The position numbers and the translations under genes are program-made. DNA of 64,000 nt, taken from Acidobacteriota bacterium (GTDB lineage Bacteria > Acidobacteriota > Vicinamibacteria > Vicinamibacterales > UBA2999). The DNA lies in NCBI GenBank assembly GCA_021731165.1, contig JAKFXY010000004.1, positions 640 through 64,639 of the forward strand, read 5' to 3'. The notes under the pieces were generated by a model. It ran no database searches and had not been told where the DNA came from. It saw only the letters and a list, made by a program, of their open reading frames with translations. Position 1 is the first letter of the stretch, and the number at the start of each line of letters is the position of its first letter. Below, in pieces: positions 1-64,000 of this stretch.

Positions 1-1317
1 GTGGGTCAGCGTCGAAGCCAGAATGGCCGACCAGACCTCCTCGCTGCCGTCGATAGCGGCCGTCATGCGGTCCTTACCCATGTGCAGGTGCCGGTGGGTG
101 TTCTCCAGCACCACGATCGCGGCGTCAACGATCATGCCGATGCCCAGGGCGAGGCCCCCGAACGTCATCGTGTTGAGGGTGAAGCCGCCAAAGTACAGCA
201 GCGCGAACGTGCCGACCACCGACACTGGGATCGATGTGCAGACGATGAGCGTGGATCGGAAGTCGCGCAGGAAGGCGAAGATGATCAGCACGACGAGGAT
301 GCCCCCGAGCAGCGCGTGCTCCTTCACGTTGTCGATCGCGCGCTCGATGAAAACGGACTGATCGTTGGTGGCGAGCAGTCGGACGCCGGGGACCTCGCGA
401 TTCACCTTCGCAATCTCGTCCTTGATGCCCTGCGCAACCGCGACGGTGTTCTCTCCGACCTGCTTGCTGACGCTCATCCGCACCCCGGGCTTGCCGTTGA
501 TGCGGAGGAACTGGCGCCGGTCCTCGGTCGAGTCCACCACGTCAGCGATGTCCCTGAGGTACACAGGCACGCCGGCGCGAGTGAGTACCACGAGATTGCG
601 GATGTCGTCGAGGCTCGTGAACTGGCCCTGGCTCCGGACCAGATAGGTCGCGTCGCCCTGATCCACCTCGCCGAGCGGCAGGTTCTCGTTTTCCTGGCGG
701 AGGGTCTGGACGACGCGGTCCACGGAGAGATTGAGCGCCGTGATTTTTTCCCTCGAGAGCTCGATGTGGATTTGTCGGCGGAGGCCGCCGTTCACGTTCA
801 CCGCGGCGACGCCTGGGACGCGCTCGAGCCTGGGCGACAATTCGTTCTGCGCGAGCTCACGGAGCGTGACCGGGTCGAAGTCGCCCTCGACGGCGAGGTC
901 GATGATGGGCAGCGCGTTCGAGTCGGCCTTGAAGATCGTCGCGGGGTCGGCGTTCTCCGGCAGTCGTCCCCGTACGCGGTCAAGACGCGTGCGTACGTCG
1001 TCCACCGCCTCGCTCATATCCGTGCCCCAGATGAAACTGAGCCGAACGATGGTGCGTCCCTCAGCCGAGGTCGAGTTCACCTGCTGGAGGCCCGCGACTG
1101 CGCTGACGGCCTGCTCGATTGGCCGGGTGACGAGCTCCTCCATCTCGAGTGGGCCGACGCCCGCGTAGTTCACGCTGACGGTAATGGTCGGTTGCTGGAT
1201 CTCGGGCATCAGGTCGACCGGCAGTCGCGTGAGCGACAGCGCGCCGAGCAGCACGATGACCGCGCTCAGCATGAACATCGTGACTGGCCGCTCAATGGCG
1301 AAACGAGGAATGCTCAT
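1..1317 (-). CDS. RND efflux transporter permease subunit (AcrB/CusA superfamily), partial, runs off the left edge
   Basis: Read directly on the minus strand from ATG at 1317: MSIPRFAIERPVTMFMLSA...GLPVDLMPEIQQPTITVSV...TRPIEQAVS; TM4 motif GIGMIVDAAIVVLEN. Absent from the ORF track because there is no stop in the window. Follows the MFP and TolC genes. Confidence 0.93.
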   Translation of the reverse strand, partial: MSIPRFAIERPVTMFMLSAVIVLLGALSLTRLPVDLMPEIQQPTITVSVNYAGVGPLEMEELVTRPIEQAVSAVAGLQQVNSTSAEGRTIVRLSFIWGTDMSEAVDDVRTRLDRVRGRLPENADPATIFKADSNALPIIDLAVEGDFDPVTLRELAQNELSPRLERVPGVAAVNVNGGLRRQIHIELSREKITALNLSVDRVVQTLRQENENLPLGEVDQGDATYLVRSQGQFTSLDDIRNLVVLTRAGVPVYLRDIADVVDSTEDRRQFLRINGKPGVRMSVSKQVGENTVAVAQGIKDEIAKVNREVPGVRLLATNDQSVFIERAIDNVKEHALLGGILVVLIIFAFLRDFRSTLIVCTSIPVSVVGTFALLYFGGFTLNTMTFGGLALGIGMIVDAAIVVLENTHRHLHMGKDRMTAAIDGSEEVWSAILASTLTH

Positions 1318-1356
1318 GACCGTTCTCTCAATGTGCTGAAGTGCGTCAACGGTAGG

Positions 1357-2823
1357 CTATTGGACAGCGGCATCGCCGCGGCGTCCACCGCCACCCCCAA
1401 TACGGCGCGTACCATCGCCCCGACTGCCAAGTCCGCCGCCGCGACGGCCTTCCATCGCCCCCTGGATCGCCGCGCCGATGCTCGGTTCCACGGCTGAGGC
1501 CGCCGTACTGGGCACGGCGCCGCCCTGGCCGGGCACGGCGCCTTGGGGCTGAGCCGCATCGTTCCTGGGCAAGGCTCCTTCTTCGCCGGACCGCCCGCCG
1601 CGACGCCCCTCGCCACGCCCTCGGGCACCGGCCAGCACGAAGCGAGCCCCGTCGGTCATCGACGCGGCGCCCGTCGTGATCACGACGTCGCCCTCGTTGA
1701 TGCCTTCGAGTATTTCGACGCGCGTGTCTTCCTCGATGCCGACGCGGACGGCGCGGAAGGTTGCCGTGGTGTTCTCGCCGGCAAGGTAGACACCGCGGCG
1801 TCCGTTGATGTCCACCACCGCGTTGGCCGGCACCACGAGTGCGTCTCTGCGGCTGCCCGTCGTGATCTGGACGCGTGCATACATGCCGGGCTTGAGCCGG
1901 AAGTCTCCGTTGGGGATTTCGACCTCGATGGCCGCCGTACGCGTCGTCGGGTCGAGCACCGGTGCGATGCGCGCTATGCGACCCGTAAAGGTTTCACCAG
2001 GGAAAGCGTCGACGTTGACCACGGCGACATCGCCGGTCTTGACCTGCTTCAGATCCTTTTCGATAACATTGACGACGAGCCTCACGCGTCTGATATCGAC
2101 GACGTCGACGACCGGAGCGTTGTTGCCGACGAACGCGCCGGGATCCACCGCGCGCCTTGCCACGAAGCCATCCACCGGAGAGGTGATCACCGTATTGGCG
2201 AGCGTAATGCGCAGCTCGTCCAGACGCGCCTGCGACTGCTGGTTCTGCGCGCGGGAGAGATCCAGCTGCGCCAGCGCTGCCTGATAACGGGCCTCGTTGT
2301 CATCGAGGGTCTGCTTCGGGAGGAGCTGTCGCTGGAAGAGGCTGCGTGAGCGCTCGACGTTGGTCAGCGCGAGGGAAAGGTCGGCGTCGCGCTGGCGGAT
2401 CGTGGCGCTGGCCACCTGGAACGCGGCCTCTGCCTGCTTGACCTGTTCCTGGATCTCCTGGTCCTCGATCTTGCCCACGCGTTGTCCGCGGTTGACGTGG
2501 TCGCCAAGCCGCACATAAACATCCTGGAGACGGCCGGCCGTCTTCGGGACAACCGCGACGGTGGCATCGCCCACGAGGTTGCCGACAACGATGAGTTGCT
2601 GCGCCAGTGGCATTCGGTGAGCCGCCGCGGTTTCAACTGTCATCGGCCCGGTGGCGCCGAACCGGCCACCTCCGCGACGTCCGCCGGCCGGGGCTCCGGC
2701 GCCCGCGGGGGGCTGCTGCGCGTCGGCGGCCTGAGGAGTCTGTCGGGGGATGAGGCCTGAATAGAAAGCGCCGCCGGCAAGGGCGGCGACGATGATGACT
2801 GCGATGACAACCTGCTTGTTCAT
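1357..2823 (-). CDS. Efflux RND transporter periplasmic adaptor (membrane fusion protein)
   Basis: Start refined to MNKQVVIAVII. N-terminal TM anchor, lipoyl half-motifs (VRLGDHVNRGQ, ITSPVDGFV), alpha-hairpin, LKPGMYARV, low-complexity Gly/Ala tail. Confidence 0.92.
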   Translation of the reverse strand: MNKQVVIAVIIVAALAGGAFYSGLIPRQTPQAADAQQPPAGAGAPAGGRRGGGRFGATGPMTVETAAAHRMPLAQQLIVVGNLVGDATVAVVPKTAGRLQDVYVRLGDHVNRGQRVGKIEDQEIQEQVKQAEAAFQVASATIRQRDADLSLALTNVERSRSLFQRQLLPKQTLDDNEARYQAALAQLDLSRAQNQQSQARLDELRITLANTVITSPVDGFVARRAVDPGAFVGNNAPVVDVVDIRRVRLVVNVIEKDLKQVKTGDVAVVNVDAFPGETFTGRIARIAPVLDPTTRTAAIEVEIPNGDFRLKPGMYARVQITTGSRRDALVVPANAVVDINGRRGVYLAGENTTATFRAVRVGIEEDTRVEILEGINEGDVVITTGAASMTDGARFVLAGARGRGEGRRGGRSGEEGALPRNDAAQPQGAVPGQGGAVPSTAASAVEPSIGAAIQGAMEGRRGGGLGSRGDGTRRIGGGGGRRGDAAVQ

Positions 2824-2869
2824 GAAGGCTTCCGAGTACCGATCCGCTCCGATATGAATAGGGAGACGC

Positions 2870-4564
2870 CTAGTTTCCAGCCGCGTTGATGGTGGTGATT
2901 CCAGCGCCTCTGGCCGCGGGGGCTTCCTGGGCGCGCTGGTAATCGACGAGGGCGCGACGATAATCCAGCAGCGCACGCAGCTCGGAATTCTGTGCCGTGG
3001 ACAGGTCTCGCTGGGCCTGGACCACGAAGAAATTGGTCGAGAGGCCGACCTCGAATCGGCTCTGCTCGGCTTCGAGACGCGTCTGCGCAAGTGAACGTGC
3101 CGCCGTCGAGGCGTCGTACCGCTTCAGACCGTTCTCGACCTGCAGTGCCGCGTTGGTGACGTCGGTCGCCACCTGGAGCTCGAGCGCCCGCAGTTGCGCG
3201 GCCGACTGGTTGCGCTGGACCCGCGCCCGTGCGTACGCCGCGTCGGCGGCGCTACCGCCAAGTGGATAGCTCACACTCAGGCTGAGGTTCCAGTTCGGAT
3301 AGTCCCGGCCCGTGAGCGCGCGGAATGCATCCGCGTATCCGCCGGGAATGGTGTCGATGACGGGCGCGTTGACACCTCCCCCGGCTGCGCGCCGGAACTG
3401 CGTGCCGCCGAGACCCTGCGCGCCGTAGATTCCGGTGAGATCGACAGCTGGCAGGGTCTGATTCTTCATGAATCGGAGCGTGACGTCGTTGCCCTCGACC
3501 GTACGCCTGGCCTGATCGAGGTCTGTTCGCGCGTCGAGTGCCTTTCGCACCGCCGCCTCCACGTTGAGTGGCTCGGGGGCGAACGTGGGCCGATCAATGG
3601 GGTTGAGCGACGCGCGCCACAGCGGGTCATCGGTGCCGTTGACGATGAGGCGCTTGAGGGCGAGCTCGGCCGTCCGCCAGGTTGCTTCCGCTTGGGCGAC
3701 CGCTTGTCGGCGCGTGGCCGCCTCCGCCTCGGCCTGCACGACGTCGAGCGGAGCCATCGTGCCAACCTCCACCCGTGCGCGATTGTCTTGGACCAGCTTT
3801 TCCGCCAGGTCCAGCGAGCCACCAGCCACCTCTGCCGCTTGGATGGCGTAGAGCAGCTCCCAGTAGGCATTACGTACGTTGGCCAGAGTCGTGGCAACCG
3901 TACCGCGCAACTGAATCTCCGAGATATCGCGGTTCAGCGCCGTGACACGCAGCTGCTGCCTGTTGCTGTCGATGCGCAATCCTCGCAACAGCGGCTGCAC
4001 GGCCACGATGCTGAAAGAGTTCTGGAAGCTGGGGTTGTAGTTGACCAGATTGTTCGTCGTGATCTGCTTGCTGTTGTTGAAGGAGAAGCCGAGGTTCGCG
4101 CCGGTCGAGCGCAACGTCTGGCTGAGACCGGTGTTATAGGTCGTGGTGTCGAGATCGACGATCGTGCCGCCGTTCAACGTGCTCGTCGGCGGCGTGAGCC
4201 GCGACTGCTTGCCGATGGTCGAGACAGCGGTCGGCCGATACACCGCTTCCAGCCGTGCGATCTGCAGATCAAACGTCTGGGGATTGAGTCGCTCAACGGC
4301 AAGTTCGAGGTTGCGCTCGAGTGCGCGGGCGGTGGCATCGTCCAGCGAGAGGCCAACCGTCGCCTGAACGGTCTCGGGTGCCGCCGGCTGAGTCTGGTCG
4401 GCAGCGCTGCCTGGGCGAGCCAGTTCGAACCGCTGCGCCGCGGCGCGGGCGATGCCTTCGAGGCGCGCCTGCTCGGAGGCCTGTTGTCCCAGCGCTGGCG
4501 ATGTGAGGAAGACCACCCAGATGGCAAGAGCTGATCCGGGAACGAAGACGGAATGTTTCTTCAT
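2870..4564 (-). CDS. TolC-family outer membrane efflux protein
   Basis: Signal peptide MKKHSVF...; LSLDDATARALERNLEL, two OEP repeats (VRNAYWELL; EQSRFEVGLSTNFFVVQAQRDL). Confidence 0.9.
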   Translation of the reverse strand: MKKHSVFVPGSALAIWVVFLTSPALGQQASEQARLEGIARAAAQRFELARPGSAADQTQPAAPETVQATVGLSLDDATARALERNLELAVERLNPQTFDLQIARLEAVYRPTAVSTIGKQSRLTPPTSTLNGGTIVDLDTTTYNTGLSQTLRSTGANLGFSFNNSKQITTNNLVNYNPSFQNSFSIVAVQPLLRGLRIDSNRQQLRVTALNRDISEIQLRGTVATTLANVRNAYWELLYAIQAAEVAGGSLDLAEKLVQDNRARVEVGTMAPLDVVQAEAEAATRRQAVAQAEATWRTAELALKRLIVNGTDDPLWRASLNPIDRPTFAPEPLNVEAAVRKALDARTDLDQARRTVEGNDVTLRFMKNQTLPAVDLTGIYGAQGLGGTQFRRAAGGGVNAPVIDTIPGGYADAFRALTGRDYPNWNLSLSVSYPLGGSAADAAYARARVQRNQSAAQLRALELQVATDVTNAALQVENGLKRYDASTAARSLAQTRLEAEQSRFEVGLSTNFFVVQAQRDLSTAQNSELRALLDYRRALVDYQRAQEAPAARGAGITTINAAGN

Positions 4565-4583
4565 GCGTGTTCGCGAGAATGGC

Positions 4584-5045
4584 CTACGGGCGGCGGCTTG
4601 GAGCTCCGCCACGCCGGCTGCGTTCGCGCTCACGCTGGCGGGCCTGGGTGAGCGCGGTGAACTTTGCCCACTGATCCGCGGTCAGGCTTCGGCGCATCTT
4701 GAGCAGCATGGCGACGCGCGCCTTGTTCATCTCGGCCCGGGCGTCTTCGAGGGTGTTCACCTGTTGCATGACCGTGGCGTCGTCGCCGCTATCCACCAGG
4801 CGATCGAACTCCAGTTGGGCCTTTTCGACCGCGTCCGTCCTCGCGCGCAGGGTTGGGAGTGACTTCTGGAAGATCTCCTCAAGGCGGGTGCTCTGTTCCT
4901 GCGTGAGTCCCAGTTCCCGCCGAAAGGTATCGTCCTGCCACCACTTGAAGCCCTGCGCTGAGACGGGAAGTGCCGCGCAGAGTGCACAGAAAACGAGGGC
5001 CAGAAGGGTGGTCGTCCGGACTTTCATCATTTTTGACGTTTTCAT
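4584..5045 (-). CDS. Spy/CpxP-like periplasmic protein (heavy-metal sensor/chaperone family)
   Basis: Signal peptide, KWWQD...ELGLTQEQ and LTADQWAK (LTxxQ motifs), helical. Exact start among several ATGs is uncertain. Confidence 0.78.
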   Translation of the reverse strand: MKTSKMMKVRTTTLLALVFCALCAALPVSAQGFKWWQDDTFRRELGLTQEQSTRLEEIFQKSLPTLRARTDAVEKAQLEFDRLVDSGDDATVMQQVNTLEDARAEMNKARVAMLLKMRRSLTADQWAKFTALTQARQRERERSRRGGAPSRRP

Positions 5046-5063
5046 CGCGTGCCTACGTGACAA

Positions 5064-5089
5064 TACGCCCGGCGAGCAGAACGTGTTTA
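5064..5089 (-). promoter_or_regulatory. Putative ECF-sigma promoter (TAAAC-N17-CGTA) upstream of spy-tolC-MFP-RND
   Basis: Minus strand reads TAAAC acgttctgctcgccggg CGTAT, matching the motif in front of the ECF sigma gene. Confidence 0.5.
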
Positions 5090-5161
5090 GTCCTCTTGCT
5101 GCAGAGACATACGAGTGACCACGTCGAGCTGAACCATACAGGTAAGTCCTGTCATCACCAT

Positions 5162-6337
5162 CTAAGGATTGGCCAGTTCGTCCAGCCGGCGAATCACCTC
5201 ACCGACCAGGTTGTCGGGCGTCGAGGCACCGGAGGTCAGGCCAATCGTGACAGGCCCCTCGTCAGGCAGCCAGTTCCACGCCGTTACCTCGTGCTTTTCG
5301 CCAACCGGCTGGTGGCGAATCTCCCTCGCGGACACCAGCGACTCGGGTTCGGCGATATGAAACGTCGGCCGCTCGGCAGCGCAGATTCGCGCCAGGTTGT
5401 AGGTATTGCTGCTGTTGTAGCCGCCGATGACCAGCATCACGTCGATTCGCTGCTCAGCCAGGAGGGCAACGACGGCATCCTGCCGGTCCTGAGTGGCACT
5501 GCAGATCGTATCGAAGGTGCGGAACTGGGTGGAAAGGGCCGCCTCGCCATAGCGGTCGGCAATCGCGGCGCGGAACATCTCTCCGATCTCGAGAGACTCC
5601 GTGCTGAGCATGGTCGTCTGGTTGGCACAGCCGATCCGCTCCAGGTCGCGATCCGGGTCGAATCCCGGCGACGCGGCGTGCGCGAATGTGGACAGGAAGG
5701 TCTCCCGGTCCCCGTTGCCCCTGATGTAGTCGCAGACGAGCCCTGCACCCTCGCGATCGAGCACGATCAGGTAATGGCCGCCGCCCTTCAACGCTTGTGA
5801 TGCCGTCGCCTGCGTCTCCTCGTGCCAGTGCTTGCCGTGAATCACGGAGGTGAGGCCGCTTTCGGCATAGCGCGTGACGTTCTTCCAGACGTTCAACACC
5901 GAGCCGCATGTCGTGTCCACTAATGTGCAACCGCGCTCAGACAGTCGCTCGAGCAGCGCGACCGGCACGCCGAAGGCCGGGAGGATGACCACCTCGGCCG
6001 GGGTCAACGTATCGAGAGACTCGCCGGGATCGGAGAGAAACCGGATGCCTTGGGCGCGAAGCTGGTCGTTGACGTGCGGGTTGTGGATGATCTCGCCTGT
6101 GAGAACGACCGAGCGGTCGGGAAAGCGCCTGCGTGCCTGGTACGCGTAGTCCACGGCTCGGTCTACCCCGTAGCAGAAGCCGAACTCGCGGGCCAGATGG
6201 ACTTCGAGCCGTCCTGACACGAAGCGGTAGTCGTGGCTCTTGACCGTGTCCACCAGTTCGCTGTGGTAGCTCTCTGCGAGCACGTGCTCGACCTCGCGCT
6301 TGAGGTCGAGACCCTTACGGAATATCAGGGGGGGCAA
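5162..6337 (-). CDS. ispH: 4-hydroxy-3-methylbut-2-enyl diphosphate reductase
   Basis: Three Fe-S cysteines (FGFCYGV, DTTCGSV, TICSAT), HNPHVN, NQTT, GGYNSSNT, GASTPD. Confidence 0.95.
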   Translation of the reverse strand: MPPLIFRKGLDLKREVEHVLAESYHSELVDTVKSHDYRFVSGRLEVHLAREFGFCYGVDRAVDYAYQARRRFPDRSVVLTGEIIHNPHVNDQLRAQGIRFLSDPGESLDTLTPAEVVILPAFGVPVALLERLSERGCTLVDTTCGSVLNVWKNVTRYAESGLTSVIHGKHWHEETQATASQALKGGGHYLIVLDREGAGLVCDYIRGNGDRETFLSTFAHAASPGFDPDRDLERIGCANQTTMLSTESLEIGEMFRAAIADRYGEAALSTQFRTFDTICSATQDRQDAVVALLAEQRIDVMLVIGGYNSSNTYNLARICAAERPTFHIAEPESLVSAREIRHQPVGEKHEVTAWNWLPDEGPVTIGLTSGASTPDNLVGEVIRRLDELANP

Positions 6338-6382
6338 CGCGATCTATGGTAGCAGCCCTGGCCTGCCGCCGCACGGAGCGGA

Positions 6383-6961
6383 CTAGCGCGATTCCCAGGC
6401 GTGTGGCGTGAGGTCGTCGAGGGGCCGGAGCGCCGGCCCGCCACGGCCATCGAGGGCGACTTCGATGTGGCTGAGGAGCTCTTCGTCGGACATTACCGCT
6501 GTAACGGTGCTGAGCGTTCCCGACGTCGCGGCCGGACGCGCGGACTGCGTCGAGGCGGCGTAGGGGGACGGTTCCTGCGGTCCAAGGCGTCCGGCCACAA
6601 GGCCAACGACCAGCCCGGCAACCGCGGCAGCGGCGATCCACCGGCTGGCCGGATGAATCCCGCCCACCGGTTCCTCAGTTGGCCGGCTGCCAGGGAACGA
6701 GATGACGCGTGCCCGACGCCCATCCTGCTGGATGCGTTGGTCGATGCGGACTTGCTGCTTCGCAAGGCGTTCGGCGGGAAAGGCGGCATCGGCGTCTTCC
6801 GTCGCAGCCTGAGTGACTTCACCAAGCATGTGGGCGAGACCTGAGCGCCGCGCTTCGCAGGCCGGACATGCCCCGAGATGCTGCTGTTCGGCGCTCGATG
6901 GCCCCTCGGCGAGGCTCATCTCCACGAGGCGATCGTCCGACAGATGGCTCTGTTTCATCAC
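6383..6961 (-). CDS. Putative zinc-binding (ZAS) transmembrane anti-sigma factor
   Basis: HxxxCxxC (HLGACPAC) near the N-terminus, one TM segment (WIAAAAVAGLVVGLVAG), directly downstream of the ECF sigma gene. Confidence 0.8.
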   Translation of the reverse strand: MMKQSHLSDDRLVEMSLAEGPSSAEQQHLGACPACEARRSGLAHMLGEVTQAATEDADAAFPAERLAKQQVRIDQRIQQDGRRARVISFPGSRPTEEPVGGIHPASRWIAAAAVAGLVVGLVAGRLGPQEPSPYAASTQSARPAATSGTLSTVTAVMSDEELLSHIEVALDGRGGPALRPLDDLTPHAWESR

Positions 6962-6985
6962 TGTCTCGTCAGCAGCGCGCGTTGG

Positions 6986-7639
6986 CTAGCGCCGCTCCAA
7001 GAGCCCCCGCAGCTTGCGGACGGCCCGGAACAAGTGAACCCGAACTGTTGCCTCTCTGAGGCCGAGCGCCTGGCTGACCTCGCGAGTGCTCTGGCCTGCG
7101 ATATGGCAAAACGTGAACACCGCGCGCTGCCGATCCGGTAGTCGCTGCACCGCGGCAGCAATCTCCTGCGCCCGTTCTCTCGAAACCAGCCGTTCTTCTG
7201 GCGACTGATCGGGCGCGATTGGATCTTGGGGCCAGACGTCCGGCTGCGACGACGGGGAGACGACCCAACGGAGTCGCCGAGCCCTCGCTTTCCTGAGGTC
7301 GAGACAGCCATTTACGAGAACGCGCGTGAACCATACTTCGAACGGCAGGTCTTCCCGGTAGCTCGTAATGTGCGTGAACACCTTCACGAAGGCGTCCTGC
7401 ACCGCCTCATCGGCGTCGTGCGCATTGCGCAAGTAGTGACATGCAATCCGGATGGCGCGGCGTTGCTGGTGGGCCACCAGCTCGGCGAATCGCTCCCGCG
7501 CGGTCTCACGGTCGCCCGAAATCACCAGGGCTTTGATCGCGCCCGCGAGCTCAGAATCCTTCGACAGGGCCGTCCGTGGAGCCGGCGTGGCAGCCGTTCC
7601 TACGGAGGACGCGAGTAGTGAAGGCATTCTGTTCATCAT
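6986..7639 (-). CDS. ECF-family RNA polymerase sigma factor
   Basis: Region 2 (DADEAVQDAFVKVF...FEVWFTRVLVNGCLD) and region 4 (LPDRQRAVF...STREVSQALGLREATVRVHLFRA). Confidence 0.93.
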   Translation of the reverse strand: MMNRMPSLLASSVGTAATPAPRTALSKDSELAGAIKALVISGDRETARERFAELVAHQQRRAIRIACHYLRNAHDADEAVQDAFVKVFTHITSYREDLPFEVWFTRVLVNGCLDLRKARARRLRWVVSPSSQPDVWPQDPIAPDQSPEERLVSRERAQEIAAAVQRLPDRQRAVFTFCHIAGQSTREVSQALGLREATVRVHLFRAVRKLRGLLERR

Positions 7640-7640
7640 C

Positions 7641-7665
7641 TACGGCCAGCCTGGCGGAACGTTTA
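7641..7665 (-). promoter_or_regulatory. Putative autoregulatory ECF promoter (TAAAC-N16-CGTA)
   Basis: Minus strand TAAAC gttccgccaggctggc CGTAG immediately before the sigma start codons; AAC/CGT is the common ECF promoter pattern. Confidence 0.55.
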
Positions 7666-7703
7666 CTGGTTGACTATAGCTTCCTTTGCCTCCAGAGACC
7701 GGG

Positions 7704-7733
7704 TTGACTTGATTTGGACACGCCCGGTACGAT
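7704..7733 (+). promoter_or_regulatory. Putative sigma70 promoter for pckA (TTGACT-N18-TACGAT)
   Basis: Near-consensus -35/-10 about 90 nt upstream of the pckA ATG. Confidence 0.55.
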
Positions 7734-7820
7734 CGCCCTCTCTTGAGTACGGTTAACCAACGGATAGTCTTCTACCAGCACCGGGGCGGCCGGGGCTGTC
7801 GCTACGGCACCTTATGAGTC

Positions 7821-9419
7821 ATGCGCACTCAGGTTGAGCCGGTGCGCGGCCTCGAGGCGCATGGCATTCTGAGGCCAGGCCCGGTGCACTGGAACCTGAG
7901 TCCGGCCGAGCTGTACGAGGTGGCGATTCGCCGCGGCGAGGGGCTCCTTGCCGCGCAGGGCCCGCTGGTTTGCCAAACCGGCTCACACACGGGCCGGTCG
8001 CCCAACGACAAGTTCATCGTGCGGGAGCCTTCCAGCGAGGCGCGCATCCATTGGGGCGCCCACAACAAGCCGCTAGAAGAGGCGCAGTTCGAGTTGCTCC
8101 ATCTCGAGATGATGAAGTTTCTCGAGGAGAAGGAACTCTTCGTTCTCGACGCGTGGGCTGGGGCGGATCCGGCCTACCGCCTCCCGATACGGATCATCAA
8201 TGAGCGCGCCTGGCACAATCTGTTTGCCAGAAACATGTTCCTCGAGGAAACGGACCACGCCAGGCTGTCTGGCCACGCCCCCGAGTTCACGATCATCGAT
8301 GTACCGACCTTCAAGGCGGATCCCGCGCGGCACGGGACACGGTCGGACACCTTTGTGCTCATGCACTTCGGCCGGAAGGTCGTTCTCATCGGCGGCACCA
8401 ACTATGCCGGTGAAATCAAGAAGTCGGTTTTCACCGTCCTCAATTACCAGCTTCCACTGAAAACCGTGCTGCCGATGCACTGTTCGGCCAATGTCGGCAA
8501 GGGCGGGGATACGGCGCTGTTCTTTGGCCTGTCGGGTACCGGCAAGACGACGCTCTCGAGCGATCCGGAGCGGGGATTGGTCGGTGACGATGAGCACGGC
8601 TGGAGCGATCGCGGAGTCTTCAACTTCGAAGGCGGCTGTTACGCGAAGATGATCAAGCTGTCGGAAGCGGCCGAGCCGAAGATCTACGCCACCACCCGTC
8701 GCTTTGGGACGATCCTCGAGAACGTCGTCATCGAATCCGGCACGCGCGAGCTCAGACTTGACGACGCATCACTGACGGAGAACACGAGAGGCTCGTACCC
8801 GATCAGTTTCATCGACAACGCGATTCCTTCTGGACAGGCCGGACATCCGGTGAACATCGTGATGTTGACCGCCGATGCGTACGGCGTGTTGCCACCGATT
8901 GCGCGACTGACACCAGACGGTGCGATGTACCACTTCCTGTCAGGTTACACGGCGCGGGTGGCTGGCACCGAGCGCGGGGTGACTGAACCCAAGGCGGCAT
9001 TCAGCACCTGCTTTGGTGCTCCGTTCCTCCCGTTGAGCCCGAACGTGTATGCCACGATGCTTGGCGAGAGGATCGCCAGGCACCAGACCCGCGTGTGGCT
9101 CGTCAACACCGGTTGGACGGGCGGGCCGTACGGCGTCGGCAGTCGCATGAAGATCGCACATACTCGCGCGATGATTACGGCGGCGCTCAGCGGCCAGCTC
9201 GACACGGTCCAGTATCAGAGGCATCCGATTTTCAACGTGGACGTGCCACTGGCGTGCCCTGGCGTGCCGGACGGCGTGCTCGATTCGCGCGGCACCTGGC
9301 CTGACGTGGCGCGGTACGACGAACAGGCGAGGATGCTCGCCGGCATGTTCGCCGAGAACTTCAAGGCATTTGAGAAGGACGTGCCCGAGTCGGTGAAGGT
9401 GGCGGGGCCTCGCGTCTGA
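7821..9419 (+). CDS. pckA: Phosphoenolpyruvate carboxykinase (ATP)
   Basis: TGRSPNDK, YAGEIKK, MHCSAN, GLSGTGKTTLS, GDDEHGW, NFEGGCYAK, FSTCFGAPF. Confidence 0.97.
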   Translation: MRTQVEPVRGLEAHGILRPGPVHWNLSPAELYEVAIRRGEGLLAAQGPLVCQTGSHTGRSPNDKFIVREPSSEARIHWGAHNKPLEEAQFELLHLEMMKFLEEKELFVLDAWAGADPAYRLPIRIINERAWHNLFARNMFLEETDHARLSGHAPEFTIIDVPTFKADPARHGTRSDTFVLMHFGRKVVLIGGTNYAGEIKKSVFTVLNYQLPLKTVLPMHCSANVGKGGDTALFFGLSGTGKTTLSSDPERGLVGDDEHGWSDRGVFNFEGGCYAKMIKLSEAAEPKIYATTRRFGTILENVVIESGTRELRLDDASLTENTRGSYPISFIDNAIPSGQAGHPVNIVMLTADAYGVLPPIARLTPDGAMYHFLSGYTARVAGTERGVTEPKAAFSTCFGAPFLPLSPNVYATMLGERIARHQTRVWLVNTGWTGGPYGVGSRMKIAHTRAMITAALSGQLDTVQYQRHPIFNVDVPLACPGVPDGVLDSRGTWPDVARYDEQARMLAGMFAENFKAFEKDVPESVKVAGPRV

Positions 9420-9420
9420 C

Positions 9421-10860
9421 ATGAAGTTTGATGCGGTTGTCGGACTGGAAATTCACGCTCAGCTTCACACGCGGACGAAGGCGTTTTGTGGTTGCAGTAC
9501 GTCATTCGGCAGCCCGGCGAACTCCCAGGTGTGCCCTGTCTGTCTCGGGCTTCCAGGTGCGCTGCCTGTCCTGAACAGTCATGCGGTCGACCTCGCCATC
9601 AAGGCAGCTCTCGCGCTCGAGTGTGACGTGCAGCCGGAGTCGATCTTCGCGCGGAAGAACTACTTTTACCCAGACCTCCCCAAGGGCTACCAGATCTCTC
9701 AGTACGAGAAGCCCCTGGCGCTGGGCGGTGGTCTGGACATCGACGCCGGTGGTGGCAAGCGCGTCGCCCTGACGCGCATTCACATGGAGGAGGATGCCGG
9801 GAAGTCGTTGCACGAAGGCTTCCCGGATTCCAACCAACGCACGTACCTCGACTTCAACCGCAGCGGCGTGCCGCTCATCGAGATCGTGTCGGAGCCGGAC
9901 ATGCGCTCGGCGGCTGAAGCGTCAGAGTTCTTCACGCGCCTGCGCGATATCTTGGTGTGGGTCGGCGTCAATGACGGCAACATGGAGGAGGGCAGTCTCC
10001 GTTGCGACGCCAATGTTTCGGTGCGTCCTCTTGGCGAGTCCGCCCTCGGCACGAAGGTCGAGGTCAAGAACCTCAACTCGTTCCGTTACTTGCGCGACGC
10101 GATCGATTACGAAATCGATCGGCAGGCGGACCTCATTGAGCGCGGTGGCCGCGTCGTCCAGGAGACCCGCCTGTGGGATTCCACAGGTGGGCGCACCCTC
10201 TCCATGCGGAGCAAGGAGGAGGCACACGACTATCGCTACTTTCCGGAGCCTGACTTGCCGGCGCTCATGGTGAGCGAGGCCCGCGTCGAGGCTGTGCGCC
10301 GGACGATGCCAGAACTGCCCGAGGCGAGGCGGCGCCGCTTTGTCGCGGCCTACGCGCTGCCCGAGTACGATGCCGGTGTCTTGACGCAGTCGGCGGCCCT
10401 TGCGGACTACTTCGAGGTGGTGGCCACGATGGCCAGGAACCCGAAAGCGGCGAGCAACTGGATCATGGGCGAGCTCTTGCGGGCGATGAAGGACCGCGGG
10501 ACGGCGATGGTCGAGGTTCCGCTCACGCCTGCATTGCTCGCTGGCCTGATCGTGTTGATTGACGACGGCACCATCAGTGGGTCGATTGCCAAAGAGGTCT
10601 TTGCCAAGATGCTCGACTCGGGCCGACCCGCGGCCGATATCGTAAAGGCCGAAGGCCTTGCCCAAAATTCTGATGAAGGAGCCCTCGTGGCGATCGTGCA
10701 GGGCGTTATCGCGGCCAATGCCGAGGCGGTGGCGCAGTTCCGCGCGGGTAGCGCCAAGACTTTCGGCTTTCTCGTCGGCCAGGTGATGAAGGGGAGCGGC
10801 GGGAAAGCGAATCCGGCTCTCGCCAATCGATTGCTGAAGCGCGAACTCGATCGCGGCTGA
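9421..10860 (+). CDS. gatB: Asp-tRNA(Asn)/Glu-tRNA(Gln) amidotransferase subunit B
   Basis: GLEIHAQL, RKNYFYPDLPKGYQISQ, HMEEDAGK, LRCDANVS, MRSKEEAHDYRYFPEPDL. Confidence 0.97.
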   Translation: MKFDAVVGLEIHAQLHTRTKAFCGCSTSFGSPANSQVCPVCLGLPGALPVLNSHAVDLAIKAALALECDVQPESIFARKNYFYPDLPKGYQISQYEKPLALGGGLDIDAGGGKRVALTRIHMEEDAGKSLHEGFPDSNQRTYLDFNRSGVPLIEIVSEPDMRSAAEASEFFTRLRDILVWVGVNDGNMEEGSLRCDANVSVRPLGESALGTKVEVKNLNSFRYLRDAIDYEIDRQADLIERGGRVVQETRLWDSTGGRTLSMRSKEEAHDYRYFPEPDLPALMVSEARVEAVRRTMPELPEARRRRFVAAYALPEYDAGVLTQSAALADYFEVVATMARNPKAASNWIMGELLRAMKDRGTAMVEVPLTPALLAGLIVLIDDGTISGSIAKEVFAKMLDSGRPAADIVKAEGLAQNSDEGALVAIVQGVIAANAEAVAQFRAGSAKTFGFLVGQVMKGSGGKANPALANRLLKRELDRG

Positions 10861-10867
10861 AGTCGCC

Positions 10868-13249
10868 ATGCCAGCACTGGTGTACTGCCTGGCGGCCGCG
10901 GCGTGCACCTGGCCTCTGATTCTGCATCCCGCCTCGCTTCTCGGCGCTCCGGTCGGTCCTGGTGATCCCTTTCTCTACCTCTGGACCCTGGGTTGGGGAA
11001 TGCGGGCGGTGTTGACCGATCCGGTCTCGCTCGTCACCGGCCAGGTATTCGATGCCAACATCTTCCATCCGGCAGCGGGCACGCTTGCGTATTCCGATCA
11101 CTTGTTGATGCAGAGCCTCGTGCTCGCGCCGCTGTACGCGGTCACCGACGACGTGGTGCTTTGCTACAACGTGCTCCTCCTGGCATCGCTCGTGGCGAGT
11201 GCGCTTGCGATGCACCTATTCGTCAGCCGCGTCGTGGGTACGACTGGCGGCGCATACCTGGCTGGGCTCGCATGGGGGTTTGGATCCTATCGATTCGCCC
11301 ATCTCATCCACGTGCAATTGCAGGCGCTCTACTTTCTGCCGCTGGCATTTCTCGCGCTGCACCAACTGATCGCCACGCGGCGTCGGCGTGATGCGGTTGC
11401 GTTGGGAGTGTTGGCCGGGATGCAGGCGATCGCGTCCGTGTACTACGCAGTCATAGGCGGGGTGGCGCTCGTGACGTGTGCCGTGGCGCTCGTGTTCGTG
11501 TCGAGCCGCGGGGGACGCGGTCAGCGTGTCGCGCGCCTCGCTCTCGCGGCGGTCGTGGCGGGCGTACTCGTACTACCGGTCGGGGTCGTGTACTGGCGAG
11601 TGCAGCAGGAGGAGGGATTCGGACGAAATCTGTATCAGGCCAGCCAGGGCGCCGCGTTCGTGGACAGCTACCTGCAGGCGCCGTCCGGGAACGTGCTGTA
11701 CGGCCGCACGGGTCTCCTGCGCCGAACTGAAGGAGCGTCCAACACGTCTCCGCCACACACAGGACCCGAACGCGAGCTGTTTCCCGGTTTCGTTGTGATC
11801 GCGCTCGGGCTGGCCGGCGTCTGGCTCGGGTGGAGGAGTGATGCGCGCGCGCTGGTTTCGGCGATGGTCTTGGTCACGGTTGTGGGATTCGTCCTCTCCC
11901 TCGGCCCGGACGGCGTGCGCACCTTCTATGCGACGCTCCACCGTTACGTATTCGGCTTTCAGGCCATTCGAGCCCCGGCGCGGTTTTCCGTCCTCGTGAT
12001 ATTTGGCCTTGCGACCCTTGCGGCGATCGGGTGGCGCGAACTGTCGCAGCGCGGTCGCCAGCCGTGCCATCGGTCGATTCCGAGATTCGTTGCACCGCTG
12101 CTGCTCGGATGCGCGGCGCTTGAATGGGCTCACGTTCCTGTGGCGCTCGCGGAGGCCCCGCCGCGACGGACGGAGGTGGGCCAATGGCTGCGGCAGGCGC
12201 CTGGAGTGGGCGCGGTCGCAGTCCTGCCTCTCGGCTTCGACGCTGAAAACACTCCGGCCATGGTTCAGTCGCTCGAGCATCGACGCCCGCTCGTGAATGG
12301 CTACAGCGGCCAGCGGCCAGCGTTCTATCTACCCTTCGTCGATACTCTGAGCACGTTCCCGTCGGAGGAATCGCTCCTGGCGCTTCACAGGAGCGCGGTG
12401 CGCTACATCGTCACGCCCTCGGTGGTGCCGCGCCCGCCGGATGGCACGCCGTGGCCGCTCGTGCCCCGCGCGGAGTTCGCGCGCGGCACGATTTACGAAC
12501 TTGTGTGGACGTCGGAGATTGAAGAGCGGTTCGGTCGTCTGGCGCGGGTGCCACCTCCGCCCGTCGGACGCATCCCGTTCGTGATCGGTGAGAAGGCCCA
12601 GTACACCGTGTCCTGGGACGGAGGTGGTGTGAATCTCCCGGCCGGCGAGATCGTCATTGCGGTTGAGCCACCACAGTATCGGCTGGTCGTCACAGCCGCT
12701 ACCGCATCGTGGGTATCGCGGTTTTTCGAGGCCAACGACTCGTTCGTCACGACGACCGATGCGCAGCTGCTTCCGCAGGTGCACGAGCGGGTTCAGAACG
12801 AGGGCTCGCGTCATGTCGTACGCACATTCGTATACGATTGGCCCGCCAGTCTGGTGAAGATGGGTCGGTCGATGGAGGAAGCGCGGGGCGCCACGGCGGT
12901 TGGCCTGCCCTTGTCGGCGTACGCAAGGGATGCGATTGCGGCAGCGTTCTACGTGCGAACGTTGGCGCTTGACTCCGGTGCGCGCTATCAGATTCCCATC
13001 AACGAGGCGGGGCGGAGCCTCATGTTGGAGGTGCGGGTCGGGGGTCGTGAGCGGATTGCGATACAAGGGGAGCGCATCGAGGCGATTCGTCTCGATCCAC
13101 TCGTGAGGCAGCAGGTCGAGCGCCGGCGTCCGGTGGTGGCCACGATGTGGTTGAGCGCCGACGATCGGCGGGTCCCGGTCGCGGCGGAGTTCTCCGCGGG
13201 GTTCGGCCATGTGCGGGTAGAGCTCCACAGTTATCATGGTGGTCCGTGA
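10868..13249 (+). CDS. Polytopic membrane protein (GT-C/YfhO-like) fused to a C-terminal DUF3108-like domain
   Basis: Many TM helices with GDP..L...L.W, FHP...TLAYSDHL, ERELFPG, RAPARF, VNGYSG. C-terminal about 220 aa (GEKAQYTVSW...MWLSADDRRVPV...FGHVRVEL) resembles DUF3108. Confidence 0.65.
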   Translation: MPALVYCLAAAACTWPLILHPASLLGAPVGPGDPFLYLWTLGWGMRAVLTDPVSLVTGQVFDANIFHPAAGTLAYSDHLLMQSLVLAPLYAVTDDVVLCYNVLLLASLVASALAMHLFVSRVVGTTGGAYLAGLAWGFGSYRFAHLIHVQLQALYFLPLAFLALHQLIATRRRRDAVALGVLAGMQAIASVYYAVIGGVALVTCAVALVFVSSRGGRGQRVARLALAAVVAGVLVLPVGVVYWRVQQEEGFGRNLYQASQGAAFVDSYLQAPSGNVLYGRTGLLRRTEGASNTSPPHTGPERELFPGFVVIALGLAGVWLGWRSDARALVSAMVLVTVVGFVLSLGPDGVRTFYATLHRYVFGFQAIRAPARFSVLVIFGLATLAAIGWRELSQRGRQPCHRSIPRFVAPLLLGCAALEWAHVPVALAEAPPRRTEVGQWLRQAPGVGAVAVLPLGFDAENTPAMVQSLEHRRPLVNGYSGQRPAFYLPFVDTLSTFPSEESLLALHRSAVRYIVTPSVVPRPPDGTPWPLVPRAEFARGTIYELVWTSEIEERFGRLARVPPPPVGRIPFVIGEKAQYTVSWDGGGVNLPAGEIVIAVEPPQYRLVVTAATASWVSRFFEANDSFVTTTDAQLLPQVHERVQNEGSRHVVRTFVYDWPASLVKMGRSMEEARGATAVGLPLSAYARDAIAAAFYVRTLALDSGARYQIPINEAGRSLMLEVRVGGRERIAIQGERIEAIRLDPLVRQQVERRRPVVATMWLSADDRRVPVAAEFSAGFGHVRVELHSYHGGP

Positions 13250-13905
13250 TAGAAATTCACCATCTGTCCAAACTGTACAGCCGCGGCCTGTACGCGCTGC
13301 GCGATCTCTCGCTGACCGTGGACAAAGGCGAGTTCGTGTTTCTCACCGGACCGAGCGGTGCTGGCAAGTCCACGTTGCTGCGCCTCCTGCTGATGCAGGA
13401 GCGGCCGAGCGAAGGAGAGGTCATCGTCAACAGGTACAACCTGTCGAAGCTGACCCGGGGCGAGATCCAGGAGTATCGCCGTGGCCTCGGATTCGTGTTC
13501 CAGGATTTCAAGCTGATCGCCGCGCGCACGGTGCTGGAAAACATTTCGTTCGTGTCCGAGGTCCTCGGCGTGTCGGCCGCCCAGCGGCGCAGGCGGGCAT
13601 TCCAGGTCCTGAAATGGGTCGGACTCCAGCACCGCATGAATGCATATCCGCGCGACCTCTCCGGCGGGGAGCAGCAGCGTATCGCGATTGCGCGCGCGCT
13701 CGTCAACGATCCGTTCCTCGTGCTCGCCGATGAGCCCACTGGAAATCTCGATCCGGATCTGTCGCTCGAGATCATGAATCTGCTCCGCGAGGTGAATGCG
13801 GGTGGAACCACGGTGCTCGTGGCTACACACGACCGTGAGCTCATCCGCTTGGTCGGTCGGCGGACCATCAGTCTCGACCAGGGTCGTGTTGTCGAGGTCG
13901 CATGA
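13246..13905 (+). CDS. ftsE: Cell division ATP-binding protein FtsE
   Basis: GTG start overlapping the upstream TGA; GPSGAGKS, VFQDFKLI, LSGGEQQR, ADEPTGNLD; followed by ftsX. Confidence 0.93.
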   Translation: MIEIHHLSKLYSRGLYALRDLSLTVDKGEFVFLTGPSGAGKSTLLRLLLMQERPSEGEVIVNRYNLSKLTRGEIQEYRRGLGFVFQDFKLIAARTVLENISFVSEVLGVSAAQRRRRAFQVLKWVGLQHRMNAYPRDLSGGEQQRIAIARALVNDPFLVLADEPTGNLDPDLSLEIMNLLREVNAGGTTVLVATHDRELIRLVGRRTISLDQGRVVEVA

Positions 13906-14789
13906 AGACGTTGTCCTACGCGTGCCGGGAAGCGTGGTTGAGCCTGTGGCGCAGCCGCGCGTCGGGCAGTCTCGCGGTCGCGGCGATTGCCCTGGCGATG
14001 CTGGTTCTCGGGGCGTTGCTGGTGGTTACCTCCAACCTCGAACGCATCATGGCGCATTGGACGACCGCATCGGAGTTCTCGGTCTATCTCAGGGACGACG
14101 CGACTTCTGAACAGCGTGGGGCGATTGAGGCAGTCATCGACGGGAGTGGCGTCGCGGCTGGGCGCGACTATGTGTCCAAGGCGGAAGCGCTCGCGCGTTT
14201 CCGTCGGGAGTTCGCCGACCTGGCGACGGTGGCCAGCAGCGTCGAGGACAACCCGTTTCCCGCGTCCATCGAGGTCAGGGTCAAGGTGGAAGCGGAGCGC
14301 GAGGGACGGGCGGACCCCATCGTCCAGCGCATCGGCGGACTACCGGGCGTTGCCGACGTGCAATACGACCGAGAGTGGCTCATCCGACTTGCGGCAGGTC
14401 TCACGGCCGTGCGGCGTGCGGGATTGGCGATGGCGATGCTCATGGCGCTCGCGGCGGCGGTGACGGTCTCGAGCGTGGTCCGGCTCGGGCTCTACAACCG
14501 GCGTGACGAGCTCGAAGTGATGCAGTTGGTGGGCTCGCCGCTGTCCTTTCTCCGGGGCCCGTTTGTCGCGGAGGGGGTGATGCAGGGCGGACTGGGCGCC
14601 CTCCTGGCAATCATTGCCCTCTGGATGGGTTTCCGCGTTGCCTCAGGGTGGTGGGGTAGCGACCTTGCGGTGTTGCTTGATGGAGAGTCGGTGCGATTCC
14701 TGCCGCTGTCACTGTGTGCGGCGCTGCTGGGTGGGGGTATGGTGGTTGGGGCAGCCGGCGGATTCGCGGCCTCGCGCCATGCCGTCTGA
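13902..14789 (+). CDS. ftsX: Cell division permease FtsX
   Basis: Four TM segments, VSKAEALARF, NPFPASIEV, RRDELEVMQLVGS...PFVAEG. Confidence 0.92.
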   Translation: MKTLSYACREAWLSLWRSRASGSLAVAAIALAMLVLGALLVVTSNLERIMAHWTTASEFSVYLRDDATSEQRGAIEAVIDGSGVAAGRDYVSKAEALARFRREFADLATVASSVEDNPFPASIEVRVKVEAEREGRADPIVQRIGGLPGVADVQYDREWLIRLAAGLTAVRRAGLAMAMLMALAAAVTVSSVVRLGLYNRRDELEVMQLVGSPLSFLRGPFVAEGVMQGGLGALLAIIALWMGFRVASGWWGSDLAVLLDGESVRFLPLSLCAALLGGGMVVGAAGGFAASRHAV

Positions 14790-14807
14790 GGGGGTTCCGC
14801 CCCTCCG

Positions 14808-14837
14808 TTGACAGACGCGCTGAGGCATGTCTACACT
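14808..14837 (+). promoter_or_regulatory. Putative sigma70 promoter (TTGACA-N18-TACACT)
   Basis: Perfect -35 and good -10 between ftsX and the small ORF/rnr. Confidence 0.65.
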
Positions 14838-14916
14838 GAAGTCACATCCCAGTATGTCCGCGTCGAGGAACCGGCTGTCTCGCTTCCTGACCGATTCACG
14901 TCCTCAGGGCGGTCCT

Positions 14917-15165
14917 GTGTTGGACTGTCGTTCCAGTTTCTACCGCGAAGAGTTTGCCAAGTGCCAGCGATGCCTTGACCAACAGCGCGAATTCTACTCA
15001 GAGGGTGCCATCAGCGACGTCGAGCAGGCCCTCACCAAGGTGATGTCCCAGCTCGATCGGCTCTGCACCAACGCTGACGCCGACAAGGTAGTCGGACGCC
15101 TCCTCCGCCAATTCGATGTGGTGACGGGTCTGTTCGCCTGGTCCGATCGCACACGAGTCCACTGA
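14917..15165 (+). CDS. Small hypothetical helical protein with CxxC
   Basis: Fills the intergenic gap behind a strong promoter, with protein-like composition. Start could be GTG 14917 or ATG 14854. Confidence 0.6.
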   Translation: MLDCRSSFYREEFAKCQRCLDQQREFYSEGAISDVEQALTKVMSQLDRLCTNADADKVVGRLLRQFDVVTGLFAWSDRTRVH

Positions 15166-15309
15166 CGCCATCTGCCATTCGCCTGGACCTGCATCAGGTC
15201 TTCGGCGCCGCGCTCCACACCGCGCACGACTGCTGCACGATCTTCGCTCATGCATGTGCTCTTCAGAGGCCACCATCCACCATCTGCCACCGACCATCCA
15301 GTAAGCGAC

Positions 15310-17598
15310 ATGCTTTCACGCGACGAACTCCTACGACTAATCACGGACACGGTTCATCACCCTGCCACCGCCCGAGAGCTCGCGCAGACCCTGCGGATTT
15401 CCCGCGAGGAGCGAGCGACCTTCAAGCGGCTCCTGAAGTCCCTTGTCGCTGCCGGCGATCTGCTGCAGATTCGCGGAAACCGCTTTGGGCTTCCGGAGAA
15501 GATGGATCTCGTCGTGGGGCGACTCAGCACCAATCCCGCCGGTTTTGGATTCGTCGTGCCTGAGGATGCGCGGCCGGGCGAACGCAAGGACATCTTCATT
15601 CCCGCGCTGCATCTGGTGGAGGCGATGCACGGCGACCGGGTCGTGGCCCGCGTGGAGCGACAGACGGAGAAGGGCCTTGAAGGGCGAATCATCCGCATTC
15701 TGGAGCGGAGCCAGCAACTCGTCGTGGGCCGATTCGAGTCCGACGAAGCCGGCCTTGGCTTCGTTGTCCCGTTCGACCGGCGAATCGTCACCGACGTGCA
15801 CGTGCCAACCGGCCAGTGGCAGGCCGTGGAACCTGGCGAGATGGTCGTCGTGGAGATTACTCGCTGGCCGACCGCCACGCGGGGACCGGTTGGCCGGGTC
15901 GTCGAGGTGCTGGGTCGCATCGACGAGCCGGGTGTCGATACGCAAATCATCATACGCAAGTACGGCATTCCCGACTCGCATTCCAAGGAGGCCGTCGCGG
16001 AAGCGCGCCGCATCGGCGGCGAAGTGCGTGAGCGCGACCTGAAGGGACGCACGGACTTCCGTTCCGTCACGACGGTGACAATCGACGGCGAGCACGCGCG
16101 CGATTTCGACGACGCGATCACGATCGAGCGTCTGGGGAATGGCCACTTCTGGCTCGGCGTCCATATCGCAGATGTGGCGCACTACGTCAGAGAGGGAAGT
16201 GCACTCGACGAGGAGGCGTACGAACGAGGTACGTCGGTGTACTTCACCGAGCGTGCGGTACACATGTTTCCGTCGGAACTGGCGACCGGCCTCTGCAGCC
16301 TGAACCCCCGGGTCGATCGCCTCGTGCAGTCGTGCCTGATGGAAGTCGATGCGCGCGGCACGGTGGTCAGGTACGAGGTGCACGACGGAGTGATTAACAG
16401 CGATGAACGGATGACCTATACGGCCGTCGATGCCATCCTGACTTCGCATGACGAGGCGATGACGGCACGGTACCGGAAGCTGGTGCCGATGTTCGAGCTG
16501 ATGGGCGAATTGTTCGAAGTCCTGCACGATCGCCGCCGGCGCCGGGGCTCCATCGACTTCGACCTGCCAGAGGCGCAGGTCATCCTGTCCGAAGAGGGAC
16601 AGATTCAGAATATCGTGGCGACTGAACGCAACATCGCGCACCGGCTCATCGAGGAGTTCATGCTTCTGGCGAACGAAACCGTGGCTGCCCATCTCGTGCA
16701 CCACGACGTTCCTTCACTCCACCGCGTGCACGAAGCCCCTGATCCCAAGAAGGTCGCAGATTTCGAGGCTTTCATCACGACGCTCGGGTACAGCCTGGCG
16801 ACGTCGGAGCAGACCGTCCGGCCGAAACACTTCCAGAGGCTGATCGACCGCATGCGCGGAACGCCCGAAGAGCGGCCAATCGCGGCGCTGATGCTCAGGA
16901 CCATGCAGAAGGCGCGGTACGACGCCGCCAGCCTAGGCCATTTCGGCCTTGCCGCGGAGGCCTATACCCACTTTACGTCACCGATCCGCCGCTACCCGGA
17001 TCTCGTGGTGCACCGCGTGTTGCGCGAGTCTCGCCACGCGGCGATGAGCGAGGCGCGTCGGGAAGAGCTTGATGAGGAGCTTCCGGAGGTTGCGCGCCGC
17101 ACGTCGGAGATGGAGCGGCGCGCCGACGATGCGGAACGCGAGCTCCTGCAATGGAAAAAGGTCCGATTCATGACGGACAGGGTGGGTGACGAGTACGTTG
17201 GGTTCATCACCGGAGTGGCGCCGTTCGGACTCTTTGTCGAACTGGTGGAGCACTATGTCGAAGGCCTCGTGCACATCGCGAGTATGGCCGACGACTACTA
17301 CCGGTTCATCGAGCAGCAGCACGTGCTCCGGGGAGAGAACACGAAGAAGGTCTACAGGCTTGGGGACAAGGTGCGTGTACAGGTCGTCCGGGTGGACATG
17401 GAGCGCAGGCAAATCGAACTCGGGCTCGCGGAGATTCTCGAACAGGTGCGGCGCGAGGAGCGGCCCCGGGGAGTCGTGCGCAGCGCGGTGCGGTCGAAGT
17501 CGGACAAGCGGCGAGCAGGTCGTTCAGGTCGCCGGGAACGGGAGGCCGCCCGGACCGGAGGCTCTCCGAAGAAACCCCGACGGGGCAGGGGACGGTAG
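15310..17598 (+). CDS. rnr: Ribonuclease R
   Basis: N-terminal HTH and CSD domains, TIDGEHARDFDDA catalytic motif, HFTSPIRRYPDL, S1 domain, basic tail. Start refined to MLSRDELL. Confidence 0.96.
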   Translation: MLSRDELLRLITDTVHHPATARELAQTLRISREERATFKRLLKSLVAAGDLLQIRGNRFGLPEKMDLVVGRLSTNPAGFGFVVPEDARPGERKDIFIPALHLVEAMHGDRVVARVERQTEKGLEGRIIRILERSQQLVVGRFESDEAGLGFVVPFDRRIVTDVHVPTGQWQAVEPGEMVVVEITRWPTATRGPVGRVVEVLGRIDEPGVDTQIIIRKYGIPDSHSKEAVAEARRIGGEVRERDLKGRTDFRSVTTVTIDGEHARDFDDAITIERLGNGHFWLGVHIADVAHYVREGSALDEEAYERGTSVYFTERAVHMFPSELATGLCSLNPRVDRLVQSCLMEVDARGTVVRYEVHDGVINSDERMTYTAVDAILTSHDEAMTARYRKLVPMFELMGELFEVLHDRRRRRGSIDFDLPEAQVILSEEGQIQNIVATERNIAHRLIEEFMLLANETVAAHLVHHDVPSLHRVHEAPDPKKVADFEAFITTLGYSLATSEQTVRPKHFQRLIDRMRGTPEERPIAALMLRTMQKARYDAASLGHFGLAAEAYTHFTSPIRRYPDLVVHRVLRESRHAAMSEARREELDEELPEVARRTSEMERRADDAERELLQWKKVRFMTDRVGDEYVGFITGVAPFGLFVELVEHYVEGLVHIASMADDYYRFIEQQHVLRGENTKKVYRLGDKVRVQVVRVDMERRQIELGLAEILEQVRREERPRGVVRSAVRSKSDKRRAGRSGRREREAARTGGSPKKPRRGRGR

Positions 17599-17599
17599 C

Positions 17600-17779
17600 C
17601 TAGGCGTCAGCTCCGGTTTTCCGTCTCTCGGCGTCCTTGCCGTCGTCTCTCGTCGAGTCCTTGAAGTTCCGAATCCCCTTGCCGATGCCTCGGCCAATCT
17701 CAGGCAGGCGGTTCGCCCCGAAGATCAGGATGATGATCGCCAGGATGATCAGAAGCTCCGGGATGCCGATGCGGCCCAT
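17600..17779 (-). CDS. tatA: Twin-arginine translocase TatA/E subunit (59 aa)
   Basis: Translated by hand: [41 protein letters not shown]...; SD AAAGGTG upstream. Below the ORF-track length cutoff. Confidence 0.95.
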
Positions 17780-17893
17780 ATTTCACCTTTGCGTGCACAC
17801 GTTGCGGGGAACAGGTTACGAGGAGAACGTCGGCGATTGTACCATGCCGGGCAATCCGGAGCGCCCGGTGTGGAACCTGGACCCGAGTTTTAC

Positions 17894-18787
17894 ATGAAAC
17901 ACTGGATCGTTGCCGTGGGAACGGCGTGGGGGTCTGGTATCGCTCTGGTCTTGCCAGGCGCATGCCTCGTGGCGCAGGAAGCGGTGGCGCAGTTCTCCTC
18001 GCAGGTCCAACTCGTCGAGGTGTACGCCACCGTCACCGACGAGAGGGGACAACTCGTGACCGGCCTGCACCAGAGCGATTTCGAGATCTTTGAAGACGGG
18101 GTGCTGCAGCACGTCAGTACGTTCGTTGCTGACGAGTTCCCGTTGACAGTGGTCCTCGGGATGGATCGGAGCTGGAGCATGGCGGGCGAACCCCTACGTC
18201 GCGCGAAGGCGGCGTCCATAGCGTTTCTGCGCGCGTTGAAGCCAAATGACCGGTCGATGATTCTGGCGATCTCCAACGAGACGGAAATCATTGCCCCGCT
18301 GTCGATGGATCGCCTTTCGCAAACCCGGGCCGTCGAGGCCCTGGATCCGTGGAGTACCACGGCGTTATACGACTCCATCATCGTGGCGCTTGACCATCTC
18401 GAGTCTGAGCCTGGTCGCCGAGCGATCGTGATTTTTTCGGATGGCGTCGATCGCTACAGCAGCGCAAGCGCGGCTCAGGTCGCCGAGCGTGCGCGGCGGA
18501 GCGACGCGCTGGTCTATCCCATTACCTTCGGAAAGACTCGCTCGCCATTCTTGGCCGAGTTGGCGGCGCTGACGGGCGGAAGGCCGTTCCTCCTGCGCGA
18601 TTCGAGGGAGCTGGAAAGGACCCTGACCACGATTGCTCGTGAGCTGCGGTACCAGTATCTCCTTGGCTACACGCCTTCGAATCCAATTCGATCGGGACGC
18701 CTGGAGCGGCGAACGATTCGTGTGGCGTTGACCGACATGAGGTCGGGCATCCGCGTTCGGGCCAGGGACGGATACACAACCGAATGA
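17894..18787 (+). CDS. VWA domain-containing protein (acidobacterial VWFA-related type)
   Basis: Signal-like N-terminus, LVEVYATVTD..G.LV.GL...DF...EDG, MIDAS DRSWS, TALYD, FSDGVD, ELRYQYLLGY, VRARDGY. Confidence 0.88.
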   Translation: MKHWIVAVGTAWGSGIALVLPGACLVAQEAVAQFSSQVQLVEVYATVTDERGQLVTGLHQSDFEIFEDGVLQHVSTFVADEFPLTVVLGMDRSWSMAGEPLRRAKAASIAFLRALKPNDRSMILAISNETEIIAPLSMDRLSQTRAVEALDPWSTTALYDSIIVALDHLESEPGRRAIVIFSDGVDRYSSASAAQVAERARRSDALVYPITFGKTRSPFLAELAALTGGRPFLLRDSRELERTLTTIARELRYQYLLGYTPSNPIRSGRLERRTIRVALTDMRSGIRVRARDGYTTE

Positions 18788-18800
18788 GGCACAATGCGAA

Positions 18801-19337
18801 ATGCCCAATGCACGACGCCCGATGCCACATGACCATCCGCTGATTCTGGGACTATTCGACGACTCCGCGTCCGCGGCCGCGGCCGCGCGGGGGTTGAGGG
18901 CCCTCGGTGTGCCGCGTGAGGGTGTTTCCATCGTGGCTCGCAGCCATGACGAAGAAGGTGAGCTGGCCAAGGCGTCCGGATCGTCTCCGGGCTCGGAAAT
19001 CGAGGATTCCCGCACGGCATCGAGGCTCGGAGAGCTCGGTGCCCATCTGATTGCCGCCGTGGCGATCGTGCTTCCCGGGATTGGGCCCATTGTTGCCGAC
19101 GGTCCGCTTGCAGCCGGACTCGGCGAGGCGGCTGGTCATCTGGCCGGGGGAGTGGCACGGACGCTCGAACGGGCCGGTCTGCCTGCCGAAACCGCCGCCG
19201 AGTGGGAGAGTCGAATTCATGACGGTGCCGTATTGACCGGCGCGCATGTCACCGCCGCCCAAGCCTCGGCTGCGAAGGATGTGCTCGCTCGATCTGGAGC
19301 GGTTCGAGTGGTGGAGGGGCACTGGCGTGATGCGTGA
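18801..19337 (+). CDS. Hypothetical protein, general-stress-protein-like
   Basis: GLFDD...A..A...L...G.....VSIV and PGIGPIVADGPLAA motifs typical of YflT/general stress-like proteins. Start may be 18822. Confidence 0.6.
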   Translation: MPNARRPMPHDHPLILGLFDDSASAAAAARGLRALGVPREGVSIVARSHDEEGELAKASGSSPGSEIEDSRTASRLGELGAHLIAAVAIVLPGIGPIVADGPLAAGLGEAAGHLAGGVARTLERAGLPAETAAEWESRIHDGAVLTGAHVTAAQASAAKDVLARSGAVRVVEGHWRDA

Positions 19338-19428
19338 TTCAGTCATGAGGCCTGGCCCTTGGGGAGGCCAGCGTGGCGACGGAGGCGTCCTACCGAAGAC
19401 AATTGACTGAAGCGCTCGCCGATTGCCG

Positions 19429-19444
19429 AGGCACTCCTTTTGCA
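19429..19444 (+). promoter_or_regulatory. Putative sigma54 (-24/-12) promoter upstream of tonB
   Basis: AGGCACTCCTTTTGCA: GG-N10-GC spacing with GGCAC and TTGCA cores. Confidence 0.6.
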
Positions 19445-19473
19445 GTTGCGGTGTTTGAACCTGCTCGGGGAGA

Positions 19474-20379
19474 ATGAGCCGAGTCCCTGCTGCCGCAACC
19501 ATGCCGATTCCTAGTCAGCAGAACACGCCCAATCAGGCGCCTTCCACCGACCATGTGAGCCTTCGTCTCACGGGCTCGCCGGCTGGGGGCCCCTCGTCGC
19601 ATCTCGAAAAGCAGAAGGCGCGGATGGGCGGGGCGCTCGGCACGTCCATCCTTGCGCACGCGGCGTTCTTGCTCCTCTTCATCGTCTTCATCCGGCTGGT
19701 CCCCGAACCTGTACGCAATGCCATCCTGCCTGATTCCCTGCCGGACAACATCGTCTGGCTGGCACGGCCCGGACCTGGCGGCGGTGGCGGTGGTGGGAAC
19801 AAGATGCCAGACCCGCCCAAGAAGGCAGAACTCCCCGGCAAGGCAAAGGTCTCGGTCCCTGCGATCAAGGAGCCGGAGCCAACCCCTAAGGTCGATGAGC
19901 CGCCCGTTGAGGTTCCGCTCTCGATTCCCGCCCAAGTCCAGGCGGCGGATACCACGCCGTCGCCTGGTGTACTTGATTCGTCGAATCAGCAGACCGAGTC
20001 AACAGGCAGCGGCACGGGCACGGGAGCGGGTCCAGGACAGGGCTCTGGCCTGGGGCCTGGCACGGGCGGTGGCACCGGAGGCGGCGCGTTCCGGCCTGGC
20101 AACGGGGTCGAGGTGCCACGGCTTATCCGCCAGGTGAAGCCGAGCTATACCTCTGAGGCGATGCGTGCCAAGGTGCAAGGCGTGGTGCAGCTGGAGTGCG
20201 TCGTGGAGACGGACGGTACAGTGGGGAGCTGTGGCGTCCAGAAGTCCTTGGACCAGGCATTTGGCCTCGACCAGGAGGCCATCCGGGCGGCGCGCCAATG
20301 GCGGTTCCAACCTGGTACTCGTTTTGGCGAACCGGTGAGAGTCCTGGTCATTATCGAACTGACGTTCACGCTTCGCTGA
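19474..20379 (+). CDS. Energy transducer TonB family protein
   Basis: TM segment with SxxxH (SILAHAA), Pro/Gly-rich spacer, TonB C-terminal domain (PSYTSEAMRAKVQGVV...GLDQEAIRAARQWRFQPG). Confidence 0.9.
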   Translation: MSRVPAAATMPIPSQQNTPNQAPSTDHVSLRLTGSPAGGPSSHLEKQKARMGGALGTSILAHAAFLLLFIVFIRLVPEPVRNAILPDSLPDNIVWLARPGPGGGGGGGNKMPDPPKKAELPGKAKVSVPAIKEPEPTPKVDEPPVEVPLSIPAQVQAADTTPSPGVLDSSNQQTESTGSGTGTGAGPGQGSGLGPGTGGGTGGGAFRPGNGVEVPRLIRQVKPSYTSEAMRAKVQGVVQLECVVETDGTVGSCGVQKSLDQAFGLDQEAIRAARQWRFQPGTRFGEPVRVLVIIELTFTLR

Positions 20380-20441
20380 CGCGGACCGTCAAGGTTTTTC
20401 GGGCTGCCTTGTCCCCGGCCTCTCCATGTACGTCCCACACG

Positions 20442-20473
20442 AAAAAGCCCGGTGAACCGAAGTCCACCGGGCT
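20442..20473 (-). terminator. Rho-independent terminator of groESL
   Basis: Minus strand AGCCCGGTG-gacttcggtt-CACCGGGCT followed by a T run, 30 nt after the groEL stop. Confidence 0.85.
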
Positions 20474-20502
20474 GAAGAGCGTCGAACGCGTCGAAACGAA
20501 TT

Positions 20503-22447
<1,945 letters not shown>

Positions 22448-22534
22448 CTCTTTCGACTCCAGATGTCCTTGTGTGGTGGCGGGGCCGTCTGGCCCCAGCA
22501 GAAACCGTGAAACCGCGGTTGCGCCCTCTGCGAG

Positions 22535-22561
22535 TTGGCACTCACCGTAGTCAACTGCCAA
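22535..22561 (-). promoter_or_regulatory. CIRCE-like HrcA operator
   Basis: TTGGCACTC-N9-AACTGCCAA on the + strand versus consensus TTAGCACTC-N9-GAGTGCTAA, lying just downstream of the groES -10. Confidence 0.8.
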
Positions 22562-22590
22562 TTCTAGTGGGCGAAGGAAATGAGTGTCAA
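22561..22590 (-). promoter_or_regulatory. sigma70 promoter of groESL (TTGACA-N18-TAGAAT)
   Basis: Near-consensus hexamers directly adjacent to the CIRCE. Confidence 0.75.
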
Positions 22591-22620
22591 GCTGGGCAGC
22601 GGCAGCAGCGCGCGAGCCCG

Positions 22621-22824
22621 CTATCGCCGCAGCCGGTACTCGGCGATCTTTCGGCTGAGGGTGTTTCGGTGCATGCCGAGGAGCTCGGCGGCCCTGCAGA
22701 GGTTTCCCTCCGCCTTGAGCAGGACATGGGCAATGAAGCGCTTCTCGAACTCCCGCTGGGCGTCGTCGTAGCGAATGCCCTTGGTCACCATCTCGTCAAC
22801 GAGGTGCTCGAGTTGTTCACGCAT
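22621..22824 (-). CDS. Small Fis-type HTH protein
   Basis: FEKRFIAHVLLKAEGNLCRAAELLGMHRNTLSRKI is an HTH_8-type motif; TGATG coupling to purC. Confidence 0.85.
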   Translation of the reverse strand: MREQLEHLVDEMVTKGIRYDDAQREFEKRFIAHVLLKAEGNLCRAAELLGMHRNTLSRKIAEYRLRR

Positions 22825-23744
22825 CAGGCCAGGCCTCGATTCCCGAGGTTGAGCTCCTCGCCGGTCAGCCGGCGGTAGGCCTCGAGGTACTTCTCGCGGG
22901 TCCGATGTATGACAGTCTCGGGCAGCGTGGGGACGGGGGGCTGCTTGTTCCAGCGGATCTGCTCGAGGTAGTCGCGGACGAACTGCTTGTCGAAGCTGGC
23001 CTGGGCGCGTCCTGGCGCGTACTGGTCGGCGGGCCAGTAGCGTGAAGAGTCGGGTGTCATGACCTCGTCGATGAGGATGATCGTTCCGTCAGGAGTCAGA
23101 CCGAACTCAAACTTCGTGTCGGCGAGAATGATCCCCCGCGATTCCGCATGGGCCGCGCCGAACGCATAGAGGGAGAGCGTCAGATCCCGCAGCGTGCTGA
23201 TGAGCGTTGTTCCCGCTACGCGACCAGCCTCTTCCTCGCTGATGTTCATGTCGTGGCCGCTGGCGGCCTTGGTGGCCGGGGTGAAAATCGGATGGGGCAG
23301 CCGATCGGACTCCTTGAGTCCAGGCGGCAGCGCGATACCGCACACGGTCCCTGTTGCCTGGTAGTCCTTCCATCCGGAACCCGAGAGGTACCCTCGCGCC
23401 ACGCATTCCACTGGTACCGGACTCGTCTTTCGGACCAGCATCGAACGACCGCTCAGTATGGCCTCGTGATCGCGGAAGGGTGAGGGGTACTGCCCTACAT
23501 CTGTCGTAATCAAGTGGTTGGCGACGATGTGCGTGGTTTGCCTGAACCAGAAGGTCGAGAGCTGCGTGAGGACCAGCCCCTTGTCCGGAATGCCCGAGCC
23601 GAGAATGTAGTCGAAGGCGGAGATACGATCGGTCGCAACCATGACGAGGGCGTTACCCGCGTCATAGATGTCGCGGACTTTCCCCCTGAAATTCGGAGGC
23701 AGCCCGTCGAGCCGAGTATCAATAAGCGGTGTGGTGAGAGGCAC
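22824..23744 (-). CDS. purC: Phosphoribosylaminoimidazole-succinocarboxamide synthase
   Basis: GKVRDIY, TDRISAFD, ECVARGYLSGS, ADTKFEFG, DEVMTPDSSRYW, DKQFVRD. Start estimated at GTG 23744. Confidence 0.95.
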   Translation of the reverse strand: MPLTTPLIDTRLDGLPPNFRGKVRDIYDAGNALVMVATDRISAFDYILGSGIPDKGLVLTQLSTFWFRQTTHIVANHLITTDVGQYPSPFRDHEAILSGRSMLVRKTSPVPVECVARGYLSGSGWKDYQATGTVCGIALPPGLKESDRLPHPIFTPATKAASGHDMNISEEEAGRVAGTTLISTLRDLTLSLYAFGAAHAESRGIILADTKFEFGLTPDGTIILIDEVMTPDSSRYWPADQYAPGRAQASFDKQFVRDYLEQIRWNKQPPVPTLPETVIHRTREKYLEAYRRLTGEELNLGNRGLA

Positions 23745-23860
23745 GGAAGGGAACGCGCATCCTACCGGGATTGCGATTGTGCCGCAACCGTACGCAACAG
23801 CGCTGGCAGTCGCCTTGGTGGAGCCTGATATATTGTAGGTTCCTCCTGACACTGCCTTTC

Positions 23861-24931
23861 GTGCGTAATCACATCCGTACGGCGCTTATCTCGGTTCTGG
23901 CGATCGCCCTGCTTGGGTGGTTTCTCAGTCACGCGAACATCGCTGCCGTTTGGAAAGCGATGCGCGGCGCGCGGCCTGAACTGATTATCGCGGCGCTCGC
24001 CTTGGTCGTCGTGACGTACTGGTGGCGCGTGGTGCGCTGGCAGTATCTGCTCGGGCCGCTGGGGCCCACGCGATTCAGCACCGCGCTCCGGACGACCATC
24101 ATCGGGTTCGCAGCTTCGTTCTTGCTGCCGGCGCGTGCTGGTGACGTCCTTCGGCCGTACTTGCTCGCGCGGCAGGAAGGATTGAGCGCGATGGCGACAT
24201 TCGCGACGATCGTCGTGGAGCGGGTGCTGGACCTGATAGCGGTGCTCGCGCTGCTGGCATTTTTCGTCTGGGGGAGCGGTGGCGCCACGTTGCCACCAGC
24301 GTTGCTCCGGCCAATTCAAATCTCGGCGGCGGTCGCTGGTCTTGCCGCGGTCGTCCTGATGGTCCTGATGTTCGTGCTTGCTTCACATCCCGAACGAGTT
24401 GGCCGGATTGTCTTCGGGCTGAACCGCGTGCTGCCGCATCGTGTCGCACACGCGATGGCCGGGTTCGCCCGGACCTTCGCCGAGGGGCTGGCGGTGGCGC
24501 GAACACCCCGCCCACTCGTGATGGCGCTGCTGTGGTCGTTCCCGCTCTGGATTGCGATTGCATTTGAAGCGTGGCTCGTGACCAGGGCGTTTGACATCAA
24601 CATGTCCTTTGGAGGCAGCTTCCTGCTGCAGGCGCTCCTCGTGATTGGCGTGGCGGTACCCACGCCTGGCGCGGTCGGTGGCTTCCATGAGGCGTACCGG
24701 GTCGGGGTCACGACGTTCTTCGGCGCGTCGGACGATACGGCCGTTGGCGCCGCGATCGTGCTGCACGCGGTGTCGTTCGTGCCGGTGGCGATTGTCGGCA
24801 GCGTGCTCATGGCTCGCGAGGGTCTCAGCCTCAGGCGCTTGCGCGGGCTGGCGGGCGAAGCGCATCAGGCGGAAACACTGCAGGAGACAGAGAGCGATGA
24901 AGTGCCCATTCTGCGGCCATCTGGGCGATAA
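23861..24931 (+). CDS. Lysylphosphatidylglycerol synthase TM-domain (UPF0104, flippase-like) membrane protein
   Basis: [28 protein letters not shown] motifs; about 8 TM segments. Confidence 0.85.
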
Positions 24932-25355
24932 GGTCGTCGATTCCCGCGAAAGCAAGGAAGGCGAGGTTATCCGAAGGCGCCGCGAATGCCTCGACTGCGG
25001 CCGGCGCTTCACGAGCTACGAGCGGATCGACGAGATCCCGTACATGGTCATCAAGAAGGGTGGCACCCGCGAGCGCTTCGAACGGCAAAAGCTGATCTCC
25101 GGCCTGCTCAAGGCGTGTGAGAAGCGTCCGGTCAGCGTCGCGGCGCTCGAGGCGGTGGCCGACAAGATCGAATCCACGCTGCAGGAGCGTTCGGAGAAGG
25201 AAATGAGCACCGAGGAAGTCGGGGCGCTCGTGATGGACGAACTGAAGCGGCTGGACAAGGTGGCCTACGTCCGCTTCGCTTCCGTGTACCGCCAGTTCCG
25301 CGACATCGGGGAGTTCATGAGCGAGCTCAAGGATCTGCTGAACACCAAGGAATAG
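24897..25355 (+). CDS. nrdR: Transcriptional repressor NrdR
   Basis: [14 protein letters not shown]...[21 protein letters not shown]-cone, [11 protein letters not shown]. Confidence 0.97.
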
Positions 25356-25361
25356 ATCGCT

Positions 25362-27662
25362 GTGACGCTGCGTCAGGCTTCATCGCCCCCGCCGCCGGCG
25401 CCCACGCGGAATGCCGCGCCTCAAAGCCGCACACCATTCCGCGACAACACAGCGCTTCTCGTGGGCGGAATTATCGTACTGCTCGGGCTGCTCGCCGGTC
25501 TCCTGGTGCTGGCCAGCCGCTCTTCCACCCTGGCCCCGGCATTTCTCACCGAGTTCGTCCTCTACGCGCTGTCGGCGACGAATCTCACGTTTCTCGTGGC
25601 GCTTGTCTTCGTTCTGGCGCGCAATATCGTCAAGTTGGTCGTGGAGCGGCGGCGGGCACTGCCATTTTCGCGGTTTCGCGGGAAACTGGTCGCCCTCCTG
25701 ATCGGGATGACGCTTATCCCGGCCATGCTGGTGCTGATCGTTGGAGGCCAGCTCATCAGAAATAGCGTCGATCGGTGGTTCAACGCACCGATGGACGAGG
25801 TGCTCTCATCCGCCAGCGCAATAGCGGGGGACTACTACCAGGAGCGCCAGCGGCTGGTCACTGCCGAGGCGCAGAAATTGGCGCGGTCTCTCGCGGCCTA
25901 CGAACTCTCGGACGGCTCCATGGCGATCCGTAATGTGATCGAGTCGGACGTCGCGCAGCAACGCGCGACGCTTGTCGAGGTCTTCCGAGTGGAGAGTGCT
26001 CGAGCGACCATCTCGGACTCGGCTTCAGGGGTCGCGCGGCCCGTGCTGCCCGTGGCGAGCGCGTCGGCTCCCACCCTTCCGGCCGGTTACCAGCCGCAGT
26101 CCGGACAGCAACTCGCGGCGCGAGCCGCGGCGGCCGCGGTTGAGACACGGACGGTGGAGCAGATTCCGGGTGGCGGCGAAATCGTGCGCAGCGCGGTACC
26201 CATCCGCGCCGGGTCGAACGGGCCCATTCGTGGGGTCGTGATCGCGAGTGAGTATTTGACCGGCCAGTTCGCCACCCGTTCGCGCCGCATCACGCAGGCA
26301 TACGAGGACTACCAGCAACTACGCGTGCTGAAGCAGCCGCTGACCGGTGTCTATCTCTCGTTCTTCCTGATGCTGACGCTGATGATTCTGGTTGGCTCGA
26401 CCTGGATGGGACTCTATCTGGCGAAGCGCATCACGCGCCCCGTGCAGATGCTCGCCGTGGCGGCCAAGGAGATCGGCGCCGGCCACCTGGAACACCGCGT
26501 CGTCCCAGAGACGACCGACGAGTTCGGCTCGCTCATTGAAGCGTTCAACAGCATGGCCGGCGAGCTCGCCGCCAGCCGACGCCGTCTCGAGCGCTCGGCC
26601 GTCGATCTCGAGCGGAAACACCGGGACGTGGAAGGTCGTCGACAGTATGTTGAAACCATCCTCGACCGTATCGCGACCGGCGTCGTCTCCATTGACGGCG
26701 CGGGGCGCATTCGGACGGCGAACTCGGCCGCGGTGCGACTCCTCGGGATCGATCCGGGAGTTTCCGGGCTCCCGGCGGCAATCGTATTCGGCGGTCCTGA
26801 TCTGAAGCCGCTTGGGGCGCTGGTGGACGAGGCGTCGAGAACCCGTGAAAACTCGCGCCCGCAGGACGTGACGATTTCGCGAGAGGGCCGTGACTGGCAC
26901 CTAGCCGTCGTGGCCACCCCGCTCGAACGGGATGATGGCGGCGCCGAGGGGCTTGTGATTGTCTTCGATGACGTGACGCCGTTGATCCGCGCGCAGAGAG
27001 TGGCCGCGTGGCGCGAGGTCGCGCGGCGGCTCGCCCACGAGATCAAGAACCCCTTGACCCCGATTCAGCTTTCCGCCGAGCGCATGCGCCGCCACTTTTC
27101 CTCGGCGCCAGAGCCGACGCGCGTATTGGTGGACGAGTGTACGACCACCATCGTGGGCGAAGTTGAGTCGCTCAAGGAGTTGGTGGACGAGTTTTCGCAG
27201 TATGCCCGCATGCCAGCGCCGAAGTCGGCGCCTACGGATTTGCATGCGCTCCTCGGGGACGCCCTCGGTCTGTACAAGGGGATCTTCACGGATGTGGAGA
27301 TCATCACCCGGTTCGCCGCGTCTGTGCCCGGGGTATCCGTCGATCCCGAGCAGATTCGCCGGGTCATCATCAACCTCGTGGACAATGCGATCGAGGCGAT
27401 GGATCAGCGCGGGACGATCGAAATCGAGACGCAATTCGACGCGGCCAAGGATGTCGTACGGATTGTTGTCGCCGATAATGGTCCGGGCATCCCCGCTGCC
27501 GAACGCGACAAGCTGTATCTCCCGTATTACTCGACGAAGCGGCGCGGCAGCGGCCTCGGCCTGGCCATCGTCCGCCGCATCGTCGTGGAACACGGCGGGC
27601 GGATCACCGTCACGGACAACACACCGCACGGCACGAGGTTCGCCATTGAACTGCCCGCATAG
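25362..27662 (+). CDS. NtrY-like sensor histidine kinase (HAMP, PAS, HisKA, HATPase)
   Basis: AWREVARRLAHEIKNPLTPIQLSAER, NLVDNA, DNGPG, GSGLGL; NtrY-like N-terminal TM architecture. Confidence 0.9.
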   Translation: MTLRQASSPPPPAPTRNAAPQSRTPFRDNTALLVGGIIVLLGLLAGLLVLASRSSTLAPAFLTEFVLYALSATNLTFLVALVFVLARNIVKLVVERRRALPFSRFRGKLVALLIGMTLIPAMLVLIVGGQLIRNSVDRWFNAPMDEVLSSASAIAGDYYQERQRLVTAEAQKLARSLAAYELSDGSMAIRNVIESDVAQQRATLVEVFRVESARATISDSASGVARPVLPVASASAPTLPAGYQPQSGQQLAARAAAAAVETRTVEQIPGGGEIVRSAVPIRAGSNGPIRGVVIASEYLTGQFATRSRRITQAYEDYQQLRVLKQPLTGVYLSFFLMLTLMILVGSTWMGLYLAKRITRPVQMLAVAAKEIGAGHLEHRVVPETTDEFGSLIEAFNSMAGELAASRRRLERSAVDLERKHRDVEGRRQYVETILDRIATGVVSIDGAGRIRTANSAAVRLLGIDPGVSGLPAAIVFGGPDLKPLGALVDEASRTRENSRPQDVTISREGRDWHLAVVATPLERDDGGAEGLVIVFDDVTPLIRAQRVAAWREVARRLAHEIKNPLTPIQLSAERMRRHFSSAPEPTRVLVDECTTTIVGEVESLKELVDEFSQYARMPAPKSAPTDLHALLGDALGLYKGIFTDVEIITRFAASVPGVSVDPEQIRRVIINLVDNAIEAMDQRGTIEIETQFDAAKDVVRIVVADNGPGIPAAERDKLYLPYYSTKRRGSGLGLAIVRRIVVEHGGRITVTDNTPHGTRFAIELPA

Positions 27663-27675
27663 CCGGCTGAGACCA

Positions 27676-27752
27676 GCCACGGAGGGACGGAGGCACGGAG
27701 ATCCGTCCTTCGGCGTCAATGCCCGGACTCCGTGTCTCCGTGTCTCCGTGGC
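27676..27752. repeat. Palindromic element built from CACGGAG(A/G) octamer repeats
   Basis: Left arm GCCACGGAGGGACGGAGGCACGGAG (27676-27700) pairs with right arm CTCCGTGTCTCCGTGTCTCCGTGGC (27728-27752). Confidence 0.75.
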
Positions 27753-27764
27753 CCGTAAGAGCAC

Positions 27765-29156
27765 ATGCCATCCCTTCTGATCGTAGACGACGAACCTGGC
27801 GTTCGGAGCGCACTCGGCGGCGTGTTTCGCGACGAGGGCTACGACGTGGACGCCGTGGAGAGCGGTGAGGCGTGCCTCGAGCGGCTGACACGGCAGGTGT
27901 ACGACGTGATCGTGCTGGATATCTGGCTGCCTGGGATGGACGGGCTCGCAACGCTGGCTCGGATGCGCGAGCGGCAGGTCGATGCGCAGGTCGTGATGAT
28001 CTCGGGACACGGCAACATCGAGTCGGCCGTACGGGCCATCAAGATGGGGGCGTTCGATTTCGTGGAGAAGCCGCTGTCCCTCGAAAAGACCGTGCTCGTG
28101 GTGCGCAACGCGATGCGGCAGAGGCGGCTCGAAGCGGAGAACCAGGCTCTTCGCGCGCGCGTGGACGCCCAGTACACGATGGTGGGCGAGAGCTACCTGA
28201 TGGCTCAGCTCCGCGAGCAGGTCGCGATGGCGGCGCCCACAAACGGGCGCGTGCTCATCTTCGGAGAGAACGGAACCGGCAAGGAGCTCGTGGCGCGGAA
28301 CATTCATCTGCTGAGCCGTCGCCGCGCCGGGCCGTTCGTCGAAGTGAACTGTGCCGCCATTCCAGAGGAGCTGATCGAGAGCGAGTTGTTCGGTCATGTC
28401 CGTGGGGCATTCACCGGCGCGGTGTCGGACAGGCGCGGGAAGTTCGAGGCCGCGCATGGCGGTACGATCTTCCTGGATGAGATCGGCGACATGAGCCTCA
28501 AGACGCAGGCCAAGGTGCTGCGCGTCCTGCAGGAGCAGGTCATGGACGCCGTCGGGGGATCGGCGCGTATCAAGGTGGACGCGCGAGTGTTGGCGGCGAC
28601 GAACAAGGACCTGCCCGTGGAGATCCGTGCGGGGCGGTTCCGCGAGGATCTCTACTTCCGGCTGAACGTGGTGCCGATCTTCGTGCCCCCGCTCCGGGAT
28701 CGCCAGGAGGACATCCTTGTGCTGGCCGATCACTTCATGGCGATGCTCGCGCGCGAGTACGGCCGGCGTCCGAAATCCTTCGACCCGGATGCGGTGTCGG
28801 CGCTGCGGCGATACCCGTGGCCGGGCAACGTCCGCGAACTGAGGAATCTGGTCGAGCGGTTGATGATCATGGTGCCTGGCGATCGGATCGCCGGACGCGA
28901 TCTGACGTTCCTCGATCAGGGGATGGTGGGAGGAATGGACACCGCCGCGCGGCCCATGCCCGCGAGCTCGACGTCGCTGCATGATGCGCGCGACCAGTTC
29001 GAGCGCGACTACATCCTGCGCGCGCTGGCGGTCCAGCAGGGAAACATCTCGCGTACGGCGGACATGCTTGGCATCGAGCGCAGCAACCTCTACCGAAAGA
29101 TGCGCGGCTTTGGCATTGCGCCGCCACGCCGGATCGACGACGACGAGAACGCGTGA
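27765..29156 (+). CDS. NtrX/NtrC-like sigma54-dependent response regulator
   Basis: REC domain (VDDE, LDIWLPGMDG), AAA+ (GENGTGKE, GAFTGA, FLDEIG, FREDLYFRLNV, WPGNVREL), Fis HTH. Confidence 0.93.
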   Translation: MPSLLIVDDEPGVRSALGGVFRDEGYDVDAVESGEACLERLTRQVYDVIVLDIWLPGMDGLATLARMRERQVDAQVVMISGHGNIESAVRAIKMGAFDFVEKPLSLEKTVLVVRNAMRQRRLEAENQALRARVDAQYTMVGESYLMAQLREQVAMAAPTNGRVLIFGENGTGKELVARNIHLLSRRRAGPFVEVNCAAIPEELIESELFGHVRGAFTGAVSDRRGKFEAAHGGTIFLDEIGDMSLKTQAKVLRVLQEQVMDAVGGSARIKVDARVLAATNKDLPVEIRAGRFREDLYFRLNVVPIFVPPLRDRQEDILVLADHFMAMLAREYGRRPKSFDPDAVSALRRYPWPGNVRELRNLVERLMIMVPGDRIAGRDLTFLDQGMVGGMDTAARPMPASSTSLHDARDQFERDYILRALAVQQGNISRTADMLGIERSNLYRKMRGFGIAPPRRIDDDENA

Positions 29157-29394
29157 GCCGCGCCGTCAATTCACGACACAGGCCGCACCTGGTGCTGTAC
29201 TATGAGCACGCGTCGGGCCATAGGCACCGCGTCCGTCGTCCAGCATGGCCGCCAACCTCCATCAAGCAGACATGACAACCTGTTGCGAGCCCTTCGTCCG
29301 CGAGGCGCCCGCGAGGCCTACGATTCCTCATGATCGCTCAGGGTCCGAGGTCGGGGTCTCAGCGAGCGTCGTCGGCGGCGGGTCCGCCTGAGTC

Positions 29395-30111
29395 ATGGCG
29401 GTTCTCGCGAATGGCCCTTCCGCCGACACGTTTGAATTTGAAGCCCTGCGGTACGCGCGGAACTATCGGCACGCGCTGCGCGCGGAGTTCGCTTCCTCCT
29501 TGCGGGGCCGGATAGTAGAGGTTGGTGCCGGTATCGGCCAGATGACCGAACTGCTGGTCCAAGCGCCAGGCACAGGCGGAGTGCTGGCCGTTGAGCCGGA
29601 CCCTGGATACTGCGAACAGTTCCGTCGGCGTCTGCCGGACCAGCCGCTGATACAGGGGACCGTGGCCGATCTCCCGCGGGATTCGCGCGGAGACTGCGTG
29701 GTCAGCATCAACGTGCTCGAACATATTGCCGACGACGAGCGCGAGCTGAGCGAGTACGCGCGTCTGCTGCGCCACGACTCCGGGGTGTTGTGTCTTTTTG
29801 TGCCGGCACGCCCGGAGATCTACGCGCCCATTGAAGAGGGCTTTGGACACTTTCGCCGCTACCGCCGACATGAACTGCGCGAAAAGCTCGAGCGCGCGGG
29901 TTTCGAGGTCGTCCGCCTTCACTACTTCAACGTGTTCGGGTATTTTGCCTGGTGGTTCAACTTCTGCTTCTTGCGCAGGCGTCACTTCGATGTCGCCGCG
30001 GTTCGGTTCTTCGACTCGGCTATTTTTCCCACCGTACACGCGTTGGAATCGAGAGTCGTTCGTCCGCCGTTCGGCCAAAGCCTGCTGGCCATCGCGAGGA
30101 GCGTCCGGTAA
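29395..30111 (+). CDS. Class I SAM-dependent methyltransferase
   Basis: VEVGAGIG, VEPD, SINVLEHI.DD, FVPA....Y......GHFRRY. Confidence 0.85.
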   Translation: MAVLANGPSADTFEFEALRYARNYRHALRAEFASSLRGRIVEVGAGIGQMTELLVQAPGTGGVLAVEPDPGYCEQFRRRLPDQPLIQGTVADLPRDSRGDCVVSINVLEHIADDERELSEYARLLRHDSGVLCLFVPARPEIYAPIEEGFGHFRRYRRHELREKLERAGFEVVRLHYFNVFGYFAWWFNFCFLRRRHFDVAAVRFFDSAIFPTVHALESRVVRPPFGQSLLAIARSVR

Positions 30112-30233
30112 GGCCGGTGCGCTCGGCGGACTGCTCCCTGCCGATGTGCTGCGTCGTCTCTGCAGCCGCGCTCGAGAAGCGCGGCGAAGCAAGAGGCCCT
30201 TCGAGGCGTTCGCCGCGCCCGGCCGTGTAGCCG

Positions 30234-32558
30234 ATGGACAGAGGCGTCGACTATGATTGGGCCACGCGTTACAGGCTCCTATCGACGCCCCGCTCGCAGT
30301 GTCTGGCGAGTTTCCTCCTTTACGCGGTGCTCACCGCACTCATGGGCCGCGAGGTGCTGGCGAATCTGTCTACAGCGGTGGCCAATGATGCGGGCGACCC
30401 GTTGCTGACCGCGGCGATTCTCCACTGGAACGCCCACCATATTCCATGGACGGAGGCATGGTGGCAGCTTCCGATTTTCTACCCGACGCGCGACACGCTG
30501 GCGTTTTCCGAGCATCTGCTCGGCCTGAGTGCAATGGCGGCGCCGATCGACTGGGTGACCGGCAATGCGCTGGTCACCTATAACCTGATTACGCTGCTCA
30601 CGTTTCCGCTCAGCGGCGCGGCGATGTACCTTCTCGTCTACAGGCTGACCCGCAGTGCGCCGGGTGCGCTCATCGCCGGTTTGGCGTTCGGCTTCGCGCC
30701 GTTCCGAATCTCGCAGCTTCCACACATCCAGATGCTCGCGGCGTTCTGGGCTCCTCTGGCGCTGCTTGGCCTGCACGCGTTCCTCGAGTCGCGAAAGGCT
30801 CGTTGGCTCGTGTTGTACGGCGCGGCGTGGACGCTGCAATCGATGGCCAACGGTTATGCGCTCGTATTCTTTTCCGTCCTCATTGGTTTCTGGGTGCTCT
30901 GGTTTGCTGTCGCACAGCGGCGGTGGCGCGATCTCGGACTGATCGCCGTCGCCACTCTCGTGGCCGCTATCCCGCTTGTGCCGATCCTGTACACCTACGT
31001 CGCAGTTCACGATCGCCACGGTTTCGTGCGGGGCCTCGACGAGATCCGGACGTTCAGCGCGGATGTCGCGGCTGTCCTCTGCGCGCCGCCGGCGCTGACG
31101 TTCTGGGGCTGGATTCGTGTGGCGTGCCGGGCGGAAGGAGAGCTGTTTCCTGGAGTCGGGCTGTTTGCGTTGAGCGCCGCGGCGCTGATTGGTGTTCTCG
31201 GCTTCCGGCAGGCGATGGCGGTGCCACGTTCGCCGAGGGCTGTCACATTCATTCGCCGGCTGCTGCTGGTTGGCGCCGGGGTGAATGCGGCGGTGATTCT
31301 GTCGGTCGTCGTCGGCGGGCCGTGGAGCATGGACTGGGGATGGTTCCACGCGTCGGCAGCCTCGATTCGCAAGCCGACGCTGTCAACCCTCGCAGGCCTC
31401 TTCGGCGCCCTGATCCTGGCGCCCGGAGCGTGGGCCGCGGTGAAGCGCGCATCGCCAAACGGCTTCTACTTGTTTGCGGCACTCGTAGCGTGGCTGCTGG
31501 CGCTCGGTCCAACCATCACGCTGATGGGAGAGCCGACGGGCTTCACAGGTCCCTTTGCCTGGCTCCTGGCGCTCCCAGGGGCTGAGGGACTGCGCGTGCC
31601 GGCACGCTTCTGGCTCGTGAGCGCTATCTCACTCTCGGTTGCCGCCGGGCTGTTCGTCGCAGATGCGCTGGCCCGACGCTCGCGTGCCGTCATGGCGACG
31701 GCGCTGATCCTGATCGGCAGTGTCGTGGCAGCCGATGGCTGGGCGACGATCGGCGTACAGCCTGTGCCGCCTTCGGCGCCTGATCCCACGGTGCTCGAGG
31801 GCCAGGTCGTGATGGAGCTTCCTGTCGCCACCTATCGCGACATCGCCGCGCAATGGCGGGCCATTACTGGAGGGTGGACGGCGGTCAACGGGTACAGTGG
31901 ATTCGGGCCGAGTTACTACCTCGCGCTGGTCAATGCGGGACGCTTCGAGGAAGACACCTCGTTCATCCCCTTCCAGCGCGACCACGAGCTGCACGTCATT
32001 GTGCCGAGGGACGAGCTGCGTATGATTGCCCTGGTGGAGCGTCAGCCTGGCGTCGTCAAGACGGCTGAAAATACCTGGGCCCTGCAGTACCGTCTGCCGA
32101 AGCGGTCATCCGCGGCGTTTGTGGAGCCTGGACCGGCGGTGCCGATTGCCGGGACGGAATCCGGCTGCAACGCGGGGGCGATAGGGCTGGCGTTCGACCG
32201 TGACGAGACAACGCGTTGGGTGTGCCCTCCGATTGGCGTCAGCCAGGAGCTCACGATCGATCTCGGCGAGGCGACGACCATCGGCGCCTTCGTCCAGGGA
32301 ATGGGGAACTTTTGGTGGGAGGCCCCACGGGCTTTGACGATCGACACGTCACTCGACACGCAGACATGGCAGGAAGCCTGGAAGGGCAGTGTACTCGCGC
32401 AGGTGATTGAAGGTGGGATGCGTGACCCGAGGTCGCTTCGTATCATCGTGCCGTTCCAATCCCGTGAAGCGCGATACCTGAGGGTTCGGATTCAGGAAGC
32501 GGACCCGGGATTCTATTGGACGATCGCCGAAGCCGAAGTGCGGCGGCCGGCGCCCTGA
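30234..32558 (+). CDS. Polytopic membrane protein (GT-C/YfhO-like) with a C-terminal discoidin/F5-8 type C-like domain
   Basis: Paralogue of 10868..13249 (GDPLL, FYP..DTLAFSEHL, EGELFPG, RVPARF, VNGYSG). Tail AFDRDETTRW...LTIDLGE...ARYLRV...WTIAEAEV is discoidin-like. Confidence 0.65.
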   Translation: MDRGVDYDWATRYRLLSTPRSQCLASFLLYAVLTALMGREVLANLSTAVANDAGDPLLTAAILHWNAHHIPWTEAWWQLPIFYPTRDTLAFSEHLLGLSAMAAPIDWVTGNALVTYNLITLLTFPLSGAAMYLLVYRLTRSAPGALIAGLAFGFAPFRISQLPHIQMLAAFWAPLALLGLHAFLESRKARWLVLYGAAWTLQSMANGYALVFFSVLIGFWVLWFAVAQRRWRDLGLIAVATLVAAIPLVPILYTYVAVHDRHGFVRGLDEIRTFSADVAAVLCAPPALTFWGWIRVACRAEGELFPGVGLFALSAAALIGVLGFRQAMAVPRSPRAVTFIRRLLLVGAGVNAAVILSVVVGGPWSMDWGWFHASAASIRKPTLSTLAGLFGALILAPGAWAAVKRASPNGFYLFAALVAWLLALGPTITLMGEPTGFTGPFAWLLALPGAEGLRVPARFWLVSAISLSVAAGLFVADALARRSRAVMATALILIGSVVAADGWATIGVQPVPPSAPDPTVLEGQVVMELPVATYRDIAAQWRAITGGWTAVNGYSGFGPSYYLALVNAGRFEEDTSFIPFQRDHELHVIVPRDELRMIALVERQPGVVKTAENTWALQYRLPKRSSAAFVEPGPAVPIAGTESGCNAGAIGLAFDRDETTRWVCPPIGVSQELTIDLGEATTIGAFVQGMGNFWWEAPRALTIDTSLDTQTWQEAWKGSVLAQVIEGGMRDPRSLRIIVPFQSREARYLRVRIQEADPGFYWTIAEAEVRRPAP

Positions 32559-32585
32559 CCGCGCCCGCGGGGGGGTGAGGATGGG

Positions 32586-33605
32586 CTACGCGAGCCGGCC
32601 CGTCTCGGCCTCGAGTAACGACCAGCACCTCGCGCCGAGCGTGTTTTTCCATGCGGCGTAGACGCCGGACAGTTGCGCGCGAAACGGCGCGGAGTCCACA
32701 TCATTGAACGCCAGGCCATGGCCCGCCATGGTGCCCCGCGCGGCCGTATTGGCTTTTTCCTGGTCCAGGCGCTGAAGGCGGACTGCCTTGGTCGCCTGAC
32801 GCTCGATGACCGCCCTGATATCGAGCGGAATACGATTCCACGCCGCCTGGTTCGCGAGCAGGTTGAACCCGGACCACATGTGGTTGGTCATGCTCACGTA
32901 CTTCATGACTTCGTAGTGCCTGAAAAGGTCCATGTAGGCGAGGGGATTCTCCTGGGCATCGACGGTGCCGGCTTTGAGCGCGGCGTAGATGCCACTGCTG
33001 TTGACGGTGACGGGTTCGGCTCCAAAGGCACGGATGATGTCGTCGAACATCTTGCCGTCGGGCACACGCACCTTGAGGCCAGCGAGATCAGCGGGAACCC
33101 GGATCGGCCGCGTCCGGCCGGCGATCTGCCGCATTCCGTTGTCGAATGTGCCAACCGCGAAGCCGACAATGCCCTTGGCCGCCATTTCCCCGCGAAGATA
33201 CGTTCCGAGCGGGCCGTCGATTGCCGTGTGGGCGTGGGCCGCGGAACGGAACGCGAACGGGACCTGCTGCACGTTTGCGGCCGGTACGACGTTGCCAAGG
33301 ATGCCGCCCATCAGCGTGAAGAACTCAATCTCGCCTGAGACGAGCATCTGCAGCACGGCCGGGTCGCTGCCGGGGTTCTTGTTGTTCTCGGGGAAGACCT
33401 GTGTCTCGACGCGTCCTCCGGTCTCTTCGCGGATGGCCGCCCACATCTCTATCATCCGCTGGTGCAGCGGGCTCGCAGCGGTCTGGTTGTGGTACTGGGA
33501 GAACCGAAAATCGGGTGTGCGCTGACCGCGTGCGAGGATCGTCATCGATCCGATCGTGGCTGCGGTGAGAAACGACCGGCGACTCAACTCCCGTGCATGC
33601 GTCAT
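32586..33605 (-). CDS. TRAP transporter substrate-binding protein (DctP family) with Tat signal
   Basis: SRRSFL twin-arginine motif, NGMRQ, DLAGLKVRVP, ALKAGTVDAQENP, TNHMW; SD GAGGAG. Confidence 0.9.
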   Translation of the reverse strand: MTHARELSRRSFLTAATIGSMTILARGQRTPDFRFSQYHNQTAASPLHQRMIEMWAAIREETGGRVETQVFPENNKNPGSDPAVLQMLVSGEIEFFTLMGGILGNVVPAANVQQVPFAFRSAAHAHTAIDGPLGTYLRGEMAAKGIVGFAVGTFDNGMRQIAGRTRPIRVPADLAGLKVRVPDGKMFDDIIRAFGAEPVTVNSSGIYAALKAGTVDAQENPLAYMDLFRHYEVMKYVSMTNHMWSGFNLLANQAAWNRIPLDIRAVIERQATKAVRLQRLDQEKANTAARGTMAGHGLAFNDVDSAPFRAQLSGVYAAWKNTLGARCWSLLEAETGRLA

Positions 33606-33633
33606 GATGTGCTCCTCGCGGACTCGGGATACT

Positions 33634-34536
33634 TTACATCGGCCGCTGCCTGAGCCTCTCCTCGAGCAGCTGGGTGCTGTCAAAAGCCGCGAGCTGCAAT
33701 GCCTGTACGGTGGTTCCCGCCAACGCGGCGGCGGGAACCAGTCCGACGACTTCACTCTCCAGTACGGCGACTCCACGCGTGGCTGCTTCCCGCGCGACCG
33801 CCTCGAACACCTGGCGCATGGACGTCTCCCTGTAATTGGTGAGGTTCATCGAGACCTGCACGATGCCGCGGCTCTTGAGCGCAACGCCGATCGCTTTCAC
33901 GAAGGGAAGGCCTCCGCCGCTGTGGCGCACGACGGCGGCGATTGCCTTGGCGATGTCGAGGCGATCGGTGGCCAGGTTGATGTTATAGGCGATGAGCAGC
34001 CCGCGGGCGCCGATTGCCACGGCGCCGGCGCTCGGGTGCGGAGACGGGGGACCGTAGTCGGGCTGCCAGTCGGGGGACGCCATCTTCGTGGCCAACCCTT
34101 CGAATTGGCCACGGCGGATGTCCTCGAGGCGGCGACGCGAAGATCCGGACGCGGCTTCTTCGTACAGGAATACCGGCAGCTGGAATCGGCGCGCCACTTC
34201 GGAGGCTGCTTCTTTGGCCAGCGCCACGCAGTCGGCCATCGTCGCACCCTCGAGGGGCACGAATGGAACCACGTCGACCGCGCCGATGCGAGGATGCTCC
34301 CCGGTGTGCGTTCGCAGGTCGATCGCCGCGATCGCCACCTCGAAGAGTGCAAGCACCGCCTCCTTCAGCGCGGCGGCTTCGCCCACCATGGTCAGCACCG
34401 AGCGGTTGTGCGACGGATCGGACGACACGTCGAGCAATCGAACCCCCACGACGCCTCGGACCGCTAGCGCGATGCGTTCGACGACCTCGGGACGTCGTCC
34501 CTCGCTGACGTTAGGCACGGATTCAATTAGGGCCAT
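33634..34536 (-). CDS. ftcD: Glutamate formimidoyltransferase
   Basis: ESVPNVSEGR, DPSHNRSV, HTGEHPRIGAVDVVPFVP, RRGQFEG, GAR..LIAYN, QVSMNL. Confidence 0.93.
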   Translation of the reverse strand: MALIESVPNVSEGRRPEVVERIALAVRGVVGVRLLDVSSDPSHNRSVLTMVGEAAALKEAVLALFEVAIAAIDLRTHTGEHPRIGAVDVVPFVPLEGATMADCVALAKEAASEVARRFQLPVFLYEEAASGSSRRRLEDIRRGQFEGLATKMASPDWQPDYGPPSPHPSAGAVAIGARGLLIAYNINLATDRLDIAKAIAAVVRHSGGGLPFVKAIGVALKSRGIVQVSMNLTNYRETSMRQVFEAVAREAATRGVAVLESEVVGLVPAAALAGTTVQALQLAAFDSTQLLEERLRQRPM

Positions 34537-34654
34537 CGGCTGTTTGTACCACGACCACCCCTCCAGACCGGCGGGTGCCGCCGGGCGCAATTCGTTGACC
34601 CCAAGAGGAGGTTGCTCGATAATCGCTGCACCGATACCGCCGACCAAGTCACCA

Positions 34655-35473
34655 ATGTCCGAACCGCTGCGCACCGATTCCGTCCAGGCGCCGGGTCCTT
34701 CCGGCGCCGCCGATCGTGCCGCTCGCGTTGAGCAGTTTCTGCTCTCCGGCCTCGACTGCTATTTCGCCGGCCAGTACGAACAAGCCATCAATGTCTGGAC
34801 GCGCGTGGTGTTTCTCGATCGAGGGCATGGCCGCGCTCGTGCGTATATCGCGCGCGCCCGCGCGGCGATGGCTGAGCGGCAGCGGGAATCCGAGGAGGTA
34901 CTTCACAGAGGCGTCGCGGCGTACGACGAGGGCGACATCGCCGCCGCCCGCGACTTGCTGACCAAGGCGGTCGAGGATGGGGGGACGGCGGACGAGGCCA
35001 TGGTGTTCCTCGAGCGGCTGAATCGCGTGACGGCTGTTCGCTCTGTTCGGGAGACCGCCCCGCTGCCGTCGAACCGTCCGCCGGGCGCGCCTGAGAAGCT
35101 GGCTCGGCGCCAGCGCCCGTCGATCTTGCTGTGGTTCATCGCGGCTATTGTCGTCGGCGGAGTCGCGTTGGGGGCGGCACCGGTGCTCTCGTGGCTGATG
35201 GATTTCCCAGCCGCTGCGGGTGCGCCCGGGCTGCAGGAGGCCAAGCCGGAGCCGTTGCCGATTGTCCGGACGTCCGATGCCTTGCTGGCCCGCGCCCGCG
35301 CCCTTCACGCTGGTGGGCATCTCCGAGATGCACTGGGCTTGCTCGATCGCATCGACATCGGCGATCCGATTCGAGGGGAAGCCGACCGAGTACGCGCCGA
35401 CATTCAACGCGATCTACTTGCCACGGCGACGCCGCAGCCGCTCGTGCCACCTAGGGGGGAGCCCGGTCGATGA
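34655..35473 (+). CDS. Hypothetical TPR-like bitopic membrane protein
   Basis: TPR-like helices (GLDCYFAGQYEQAINVWTRV), a central TM segment and a C-terminal helical repeat; coupled to the next gene. Confidence 0.7.
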   Translation: MSEPLRTDSVQAPGPSGAADRAARVEQFLLSGLDCYFAGQYEQAINVWTRVVFLDRGHGRARAYIARARAAMAERQRESEEVLHRGVAAYDEGDIAAARDLLTKAVEDGGTADEAMVFLERLNRVTAVRSVRETAPLPSNRPPGAPEKLARRQRPSILLWFIAAIVVGGVALGAAPVLSWLMDFPAAAGAPGLQEAKPEPLPIVRTSDALLARARALHAGGHLRDALGLLDRIDIGDPIRGEADRVRADIQRDLLATATPQPLVPPRGEPGR

Positions 35474-36546
35474 AGTGTCCCAAGTGTGACTACCTGGGAT
35501 TTGAAACTGGTGACCGGTGCAAGAATTGCGGCTATAACTTCTCGCTCATCCCCCCCCACGCGCCACCATCGTCGGACCCGACGACACTGCCGGAACCTGA
35601 TGTGTTCCTGCAGGATCTCGACAGACCTGAAGGGATCGGGTCAGGCACCGAGGTCTGGCTTGATCGCGTGGACGAGACGCTCCCGCCCATAGACATCGGC
35701 GCTATTCAACCGCATTCGGATGTGGCCGTCCTTCCGGACCTGTCGATGTTGTCTCCAACATCCGGGGCGCCTGCGATGGTGAGGCCGGGGACGTCGCGCC
35801 GCGAGATTGGAAGTGCCGGGCCCACCCGCGCCGAGCGCCTGACGGCGCACCAGACGCCCGTAGTCGCGTTGCCCCTCTTCGGGCAAGGTTCTGAGGGGGA
35901 TCAGGAGCCTCTGATCAAGGTGCCGCGCGCTCCACGCCCGCCGCTGTCGGTTCGCCGTACGCCCGATACGCCGCGGCTCCGCGCCGTGGCGAAGCCACAG
36001 TTGCCGAGGTCGCAACCCCGGCACGAATCGGAACCCGAACCATCCTTTCCTGAGCTGGCGATCACCCCGGCGGATGGCGAACCACCGGCGATGGAGAGTC
36101 CAGCTTCTCGCGGGTTGGCGCTGGGTGCAGGGACAGTGGAACCGGGCTCCGCGGCTCGCCGACTCGCTGCGGCCGCGATCGACGTCGCCATTCTGCTGAT
36201 GATCGATGCGGCGGTCGTTTACTTCACTCTGCGCATGGCGGCACTCACGACCGGAGACTGGGCTCTGTTGCCCAGACTCCCGCTGGCGACGTTTCTCGTG
36301 CTGATCGCGCTCGCGTACCTCTGCGCTTTTACCGCCATCGGAGGCCAGACCATCGGCAAGATGGCCGTTCGCATTCGAGTCGTCACAGACGGCGAACCGG
36401 TTCCGGCCGCTGGACAGGCGGTACGGCGGACGCTCGCGGCGGTCCTCACGGCGGCGACGTGCGGCCTCGGCTATCTGCCGGGGCTCTTCGGCGATCGCCG
36501 TGCGCTTCACGACCGCCTGGCACGCACCCGCGTCGTGTCGGCCTGA
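35470..36546 (+). CDS. RDD family protein with N-terminal zinc ribbon
   Basis: CPKC...CKNC, Pro-rich linker, RRLAAAAID, GQTIGKMAVRIRVV, RALHDRLARTRVV. Confidence 0.85.
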   Translation: MKCPKCDYLGFETGDRCKNCGYNFSLIPPHAPPSSDPTTLPEPDVFLQDLDRPEGIGSGTEVWLDRVDETLPPIDIGAIQPHSDVAVLPDLSMLSPTSGAPAMVRPGTSRREIGSAGPTRAERLTAHQTPVVALPLFGQGSEGDQEPLIKVPRAPRPPLSVRRTPDTPRLRAVAKPQLPRSQPRHESEPEPSFPELAITPADGEPPAMESPASRGLALGAGTVEPGSAARRLAAAAIDVAILLMIDAAVVYFTLRMAALTTGDWALLPRLPLATFLVLIALAYLCAFTAIGGQTIGKMAVRIRVVTDGEPVPAAGQAVRRTLAAVLTAATCGLGYLPGLFGDRRALHDRLARTRVVSA

Positions 36547-36568
36547 CTCGGCATCCCGGCACACCGTC

Positions 36569-37033
36569 ATGAATCGAATCGGGCTGTTCATCGCCACGTG
36601 CGGGTACATTGGTTACGTACCGGTTGCGCCGGGGACCTTCGGCTCGGCAGCAGGTCTTGCCGTCTTCTATGCCGTCAGGGCCACCGGATCGGTGGAAGCG
36701 GAACTCGCCTTGATTGGCCTGCTCTTCGCGCTCGGCATCTGGAGCAGCAACGTGGCCGAACGTCACTTCGGCGGTGTCGACCCCGGTCCGATCGTGCTGG
36801 ATGAAGTCGTCGGCATGCTCATCACGCTCGCCCTGCTCCCGGTCAATGCCTACGGCGCCCTGACGGGTTTCGTGCTGTTCCGCATCCTCGACGTGTTCAA
36901 ACCTTGGCCGGCAGGCCGGTTCGAGCGTCTGCCTGGCGGCCTGGGCGTCATGGCGGATGACGGGATGGCCGCCCTCTACGGCAATCTTGTCATGCGCGCG
37001 CTCGTCGCCTTCTTTCCAGGCTGGCTCGCATGA
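36569..37033 (+). CDS. pgpA: Phosphatidylglycerophosphatase A
   Basis: APGTFGS, DPGPIVLDEVVG, FRILDVFKPWP, GGLGVMADD. Confidence 0.95.
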   Translation: MNRIGLFIATCGYIGYVPVAPGTFGSAAGLAVFYAVRATGSVEAELALIGLLFALGIWSSNVAERHFGGVDPGPIVLDEVVGMLITLALLPVNAYGALTGFVLFRILDVFKPWPAGRFERLPGGLGVMADDGMAALYGNLVMRALVAFFPGWLA

Positions 37034-38292
37034 GGCCGCTCTCGCGAGCGGCCATTCTTGCCGTCGGCAGCGAGCTGCTCACCCCGTTTCGCACGGACAC
37101 CAACTCGCTGCACATCACGGCGCAGCTCAACCGGCTGGGCGTGGACGTGATGTTCAAGAGTGTCGTGGGCGACGATCGAGATGAGCTCCTGCATGCCGTC
37201 CGGGCGGCGCTCGATCGTGTGGATCTCCTGGTCTGCTGTGGCGGTCTTGGGCCTACCGACGATGACGTCACGCGTGATGTCGTAGCGAAAGCGCTCGGGC
37301 GAGACGTGCGCGAGGACCTTGGCATGACCGAGCGCATTCGAGCGCGGTACGTGGCGCGGGGCTTCGCGATGCCGATGCCGGAGATCAATCGGCGGCAAGC
37401 GATGGTGCCGACTGGTGCGCGCGTGATCGAGAATAGGTATGGGAGCGCTCCTGGCTTATGGCTGGAGGAGGGAGACCGCGTCGTGCTCCTGCTGCCAGGT
37501 CCTCCAGGGGAGCTCGGGCCGATGCTGGCAGCCGTGGTGGACAGCCTGCTCATGGAGCGTGTGTCCGGAACGGCGATCGTACGTCGCAGCATCAAGATGA
37601 CGGGACGGATCGAATCACGGACCGAGGAGCAACTTCGGCCGTTGTACACGGAGTGGAGCTCGGCCGCCGTGCCTGTCTCTGCGACGATCCTGGCGGCGCT
37701 CGGACAGATCGAGCTGCACCTGTCCGCCCGCGGCCCTGCGGCCGCGGCATCCGAGGCGGCGCTGTCGGCCGCCGTTCGGCAAGTGGTCGCCGTGCTCGGC
37801 GGTGACGTGTTCAGCACGGAGGGGCACGAACTCGAAAGAGTGCTGGGTGATCTGCTCGTGGCGCGAGCACTGCGCATCGCGGTGGCCGAGTCCTGCACAG
37901 GGGGACTCATTGCGTCACGACTCACCGACGTCCCCGGCAGTTCCCGGTATCTCGAGCGCGGTGTGGTGGCATACAGCAACGAAGCGAAGACCGAGTTGCT
38001 CGGCGTGAACGCCGACATCATCGCGGAGCACGGTGCGGTGAGCGAGCCGGTGGCGCTCGCCATGGCCAATGGCATCCGGTCCCGCGCCCGCGTTGATGTC
38101 GGTGTTGGTGTGACGGGCATCGCGGGGCCAGACGGCGGGACACCAGAGAAGCCGGTGGGCACCGTTGTCGTGGCGGCCGCGACGGCAGACTGGAGCCGCT
38201 CGCGCGTGTTCCACTTTGCCGGGGATCGGGCGCAGGTGAAGTTCCAGGCGTCCCAAGCCGCGCTCGACATGGTCCGTCGTATGCTGTCGTAG
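37030..38292 (+). CDS. cinA: Competence/damage-inducible protein CinA (MoCF domain plus PncC)
   Basis: VGSELL, DTNS, GGLGPTDDDVT, AESCTGG, GAVSEPVA, TGIAGPDGG. Confidence 0.94.
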   Translation: MRPLSRAAILAVGSELLTPFRTDTNSLHITAQLNRLGVDVMFKSVVGDDRDELLHAVRAALDRVDLLVCCGGLGPTDDDVTRDVVAKALGRDVREDLGMTERIRARYVARGFAMPMPEINRRQAMVPTGARVIENRYGSAPGLWLEEGDRVVLLLPGPPGELGPMLAAVVDSLLMERVSGTAIVRRSIKMTGRIESRTEEQLRPLYTEWSSAAVPVSATILAALGQIELHLSARGPAAAASEAALSAAVRQVVAVLGGDVFSTEGHELERVLGDLLVARALRIAVAESCTGGLIASRLTDVPGSSRYLERGVVAYSNEAKTELLGVNADIIAEHGAVSEPVALAMANGIRSRARVDVGVGVTGIAGPDGGTPEKPVGTVVVAAATADWSRSRVFHFAGDRAQVKFQASQAALDMVRRMLS

Positions 38293-38301
38293 AGGCGAAT
38301 T

Positions 38302-38892
38302 CTGGAAGAGACCCTCGCTGTCACGCTCGCCTATGTCGTCGGTTCCGTACCGTTTGCCTTCTTGCTGGCTCGGCGTCGCGGTGTCGATCTGCGCAGTGCG
38401 GGCAGTGGCAATATCGGGGCGACGAATGTGCTTCGGACAGCCGGTGTCAGAAGTGCCGTGGTCGCGATGTGCCTGGACGCTCTGAAAGGACTGTTGGCTG
38501 TACTCGTGGCCCAGCGATTGACGTCGGGGCCGGCGACACCCGTGGCCGCGGGATTGGCGTCGGTCATCGGCCATATCTATCCCGTATGGCTGGGGTTCCG
38601 TGGTGGGAAGGGAGTCGCCACGGCGGCAGGCGTCTTTGCCGTCTTGGCCCCGACTGCGCTGGCGGTCGCCAGTGCCGTGTTTGTCGCGGGCGTATGGACC
38701 ACCCGTTACATCTCAGCGGGGTCCGTGGCTGGCGCCACCGCGCTTGCGGTGACTGCCGCGGCCAGCGGCGCGGAGCCGGCCGTGGTGGTCGGTTCCATTG
38801 TCGCGGCGCTCATCATCGTCCATCGCCACCGCGCGAACCTTGCACGGCTTCTCTCCGGCACGGAGCGCCGGGTAGGGCAGCGGCTGTTCTAG
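38302..38892 (+). CDS. plsY: Glycerol-3-phosphate 1-O-acyltransferase PlsY (probable non-canonical start)
   Basis: YVVGSVP, GSGNIGATNVLR, D.LKG, GHIYP, GGKGVAT, HRANLARL. The conserved N-terminal motif lies upstream of the track's TTG, so the start is probably CTG 38302 or ATT 38299. Confidence 0.92.
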   Translation: MEETLAVTLAYVVGSVPFAFLLARRRGVDLRSAGSGNIGATNVLRTAGVRSAVVAMCLDALKGLLAVLVAQRLTSGPATPVAAGLASVIGHIYPVWLGFRGGKGVATAAGVFAVLAPTALAVASAVFVAGVWTTRYISAGSVAGATALAVTAAASGAEPAVVVGSIVAALIIVHRHRANLARLLSGTERRVGQRLF

Positions 38893-38927
38893 GCGTGCCA
38901 TGAAGGGGCGCCCTGCTGGAGGTCGTT

Positions 38928-39923
38928 ATTCGTAAGGTCGCCGTACTTGGTTCGGGAGGCTGGGGTACCGCGCTCGCCGTGCACCTCGCGCGAACCGGCC
39001 ATGACGCCGTGCTTTGGGGAAGGGATCCCGTCCTGGTCGCCGACATGCGTGCCCGGCGGGCGAATGCCGTGTACCTGCCGGGCATCACGTTTCCCGATCG
39101 GCTGCGCGTGACGGCGGACATGGTCGAGGCGACGAACGGTACTGAGATTCTCGTATCCGCCGTCCCGTCGCACGGTACGCGTGGCGTGCTGAGGAGCGCG
39201 GCGCCGTACGTTCGTCCTGGCACGGTCGTCGTGAGCGCCACCAAGGGGCTCGAGCAGGACACGCTGTACCGGGTATCCGAAATTATCGAACAGGAACTCG
39301 GGGGCGTGCGGATTGGAGTGCTCTCCGGTCCGAGCTTCGCGCTAGAGATGGCGCGCGAGCTGCCGACGGCCGTGTCGATTGCCTCAACTGACGCCGGCGT
39401 CGTCGAGATTGTGCAGGAGGATTTCCGCGCGCCATCGTTTCGTCTCTATGGCACGACTGACGTCGTTGGCGTCGAGATCGGAGGCGCGCTGAAGAACGTA
39501 ATTGCCATTGCCGCCGGCGTCACCGAGGGCCTTGGACTCGGACATAACGCGCTGGCCGGTCTCATCACGCGTGGACTCGCCGAGATCGCGCGCCTGGCGT
39601 TCGCGGCCGGGGCTCAGCGTGAAACATTGGCCGGACTGACCGGGCTTGGCGACCTCGTGCTGACCTGCACGGGGTCACTCAGTCGAAACCGGCACGTTGG
39701 TGTCGAGTTGGCGCGCGGCCGTTCGCTGCGAGACATCCTTGCGGGGATGAAGATGGTGGCAGAGGGCGTGAGGACCACGGATGCCGCGCTGGCCCTCGGC
39801 GCCAGGCACGGCGTGGAACTGCCCATTACCGGTCAAGTGGCGGAATTGCTCGCAGGTCGAAAGGACGCCAGGACGGCGCTGTACGATTTGATGCTGCGGC
39901 CGCAGCGTGCCGAAGTTGGGTAG
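38928..39923 (+). CDS. gpsA: NAD(P)H-dependent glycerol-3-phosphate dehydrogenase (probable ATT start)
   Basis: KVAVLGSGGWGTALA Rossmann motif lies upstream of the track's GTG; SGPSFA, GGALKNVIAIA, GLGDLVLTC...SRN. ATT at 38928 follows SD GGAGGT. Confidence 0.93.
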   Translation: MRKVAVLGSGGWGTALAVHLARTGHDAVLWGRDPVLVADMRARRANAVYLPGITFPDRLRVTADMVEATNGTEILVSAVPSHGTRGVLRSAAPYVRPGTVVVSATKGLEQDTLYRVSEIIEQELGGVRIGVLSGPSFALEMARELPTAVSIASTDAGVVEIVQEDFRAPSFRLYGTTDVVGVEIGGALKNVIAIAAGVTEGLGLGHNALAGLITRGLAEIARLAFAAGAQRETLAGLTGLGDLVLTCTGSLSRNRHVGVELARGRSLRDILAGMKMVAEGVRTTDAALALGARHGVELPITGQVAELLAGRKDARTALYDLMLRPQRAEVG

Positions 39924-39985
39924 CGAATGCAGGTGGTGAATGGTCCTGGCAAGAGGCCGGCGTTTCGGGATCTGGGGTTTGGGAA

Positions 39986-40909
39986 TTGAGTGTTCTGGAT
40001 CGACTTCGTAACAGCCTGAACCGCACGAAGCAGCAGATCGTCGGCCGGTTTGAAAGCCTCATCCATCAAGCGGACTCCGAAGAGCGCCGGAGCAGACCGG
40101 TTGACGTCGATACGATTGAGGCGCTCGAGGAGCTGCTGCTTTCGGCTGATATCGGCGTTGCCGCAACGAGACAGATTGTCACTGCCGTTCAGGGCCGGGC
40201 GCGGACGGGTGAGAGCCTGCGCGAATTGGTGCAATCAGAGATCCGCCGGATCTTTGATGCCGTCGAGACACGCCCCGCCGTGACCCTTCACCCGAATGTC
40301 ACGCTCATTGTCGGTGTGAACGGAACCGGGAAGACGACGACGATTGGGAAACTCGCGAATCTGCTGAAGAAGTCGGGACAACGTCCCCTCGTCTGCGCGG
40401 CGGACACGTTTCGCGCGGCGGCTGTCGAGCAACTCGAGATCTGGGCGACGCGCGCCAACGTTGAGATCGTGCGGGCGAAGGACGGTGCCGACCCGGCTGC
40501 CGTGGTGTTCGAGGCCATTCAGACTGGGAAGGCGAAAGGCTGTGACCCGATTCTGGTGGACACCGCCGGCCGGTTGCACAACCGCGTGAATCTGATGAAC
40601 GAGCTCGACAAGATCCGCCGCGTGGCAGCCAAGGCCATGGAAGGAGCGCCGCACGATGTTCTCCTCGTCCTGGACGCCACGGTCGGCCAGAACGGCGTCC
40701 AGCAGGCGCGTGAGTTCACGAACGTAGCCGGCGTGACCGGCATCGTTCTGACAAAGCTAGACGGCACTGCAAAGGGCGGGGTCGCGGTAGCCATCGCGCA
40801 CGATCTCAAGCTGCCAATCCGCTATGTCGGTGTGGGCGAGGGAATCGACGACCTTATCCCATTCTCCGCCGCTGACTACGTGGACGCGCTCTTCGAGGAG
40901 AAGGGGTAG
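39986..40909 (+). CDS. ftsY: Signal recognition particle receptor FtsY
   Basis: GVNGTGKTTTIGKLA, DTFRAAA, DTAGR, TKLDGTAKGG; NG domain only. Confidence 0.96.
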   Translation: MSVLDRLRNSLNRTKQQIVGRFESLIHQADSEERRSRPVDVDTIEALEELLLSADIGVAATRQIVTAVQGRARTGESLRELVQSEIRRIFDAVETRPAVTLHPNVTLIVGVNGTGKTTTIGKLANLLKKSGQRPLVCAADTFRAAAVEQLEIWATRANVEIVRAKDGADPAAVVFEAIQTGKAKGCDPILVDTAGRLHNRVNLMNELDKIRRVAAKAMEGAPHDVLLVLDATVGQNGVQQAREFTNVAGVTGIVLTKLDGTAKGGVAVAIAHDLKLPIRYVGVGEGIDDLIPFSAADYVDALFEEKG

Positions 40910-40913
40910 CGCC

Positions 40914-42002
40914 GTGGGCGACGATGCGCGGTGGATGCGGCGTGCGCTGCTCCATGCGCGGCGTGGCCTTGGCAGGACGACGCCCAACCCCGTGGTTGGC
41001 GCGTGCATCGTGACGGCCGAGGGCGTGGTGGTTGCTGATGGCACGCATGAGCGGGCAGGGGCCGCGCATGCCGAGATCAATGCACTGACCAGGGCCGGAG
41101 AGCAGGCGCGCGGCGCCACTATGTACTGCACTCTCGAGCCCTGTGCCCATGTCGGGCGCACGGGTCCCTGCGCGGATCGCATTATCGCCGCCGGCATCCG
41201 TCGCGTGGTCGCGGCGATGGAGGATCCGTTCGAGCTGGTCAGTGGGCGCGGATTCGCGGCACTCCGCGACGGTGGTGTCGAAGTGGTTGTTGGTGTCGAG
41301 CGAGCCGCGGCCACGCGTCTGAATCTTCCGTTCATGACGTCTGTCCTGAAGGAGCGCCCCTTTGTCATCCTGAAGGCGGCAACGACGCTGGACGGACGGA
41401 TCACCGCTGCGCGTGGGCGTCGTACGCCGCTCACGTCCGTGCCGGCCCTGCGGCATGCCCACTACGTACGGGCCCAAGTGGACGCCATCGCGGTAGGGTC
41501 GGAGACGGTCCTGGTGGATGATCCGCTGCTCACGGCGCGCGAGGTTTACCGAGAACGCCCGTTGACGCGGGTGATATTCGACCGTCGCCTTCGGACGGCG
41601 CCATCGGCCCGCCTCCTTTCCACCCTCGCCACCGGACCGGTGATAATAGTCACGTCCCCCGAAGCCGCACGGGCACAGGGGGGGCGCCGCAGCGCGCTCG
41701 AGCACGCGGGGGCCACGATACTGCTGGTCGGCGAGCGGAGCATCGGGAGCGCTCTGCGGAAGCTCGTCGGGTTTGGCATTCAGAGCGTGGTTCTTGAAGG
41801 GGGCGCGGGCGTGCACGGTGCGGCGTGGGACGAAGGCGTAGTGGACGCGGTCCACCTCTACGTGGCGCCACTCACCGCGGGGCCCGCAGGCGTTCCATTC
41901 TTGGAGGGTCGGTCATTTTCAACTTCGGCGCTCGCGGATCTGTCGGTGACGCCGCTCGGTCCCGACGTACTGTTTGAAGGATATGTTCACGGGCCTCATT
42001 GA
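40914..42002 (+). CDS. ribD: Bifunctional riboflavin deaminase/reductase
   Basis: PNPVVG, HAE, TLEPCAHVGRTGPC, KAATTLDG, DDPLLTAR, LEGG. Confidence 0.95.
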   Translation: MGDDARWMRRALLHARRGLGRTTPNPVVGACIVTAEGVVVADGTHERAGAAHAEINALTRAGEQARGATMYCTLEPCAHVGRTGPCADRIIAAGIRRVVAAMEDPFELVSGRGFAALRDGGVEVVVGVERAAATRLNLPFMTSVLKERPFVILKAATTLDGRITAARGRRTPLTSVPALRHAHYVRAQVDAIAVGSETVLVDDPLLTAREVYRERPLTRVIFDRRLRTAPSARLLSTLATGPVIIVTSPEAARAQGGRRSALEHAGATILLVGERSIGSALRKLVGFGIQSVVLEGGAGVHGAAWDEGVVDAVHLYVAPLTAGPAGVPFLEGRSFSTSALADLSVTPLGPDVLFEGYVHGPH

Positions 42003-42582
42003 AACCGTCGGCCGCGTCAGCGGATTGAAGGCCATGGCGGCTGGACTCGAGCTTCGAGTGCGGACAGAGCTTGCCGCCGATCTGTTGCCCGGTGACAGCC
42101 TTGCGGTCAACGGTGTATGTCTGACGGCTACCGTTGCGCGGGATGGCGAGGTCCATGCCGACGTCGGGCCGGAGACGGCGCGCATCACGACGCTGGGGGC
42201 GCTGCAGCTGGGTCAATCGGTGAACCTGGAACGGCCGATGCGTAGCGATGGCCGTTTTGGGGGTCATTTCGTGCAGGGCCACGTGGATGCGACCGGGCGG
42301 ATCGAGAAGATCCGCGATGACGGCGACTCCCAGTGGGTGACAATCGGGCTTCATCCCTCGCTGGCTCCTTACGTGATTCAGAAAGGCTCCATCGCGGTGG
42401 ACGGCATCAGCCTGACTGTCGCGGAGTTGGGTCACTCGCAGTTCGACGTGATGGTCGTGCCGTTCACCTGGACGCACACGAACCTGGCGACGCTTCACGT
42501 GGGCGATCGCGTCAACCTCGAGGCCGACATGGTTGGCAAATATGTGGCGCGGGCCGCAGAGCTCGCGATTCGGACGACGTGA
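41983..42582 (+). CDS. ribE: Riboflavin synthase (alpha chain)
   Basis: MFTGLIE, NGVCLT, VNLER, GGHFVQGHVD, KGSIAVDGISLT. Confidence 0.95.
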   Translation: MFTGLIETVGRVSGLKAMAAGLELRVRTELAADLLPGDSLAVNGVCLTATVARDGEVHADVGPETARITTLGALQLGQSVNLERPMRSDGRFGGHFVQGHVDATGRIEKIRDDGDSQWVTIGLHPSLAPYVIQKGSIAVDGISLTVAELGHSQFDVMVVPFTWTHTNLATLHVGDRVNLEADMVGKYVARAAELAIRTT

Positions 42583-43850
42583 TGAATGACGACATGAAGA
42601 GAGCTCCGCGCGGTCGCATTCGCATTGCCAAAGGCGCCCGCAGAAAGGGACCCTTCGCCACCATCGACGAGGCCGCCGCGGCGATTCGCGCGGGCCGGAT
42701 GATCATCGTGGTGGACGATGAGGACCGCGAAAACGAGGGCGATCTCACCATGGCGGCGTCAGTCGTCACGCCCGAGGCGATCAATTTCATGGCCCGGCAT
42801 GGTCGCGGCCTGATCTGCCTGGCAATGATGCAGGAGCGGCTCGAGCAGCTCGACATTCCGCTCGAGGCGAGCGACAGCGTCTCGCGACGCGACACTGCCT
42901 TCTGCGTGTCGATCGACGCGCGTGATGGGACGAGCACCGGCATCTCGGCTGCGGATCGGGCAAGAACCGTGAAGGTGGCGATTGCACCGGGAACGACGCC
43001 GCGCGACTTGGAGCGGCCCGGGCACGTATTTCCGCTCAGGGCTCGTCCGGGTGGCGTGCTGGTGCGCGCGGGCCACACCGAAGCCGCCGTGGACCTGGCG
43101 CGGATCGCAGGACTCGATCCAGCGGGAGTGATCTGCGAAATCATGAACGACGATGGGACGATGGCGCGGGTGCCGGAGCTCACGAAGTTCGCGAAGAAGC
43201 ACGGTCTGCTCATGATTACGATTGCGGCGCTCATCGAGCACCGCATGCGAACGGAGCGCCTCGTGGTTCGCGTCGCCACCGCAGATCTCCCCACCGAATA
43301 TGGCGCCTTCAGGATCCACGCGTACCAGAATCAGCTGAACAGCGAGCAGCACGTGGCGCTCGTGTGTGGTGACATCGGCGACGGCAGGAACGTACTGGTT
43401 CGCGTGCATTCCAGTTGTCTCACCGGCGACGTGCTTCACTCGGCGCGGTGTGACTGCGGTGCGCAACTCGACGCCGCGATGGGCCGGATTGCCGAAGAAG
43501 GGCGGGGTGTGTTGCTGTACCTGAACCAGGAAGGGCGCGGGATTGGCCTGGCCAATAAGATCAGGGCGTACGAGCTTCAGGATCAGGGGTTCGACACCGT
43601 CGAGGCGAACGAACGGCTGGGATTCAAGCCGGACCAGCGTGACTACGGGATCGGGGCGCAGATTTTGGGCGATATCGGAGTCAAAACGATGCGATTGCTC
43701 ACGAATAATCCCCGGAAGTTCGTTGGACTGCATGGGTACGGGCTGGCGGTGTCGGATGTCGTGCCGCTCGAGATCCCGGCTGGAGAGCACACCCGCCGGT
43801 ACCTGAAGACCAAGAAGGACAAGATGGGCCACAAGCTGTCCGGGGTGTAG
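42582..43850 (+). CDS. ribBA: Bifunctional DHBP synthase/GTP cyclohydrolase II
   Basis: DDEDRENEGD, RPGHVFPL, GHTEA, RVHSSCLTGD...RCDCG, EGRGIGL, LLTNNP. Confidence 0.95.
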   Translation: MNDDMKRAPRGRIRIAKGARRKGPFATIDEAAAAIRAGRMIIVVDDEDRENEGDLTMAASVVTPEAINFMARHGRGLICLAMMQERLEQLDIPLEASDSVSRRDTAFCVSIDARDGTSTGISAADRARTVKVAIAPGTTPRDLERPGHVFPLRARPGGVLVRAGHTEAAVDLARIAGLDPAGVICEIMNDDGTMARVPELTKFAKKHGLLMITIAALIEHRMRTERLVVRVATADLPTEYGAFRIHAYQNQLNSEQHVALVCGDIGDGRNVLVRVHSSCLTGDVLHSARCDCGAQLDAAMGRIAEEGRGVLLYLNQEGRGIGLANKIRAYELQDQGFDTVEANERLGFKPDQRDYGIGAQILGDIGVKTMRLLTNNPRKFVGLHGYGLAVSDVVPLEIPAGEHTRRYLKTKKDKMGHKLSGV

Positions 43851-43946
43851 ACCAGCCGGTCAAACTCGCCTAAGATAACGGTTTGCGGCCGTTGGGTTTA
43901 GCCCCGTAGTGGGGGTATGCCTTGCACGGGTCGCCGGCCGTCCCCA

Positions 43947-45386
43947 ATGTTCGACTCGCTCAGCACCCGCATCCAGGGCGTTTTCCAGTCGCTTCGCGGC
44001 GAAGTGCGGCTGACGGAGGCGCAGGTCGAGGGGGCGCTTGGCGAGATTCGGCTGGCGCTGCTCGAAGCCGACGTCAACTTCAAGGTCGTCAAGGCGTTCG
44101 TGGACAAGGTCCGCGACCGGGCGATGGATCAGGAGGTCTTGCGCAGCCTGACGCCGGGCCAGCACGTCACCAAGATCGTCCGTGACGAGCTGCTTGCGCT
44201 CTTCGGGGAGTCGGAGGGTGGTCTGCGGAAGGTCGCCCCTAAGCCACGGGTGGTGATGCTCCTCGGACTGCAGGGATCCGGCAAGACCACGACGTCGGGC
44301 AAGCTGGCGCTGTGGTTGAAGCGGCAGGGCCGACACCCGATGATGGTGTCCACGGACGTGCGACGGCCGGCCGCGATCGCGCAGTTGTCGGTGCTGGCGG
44401 AACAGGCCGGTGTTCGAGTGCATGCGCCGGAGTCCATGGATCCGGTATCGCGTGCCAGGGGCGCACTGGCTGAGGCGAAAGCCACCGGGCTCGATACCGT
44501 CATCGTCGATACAGCGGGGCGCCTGCACATTGACGATGACCTGATGGACGAGCTGCAGGCGATCAAGGAAGCCGTGCAGCCGACGGACCTGCTGTACGTC
44601 GCCGATGCGATGACAGGGCAGGATGCCATCAAGAGCGCGGGCGAGTTCAACCGCCGCATCGGTGTGACCGGCGTGGTGCTGACCAAGCTCGACGGCGATG
44701 CGCGTGGCGGCGCGGCGCTCTCGGTGGTCTCTGTAGTCGGTGTGCCGATCGCCTTTGTCGGTAGTGGCGAGCGGCTCGAGGATCTCGAGCTGTTCCATCC
44801 CGACCGGATCGTGTCGCGGATGCTCGGCATGGGCGACGTGCTGTCGCTCATCGAGAAGGCCGAGCAGGCGATTGATCAGGACGAGGCGCAGCGGCTGGAG
44901 GAGAAGCTGCGGAAGAACCAGTTCACGCTGGACGACTTCCGCACTCAATTGAAAGCGATCCGGAAAATGGGGCCGCTCGAGAGCATCCTTGGGATGATCC
45001 CGGGGATGGGCAACCTGAAGCAGGTCGCCGACAACAAACCGGACGAGAAGCAGATGGGCCGGGTGGAAGCGATCATCGGGTCGATGACACCAGGCGAGCG
45101 CCGCGACGAGTCGATGATTGGCGGCAGCCGTCGCAAGCGAATTGCGATGGGAAGCGGCACCTCGGTTGAGGAAGTGAACCGTCTCCTCAAGCAGTTCCGC
45201 GAGATGAAGCGCGTCTTGCAGATGATGGGACAGGGTGGGATACCGGGCCTGGGGATGGGCAAGGGCATGCCTCAGGTGCCGATTGGTGGCCTTCGACAGG
45301 GCTCCGGCCACGGCGGCGACGGATTCGGGATGCCGGGTAAAAAGCGAAAGAAGGGCGGGCCCTGGGGCCTGATCAAAACGAGGTAG
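43947..45386 (+). CDS. ffh: Signal recognition particle protein
   Basis: LLEADV, GLQGSGKTTT, DTAGR, TKLDGDARGG, RMLGMGD, Met-rich M domain. Confidence 0.97.
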   Translation: MFDSLSTRIQGVFQSLRGEVRLTEAQVEGALGEIRLALLEADVNFKVVKAFVDKVRDRAMDQEVLRSLTPGQHVTKIVRDELLALFGESEGGLRKVAPKPRVVMLLGLQGSGKTTTSGKLALWLKRQGRHPMMVSTDVRRPAAIAQLSVLAEQAGVRVHAPESMDPVSRARGALAEAKATGLDTVIVDTAGRLHIDDDLMDELQAIKEAVQPTDLLYVADAMTGQDAIKSAGEFNRRIGVTGVVLTKLDGDARGGAALSVVSVVGVPIAFVGSGERLEDLELFHPDRIVSRMLGMGDVLSLIEKAEQAIDQDEAQRLEEKLRKNQFTLDDFRTQLKAIRKMGPLESILGMIPGMGNLKQVADNKPDEKQMGRVEAIIGSMTPGERRDESMIGGSRRKRIAMGSGTSVEEVNRLLKQFREMKRVLQMMGQGGIPGLGMGKGMPQVPIGGLRQGSGHGGDGFGMPGKKRKKGGPWGLIKTR

Positions 45387-45388
45387 AG

Positions 45389-45673
45389 ATGCTGTCGATT
45401 CGTATGACGCGCGTGGGCTCAAAGAAGAAGCCCTATTTTCGGGTCGTGGTGGCCGAGGCTCGGTCGGCAATCCAGAGTGACGTGATTGAGAATCTGGGTA
45501 CGTATGACCCACGCGCCAAGCCGGCGCAGGTGGCCATCAACAAGGAACGTGTTGAGCACTGGCTCAGGGTTGGTGCGAGGCCATCGGATTCGGTGCGCAC
45601 GCTGCTCGCAAAGTACCTGACACGCGACCTGTCGAAGGTCGAAACGCCTGTCGCGGAAACCGGCGTCGCGTAG
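45389..45673 (+). CDS. rpsP: 30S ribosomal protein S16
   Basis: MLSIRMTRVGSKKKPYFRVVV...LGTYDP...GARPSDSV. Confidence 0.96.
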   Translation: MLSIRMTRVGSKKKPYFRVVVAEARSAIQSDVIENLGTYDPRAKPAQVAINKERVEHWLRVGARPSDSVRTLLAKYLTRDLSKVETPVAETGVA

Positions 45674-45940
45674 ATGGCGGCGCCGGACGACGCGAGGTCG
45701 GGGAGCCCTCTGCGCGAAGTGGTCGAAGTGATTGCGCGCGCCCTGGTGGATAAGCCCGATTCGGTGAGAGTGACCGAGACGGAGCGTCGAGGAATGACTG
45801 TACTGGAGCTCACGACCGCACCAGGCGACATGGGCAAGGTGATTGGGCGCCAGGGACGCACGGCAGCGGCGCTGCGGACGCTGGTGGCGCTGGCGGCGGA
45901 GCAGCACGGCGCGCGCGTGCACCTGGACATCAGGGATTGA
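45674..45940 (+). CDS. khpA: KH-domain RNA-binding protein (KhpA/YlqC)
   Basis: LVDKPDSV...DMGKVIGRQGRTA; canonical position between rpsP and rimM. Confidence 0.92.
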   Translation: MAAPDDARSGSPLREVVEVIARALVDKPDSVRVTETERRGMTVLELTTAPGDMGKVIGRQGRTAAALRTLVALAAEQHGARVHLDIRD

Positions 45941-46044
45941 AGGTGGGGCGAACCCCGCCGGGTTCGTCAGGTGATTCGAGCGTATCGACGGACGGGGGGC
46001 ATTCCGAGCTTCTCGGCGGATGAGAGAGCTCTCTCCACTGAACG

Positions 46045-46587
46045 ATGACGAGCTGGGACGACATGGTGCTGGTCGGGCGGGTCGCTCGGCCTCACGGCCT
46101 GAAGGGGCACGTTGCCATCAATCCTGAAACCGACTTCGTCGAAGATCGGTTTGCGCCAGGTTCGACGATGTGGACGAGATCCGCGGCGGGTGAGGAAGCG
46201 CTGACGATCGGCGCTTCGAGAGTCCAGGCGGGAAGACCGATCGTGGCCTTCGAAGGCTTCGCACGGATCGAGGACGTGGAGCGGTTGGCGGGCCAGGAAC
46301 TTCGGGTGCCAGAAGGGACGCTTCGGGCGCTGGGGCCTGGGAGGTATTACGAGCATCAGCTCGCGGGTTGCGCGGTGACCACGGTGGCCGGTGAGGAGAT
46401 TGGGACGGTGGTGCGCGTCGAGGGAGGCTCCGGCGGCAGTCGCCTGATCGTCAACGGCCCGCGCGGTGAGATCCAGGTCCCGCTGGCGGTTGAGATTTGT
46501 ATCGGAATCGACGTCGAGCGGAAGCGGATCACGGTCGCGCCGCCGGACGGACTGCTCGAGCTGAACGAGATACGAAGTAAGCAGTAG
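46045..46587 (+). CDS. rimM: Ribosome maturation factor RimM
   Basis: [23 protein letters not shown]-barrel C-terminus; synteny. Confidence 0.93.
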
Positions 46588-46646
46588 GCGGTGAGGGCAG
46601 CGAAGGCGGCGACGTACACCCACGGCCTACTGACTGCGTACCTGCT

Positions 46647-47387
46647 ATGAAGTTCGACATCGTCACGATCTTTCCGCGGATGGTGGCGGCAGGCCTGACT
46701 GAGGGTGTGGTCAGCCGGGGCATCGAACGAAGACTGCTGGACATCGTCGTCCACGACCTGCGGACGTATACGAGCGATCGTCACCGCAGCGTGGATGATG
46801 TCCCGTACGGCGGCGGGCCGGGTATGGTCATGAAACCCGAGCCGCTGGTGCGCGCGGTGGACGACATCCGGAAACGGCGCGGCGCGCCCGGGGCAATCGT
46901 CCTGCTCTCGCCGCAAGGGCGGCGGTTCACGCAGGTCGAGGCGCTTCGACTGGGGCGACTCGGGCACGTGGTCCTGCTCTGCGGGCGATATGAAGGGATG
47001 GACGAGCGGGTGCGGGCGCTGGTGGCCGCGGAGGAGCTGTCAGTCGGGGACTTCGTGGTCAGCGGGGGAGAGTTGCCCGCCCTGATGGTCGTGGACGCCG
47101 TGAGCCGCCTGGTGCCTGGTGTCGTGGGTGACGAGCTGTCGGTGGAGCAGGATTCCTTCTCCCGTGGGTTGCTGGACTACCCACACTACACACGCCCGGC
47201 CGAGTTCGGTGGGCTGCAGGTGCCGGACGTGCTGCTGTCGGGCCACCACGCCGAGGTGCTGCGATGGCGAAAGAGGACGGCGTTGGAGCGAACGCTGGCG
47301 AGGCGCCCGGAGTTGCTTGACGTGGCGGTGCTCGACGATGAGGAACGCACGCTGCTCGCGGAGATTCGGAAGGAAGCTAAGCCGTAG
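46647..47387 (+). CDS. trmD: tRNA (guanine37-N1)-methyltransferase
   Basis: [39 protein letters not shown]. Confidence 0.97.
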
Positions 47388-47400
47388 AGGCGGACCTCCG

Positions 47401-47442
47401 TCCCTCGACGTGCTCGGGATGACCCTGGGCGTGCCGAAGGGT
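47401..47442. repeat. REP-like imperfect palindrome between trmD and rplS
   Basis: TCCCTCGACGTGCTCGGG-ATGA-CCCTGGGCGTGCCGAAGGG; the arms pair imperfectly and resemble CCTTCGAC..GCTCAGG/CCTGAGC..GTCGAAGG-type intergenic repeats. Confidence 0.55.
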
Positions 47443-47470
47443 CAGGTCGGCCTGAACAAGGAGACGGGAC

Positions 47471-47818
47471 ATGAGCGCGATAGTAGATCTGGTCGAGAGA
47501 GGGCAGCTTACCGAGAAGCCCGACATGAAGTCCGGCGACACGGTGCGGGTCCACGTGAAGATCCGCGAGGGTGACAAGGAACGCGTCCAGATCTTCGAAG
47601 GCATCGTGATCGGCATGCATCGTGGCGGTGCGCGCGCGTCGTTCACGGTTCGGAAGGTGTCGTTCGGACAGGGCGTCGAGCGCATTTTTCCTCTGCACTC
47701 GCCGACAATTGCCAAGGTGGATGTGGTTCGGTCCTCCAGGGTGCGTCGCGCCAAGCTGTACTTCCTGCGCGGACTGAAGGGCAAGGCCGCGAGGATGAAA
47801 GAGACGAAGCGGGCGTAA
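47471..47818 (+). CDS. rplS: 50S ribosomal protein L19
   Basis: [44 protein letters not shown]. Confidence 0.97.
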
Positions 47819-48439
47819 GTGAAGGTCCGTGCGAGGCGGACTCTCGAGAACACCCTTCGCCGATGGGGGTTCTACCGTATCGCGGGAGTGGACGAAGTGG
47901 GGCGCGGCTGCCTGGCCGGCCCCGTGGTGGCCGCTGCCGTCGTGCTCGATCCCGACAGGCATGTTCCCGGCCTCTGTGATTCCAAGATGATTGCGGCCGC
48001 AGAGCGAGAGCGACTCTACGGCGCGATCACCCAGAAGGCCGTGAGCTGGTCCGTCGCGGCCGCGCAGCCGCTCGAGATTGATGACCTCAATATCCACCGC
48101 GCGTCATTGGAGGCCATGCGCCGCGCCGTGATGGCGCTCGTACCGCTTCCCGATCTGGTACTGGTCGATGCCTTCCTCATCCCAGGCCTGAGCATGGCGC
48201 AACAGGGCGTGATTCACGGCGACCGCGTGTGCACCGCCATTGCGGCAGCCTCCATCGTGGCGAAGGTGACGCGTGACCGTGAGATGCTCGCGCACCACGT
48301 GGTGGATCCCCGTTACGGCTACGACAGGCACAAAGGCTATGCCACCAGTGAACACTTGGCGGCATTGGCGCGCCACGGCCGCAGCCCGCTGCACCGGCGC
48401 TCGTTCAGGCCGGTCTCGTGGATCGATACGATCAATTGA
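47819..48439 (+). CDS. rnhB: Ribonuclease HII
   Basis: AGVDEVGRG..AGPV, DSK, IAAASIVAKVTRD, HKGY, HRRSF. Confidence 0.96.
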   Translation: MKVRARRTLENTLRRWGFYRIAGVDEVGRGCLAGPVVAAAVVLDPDRHVPGLCDSKMIAAAERERLYGAITQKAVSWSVAAAQPLEIDDLNIHRASLEAMRRAVMALVPLPDLVLVDAFLIPGLSMAQQGVIHGDRVCTAIAAASIVAKVTRDREMLAHHVVDPRYGYDRHKGYATSEHLAALARHGRSPLHRRSFRPVSWIDTIN

Positions 48440-48494
48440 CGCCCGTGCCAGCGAATCGAGACGCGATGCGCGTCCACGGTGGAGGTGACGGTTC

Positions 48495-48767
48495 GTGAGG
48501 CGCCTGTTGCTCACGGCGCTCTTCTTCGAGGTCGGCGCAGCGCTCATCGTCGTGCCCTGGTCCGCGTTCTGGGATCGCAACTACTTTGCGCAAGCTTTGC
48601 CGTCGGTGCATGCATTCATCACCAGCAACTTCGTGCGCGGTGCTGTCTCCGGGCTCGGCCTACTCAATATCATCGCCGGCGTACGGGAGCTCGTCTCCAT
48701 GCTGATGGCGAGACATACGGTGCCGCCTCGCCCAACCTCCCCAGTCCCATTCGTTCCGGAAGACTGA
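48495..48767 (+). CDS. Small hypothetical membrane protein
   Basis: Two hydrophobic segments, PWSAFWDRNYF, RGAVSGLG; SD GGAGGT upstream of the GTG. Confidence 0.75.
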   Translation: MRRLLLTALFFEVGAALIVVPWSAFWDRNYFAQALPSVHAFITSNFVRGAVSGLGLLNIIAGVRELVSMLMARHTVPPRPTSPVPFVPED

Positions 48768-48771
48768 TCGC

Positions 48772-49407
48772 GTGGGTCCAGTCGTCTGCATGATCACGGA
48801 TCGACAGAGGCATGGTACCGGGTGGGAAAGCACGCTCGTGAATCGAGTTCGTGCCGCTGCGCTTGCTGGAGTGCATTTGGTACAGGTGCGAGAGCGGGAT
48901 CTCGATGCCGCGAGCTTGACTCGGCTCGTGACAGCGTGCGTCGAATCGGTCCGGGGTACGGAAACACGGATCGTTGTCAACGATCGCCTTGACGTGGCCT
49001 TGGCGGCAGGTGCGCACGGCGTTCACCTCAGGGGGGATTCGATGCCCGCCGAACGGGTGCGCAGGGTGGCCGGGCGCCCATTTCTGATCGGCCGATCGGT
49101 TCACGACCGCGACGAGGCCATTCGCGTCACGGAAGGATCCGAGCTGGACTACCTGGTGTTTGGGACGGTGTTTGACAGTCGCTCGAAGTCCGGATCCGCT
49201 CCCGCGGGCCTGGACAGACTCTCCGCCGTAACTGCCGCGACCCGGGTGCCGGTCCTGGCGGTGGGTGGTATGACCGTTGAGCGGTTTGCCAGCGTGGTCG
49301 AGGCGGGGGCGGCCGGTGGTGCGGCAATCGGGCTGTTTGCCGATGCTTCAGCGGATTCGCTTGTGGAGCGGATCCTCGCGCTTGTGAAGTCGGCGAGATA
49401 CTCCTAA
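48772..49407 (+). CDS. Thiamine phosphate synthase family protein (ThiE/TenI)
   Basis: VQVRERD, VNDRLDVA...GVHL, GRSVH, VF.S.SK, AVGG. Confidence 0.88.
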   Translation: MGPVVCMITDRQRHGTGWESTLVNRVRAAALAGVHLVQVRERDLDAASLTRLVTACVESVRGTETRIVVNDRLDVALAAGAHGVHLRGDSMPAERVRRVAGRPFLIGRSVHDRDEAIRVTEGSELDYLVFGTVFDSRSKSGSAPAGLDRLSAVTAATRVPVLAVGGMTVERFASVVEAGAAGGAAIGLFADASADSLVERILALVKSARYS

Positions 49408-49408
49408 C

Positions 49409-49825
49409 ATGAGGCCTCGGATGGCAGCCGTCGAACGTCCCGACCTGGATTTCGGCGCGCGCATGAAGCGGGCCCGAGAGGCCCGCGGTGTGTCATTGCG
49501 CCAGATCGCCGAGGCGACGAAGCTGTCGATCAGCGCGCTCGAGGCGCTCGAACGCGACGACATCTCGCGCCTCCCCGGTGGCATCTTCTCGCGTGCGTTC
49601 GTCCGATCGTATGCCGTTGAAGTCGGCATGGATCCCGAGCGGGCTGTCCGGGATTTCATCGCGCGGTTCCCACATGACTCCGTCACACAGGGGAGCCCCC
49701 ACGTGCCGCCGGTATTCGACGGCGATGCCGACAATCGGCGTCGGCGCGCCGGCGTCATCGCCATGGTACTGGTGCTCATCGTGCTGGCAGGGGCCGGGAT
49801 TCTCTACGTCGTGTCTCTCCGATAG
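49409..49825 (+). CDS. RodZ-like HTH protein (cytoplasmic HTH plus C-terminal TM only)
   Basis: GARMKRAREARGVSL..IA..TK.....LEALE......LPG..FSRAFVRSYA; ends right after the TM segment. Confidence 0.85.
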   Translation: MRPRMAAVERPDLDFGARMKRAREARGVSLRQIAEATKLSISALEALERDDISRLPGGIFSRAFVRSYAVEVGMDPERAVRDFIARFPHDSVTQGSPHVPPVFDGDADNRRRRAGVIAMVLVLIVLAGAGILYVVSLR

Positions 49826-49845
49826 CCTTCCCAATCCAGGTTTCG

Positions 49846-50631
49846 ATGGAGTCTGACTTCCGCACACCATTGCTCGAGTGTTTCCGCCAGGGTGACGCAC
49901 CACGGGACGTTCGACTGCTCGCCGCGCAGGGTGGCCTTGCGCCGCGTGCGCACGAGCAACTCGGGCTGCTCATGATTCTCGTTGCCGATACGGATGAGGA
50001 GATCGCGCGTGCGGCGGAAGCGACGCTCCAGGCGATTGCGCCGGGGTCGATTGAGGGTGTGCTGGCTGGCTCGAACGTTCCCGCCGAGATGCGCGCCTTC
50101 TTCGAGGCGCGTGGGGTGACGCCGGCCGAGGCGCCTGCGACTGAGATCGAGGTGCCGCTGCTTGACACCGGCGGACCGACGGAGCCGGAGGCCGCAGAGG
50201 GGACCATCGATGGCGGCGCGGTGCGTCCAGGGATGACGGAGAAGATCGCGGCGATGAACGTACCCGAGCGACTGAAGCTCGCGATGAAAGGCACGAGGGA
50301 GGAGAGGGCGGTGCTCATCCGCGATCCCAACAGGATGGTCGCCGCCGCGGTCCTGAGCAGCCCGAAGCTGAGCGAATCCGAGGTCACGAGCATTGCCCGG
50401 ATGGGGAATGTGTCCGAGGAGATCCTGCGAATCATCGGCCACACGCGTGCGTGGATAAAGAACTACTCGACGTGTTTGGCGCTGGTGAAGAACTCGAAGA
50501 CACCGCTGGCGCTCTCGATGAACCTGCTCTCGCGGCTGAATGAGAAGGACTTGCGGATGCTCTCCATCGACCGCAACGTGCCAGATACGCTGCGCATTAC
50601 CGCGCGCAAGAAGATCACCGTCAACAAGTAG
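49846..50631 (+). CDS. Hypothetical helical-repeat protein
   Basis: Clean ORF with host-like codon use; HEAT/LRV-like repeats (LIRDPNRMVAAAVLSSPK, LVKNSKTP, LSIDRNVP). Confidence 0.75.
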   Translation: MESDFRTPLLECFRQGDAPRDVRLLAAQGGLAPRAHEQLGLLMILVADTDEEIARAAEATLQAIAPGSIEGVLAGSNVPAEMRAFFEARGVTPAEAPATEIEVPLLDTGGPTEPEAAEGTIDGGAVRPGMTEKIAAMNVPERLKLAMKGTREERAVLIRDPNRMVAAAVLSSPKLSESEVTSIARMGNVSEEILRIIGHTRAWIKNYSTCLALVKNSKTPLALSMNLLSRLNEKDLRMLSIDRNVPDTLRITARKKITVNK

Positions 50632-50655
50632 CCGTCGCCTGTGGGGAACGGCTCC

Positions 50656-50949
50656 TCATCGTGGCGTCTTCGTTGCCCTTCCCTTCACCTGTGACCCTTT
50701 ACCTGTGACGCGGCCCTTCTGCCATTCCCGGTTCATCTCGGCAAGGCCCTCCATGTAGACGTGGGCTTTCGCCCGCTCTTCCTCGAGGGAGAGAGACTTG
50801 AGCAGCTCGAGGGCGTGCGCGAAGTCGTGGTCGAAGGTCTTCCTCGTCGTGGCGAAGTAAATCTTGCGGATCTCCGCGAGGGCGGCCTTGGCGTCAGGGG
50901 GGGGCTGCGTGAGTGAGCTCAGCGCCACGAAGCCAACGTGTTTACTCAC
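50656..50949 (-). CDS. Small hypothetical protein downstream of the GHMP kinase
   Basis: GTG start overlaps the kinase stop; amphipathic helices (LAEIRKIYF...VYMEGLAEMNREW). Confidence 0.65.
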   Translation of the reverse strand: MSKHVGFVALSSLTQPPPDAKAALAEIRKIYFATTRKTFDHDFAHALELLKSLSLEEERAKAHVYMEGLAEMNREWQKGRVTGKGSQVKGRATKTPR

Positions 50950-51931
50950 GCGTGAGCCCGTGGCGCTCAATATGGTAGTCGAGGACTCGCGCGCCGCCCG
51001 CTTCCAGTGCCGCGCGAATGGCATCCCGCTTTGCGGGAGGTCCATAGCAGAAGAGGCATCCACCGCCGCCTGCGCCGCAAACCTTGGCTGCGGTGGCACC
51101 AACAGCGGTTGCTCGCGCGATGAGCCCCTCGATCACTGGTGTCGTGACCCCCGGGGCCAGCTGTTTGCGGTTGTTCCACTCGGCGGCAATCGAGCGGCCC
51201 ACCGCATCCCAGTCGCCGCGCGCCAGGGCATCGCGCATGGTGGCCGCTGTGTCCCGGATGCGCTCGAAGCAGTCAAATATGTGGCGGTCGCCGTCGATGT
51301 GCTTCTTCGTGATCTCCCAGTTGTTCGTCCCGGAATTCCGAGGCTCACCCGTGTAGCACAAGACGATGCGCTGCTCGAGTGCTGCGGCGTCCACGTCGAG
51401 CGCCACGCGACGGACGCCGTCCACCTCGAGCTCGAGTGCGGCAATACCTCCGTAGAGTGCCGGCCGGTAGTCCTGCAGTCCGGTCGGCACGTTGATCGCT
51501 TGGGATTCGACGTTCATCGCCACTTGGAGCAACGCCTCGGGCTCATAGTGTATTCGCCGCCAGTCGGCCAGCGCCGCGCAGACAGCCACGCTCAAGGCCG
51601 AGGAACCGGCGATCCCTGCGCCGGCAGGCGACTCGCTCGAAGTCGTCAGGGTGATCCCGCGCGCCTCGAAGAAATGCGCCAGGAGGGACAGCAGCCGCAG
51701 CTCCTTCCGATCCCGCAACTCTCGCCAGTCGTCGGCTTCCACTGCCACGCCGGTGTCCTGTGATCGAATGACGATGCGGGTGTCGTCGCGGACATCGATG
51801 CGGGCCTTGGCCCGCAGGCTGATGGCGGCATTGAGCGTCTGCGCACCCGGATGGAACAAGTAGAGCGGCCAGATGTCGATCGTGCCGCCGGCGAGGTCAA
51901 TGCGGGTCGGCGCGGAAGTGACGATGGGCAC
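50942..51931 (-). CDS. GHMP-family sugar kinase (HddA-like)
   Basis: APTRIDLAGG, PAGAGIAGSSA (GHMP P-loop), GLQD, KVCGAGGGG. Start refined to GTG 51931. Confidence 0.88.
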   Translation of the reverse strand: MPIVTSAPTRIDLAGGTIDIWPLYLFHPGAQTLNAAISLRAKARIDVRDDTRIVIRSQDTGVAVEADDWRELRDRKELRLLSLLAHFFEARGITLTTSSESPAGAGIAGSSALSVAVCAALADWRRIHYEPEALLQVAMNVESQAINVPTGLQDYRPALYGGIAALELEVDGVRRVALDVDAAALEQRIVLCYTGEPRNSGTNNWEITKKHIDGDRHIFDCFERIRDTAATMRDALARGDWDAVGRSIAAEWNNRKQLAPGVTTPVIEGLIARATAVGATAAKVCGAGGGGCLFCYGPPAKRDAIRAALEAGGARVLDYHIERHGLTRE

Positions 51932-51937
51932 GAGGAG

Positions 51938-51996
51938 ATTATATGGAACCTCGGACGCGACAACGACAAGGCCCTTGAAACGGCACGCTCTATAAT
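51938..51996. promoter_or_regulatory. Divergent TATAAT -10 elements, each 6-7 nt before a GTG start (leaderless-type)
   Basis: Minus strand TATAAT (51943-51938) plus 6 nt then GTG 51931; plus strand TATAAT (51991-51996) plus 7 nt then GTG 52004. Confidence 0.65.
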
Positions 51997-52003
51997 GTCC
52001 GCT

Positions 52004-53089
52004 GTGTCCCTTCGTCGTGAGATCGGCCAGCTCCTCATCGGCAGCCTGCCTGGCACGACCATTCCTCCCGAAGCGCGATCGCTGGCGCGTGAGTTTCAGC
52101 TCGGCGGCGTCATCCTCTTCTCGCGCAACATCGAGGTGCCGGAGCAGGTGGCCGAGCTCGCGCACGACGTGCAGTCGCTCGCGTCGGGGCTGCCGTTGTG
52201 GGTGAGTGTCGATCAGGAAGGGGGGCGGGTAGCGCGGCTTCGCGCGCCGTTCACGGTGTGGCCGCCGATGGGGGTGCTCGGACGCAGCGGCGACCCGGCG
52301 CTCGCTGAACGCTTCGCACGCGCCTTGGCCGCTGAGCTGAAGGCGGTCGGCATTACCCTCGACTACGCCCCGGTCCTCGATATCCACACCAACCCAAGGA
52401 ATCCGATCATCGGCGATCGTGCTCTGTCGGACCAGGCGCAGATGGTGGCGACGCTCGGTGCCGCCATCGTGCGCGGCCTGCAGGAGAGCGGCGTGGCCGC
52501 CTGCGGCAAGCATTTCCCCGGGCATGGCGATACATCGGTAGACTCGCACCTCGACCTCCCGCTCGTCGAGCATCCTCCCGATCGAATTCGGCGCGTCGAG
52601 TTCGTCCCGTTCCGCGAGGCGATCCGCCAGGAAGTGGCCTTTATCATGACGGCCCACGTCCTGGTCCCGTCGCTCGATGAGGAGAGGCCTGCCACGCTTT
52701 CTCCGCGTATCGTCCGGGCCCTGCTCCGGGAGGAGCTCGGCTACGACGGCGTCATCCTGAGCGACGACCTCGAGATGAAGGCCATCGCAAAGACATACAC
52801 GGTGCCCGAGGCCGCCGTCGAGGCGATTGGCGCCGGTTGCGACGGGATTCTGATCTGCAGTGGCGACCTCGACGTGCAGGCCGCGATGCTCGAAGCGCTG
52901 GTGCATGCGGTCGAGGATGGCGCGATTCCCTTCAAGCGCGTGGAAGATGCGCTGACGCGGCAGCGCCGGGCCAAGGAACGGTTTCTCACGACGCTCGCCA
53001 CGGCGCCTCCGCGCGCCGCCGCGCTGCGCGAGGTGATCGGCTGCGATCAACACCGGCGCATTGCCGAGGAGATGGGGCGGTTTCTGTGA
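52004..53089 (+). CDS. nagZ: Beta-N-acetylhexosaminidase NagZ (GH3)
   Basis: GGVILFSRN, VDQEGGRV, KHFPGHG....DSH, MTAHV, SDDLEM. Start is GTG 52004 or ATG 51995. Confidence 0.94.
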   Translation: MSLRREIGQLLIGSLPGTTIPPEARSLAREFQLGGVILFSRNIEVPEQVAELAHDVQSLASGLPLWVSVDQEGGRVARLRAPFTVWPPMGVLGRSGDPALAERFARALAAELKAVGITLDYAPVLDIHTNPRNPIIGDRALSDQAQMVATLGAAIVRGLQESGVAACGKHFPGHGDTSVDSHLDLPLVEHPPDRIRRVEFVPFREAIRQEVAFIMTAHVLVPSLDEERPATLSPRIVRALLREELGYDGVILSDDLEMKAIAKTYTVPEAAVEAIGAGCDGILICSGDLDVQAAMLEALVHAVEDGAIPFKRVEDALTRQRRAKERFLTTLATAPPRAAALREVIGCDQHRRIAEEMGRFL

Positions 53090-54015
53090 TGAAGCCCCGT
53101 GCCCTCAAGCCAGGCGATCGGATTGCGGTCGTGTCGCCGGCCAGCCCGTTCTCACGCGAGGCGTTCGAGAAGGGGGTCGGGGAGCTGCGCACGCTTGGCT
53201 ATGTGCCGGTCTATCACGACTCGGTCTTCGATCGTGCGCTCGGTGGGATGACGTCCGGGCCAGCGGAGTTGCGCGCTGCCGCTTTCGTCCGTGCCTGGTC
53301 GGATCCCTCGATCGCGGCGCTCATCGCGGTTCGAGGCGGACACGGGAGCGTGCACATGCTGCCGCACTTGGAGGGATGGGATCCGCGCCAGAACCCGAAG
53401 CTCTTCATCGGGTACAGCGATAACACGTCCATTCTTGCATGGCTCACGACGCAATGCGGGATCACCGCCTTGCACGGCCCGATGCTCGACGGCCGGCTCG
53501 CGCGGGGCACCGATGGGTACGACCGTACTTCTTTCTCCAGGCTGATTCAGGGCAGCGGTGCAGGACTCGTCATGGCGCCCGAGGGGCTCTCCGTCGTGAG
53601 CGACGGGGAGGCGTCTGGCCCTCTTCACGGTGGCACGCTGACCCTGCTCGCCGCCTCGATGGGCACGCCCTACGCGTTCGCCCCTCCGGATGGCAGCGTG
53701 CTCTTCCTCGAAGACGTCAACGAGCGGCCGTACAAGATCGACCGCCTTCTGATGCAGCTTCGACTCGCCGGTGTCGTCGGACGTGCACGCGCCATCGTCT
53801 TTGGCGAAATGCGCGGTTGCGACGAGCCAGGCGGAGAGCTGAAGCTTCGCGACCTGCTACCCGAGCTGCTCGAGGACTTCGAAGGTCCGGTGCTGTTCGG
53901 TTTCCCCTCAGGGCACACGACTGGGCCGTGTTGGTCTCTTCCGTTCGGGGTGCGGGTGACGGTGAAGACGTCTCCGGCGCCGTCGGTGGCGATCGAGGAA
54001 TCACCTGTTGAATAG
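53089..54015 (+). CDS. ldcA: LD-carboxypeptidase (S66 family)
   Basis: KPGDRIAVVSPAS, RGGHG, GYSDNT, HGPM, FLEDVNE, SGH. Confidence 0.92.
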   Translation: MKPRALKPGDRIAVVSPASPFSREAFEKGVGELRTLGYVPVYHDSVFDRALGGMTSGPAELRAAAFVRAWSDPSIAALIAVRGGHGSVHMLPHLEGWDPRQNPKLFIGYSDNTSILAWLTTQCGITALHGPMLDGRLARGTDGYDRTSFSRLIQGSGAGLVMAPEGLSVVSDGEASGPLHGGTLTLLAASMGTPYAFAPPDGSVLFLEDVNERPYKIDRLLMQLRLAGVVGRARAIVFGEMRGCDEPGGELKLRDLLPELLEDFEGPVLFGFPSGHTTGPCWSLPFGVRVTVKTSPAPSVAIEESPVE

Positions 54016-55462
54016 GAATCAGCGGATCTATCTGATCGGAATCTGCGGCACCGCGATGGCCACGCTGGCGGCCCTTCTCAAGCGGCGGGGGTGCGAGGTG
54101 CGCGGCTCCGATCAGAATGTCTATCCGCCGATGAGCGACTTCCTCGCGGCCGAGGGCATTGGGGCGATATCAGGCTACGCGGCCGAGCACATCACGAGCG
54201 ACATCGACCTCGTCGTCGTTGGCAACGCCATCTCGCGTGGAAATCCTGAGCTCGAGGCCGTGCTCGAGCGGAAGGTCCGTTACTGCTCGTTGCCGGAGGC
54301 GGTGCGCGATCATTTTCTGTGGGGCGCGCGATCGATCGTTATAGCCGGCACGCACGGCAAGACCACGACCACGTCGCTGGCCGGGTGGCTGCTCACACAC
54401 GCCCACATGGATCCCACCGTGCTGGTGGGGGGGATCGCGCTCAACTTCGGGGAGCACGGGTCGAGTTATCGCGTCGGCGGTGGACGCGACTTCGTGATTG
54501 AAGGCGACGAGTACGACAGCGCGTTCTTCGACAAGACCGCCAAGTTTCTCAAGTATCTGCCGGACGTGGCCGTGATCAACAACATCGAGTTCGATCACGC
54601 CGATATCTATCCGGATCTCGACGCCGTGCGGTTGGCGTTCCGCCGGCTGGTGAATCTGGTGCCGCGCAGCGGTCTGCTCCTCCTCGGCGCCGACAGCCCG
54701 CATGCGGCGACGCTGCGGCCCAACGCGGTCAGCCCGGTCGAGACGTTCGGGTTCTCTGAGGGTGCGGACTGGCGGGCCGATGACCTCGAGCCTGTCGATG
54801 GAATGACCCGGTTCCAGGTGCGCCGCGGTGGCGAGTTGTTCGGGCTGTTTGAATCGCCGCTCCTCGGCGCTCACAATGTGCGCAACGCTCTGGCGGCGAT
54901 CGCGGTAGGGAGCTTTGTCGGCGTGGGGGCCTCGGAGCTCGCGGCCGGTCTCCGCGCGTTTCGAGGCATCAAGCGCAGGCTGGAAATCGTCGGCGTCGCA
55001 GGAGGCGTGACGGTGCTGGACGATTTCGCGCACCATCCGACCGCGGTCCACGAGACACTGGCGGCACTGCGAATCGGTTACCCCTCTCGCCGGATCTGGG
55101 CGGTATTCGAGCCGCGCTCTGCTTCGTCGTGCAGACGCGTCTTTCAGGACGATTTCGCGCGGGCATTCGTGGACGCGGATGAGGTCGTGATCGCCGGCCT
55201 GTTTCGTTCGTCGTTGCCCGAGTCGGAGCGGCTCTCGGTCGAGCAGCTCGTGACGGACATCGAGACGAGCGGCCGGCGCGCACGCCACATCCCCGAGGTC
55301 AGCGACATCGTCAGCACGATCGTCGCGGAGCGGCGAGATGGCGACATCGTCGTGCTGATGTCGAATGGCGGCTTCGGCGGGATCCACGGAAAGCTCCTGC
55401 AGGCGCTGGCCGTGTCGGCCCCTGGCGCCGACCCCGGTTCCAAAATCGGAATGGCGCGGTGA
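54008..55462 (+). CDS. mpl: Murein peptide ligase (UDP-MurNAc:L-Ala-gamma-D-Glu-mDAP ligase)
   Basis: GICGTAM, GSDQNVYPPMS, GTHGKTTT, EGDEYDSAFFDK, EFDHADI, DDFAHHPT, MSNGGFGG. Confidence 0.94.
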   Translation: MNRNQRIYLIGICGTAMATLAALLKRRGCEVRGSDQNVYPPMSDFLAAEGIGAISGYAAEHITSDIDLVVVGNAISRGNPELEAVLERKVRYCSLPEAVRDHFLWGARSIVIAGTHGKTTTTSLAGWLLTHAHMDPTVLVGGIALNFGEHGSSYRVGGGRDFVIEGDEYDSAFFDKTAKFLKYLPDVAVINNIEFDHADIYPDLDAVRLAFRRLVNLVPRSGLLLLGADSPHAATLRPNAVSPVETFGFSEGADWRADDLEPVDGMTRFQVRRGGELFGLFESPLLGAHNVRNALAAIAVGSFVGVGASELAAGLRAFRGIKRRLEIVGVAGGVTVLDDFAHHPTAVHETLAALRIGYPSRRIWAVFEPRSASSCRRVFQDDFARAFVDADEVVIAGLFRSSLPESERLSVEQLVTDIETSGRRARHIPEVSDIVSTIVAERRDGDIVVLMSNGGFGGIHGKLLQALAVSAPGADPGSKIGMAR

Positions 55463-57147
55463 GCGCCAGTCTCCGAACGTCCGCACCGATAATTCTGGAC
55501 GCCGGTGACTCTGCACTGGTCATGGAGTTGGGTGAGACGATCGACGAGCAGGTGAACGCGCGTGCAGTGGCGGCAGCTGCGTGGCTGCGTGAGGCGCATC
55601 TTTCCGGCGTTCGGGATGTCGTGCCGACCTACGCGGCCGTAGCCGTCTTCTTCGATCCACTTACAACGGATGCTGAGGCTGTACGGCAGGCCATGGTGCG
55701 CGCCCGCGAAGCATCTCCGTGCGAGGCTGATGGGCCGATCATCGAGATACCGGTGGCATACGGGGGTGAGGCAGGCCCTGATCTTGTGGAGGTGGCGCGG
55801 TGGGCCGGGATGAGCCCGGACGAGGTGATCGAGCGACACGCGTCGAGGACGTATCGTGTGTTCATGCTCGGGTTCCTTCCTGGATTCGCGTACATGGGCA
55901 CCGTGGAGGAGGCCATTGCCGCGCCCCGGCTGGCGACGCCGCGGGTGCGCGTGCCGGCGGGATCCGTAGGCATTGCCGGAGGCCAGACCGGTATTTACTC
56001 TACGGAGTCGCCGGGCGGCTGGCAGATCATTGGACGCACTCCTGTGAGCGTCTTCGATGCGATCCGGACCCCCGCGTCGATGTTCGCGCCAGGTGATCGC
56101 GTGAGGTTCGTGTCCGCAGGTGCCGCACCGGCGGTTCGCCAGGAGGCGCCCGACGAAGACGTGCGCAACGCCATCGCCGGGCGGCCGTTTGCCGGCCGTC
56201 CAGAGATGGCGGGCCGCCGCTCCATTACCGTCGTCAGGCCCGGGCTCTTCACCACGATCCAGGATGGCGGCCGCTGGGGTTACCAGGCCCAGGGCGTCCC
56301 CGTGGCTGGTCCGATGGATCCCGTCGCGCACCGTGTCGCGAATGCGCTCGTCGGTAACCCGGCTGACGCTGCCACCCTTGAGGCCACGATCCTCGGGCCT
56401 GAATTGCGACTTGAGACCGAGGCGATGCTGGGTGTCGCTGGAGCGGATCTGGGCGTGACGCTCGACGGTGCGCAGTTGCCGCCGGGCCACGCCGCGCGCG
56501 GTGCGGCTGGCAGCGTCCTGCGGTTCAGCCGGCGCGTTCATGGCACGCGTGCGTATGTGGCGTTCGACGGAGGTGTGGACGTGCCGCCCATACTCGGCAG
56601 CCGTGCTACGTACGTACCAAGCGGGCTGGGTGGGATCGACGGGCGCGCACTCAAGGTCGGCGACGTGCTGCCACTGCGAAGCGCGGACCGGAGTCCCGCC
56701 GGAAGTCAGGATCGGGGTCTGACCTCAGTGATGGATCGGCTCAAGGCCGGCGGGGCCCGTGTGCGAGTAATCGCCGGGCCGCAGAGCAGCTTCTTCGAGC
56801 CGGGGACGCTGGAATCGCTCCAGCGCTCGCGGTTCACGATTTCGCCGCAGTCCGATCGCATGGGATACCGGCTGACCGGTGCGCGGATTCCGCGCGCCTC
56901 GCGCGAGATGATCTCCGGCGCGACATTCACCGGGGCGCTGCAGGTTCCTGCCTCTGGCGACCCGATTCTGCTCATGGCAGACCGCCAGGTCACGGGCGGA
57001 TATCCGCAGATTGCCGTCGTGATCACCGCCGATCTTCCAGTGGTTGGTCAGCTTGCCCCTGGCGACTGGGTCGAGTTCGAGATATGCACTCGCGCGGAAG
57101 CCATAGCCGCCCTTGCGGAACAGGAGCAGTGCTTGGTTCGTGGCTGA
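55459..57147 (+). CDS. Fused 5-oxoprolinase subunits B and C (KipI/KipA; allophanate hydrolase subunit 1/2 domains)
   Basis: PxpB part: GDSAL, VVPTY, GFLPGFAYM, PAGSVGIAG.QTGIY...SPGGWQIIGRT. PxpC part: TTIQDGGR, GSRATY, SDRMGYRL, GGYPQI. Confidence 0.88.
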   Translation: MSASLRTSAPIILDAGDSALVMELGETIDEQVNARAVAAAAWLREAHLSGVRDVVPTYAAVAVFFDPLTTDAEAVRQAMVRAREASPCEADGPIIEIPVAYGGEAGPDLVEVARWAGMSPDEVIERHASRTYRVFMLGFLPGFAYMGTVEEAIAAPRLATPRVRVPAGSVGIAGGQTGIYSTESPGGWQIIGRTPVSVFDAIRTPASMFAPGDRVRFVSAGAAPAVRQEAPDEDVRNAIAGRPFAGRPEMAGRRSITVVRPGLFTTIQDGGRWGYQAQGVPVAGPMDPVAHRVANALVGNPADAATLEATILGPELRLETEAMLGVAGADLGVTLDGAQLPPGHAARGAAGSVLRFSRRVHGTRAYVAFDGGVDVPPILGSRATYVPSGLGGIDGRALKVGDVLPLRSADRSPAGSQDRGLTSVMDRLKAGGARVRVIAGPQSSFFEPGTLESLQRSRFTISPQSDRMGYRLTGARIPRASREMISGATFTGALQVPASGDPILLMADRQVTGGYPQIAVVITADLPVVGQLAPGDWVEFEICTRAEAIAALAEQEQCLVRG

Positions 57148-58231
57148 GCCACTCGTGCCGACTGGGCAGGTCGACTTGAGGCCGCTGACGACTCTTGGGG
57201 TCGGCGGGCGGGCGCGCTGGTATGTCAGGGCCAGTTCCGTGGAGGAGGTCGCGACGGCGTACGCCTGGGCGCAGGACCGCAACCTGGAGGTGTTCGTGCT
57301 GGGGGGCGGGAGCAACCTCGTGGTGGCTGACGAGGGGTGGCCGGGCCTTGTCCTCCATGTGGGAATCAACGGTGCGACATTCTGGGGCGACGGGACCGAC
57401 ACCTTCGTCACGGCGGGCGCGGGAGGCACCTGGGATGATCTGGTCTTGGCCGTCGTGTCGCGTGGCCTTGCTGGAGTCGAGTGCTTGTCGGGCATTCCGG
57501 GCACTGTCGGGGCAACGCCGCTGCAGAACGTCGGGGCGTACGGCCAGGAGGTGGCTGGAGTGATCGATTCTGTGACGGCATTCGATCGCGCCACCGGCGA
57601 GACGCTGAGGATCCCGTCGGACGAGTGTGGGTTTGGCTACCGAATGAGCCGCTTCAAGGGACGCGACGCCGGCCGGTTCGTGGTGTGTCATGTGACGCTC
57701 CGTGTTCGTCCCGGGTTCCCCACGGTGACGTACCCCGATCTCGTCGATTACGTGGAGCGACATGCGATCATGTCGCCCGGGGTCGGCGATGTTCGCGACG
57801 CGGTAATCGCAATCCGGCGCCGGAAGGGCATGGTCCTCGATGCGGCCGATCCGGATACCCGCAGCGTCGGGTCCTTCTTCGTGAACCCGGTAATCAAGGA
57901 CGAGGTCTACCATCGGATTGCCGCCGGTGGAGGGATACCGTCGTTTGCTGCAGGAGCCGGGTTCGTGAAGATTTCCGCGGCATGGCTCATCGAACGTGCC
58001 GGCTTCGGGCGCGGGTTCGGAGCTGGTGGGGCGGCGCTCTCCACGAAGCACCCGCTGGCGATTACCAATCGTGGCGGTGCCTCGGCGCGTGAGGTTGTTG
58101 CGCTCGCGGCGCGTATCAAGCACCAGGTGGCCGACCGCTTCGGTATCTGGCTTCGGCCGGAGCCGCTTTTCGTCGGCTTCGGGGATGACGCCGATGTGGC
58201 GTACTTGCAGGCGCACGACGCTGCTGGATGA
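57140..58231 (+). CDS. murB: UDP-N-acetylenolpyruvoylglucosamine reductase
   Basis: TTLGVGG, LGGGSNL, GIPGTVG, QNVGAYG, FGYRMSRFK, SVGSFFVNP, KHPLAITN. Confidence 0.95.
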   Translation: MAEPLVPTGQVDLRPLTTLGVGGRARWYVRASSVEEVATAYAWAQDRNLEVFVLGGGSNLVVADEGWPGLVLHVGINGATFWGDGTDTFVTAGAGGTWDDLVLAVVSRGLAGVECLSGIPGTVGATPLQNVGAYGQEVAGVIDSVTAFDRATGETLRIPSDECGFGYRMSRFKGRDAGRFVVCHVTLRVRPGFPTVTYPDLVDYVERHAIMSPGVGDVRDAVIAIRRRKGMVLDAADPDTRSVGSFFVNPVIKDEVYHRIAAGGGIPSFAAGAGFVKISAAWLIERAGFGRGFGAGGAALSTKHPLAITNRGGASAREVVALAARIKHQVADRFGIWLRPEPLFVGFGDDADVAYLQAHDAAG

Positions 58232-58247
58232 ATGCTACAGGAGATGA

Positions 58248-59507
58248 ATGTCAACACTGCTGATTGAGGGCGGCCATCGTCTCGAAGGACGAGTCGCGGT
58301 TGAGGGGAACAAGAACGCCGCGCTCCCCCTATTGGCGGCGTGCCTGCTGACGGAAGACGAGTGCGTGCTGACCAACGTACCGCGCATCGGCGACGTCGAG
58401 GTGATGGCGCGGCTGCTGCTCGATCTCGGTGCCGAAGTCGAAGGCATCGGCGGCACCACACTCCGGATCCGAACGCCGAGGGTGACCGGGCACGTACCCG
58501 ATCGCGCGCTGGTCGGCCGTCTTCGCGGTTCCGTACTGCTGCTCGGGCCGCTGCTCGCGCGGGCGGGGAAGGCGCGGCTCGCGCCGCCGGGCGGCGACTT
58601 TCCGGCGCGGCGTTCGATCTCCACGCACCTCGACGCGCTCTTCGCGCTGGGTGCGCGCGAGGTCGCGGGGCCGGACCACGCGGTTGAGGCACCGGCCGGG
58701 CTCACGGGCGCGTCGATGTATCTCTTCGAGGCGTCTGTCACCGGCACGGAGACCGCGCTCCTCGCGGCGGCCAGCGCCAGAGGTGTCACGGAGATCCGCC
58801 ACGCCGCCACCGAGCCGCACGTCGTGGAGCTCTGCCAGTTCCTGACCAAGATGGGCGCCGGTGTCACGGGCATCGGCAGTTCGACGCTGCGCGTCGAGGG
58901 GACGTCACGCCTGCGCGGCGCGCAGCACCACATCAACGGGGACTACATCGAGGCCGGCAGCTGGGCGGTGGTTGGGGCGATCACCGGCGGAGAGATCGCC
59001 ATTGAGGGGGCGCGAGAGGAAGACATCGAGGTTGTGGCCGCCGTACTGACGCGCATGAGGGTCGACTGCGGCATGCGCGACGGCGTCTTCGAGGTGAAGC
59101 CATCGAAGCCGAAGGCCATCAAGCGGATTACGACCGGACTGTGGCCGGCCTTCCCGAGCGACTTGGTCAGCCTCGTGACTGTGCTGGCGACCCAGGCCGA
59201 AGGACGGACGCTGGTGCACGACTGGATGTACGAGCTTCGCCTGTTCGCACTCGAACAAATGAGCGGCATGGGCGCTGACATGTTCCTCGCCGACGCCCAC
59301 CGCATCATCGTCACCGGGCGTACACCGCTGCGCGGCGGCCGCTTGCTCGATAGCCGCGATCTCCGCTCGGGGATGTCGCTGATTGCCGCCGGTCTCGCCG
59401 CGGATGGACAGACGCGCGTCACGCCGCTCGAGACCGTCGAACGCGGCTACTCGCAGCTGGTGGATCGCCTCCAGGCGCTTGGCGCGAAGGTTGCGAAGGT
59501 GGACTGA
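58248..59507 (+). CDS. murA: UDP-N-acetylglucosamine 1-carboxyvinyltransferase (Asp117 variant)
   Basis: GNKNAALP, LRGSVLLLGPLLAR, PGGDFPARR, SVTGTE, EPHV, FPSDL, DLRSG, ERGY. Confidence 0.94.
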   Translation: MSTLLIEGGHRLEGRVAVEGNKNAALPLLAACLLTEDECVLTNVPRIGDVEVMARLLLDLGAEVEGIGGTTLRIRTPRVTGHVPDRALVGRLRGSVLLLGPLLARAGKARLAPPGGDFPARRSISTHLDALFALGAREVAGPDHAVEAPAGLTGASMYLFEASVTGTETALLAAASARGVTEIRHAATEPHVVELCQFLTKMGAGVTGIGSSTLRVEGTSRLRGAQHHINGDYIEAGSWAVVGAITGGEIAIEGAREEDIEVVAAVLTRMRVDCGMRDGVFEVKPSKPKAIKRITTGLWPAFPSDLVSLVTVLATQAEGRTLVHDWMYELRLFALEQMSGMGADMFLADAHRIIVTGRTPLRGGRLLDSRDLRSGMSLIAAGLAADGQTRVTPLETVERGYSQLVDRLQALGAKVAKVD

Positions 59508-59520
59508 TGGAGCCGCGGCT

Positions 59521-61323
59521 CTAGCGGGCCGGTGCGCCACCTGAGGGCGGCGGTACGACCGGAACAATCGGGGCAGCGCCAGGGCGCTGCGCTGGTGGTT
59601 GTTGCGCCTCAGGTGGGGTCGGCAGCTGCAAGGGAGGCTGGATCGGGAGGTCAATGACCGACGCCGCTGGATCGGTCCCGACGCGGAACGGCCGCAGATC
59701 GGACTCCGAAAGGTCCAGCACGCGAATGATGTGCGGCGTCAGCGTGAGGACGATGTCGGTTTCCTGCGTTTCGCGCTTGGTGTGCGCGAAGAGCCTGCCG
59801 ACAAACGGGATATCGCTCAAGCCGGGAATCCCCTGGACGACCTTTCGCTCGTCGTCACGAATCAGGCCGGCGAGCAGGTTCGTCTCTCCGTCGCGCAGTC
59901 GGATCACCGTATTGATGGCGCGGTTGCCGAACGTGGGCAGCCCTCCGAACCCGGTGCCGGAGATGCTGCTGACTTCCACTCGTACCGCCAGCGACACCTC
60001 GTCGTCATGGTGGGTGCGCGGCGTGATGTCGATATTCACGCCGATGTTCTCGTAGTTGAACGAAGTAATTGGCTGCTGGTTCACTCCGCCGGTGGCGATG
60101 GGGGAGAAGGTCGTGACCGGCACCGGTACGCGCTCGCCGAACCGCGCCTGCGAGGTCTGGCCCTCGGATGTCCGGAGCTGGGGGTTGGCCAGCGTTCGTG
60201 TGTTGCTGTCTGTCTTCAAGAGCCGGTAGAACAGGCCCGGCAGGTTCGTCATCAGGATGTCAGACTGCGCGAGGTTTCTGACGTCGCGTAGAGTGAGCCC
60301 TTCCGAGTTGGCATCGGCCGCACCGTTGATCCCAGGGGAGCCTGGCGAGGCGAGCTGGAGGCCGTACTCGCTGAGCCTCGTGCGGTCAACTTCCAACAGC
60401 TCAACATCGATGACGACCTCGGGCCGGGCCTTGTCGATCGCCGAGATGAGCTTGCCGGCGGCCGCGATGCGTTCAGGCGTGTCCTTGATCGAGATGGCGT
60501 TGGTGGCCGTCGTCGGCGCGATGCGTCGGCTGTCGATCACGATCCGGAGCAGGTCGATCGTCTCCTTGAGGTCGGCGTTGCTCAGATAGAACGTGCGGAT
60601 GATCTCTTCCTCGTATTCGCGGCGCTTGGCGGGATTGTCGGGGATCACCGTAATCGTCCGCTGCGCCGTTACCTTATAGAAGTTCCTGGTCGCCTGCGAG
60701 ATCGATGTCAGCGCCTCGTCCAGGGCGGCGTTTCGGAGGTCGATCGTCAGCGGTTCCTCGCGGAACGTCGGGTCGAAGACGATATTGACGTTTGCAAAGC
60801 GCGCGATCGCCGTATACACGTCGCGTGAACCCGCGCCGCGAAATATGAGCGACGAAGGGAGCCGCACATCAGCGGGCAGGTCCATGCCTGGAGGGCCCAT
60901 GGTCCGGGAACGCTCGATGAGCGATTCGAGCCGTGTCTGGCCTTCGCGTGCGACAGCGACCTTGGCCCGCTGCTGATTGCGTACATCGCGGAGGAGCCCG
61001 TCAATATCGCCGCTGGCGGGGTTCAACTCCGACGCCACCTGCAGCTCAACGAGGGCCTCGTCCAGTTTTCCGGTTGATGCCAGGCGGCGTCCACGGGAGA
61101 AGTGATCCTGTGCGGCCCGCATCTTGGCGCGGTCGAGGGCCTGGCGCACTGCCCGGTTGTCGGGCTGCGCCTTGAGCACCTTGGTGTACTCGATGACGGC
61201 GCGGTCGTAGTCCTGGGCCTGCTCGGCGCGCTGGCCGGAACGGATCGCGCCGCCAGTGGCGCATCCGGCCAGGGTCAAGGCGAGCGCCGCCATGGGCGCA
61301 AATCGGCTAATTTGGTGTGCCAT
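59521..61323 (-). CDS. Lipoprotein-type secretin (GspD/PilQ family) with N-terminal TPR
   Basis: Lipobox LAGC, TPR helices, secretin N domain, LANPQLRT, G.RVP, NIGVNIDITP, LRDGETNLLAGLI, IPGLSDIPFVGRLF, LTPHII. Confidence 0.9.
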   Translation of the reverse strand: MAHQISRFAPMAALALTLAGCATGGAIRSGQRAEQAQDYDRAVIEYTKVLKAQPDNRAVRQALDRAKMRAAQDHFSRGRRLASTGKLDEALVELQVASELNPASGDIDGLLRDVRNQQRAKVAVAREGQTRLESLIERSRTMGPPGMDLPADVRLPSSLIFRGAGSRDVYTAIARFANVNIVFDPTFREEPLTIDLRNAALDEALTSISQATRNFYKVTAQRTITVIPDNPAKRREYEEEIIRTFYLSNADLKETIDLLRIVIDSRRIAPTTATNAISIKDTPERIAAAGKLISAIDKARPEVVIDVELLEVDRTRLSEYGLQLASPGSPGINGAADANSEGLTLRDVRNLAQSDILMTNLPGLFYRLLKTDSNTRTLANPQLRTSEGQTSQARFGERVPVPVTTFSPIATGGVNQQPITSFNYENIGVNIDITPRTHHDDEVSLAVRVEVSSISGTGFGGLPTFGNRAINTVIRLRDGETNLLAGLIRDDERKVVQGIPGLSDIPFVGRLFAHTKRETQETDIVLTLTPHIIRVLDLSESDLRPFRVGTDPAASVIDLPIQPPLQLPTPPEAQQPPAQRPGAAPIVPVVPPPSGGAPAR

Positions 61324-61969
61324 CGGTGATGACGTCGACGCCGCGCGGAATACGAAACGCAAACTCCTTATCGGACAACCCCAGGTTTTCCTTCAGATTG
61401 GTGAAGATGAGGGTTGATTCGCCCCCCTGCCGGTCCCGCGTCGTCAGGGCGCGCCACGTGAGGGTGGCCGGGTCTACGGCAATCACGAGGTACTCGTACT
61501 GGGGTTCCTCCCGCCTCGGAATGAGCTTGAGAGCGAGGGTGCCGGGCACCGGCGATTCAACGTACGACGCGGTAAAGTCGCGTCCGATGTCTCCCTTGCC
61601 AGCCAGGAAGAGGGCCGGCGTCGTAGCCTGATCCTCCGTGGGGACCGGGGTGACAATCACTTGTCTGTCGAGCGGGATGTACGAGTAGACCTTTACGCCG
61701 TCGGAGACGAACTCCTTCTTCTCCGGAGCCATGTAGATAAACCGCATCCTCCCGGGCTTCTTCACCGAGACCGTCCCCTGTTCCTTGGTCTGCGTACGGA
61801 GCGCCCCGCCGCGATAGGTGTGTACGAAATCGGCGGAGAAATCGCGTACCCCTTGGTACCGCTGCTGGAGCGAGCGGGCAAGCGCTTCGGCCGAGGGCCG
61901 GGTCTGCGCCGAAACGAGGCCACCGGAGAGAGCGAGGACCAAGGCGAAGAACGGCAGACGGCTCACCAT
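61307..61969 (-). CDS. lolA: Outer-membrane lipoprotein carrier protein LolA
   Basis: Signal peptide, FSADF.H.Y, KKPGRMR..Y, VSDG.KVY.Y, TPALFL.G, F.F.IP.GVDV. Confidence 0.9.
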   Translation of the reverse strand: MVSRLPFFALVLALSGGLVSAQTRPSAEALARSLQQRYQGVRDFSADFVHTYRGGALRTQTKEQGTVSVKKPGRMRFIYMAPEKKEFVSDGVKVYSYIPLDRQVIVTPVPTEDQATTPALFLAGKGDIGRDFTASYVESPVPGTLALKLIPRREEPQYEYLVIAVDPATLTWRALTTRDRQGGESTLIFTNLKENLGLSDKEFAFRIPRGVDVITDGTPN

Positions 61970-62014
61970 AGAACCATAGCACGCGAGTCATGGCCCGGAC
62001 CCAGGCCTGAGCCC

Positions 62015-63301
62015 TCACATTCTGGCGCGTTTGCGTGCGACGAATGCCCGGACCTCATCCACACCACGCGCATTCAGTACATGGCGCGGCTCAACCCAGC
62101 CGCGGCGTGCCGTGCCTGTGCCGAAGCCCATCTGCCGGCCCAGCCATTCCGCACGATGCGCGTCGCTGCTGACGGTGAGTGTGACTCCGGCCAGAGCGGC
62201 CAGACGGGCCACTGAGCCGTCCATGTCCAAGTGGCCGGGCGCACCGTCGATCTCCATCGCCGTCCCGGTGGAGACAGCCGCGTCGAACAGCCGCGCAAAG
62301 TCGAGATCGTAGCCGCTTGATCGCGCGGGCGAACGGTTGGCGGGATGGGTAATGACGTTCACGAGCGGGTGATGCATGGCCCGGAGGTAACGCCCCGTCA
62401 GGCTCGCACCGTCCTGGCCGGCCTCGTCGTGGAGCGATGCCAGCACGATGTCGAGGTCTTGGAGCAGCGAATCATCAAAGTCGAGACTACCATCCGGCAT
62501 GATGTCGACCTCGACGCCGTGCAGAATCTGGATACCCACCACGCGCAGTCGCAGCGACTCGATTTCGGCTTTCTGCCGCGCCACATCCGCCACGGCGAGC
62601 GTACGTGACGCTGCGGCACGTTCGGAATGGTCCGTGATGGCCACGTACTCGTAGCCGAGCTGCTGGGCTGCGCCCACCATATCCTCGAGTGAATCTCGGC
62701 CGTCACTCCAACTGCTGTGCACGTGGAGGTCTCCCCGGATATCGCTCTCATAGACCAGACGGGGCAGCCGCTCCCGGAGCGCCGCGTCGATCTCATCAGT
62801 TCCATGGCGAAGCTCGGGAGGAATATGTGGCAGGCCAAGCAGCTCGTAGAAGTGGGCCTCCGTCCGGCACTCGACGACAGTCCTTCCGCGGAGGAGCGCG
62901 GGGGAATCGAACGCAAGTCCATGGTCCACGGCTTTTGCGCGTAGCAGGGCGAGGTGATCGTCTGCACCCGTGTGCCAAGCGAGGGCGCTGCCCGCGCTCT
63001 CAGGCGTTGCCAGGTGCAGGGTCAGAGCGCCGCGCTCGGTCGTGAGGCTGCGCGCGCGGGATGACGTCGCCGAGGTGGTTGTCACGATCGATAACGTCGT
63101 GAACCCTTTCAGGACTTGTGCGTGCTTCGATTCCGGGGCGATGACGAGGAGGGCGACGTCTTCCAGCTCTGGAGCAAATCGTCGAAGACCGCCGACGTGG
63201 TGGAGCTCATCGAAGGGCAGCCCAGCGCGGCGAGCCTCACGCGCGACTGTCGATGCGAGGAGGTGCGCGCGTCCGAGGGAAATGCGTGAGGAGAAGGACA
63301 C
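62015..63301 (-). CDS. N-terminally truncated, polymerase-degenerate PolX fused to a PHP domain
   Basis: PolX palm/thumb remnants (GGLRR, HTG...H, LGLPHIPPELR) and intact PHP motifs (GDLHVHS.WSDG, ITDHS, GVEVDI, HP, SSDAH). Confidence 0.85.
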   Translation of the reverse strand: MSFSSRISLGRAHLLASTVAREARRAGLPFDELHHVGGLRRFAPELEDVALLVIAPESKHAQVLKGFTTLSIVTTTSATSSRARSLTTERGALTLHLATPESAGSALAWHTGADDHLALLRAKAVDHGLAFDSPALLRGRTVVECRTEAHFYELLGLPHIPPELRHGTDEIDAALRERLPRLVYESDIRGDLHVHSSWSDGRDSLEDMVGAAQQLGYEYVAITDHSERAAASRTLAVADVARQKAEIESLRLRVVGIQILHGVEVDIMPDGSLDFDDSLLQDLDIVLASLHDEAGQDGASLTGRYLRAMHHPLVNVITHPANRSPARSSGYDLDFARLFDAAVSTGTAMEIDGAPGHLDMDGSVARLAALAGVTLTVSSDAHRAEWLGRQMGFGTGTARRGWVEPRHVLNARGVDEVRAFVARKRARM

Positions 63302-63400
63302 GGCGCCACGATCTTATCCACGATGGGCAGGGAATTCACGGTCCCGTTTCAGCGATACTAGGCTTGCGCATCGCGGATTGGGGGGATAGGCACGACCGGC

Positions 63401-63823
63401 ATGGTTACGAGGCTGATGGGGAAGCGGCTCGCACTTGGCTTGTGGACGCTGGTTATCCTGATGGCTGTCGTTCCCTGGCGAAACTATACCGATCACGTGC
63501 ACTGGGGCTGGGTACAGTGGATTCCCTTCACCACGCCGCCGGTGAAAGCGAGGGACATCATTGCCAATATCCTGATATACGTTCCCTTCGGCTACCTCTA
63601 TGCACGGCAGCGCGCCGGGTGCCGTCGGGCATGGAGAATTATCGGTTATGCTGCCACCCTTTCTCTGGCCACTGAAGCGACGCAGCTGTTCAGCCACACG
63701 CGGTTCCCTTCTTCGGGCGACTGGGTCTGCAACGTGACCGGTGCGTGGATGGGGATGAAGCTGGCGACCTTCGCCTGGAACCAGAGCGAAGGTTGGTGGA
63801 CGGCAGGAGGATCGAACTCCTGA
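63401..63823 (+). CDS. VanZ-like membrane protein
   Basis: WIPF....DIIANILIYVPFG, SLATEATQLF...R.....D..CN..GA. Confidence 0.85.
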   Translation: MVTRLMGKRLALGLWTLVILMAVVPWRNYTDHVHWGWVQWIPFTTPPVKARDIIANILIYVPFGYLYARQRAGCRRAWRIIGYAATLSLATEATQLFSHTRFPSSGDWVCNVTGAWMGMKLATFAWNQSEGWWTAGGSNS

Positions 63824-63869
63824 CCTCTGCATTGCGAACGCAGCGCTCTCCCAGCTGAGCTAGCCGCCC
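63794..63869 (-). tRNA. tRNA-Ala (anticodon CGC)
   Basis: GGGCGGCTAGCTCAGCTGGGAGAGCGCTGCGTT-CGC-AATGCAGAGGTCAGGAGTTCGATCCTCCTGCCGTCCACCA; 76 nt cloverleaf, G3-U70 Ala identity pair, encoded CCA. Confidence 0.97.
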
Positions 63870-63886
63870 GTTATTGAAGAAAAATC

Positions 63887-63916
63887 AGTGTAACACGACG
63901 ATCTTGTGGCTCGCAA
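63887..63916 (-). promoter_or_regulatory. Putative tRNA promoter (TTGCGA-N18-TACACT, extended -10 TG)
   Basis: Hexamers about 18 nt upstream of the tRNA 5' end. Confidence 0.55.
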
Positions 63917-64000
63917 CGCGACAAAGTCGTCTGGCGACACCATCGCGGTGATTGGCTATACTCCACGCAGCCTCTCGCGTTCCCGCATCGCATGCCCACG

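Follow-up and report, generated by a model that had tools for sequence, protein, structure and literature searches.

Organization of the locus

In the window (the whole 64,000-nt stretch of DNA that was analysed), open reading frames, their translations and Pfam and NCBIfam matches define a single tightly packed plus-strand operon, nagZ-ldcA-mpl-pxpBC-murB-murA, with a GHMP-family kinase gene divergent from it. The host is a soil acidobacterium. Features are listed below, with scores followed by model cut-offs where these apply.

50656-50928, minus strand: small ORF, 89 aa, 13 nt past the kinase stop; no Pfam or NCBIfam family
50942-51931, minus strand: GHMP-family kinase, 329 aa, GTG start; Pfam GHMP_kinases_N 52.5 bits, GHMP_kinases_C 51 bits
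51932-51994, no strand: divergent spacer, 63 bp from kinase GTG to nagZ ATG, read from the sequence
51938-51943, minus strand: TATAAT box, 6 nt upstream of the kinase GTG, read from the sequence
51995-53089, plus strand: nagZ, GH3 beta-N-acetylglucosaminidase; PF00933 289 bits, NF003740 261 vs 207
53089-54015, plus strand: ldcA-like LD-carboxypeptidase (S66); PF02016 and PF17676, both Peptidase_S66 domains
54008-55462, plus strand: mpl, UDP-MurNAc:tripeptide ligase; TIGR01081 406.3 vs 388.7 bits
55459-57147, plus strand: pxpB-pxpC fusion, 5-oxoprolinase B/C-like, KipI/KipA-like; PF02682 and PF02626, TIGR00370 204.8 vs 145.55, TIGR00724 282.5 vs 230.2
57113/57140-58231, plus strand: murB, start codon uncertain; NF010478 381.9 vs 231 bits
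58248-59507, plus strand: murA; TIGR01072 398.7 vs 392.7 bits

Reading the junctions confirmed the gene order given in a preliminary description of this DNA, in which the genes from nagZ to murB overlap and murA follows closely. The nagZ stop TGA (53087-53089) and the ldcA ATG (53089-53091) share 1 nt, the gene coordinates give overlaps of 8 nt for ldcA/mpl and 4 nt for mpl/pxpBC, and 16 nt separate the murB stop from the murA start. The pxpBC stop lies at 57145-57147, and the murB start candidates are TTG 57113 and GTG 57140, both overlapping pxpBC, and GTG 57155. By NCBIfam, the ldcA-like product falls below the NF008424 cut-off (111.7 vs 378 bits), the mpl product scores 315.2 bits with the murC model, under its cut-off of 335.1, and the fusion scores 252.5 bits with the PxpC equivalog model, under 500. 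The operon contains no pxpA, and a PxpA-like gene is located on another contig (C10:1704-2456). NagZ takes GlcNAc off muropeptides, LdcA shortens tetrapeptides to tripeptides, Mpl returns the tripeptide to UDP-MurNAc, and MurA and MurB convert UDP-GlcNAc to UDP-MurNAc; from these established family functions, the operon is predicted to serve peptidoglycan recycling and re-synthesis through the NagZ, LdcA, Mpl and MurA/MurB steps. The Pfam and NCBIfam matches bear out the earlier assignment of the plus-strand genes to a peptidoglycan recycling and precursor operon.

The kinase and small ORF had been described as diverging from a 72-bp spacer; the divergence stands, and the length becomes 63 bp with the called starts. 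Relatives often have a shorter spacer of just ∼30-40 nt. When the window was aligned with 23 Vicinamibacterales loci, TATAA followed 6-8 nt on by GTG was at least 80% conserved, and no operator-like motif beyond the TATAAT box was common to these spacers. A generic promoter scan returned no full -35/-10 site at the kinase. Judged from the sequence, the TATAAT box is likely the promoter of a leaderless kinase transcript, and the kinase, usually PolX, and then the small ORF would form a transcription unit separate from the nagZ operon, with its own TATAAT box and a probably leaderless mRNA. The small ORF, previously suggested to be an accessory factor of the kinase, belongs with PolX instead. 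By tblastn (E<=1e-5) it has matches at 59 of the 80 loci of set A and immediately follows the kinase at just 8; at 45 of the 80, PolX is no more than 800 nt downstream of the kinase. Because the small ORF also follows PolX in three kinase-less genomes (loci L152-L154), it is not a kinase accessory.

Relationships and distribution of the kinase

HddA is the best NCBIfam model for the kinase, at 131.3 bits where the cut-off is 600, and the Fkp model NF009948 gives 93 bits against 721. An AF2 model (pLDDT 95.4) has WcbL (TM 0.92, 4usk) and the kinase part of Fkp (0.86-0.89) as its nearest PDB folds. In WcbL, R13, D22, Q162, D163 and S118-120 are needed for sugar binding or O1 phosphorylation, according to mutants described in PMC4691232. 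The kinase residues R10, D19, Q153, D154 and S110/S111 align with them and are invariant across 28 clade members, so that every WcbL residue found necessary by mutation is kept. The earlier call of a GHMP sugar kinase of the anomeric type agrees with this conservation; the build of an anomeric sugar-1-kinase is supported, and by its score the kinase is no true HddA equivalog. By homology with WcbL, D154 would deprotonate the sugar O1, which would then attack the ATP gamma-phosphate, while R10 would stabilise the transition state and D19 and Q153 would hold the sugar.

Clade members score 200-430 bits among themselves, but only ∼105-114 bits against solved HddA-type kinases, and share clade-specific features relative to HddA: RIDLAGG with D12, W21-P22, an S200/N204/W205 block, and C285. 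Sequence comparison places the kinase in a large clade that has no name, with HddA/WcbL and the Fkp fucokinase domain as its sister groups. The clade comprises 640 representative clusters at E<=1e-30 and is found mainly in Acidobacteriota, with named members also from Nitrospinota and Bdellovibrionota MAGs. Of 251 Acidobacteriota genomes, 118 have an ortholog-level match, defined by a threshold chosen in this analysis (E<=1e-45). Six genomes sampled from the host's own order or class lack the kinase (G086, G146, G178, G218, G238, G059); mpl is retained in five (G086, G178, G218, G238, G059), and the whole nagZ-ldcA-mpl-pxpBC-murB-murA operon is intact in three from the same order (G178, G218, G238; loci L152-L154).

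Gene neighbourhoods and recycling genes

At 72 of 80 Vicinamibacterales-type loci nagZ is divergent from the kinase, and it is likewise divergent from an adjoining, 45% identical kinase in the distant genome G014. Inserts of 563-4436 nt separate the two genes in 16 of the 72; by Pfam, four of these contain a transposase, Nramp, MacB/FtsX and a heavy-metal-binding protein. The adjacency, whose conservation had been put forward as a test, is order-level synteny that recurs in one distant lineage and is lost in most other classes. Elsewhere, an AmiE-like and NamZ fusion is convergent with the kinase in 3 of 80 metagenome loci (L214, L218, L220), an M23 peptidase lies immediately upstream in 5 of 40 sampled loci, and a Pfam-confirmed CE4 deacetylase lies downstream in 3 of 5 sampled f29 loci (L248, L250, L252). 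Other neighbours are a sulfatase-TPR gene (L249-L252, L266), a downstream GH113 (L267), an upstream PMT_2 glycosyltransferase (2/20), and an upstream DedA/VTT gene (5/5 annotated Blastocatellia-type loci, 12/80 metagenome loci). A GalU-like uridylyltransferase is directly downstream in all three sampled f31 genomes, the only family with a nucleotidyltransferase in the kinase operon. Many lineages have neighbours with no relation to peptidoglycan (PolX, thymidine kinase, ribonucleotide reductase, AccA, ScpAB, Rce1-like protease, MlaC). The repeated occurrence of peptidoglycan-fragment hydrolases next to the kinase across several unrelated lineages is supported; most contexts outside its own lineage are unrelated to peptidoglycan, and the neighbour evidence is heterogeneous.

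The preliminary description correctly noted that the window lacks anmK, murQ, nagK, amgK, murU, gmhA and hddC, and genome-wide family searches gave no match on the window's contig; several of these genes sit on other contigs of the same genome (86.7% complete, 161 contigs). It had also argued that the freed sugars need a kinase, yet an AmgK-like gene and a MurU-like gene lie side by side in this genome (G000:C81), a pair that also answers the proposed search for a MurU-like nucleotidyltransferase. MurQ, NagA and a NamZ-like gene (C2) are present as well, with an AmiE-like beta-lactamase-fold gene directly behind MurQ (C22), and no AnmK, ROK or BadF-type kinase was found in the assembled 86.7%. 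All 22 genomes sampled from the order and class carry AmgK-like genes, whose coordinates in G034 and G064 place them next to nagZ. Among the 31 genomes of the order, ROK kinases occur in 25, one of them beside nagA in G098, and anmK in none, with or without the kinase.

Associations are given as odds ratios, which overstate them since the genomes, being related, are not independent samples. The kinase with NagZ-like genes gives 3.3 (82/36/54/79), similar to 3.7 for Mpl and 3.9 for AmgK-like genes with NagZ; the anti-correlation predicted with amgK is absent, the value of 2.7 (58/60/35/98) being a positive association, and there is no complementarity with NagA (0.88). A NagZ-like match at E<=1e-45 is lacking in 36 of the 118 kinase-bearing genomes. 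NagZ-like, AmgK-like and NagA genes are found in none of 17 sampled f29 genomes, and the match table for f29 contains no TIGR01081 match at the Mpl cut-off.

Possible roles and comparison with known systems

We favor, at about even probability, the view that the kinase is an orphan anomeric sugar-1-kinase predicted to salvage envelope-derived hexose or hexosamine, its tie to the nagZ operon being loose and dispensable and not a required step of the pathway. The substrate would be a neutral hexose or N-acetylhexosamine freed in envelope-glycan turnover. A UTP-dependent pyrophosphorylase of the GlmU or GalU type, whose gene would lie at another locus in most lineages, would then re-activate the sugar-1-phosphate. 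Here the leading candidate substrate is GlcNAc from NagZ, which would pass via GlcNAc-1-P and GlmU to UDP-GlcNAc and on to MurA/MurB and Mpl. A part for the kinase in cell-wall recycling is possible.

It is doubtful that the kinase is instead a dedicated, non-homologous MurNAc/GlcNAc 1-kinase of recycling, coupled to the nagZ operon, replacing AmgK and served by the small ORF. The nagZ adjacency in the order and in G014, the AmiE-NamZ neighbour, the association with NagZ, the lack of AnmK in the order, and an assembled genome with MurQ and NagA but no AnmK/ROK/BadF-type kinase are what such a role would lead one to expect, but they are set against an AmgK-like gene in every sampled genome of the order and class, sometimes itself beside nagZ, the positive association between the two kinases, intact operons that lack the GHMP kinase, the widespread ROK kinases, and a small ORF that stays with PolX. 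An unlikely reading is that the kinase serves a housekeeping function that has nothing to do with envelope sugars, for example on a non-sugar hydroxyl substrate, and lies beside nagZ through inherited synteny without functional meaning. Its strongly varying neighbours across the phylum, co-transcription with the DNA repair polymerase PolX within the order, the inserts before nagZ, and its presence in f29 genomes without any recycling marker tested would fit that role, against which stand the invariance of the residues equivalent to WcbL's sugar-binding D22 and Q162, the GalU-like partner in f31, and a position, in three separate synteny groups, beside one of the few genes for peptidoglycan exo-glycosidases, for which a rough estimate makes chance unlikely.

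The automatic annotation, HddA, the D-glycero-alpha-D-manno-heptose-7-phosphate 1-kinase of the GDP-heptose pathway, is very improbable. It draws on the top-ranking NCBIfam model, on HddA-type kinases as closest PDB relatives, and on the name given to many clade members by JGI, and the genome encodes a GmhA-like protein (199.5 vs 209.45 bits) and an unassigned Man-1-P-GTase/HddC-like nucleotidyltransferase on C61 (HddC model, 136 vs 300 bits). The equivalog cut-off, the mutual clade scores and the clade-specific residues oppose it, and the clustering with gmhA/hddC that would have favored it was not seen, since the neighbours examined at ∼200 loci yielded no gmhA, gmhB or hddC equivalog, with uneven coverage (79 loci by Pfam, the others by targeted tblastn without heptose queries). 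Three RfaE-domain-I-like kinases (333, 297 and 286 vs 345 bits), one adjoining a GmhB-like gene, are enough, with the GmhA-like gene, to serve the ADP-heptose route.

In the Pseudomonas-type AmgK/MurU shortcut, as outlined in PMC5371407, PMC5371409 and PMC13691567, anomeric phosphorylation of MurNAc/GlcNAc is followed by uridylylation, which is the function first proposed for the GHMP kinase described here. AmgK has an APH (aminoglycoside phosphotransferase-like) fold, in contrast to the GHMP fold of this kinase, which fills no empty slot because the genome has its own AmgK-like/MurU-like pair. In Bacillus subtilis, MurNAc is phosphorylated via the PTS. The B. subtilis MurNAc recycling set, NamZ-AmiE-NagZ-MurQ (PMC8054146), is matched here by NagZ, the NamZ-like gene and the AmiE-like gene behind MurQ. 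That system is not known to include a GHMP kinase. An AmiE-NamZ fusion adjoins the kinase in other lineages. WcbL/HddA (4usk, 4n3o, 3k85) are alike in GHMP fold, with ∼26-30% identity, and in the equivalents of WcbL R13, D22, Q162 and D163 and a Ser-rich motif II; they differ from the kinase in its failed HddA cut-off, lack of identified heptose-pathway neighbours, clade-specific residues, mainly acidobacterial distribution and envelope-hydrolase neighbours. The Fkp fucokinase domain (5yys, 9iip, 9iit) shares the fold and the N-terminal R-I-D-L/M-A-G-G motif with Asp at position 12. The kinase has no fused pyrophosphorylase domain, with a separate GalU-like partner in f31 only. Fkp acts as a salvage 1-kinase that feeds an NDP-sugar pyrophosphorylase, and the same is proposed for the kinase.

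The nagZ operon and its divergent kinase

The window covers positions 640-64639 of contig C4. The host metagenome-assembled genome comprises 3.0 Mb in 161 contigs, is 86.7% complete and has a GC content of ~65%, and the nearest protein relatives of the window are named Vicinamibacterales, phylum Acidobacteriota. GC3-based gene calling discriminated poorly at 65% GC, and the longest non-overlapping ORFs, together with Pfam, were used instead; given this type of gene calling, a few neighbouring ORFs may be mis-called.

Features of the kinase and nagZ region (window positions; scores are bits against the curated NCBIfam cut-off)
49846-50631, + strand, conserved ORF of 261 aa, convergent to the small ORF, without a Pfam or NCBIfam family
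50656-50928, - strand, small ORF of 89 aa, 13 nt past the kinase stop, without a Pfam or NCBIfam family
50942-51931, - strand, GHMP kinase, 329 aa, GTG start
51938-51943, - strand, perfect TATAAT hexamer, 6 nt ahead of the kinase GTG
51991-51996, + strand, perfect TATAAT hexamer, overlapping the presumed nagZ ATG
51995-53089, + strand, nagZ, 261 against 207
53089-54015, + strand, ldcA-like gene, NF008424 at 111.7 against 378, both S66 Pfam domains (N- and C-terminal) above cut-offs
54008-55462, + strand, mpl, 406.3 against 388.7
55459-57147, + strand, pxpB-pxpC fusion, PxpB passing its curated NCBIfam cut-off, PxpC 252.5 against 500 and thus assigned at domain level only
57113/57140-58231, + strand, murB, 381.9 against 231
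58248-59507, + strand, murA, 398.7 against 392.7
59521-61362, - strand, TPR-bearing secretin (GspD/PilQ-like), convergent to murA
about 62027-63265, - strand, PolX-like stretch, ~11 kb away from the kinase and 37.5% identical to the PolX that usually follows it

The six-gene order and tight junctions set out in the preliminary description were confirmed on the + strand, with overlaps of 1, 8 and 4 nt, a probable overlap, and a 16-nt gap before murA. The operon is real, and NagZ, Mpl, MurB and MurA, whose equivalog scores define membership of a peptidoglycan recycling operon, each pass the curated cut-offs; in itself it is an ordinary operon. The divergent arrangement of kinase and small ORF was also as described, with a spacer of 63 bp, not 72, when the starts used here are taken. 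The + strand hexamer overlaps the nagZ ATG, which leaves doubt about where nagZ truly starts or about what this hexamer does. Ahead of the kinase GTG, TATAAT is kept at a distance of 6-7 nt across Vicinamibacterales, and this conservation suggests that the kinase mRNA may be leaderless. When a common operator was sought in the divergent spacer across the order, the TATAAT box before the kinase start was the only conserved element, and a generic promoter/terminator scan gave no match. The convergent secretin keeps its synteny with murA in many relatives.

The pxpB-pxpC fusion was matched by tblastn in 60 of 80 related loci. A full PxpABC comprises three subunits, and pxpA is absent from the operon, a PxpA-like gene being found on contig C10 of the same genome; in another Acidobacteriota genome (G084), the GHMP kinase is immediately followed downstream by a pxpB-pxpA-pxpC set of its own (L137:4576-6985). 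Textbooks suggest no obvious role for an enzyme of 5-oxoprolinase or KipI/KipA type within an operon for peptidoglycan recycling, and the product may act on a recycled, D-Glu-containing peptide.

To follow the kinase in relatives, the best 80 genome-contig kinase loci were compared. In 72 of these, nagZ lies upstream on the opposite strand, within 400 nt in 56 cases and beyond inserts of 563-4436 nt in the remaining 16; Pfam identified a transposase, Nramp, MacB/FtsX and a heavy-metal-binding protein in four inserts. The rest of the operon follows nagZ in most of the 72 loci, all of which are Vicinamibacterales-type, with kinase identities of 54-85%. Divergent and adjacent nagZ was found again in a distant lineage (G014), where the kinase is 45% and NagZ 39% identical to those of the window. 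Conservation of the kinase-nagZ adjacency thus holds within one order and this one distant lineage, and is lost in most other classes. The 261-aa ORF is syntenic in 48 of the 80 loci, and in genomes of the order that have no kinase.

Downstream of the kinase there is usually a PHP-domain polymerase of the PolX type (within 800 nt in 45/80 loci), followed by the small ORF, which stands directly after the kinase, as in the window, in only 8/80. Three genomes of the same order with no kinase match (G178, G218 and G238) show the layout 261-aa ORF, small ORF and PolX, divergent from nagZ-ldcA-mpl-pxpBC-murB-murA. It follows from this layout that the operon stands without the kinase, that the small ORF belongs with PolX, and that the divergent unit can, but need not, begin with the kinase. 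The kinase is dispensable for the operon, and kinase, PolX and small ORF form a transcription unit of their own. The earlier proposal that the small ORF is an accessory factor of the kinase was accordingly abandoned.

Family and active site of the kinase

Assignment to the GHMP superfamily was based on GHMP_kinases_N and GHMP_kinases_C domains, a Pro-x-Gly-Ser-Gly-Leu-Gly-Ser-Ser-Ala-type motif II and a Gly-rich motif III. The window kinase matches PF00288 with 52.5 bits and PF08544 with 51 bits, both over the cut-offs, and its translation contains the motifs PAGAGIAGSSA and CGAGGGGC, which are invariant in an alignment of 28 clade members. Its top NCBIfam model is HddA, at 131.3 bits against an equivalog cut-off of 600 (NF049969), and by this curated test it is not HddA; among the neighbours examined (Pfam on 79 loci, targeted tblastn with non-heptose queries at the others), no gmhA, gmhB or hddC equivalog was identified. 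Membership of the Fkp-type fucokinases is likewise ruled out, at 93.4 bits against 721 (NF009948). The closest solved structures are the HddA-type kinases 3k85 and 4n3o and WcbL 4usk (~105-114 bits), then Fkp. At E<=0.001, HMMER searches of a protein library returned 9416 representatives, and at E<=1e-30 there were 640; many full-length members share 35-60% identity (200-430 bits), and the clade is large and coherent. Members are also named in Nitrospinota and Bdellovibrionota MAGs, outside Acidobacteriota; a taxonomic look-up of 10 distant representatives yielded hardly any names, and the Protein Atlas clusters for the kinase are labelled 'GHMP kinase family protein'.

Invariant positions among the 28 sequences include R10, D12, D19, S110, Q153, D154, N204, W205, R255 and C285-G-A-G-G-G-G. 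In a profile alignment, R10, D19, Q153, D154 and S110-111 correspond to R13, D22, Q162, D163 and S118-120 of WcbL, residues that the WcbL study found by mutation to be needed, D163 acting as the catalytic base for O1, D22 and Q162 binding the sugar, and R13 serving ATP and the transition state (PMC4691232). The features of the anomeric sugar-1-kinases of the HddA/WcbL/Fkp branch, namely an Arg near the N-terminus, the Asp and Gln that bind the sugar, and the catalytic Asp in the Q-D motif, are therefore all kept. An AlphaFold model of the kinase (pLDDT 95.4) superimposed best on WcbL (TM 0.92), and on the kinase part of Fkp at 0.86-0.89. The kinase thus shares its fold and active site with anomeric sugar kinases, and its build is that of an enzyme phosphorylating a pyranose at the anomeric hydroxyl. 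The clade is sister to HddA/WcbL and lies outside that family.

Some Acidobacteriota kinases (P0161, P0205, P0207 and P0226) carry a fused, charged C-terminal domain of ~290 aa, for which no family was found in Pfam. Its sole match in the host genome is weak (E 2e-5, 21% identity), at the C-terminus of an 809-aa HerA/DUF87-like ORF on contig C35.

Kinase-C-terminal-domain fusions, each preceded by an M23/Csd3-type peptidase
L138:6986-8812
L140:6992-8860
L141:6425-8824

Sugar-salvage genes, co-occurrence and neighbours

The preliminary description reasoned that the freed sugars need a kinase and that this one might replace AmgK. The search for a MurU-like nucleotidyltransferase that it proposed was successful, yielding a candidate below the equivalog cut-off, and with it an AmgK-like partner, so the genome does not lack a putative kinase for the freed sugars.

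Amino-sugar genes on other contigs of the host genome
C81:4602-6772, - strand, AmgK-like/MurU-like pair; flanking genes encode a CYTH protein and a TIM-barrel protein resembling xylose isomerase
C22:12732-14815, + strand, MurQ (322 against 302), then an AmiE/PBP4B-like beta-lactamase-fold gene

The AmgK-like gene (C81:4602-5672) encodes 356 aa with an APH fold, and AmgK is its best NCBIfam model, at 153.6 bits against 550. Its partner, an NTP_transferase of 349 aa, has a left-handed beta-helix as its tail, scoring 117.9 against 250 with the MurU model and 149 against 440 with its best model, Man-1-P guanylyltransferase. Because these scores lie under the equivalog cut-offs, both genes are named only as putative, 'AmgK-like' and 'MurU-like'. 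AmgK-like genes were found in 22/22 sampled genomes of the order and class. The host genome also has a NamZ-like gene on C2, NagA (227.4 against 225.65), GlmU and GalU, and IspE is its sole other GHMP kinase. With an AmgK-like gene, a MurU-like gene, MurQ and its AmiE-like neighbour, a NamZ-like gene and NagA, the earlier picture of a genome short of a sugar kinase is corrected. A C1-kinase would not provide MurNAc-6-P for MurQ. The assembled part of this 86.7%-complete genome gave no match for AnmK, ROK or BadF-type kinases; across the order, AnmK was found in 0/31 genomes, 27 of them at least 90% complete, and ROK kinases in 25/31, and in G098 one of these kinases adjoins nagA.

Co-occurrence was evaluated in 251 Acidobacteriota genomes (G024, G049 and G152, flagged as unpublished, included for counts only), with thresholds of E<=1e-45 for a kinase ortholog (our own choice), E<=1e-25 for AmgK-like, E<=1e-40 for NagA, E<=1e-45 for NagZ-like, and the curated cut-off for Mpl. 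The kinase was present at ortholog level in 118/251 genomes. Counts for both genes, kinase only, partner only and neither were 82/36/54/79 with NagZ-like (odds ratio 3.3), 59/59/38/95 with Mpl (2.5), 58/60/35/98 with AmgK-like (2.7) and 34/84/42/91 with NagA (0.88), compared with odds ratios of 3.7 for Mpl-NagZ and 3.9 for AmgK-like-NagZ; since the genomes share kinship, all these ratios are descriptive only. The expected co-occurrence with nagZ and mpl was thus seen in this descriptive sense, and the expected anti-correlation with amgK ran in the opposite direction. Complementarity with NagA, as for a GlcNAc-1-P route replacing NagK/NagA, was rejected on the phylum-wide ratio; the tally for the order and class (kinase/NagA +/+ 9, +/- 7, -/+ 6, -/- 0) is suggestive locally, not phylum-wide. 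One family (f29) has the kinase in 17/17 sampled genomes, with no NagZ-like, AmgK-like or NagA match and none of the listed TIGR01081 matches reaching the Mpl cut-off, and another (f27, 8 genomes) has Mpl and no kinase. In G034 and G064, the neighbour of nagZ is an AmgK-like gene, not the GHMP kinase.

Neighbourhoods were also sampled at two sets of 20 loci in further Acidobacteriota families and at the 80 best metagenome loci, for which members of Nitrospinota and Bdellovibrionota type served as seeds. There was no universal partner, and envelope and glycan enzymes recurred. A convergent fusion of an AmiE-like (beta-lactamase-fold) domain with NamZ_N and NamZ_C was found in 3/80 metagenome loci (L214, L218, L220), and an M23/Csd3-type peptidase directly upstream in 5/40 loci, three of these five kinases carrying the ~290-aa domain. 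A PMT_2 glycosyltransferase lies upstream in 2/20 loci, with BacA nearby in one. By Pfam, a sulfatase-TPR protein adjoins the kinase in f29 (L249-L252) and in L266, with a CE4 polysaccharide deacetylase on the kinase's other side in L248, L250 and L252; GH113 is downstream in L267. In a third family (f31), a nucleotidyltransferase whose best solved relatives are GalU (114 bits) directly follows the kinase in 3/3 sampled genomes, with YceG/MltG nearby. Other groups have unrelated neighbours, namely an Rce1-like protease (22/80), MlaC (5/80), thymidine kinase, ribonucleotide reductase, AccA and ScpAB.

Seven of the best 80 genome-contig loci, from Blastocatellia, Pyrinomonadales, Chloracidobacterium and similar, have no nagZ. 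In 5/5 annotated Blastocatellia-type loci, the gene before the kinase lies on its strand and encodes a DedA/VTT membrane protein, with a divergent ROK kinase in 2 (Pfam). DedA proteins are linked to undecaprenyl phosphate recycling, and this neighbour could be another envelope connection. Loci with DedA/VTT before the kinase are L078-L085, L172, L181, L184, L213, L215, L216, L223, L227, L235, L237, L238 and L242.

Possible substrate and comparison with known sugar kinases

The reading we favor, at about even chances, is that of a loosely linked 1-kinase for envelope-sugar salvage. Such a kinase would salvage free hexose or N-acetylhexosamine released from envelope glycans, and GlmU or an enzyme of GalU type would then uridylylate its product. 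The most parsimonious guess is GlcNAc, because NagZ frees GlcNAc, and GlmU, MurA, MurB and Mpl would carry it back to UDP-MurNAc-tripeptide; it remains a guess, since a neutral hexose, GalNAc or MurNAc would fit the computed data as well. The earlier proposal less its accessory small ORF, a 1-kinase dedicated to peptidoglycan amino sugars, is a more doubtful prospect, to which we would assign a minority share of belief.

That the enzyme is a heptose kinase, as one annotation source labels it, seems very unlikely. The host genome has a GmhA-like gene (199.5 against 209.45), with an ORF weakly resembling C39 peptidases on one side, family-less ORFs on the other, and kup and thiC one gene beyond, as well as three RfaE-domain-I-like kinases (333, 297 and 286 against 345), one beside a GmhB-like gene. 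Near the kinase itself, gmhA, gmhB and hddC equivalogs were not identified among the neighbours examined (Pfam on 79 loci; targeted tblastn with non-heptose queries at the others), and this, with 131 bits against the HddA cut-off of 600, argues against the label. A function unrelated to envelope-sugar salvage, amino-sugar or heptose phosphorylation is unlikely. The clade is uncharacterised and probably wrongly annotated, within a known kind of enzyme.

In the library searched, whose coverage excludes subscription journals, no paper was found that connects a GHMP kinase with the recycling of peptidoglycan, with AmgK or with an N-acetylhexosamine 1-kinase; AmgK/MurU-independent recycling routes are still emerging, for example in mycobacteria (PMC13691567). 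Acidobacteriota count among the most abundant bacteria of soils, and their envelope turnover is almost unstudied. An amino-sugar 1-kinase would be a new enzyme family for peptidoglycan and amino-sugar salvage, a respectable finding, and the hypothesis is cheap to test; with another hexose as substrate, the kinase would still establish a step in the salvage of sugars from the envelope or from exopolysaccharides.

In its most specific form, which we put forward tentatively and as rather improbable, the clade would be a GHMP-fold GlcNAc and/or MurNAc 1-kinase, a third non-homologous solution beside AmgK and NahK. It would act together with GlmU or a GalU-like uridylyltransferase to return amino sugars released by NagZ, NamZ or CE4 enzymes directly to UDP-sugars, bypassing NagK, NagA, GlmS and GlmM, and would be widespread in Acidobacteriota and present in Nitrospinota and Bdellovibrionota. 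Fkp carries a fused fucose-1-P guanylyltransferase domain, whereas the window protein consists of the kinase domains only, in 329 aa. AmgK (NF045759 / NF045698) has the APH fold, in contrast to the GHMP fold of the window kinase, which excludes membership of the AmgK family and leaves an analogous function possible.
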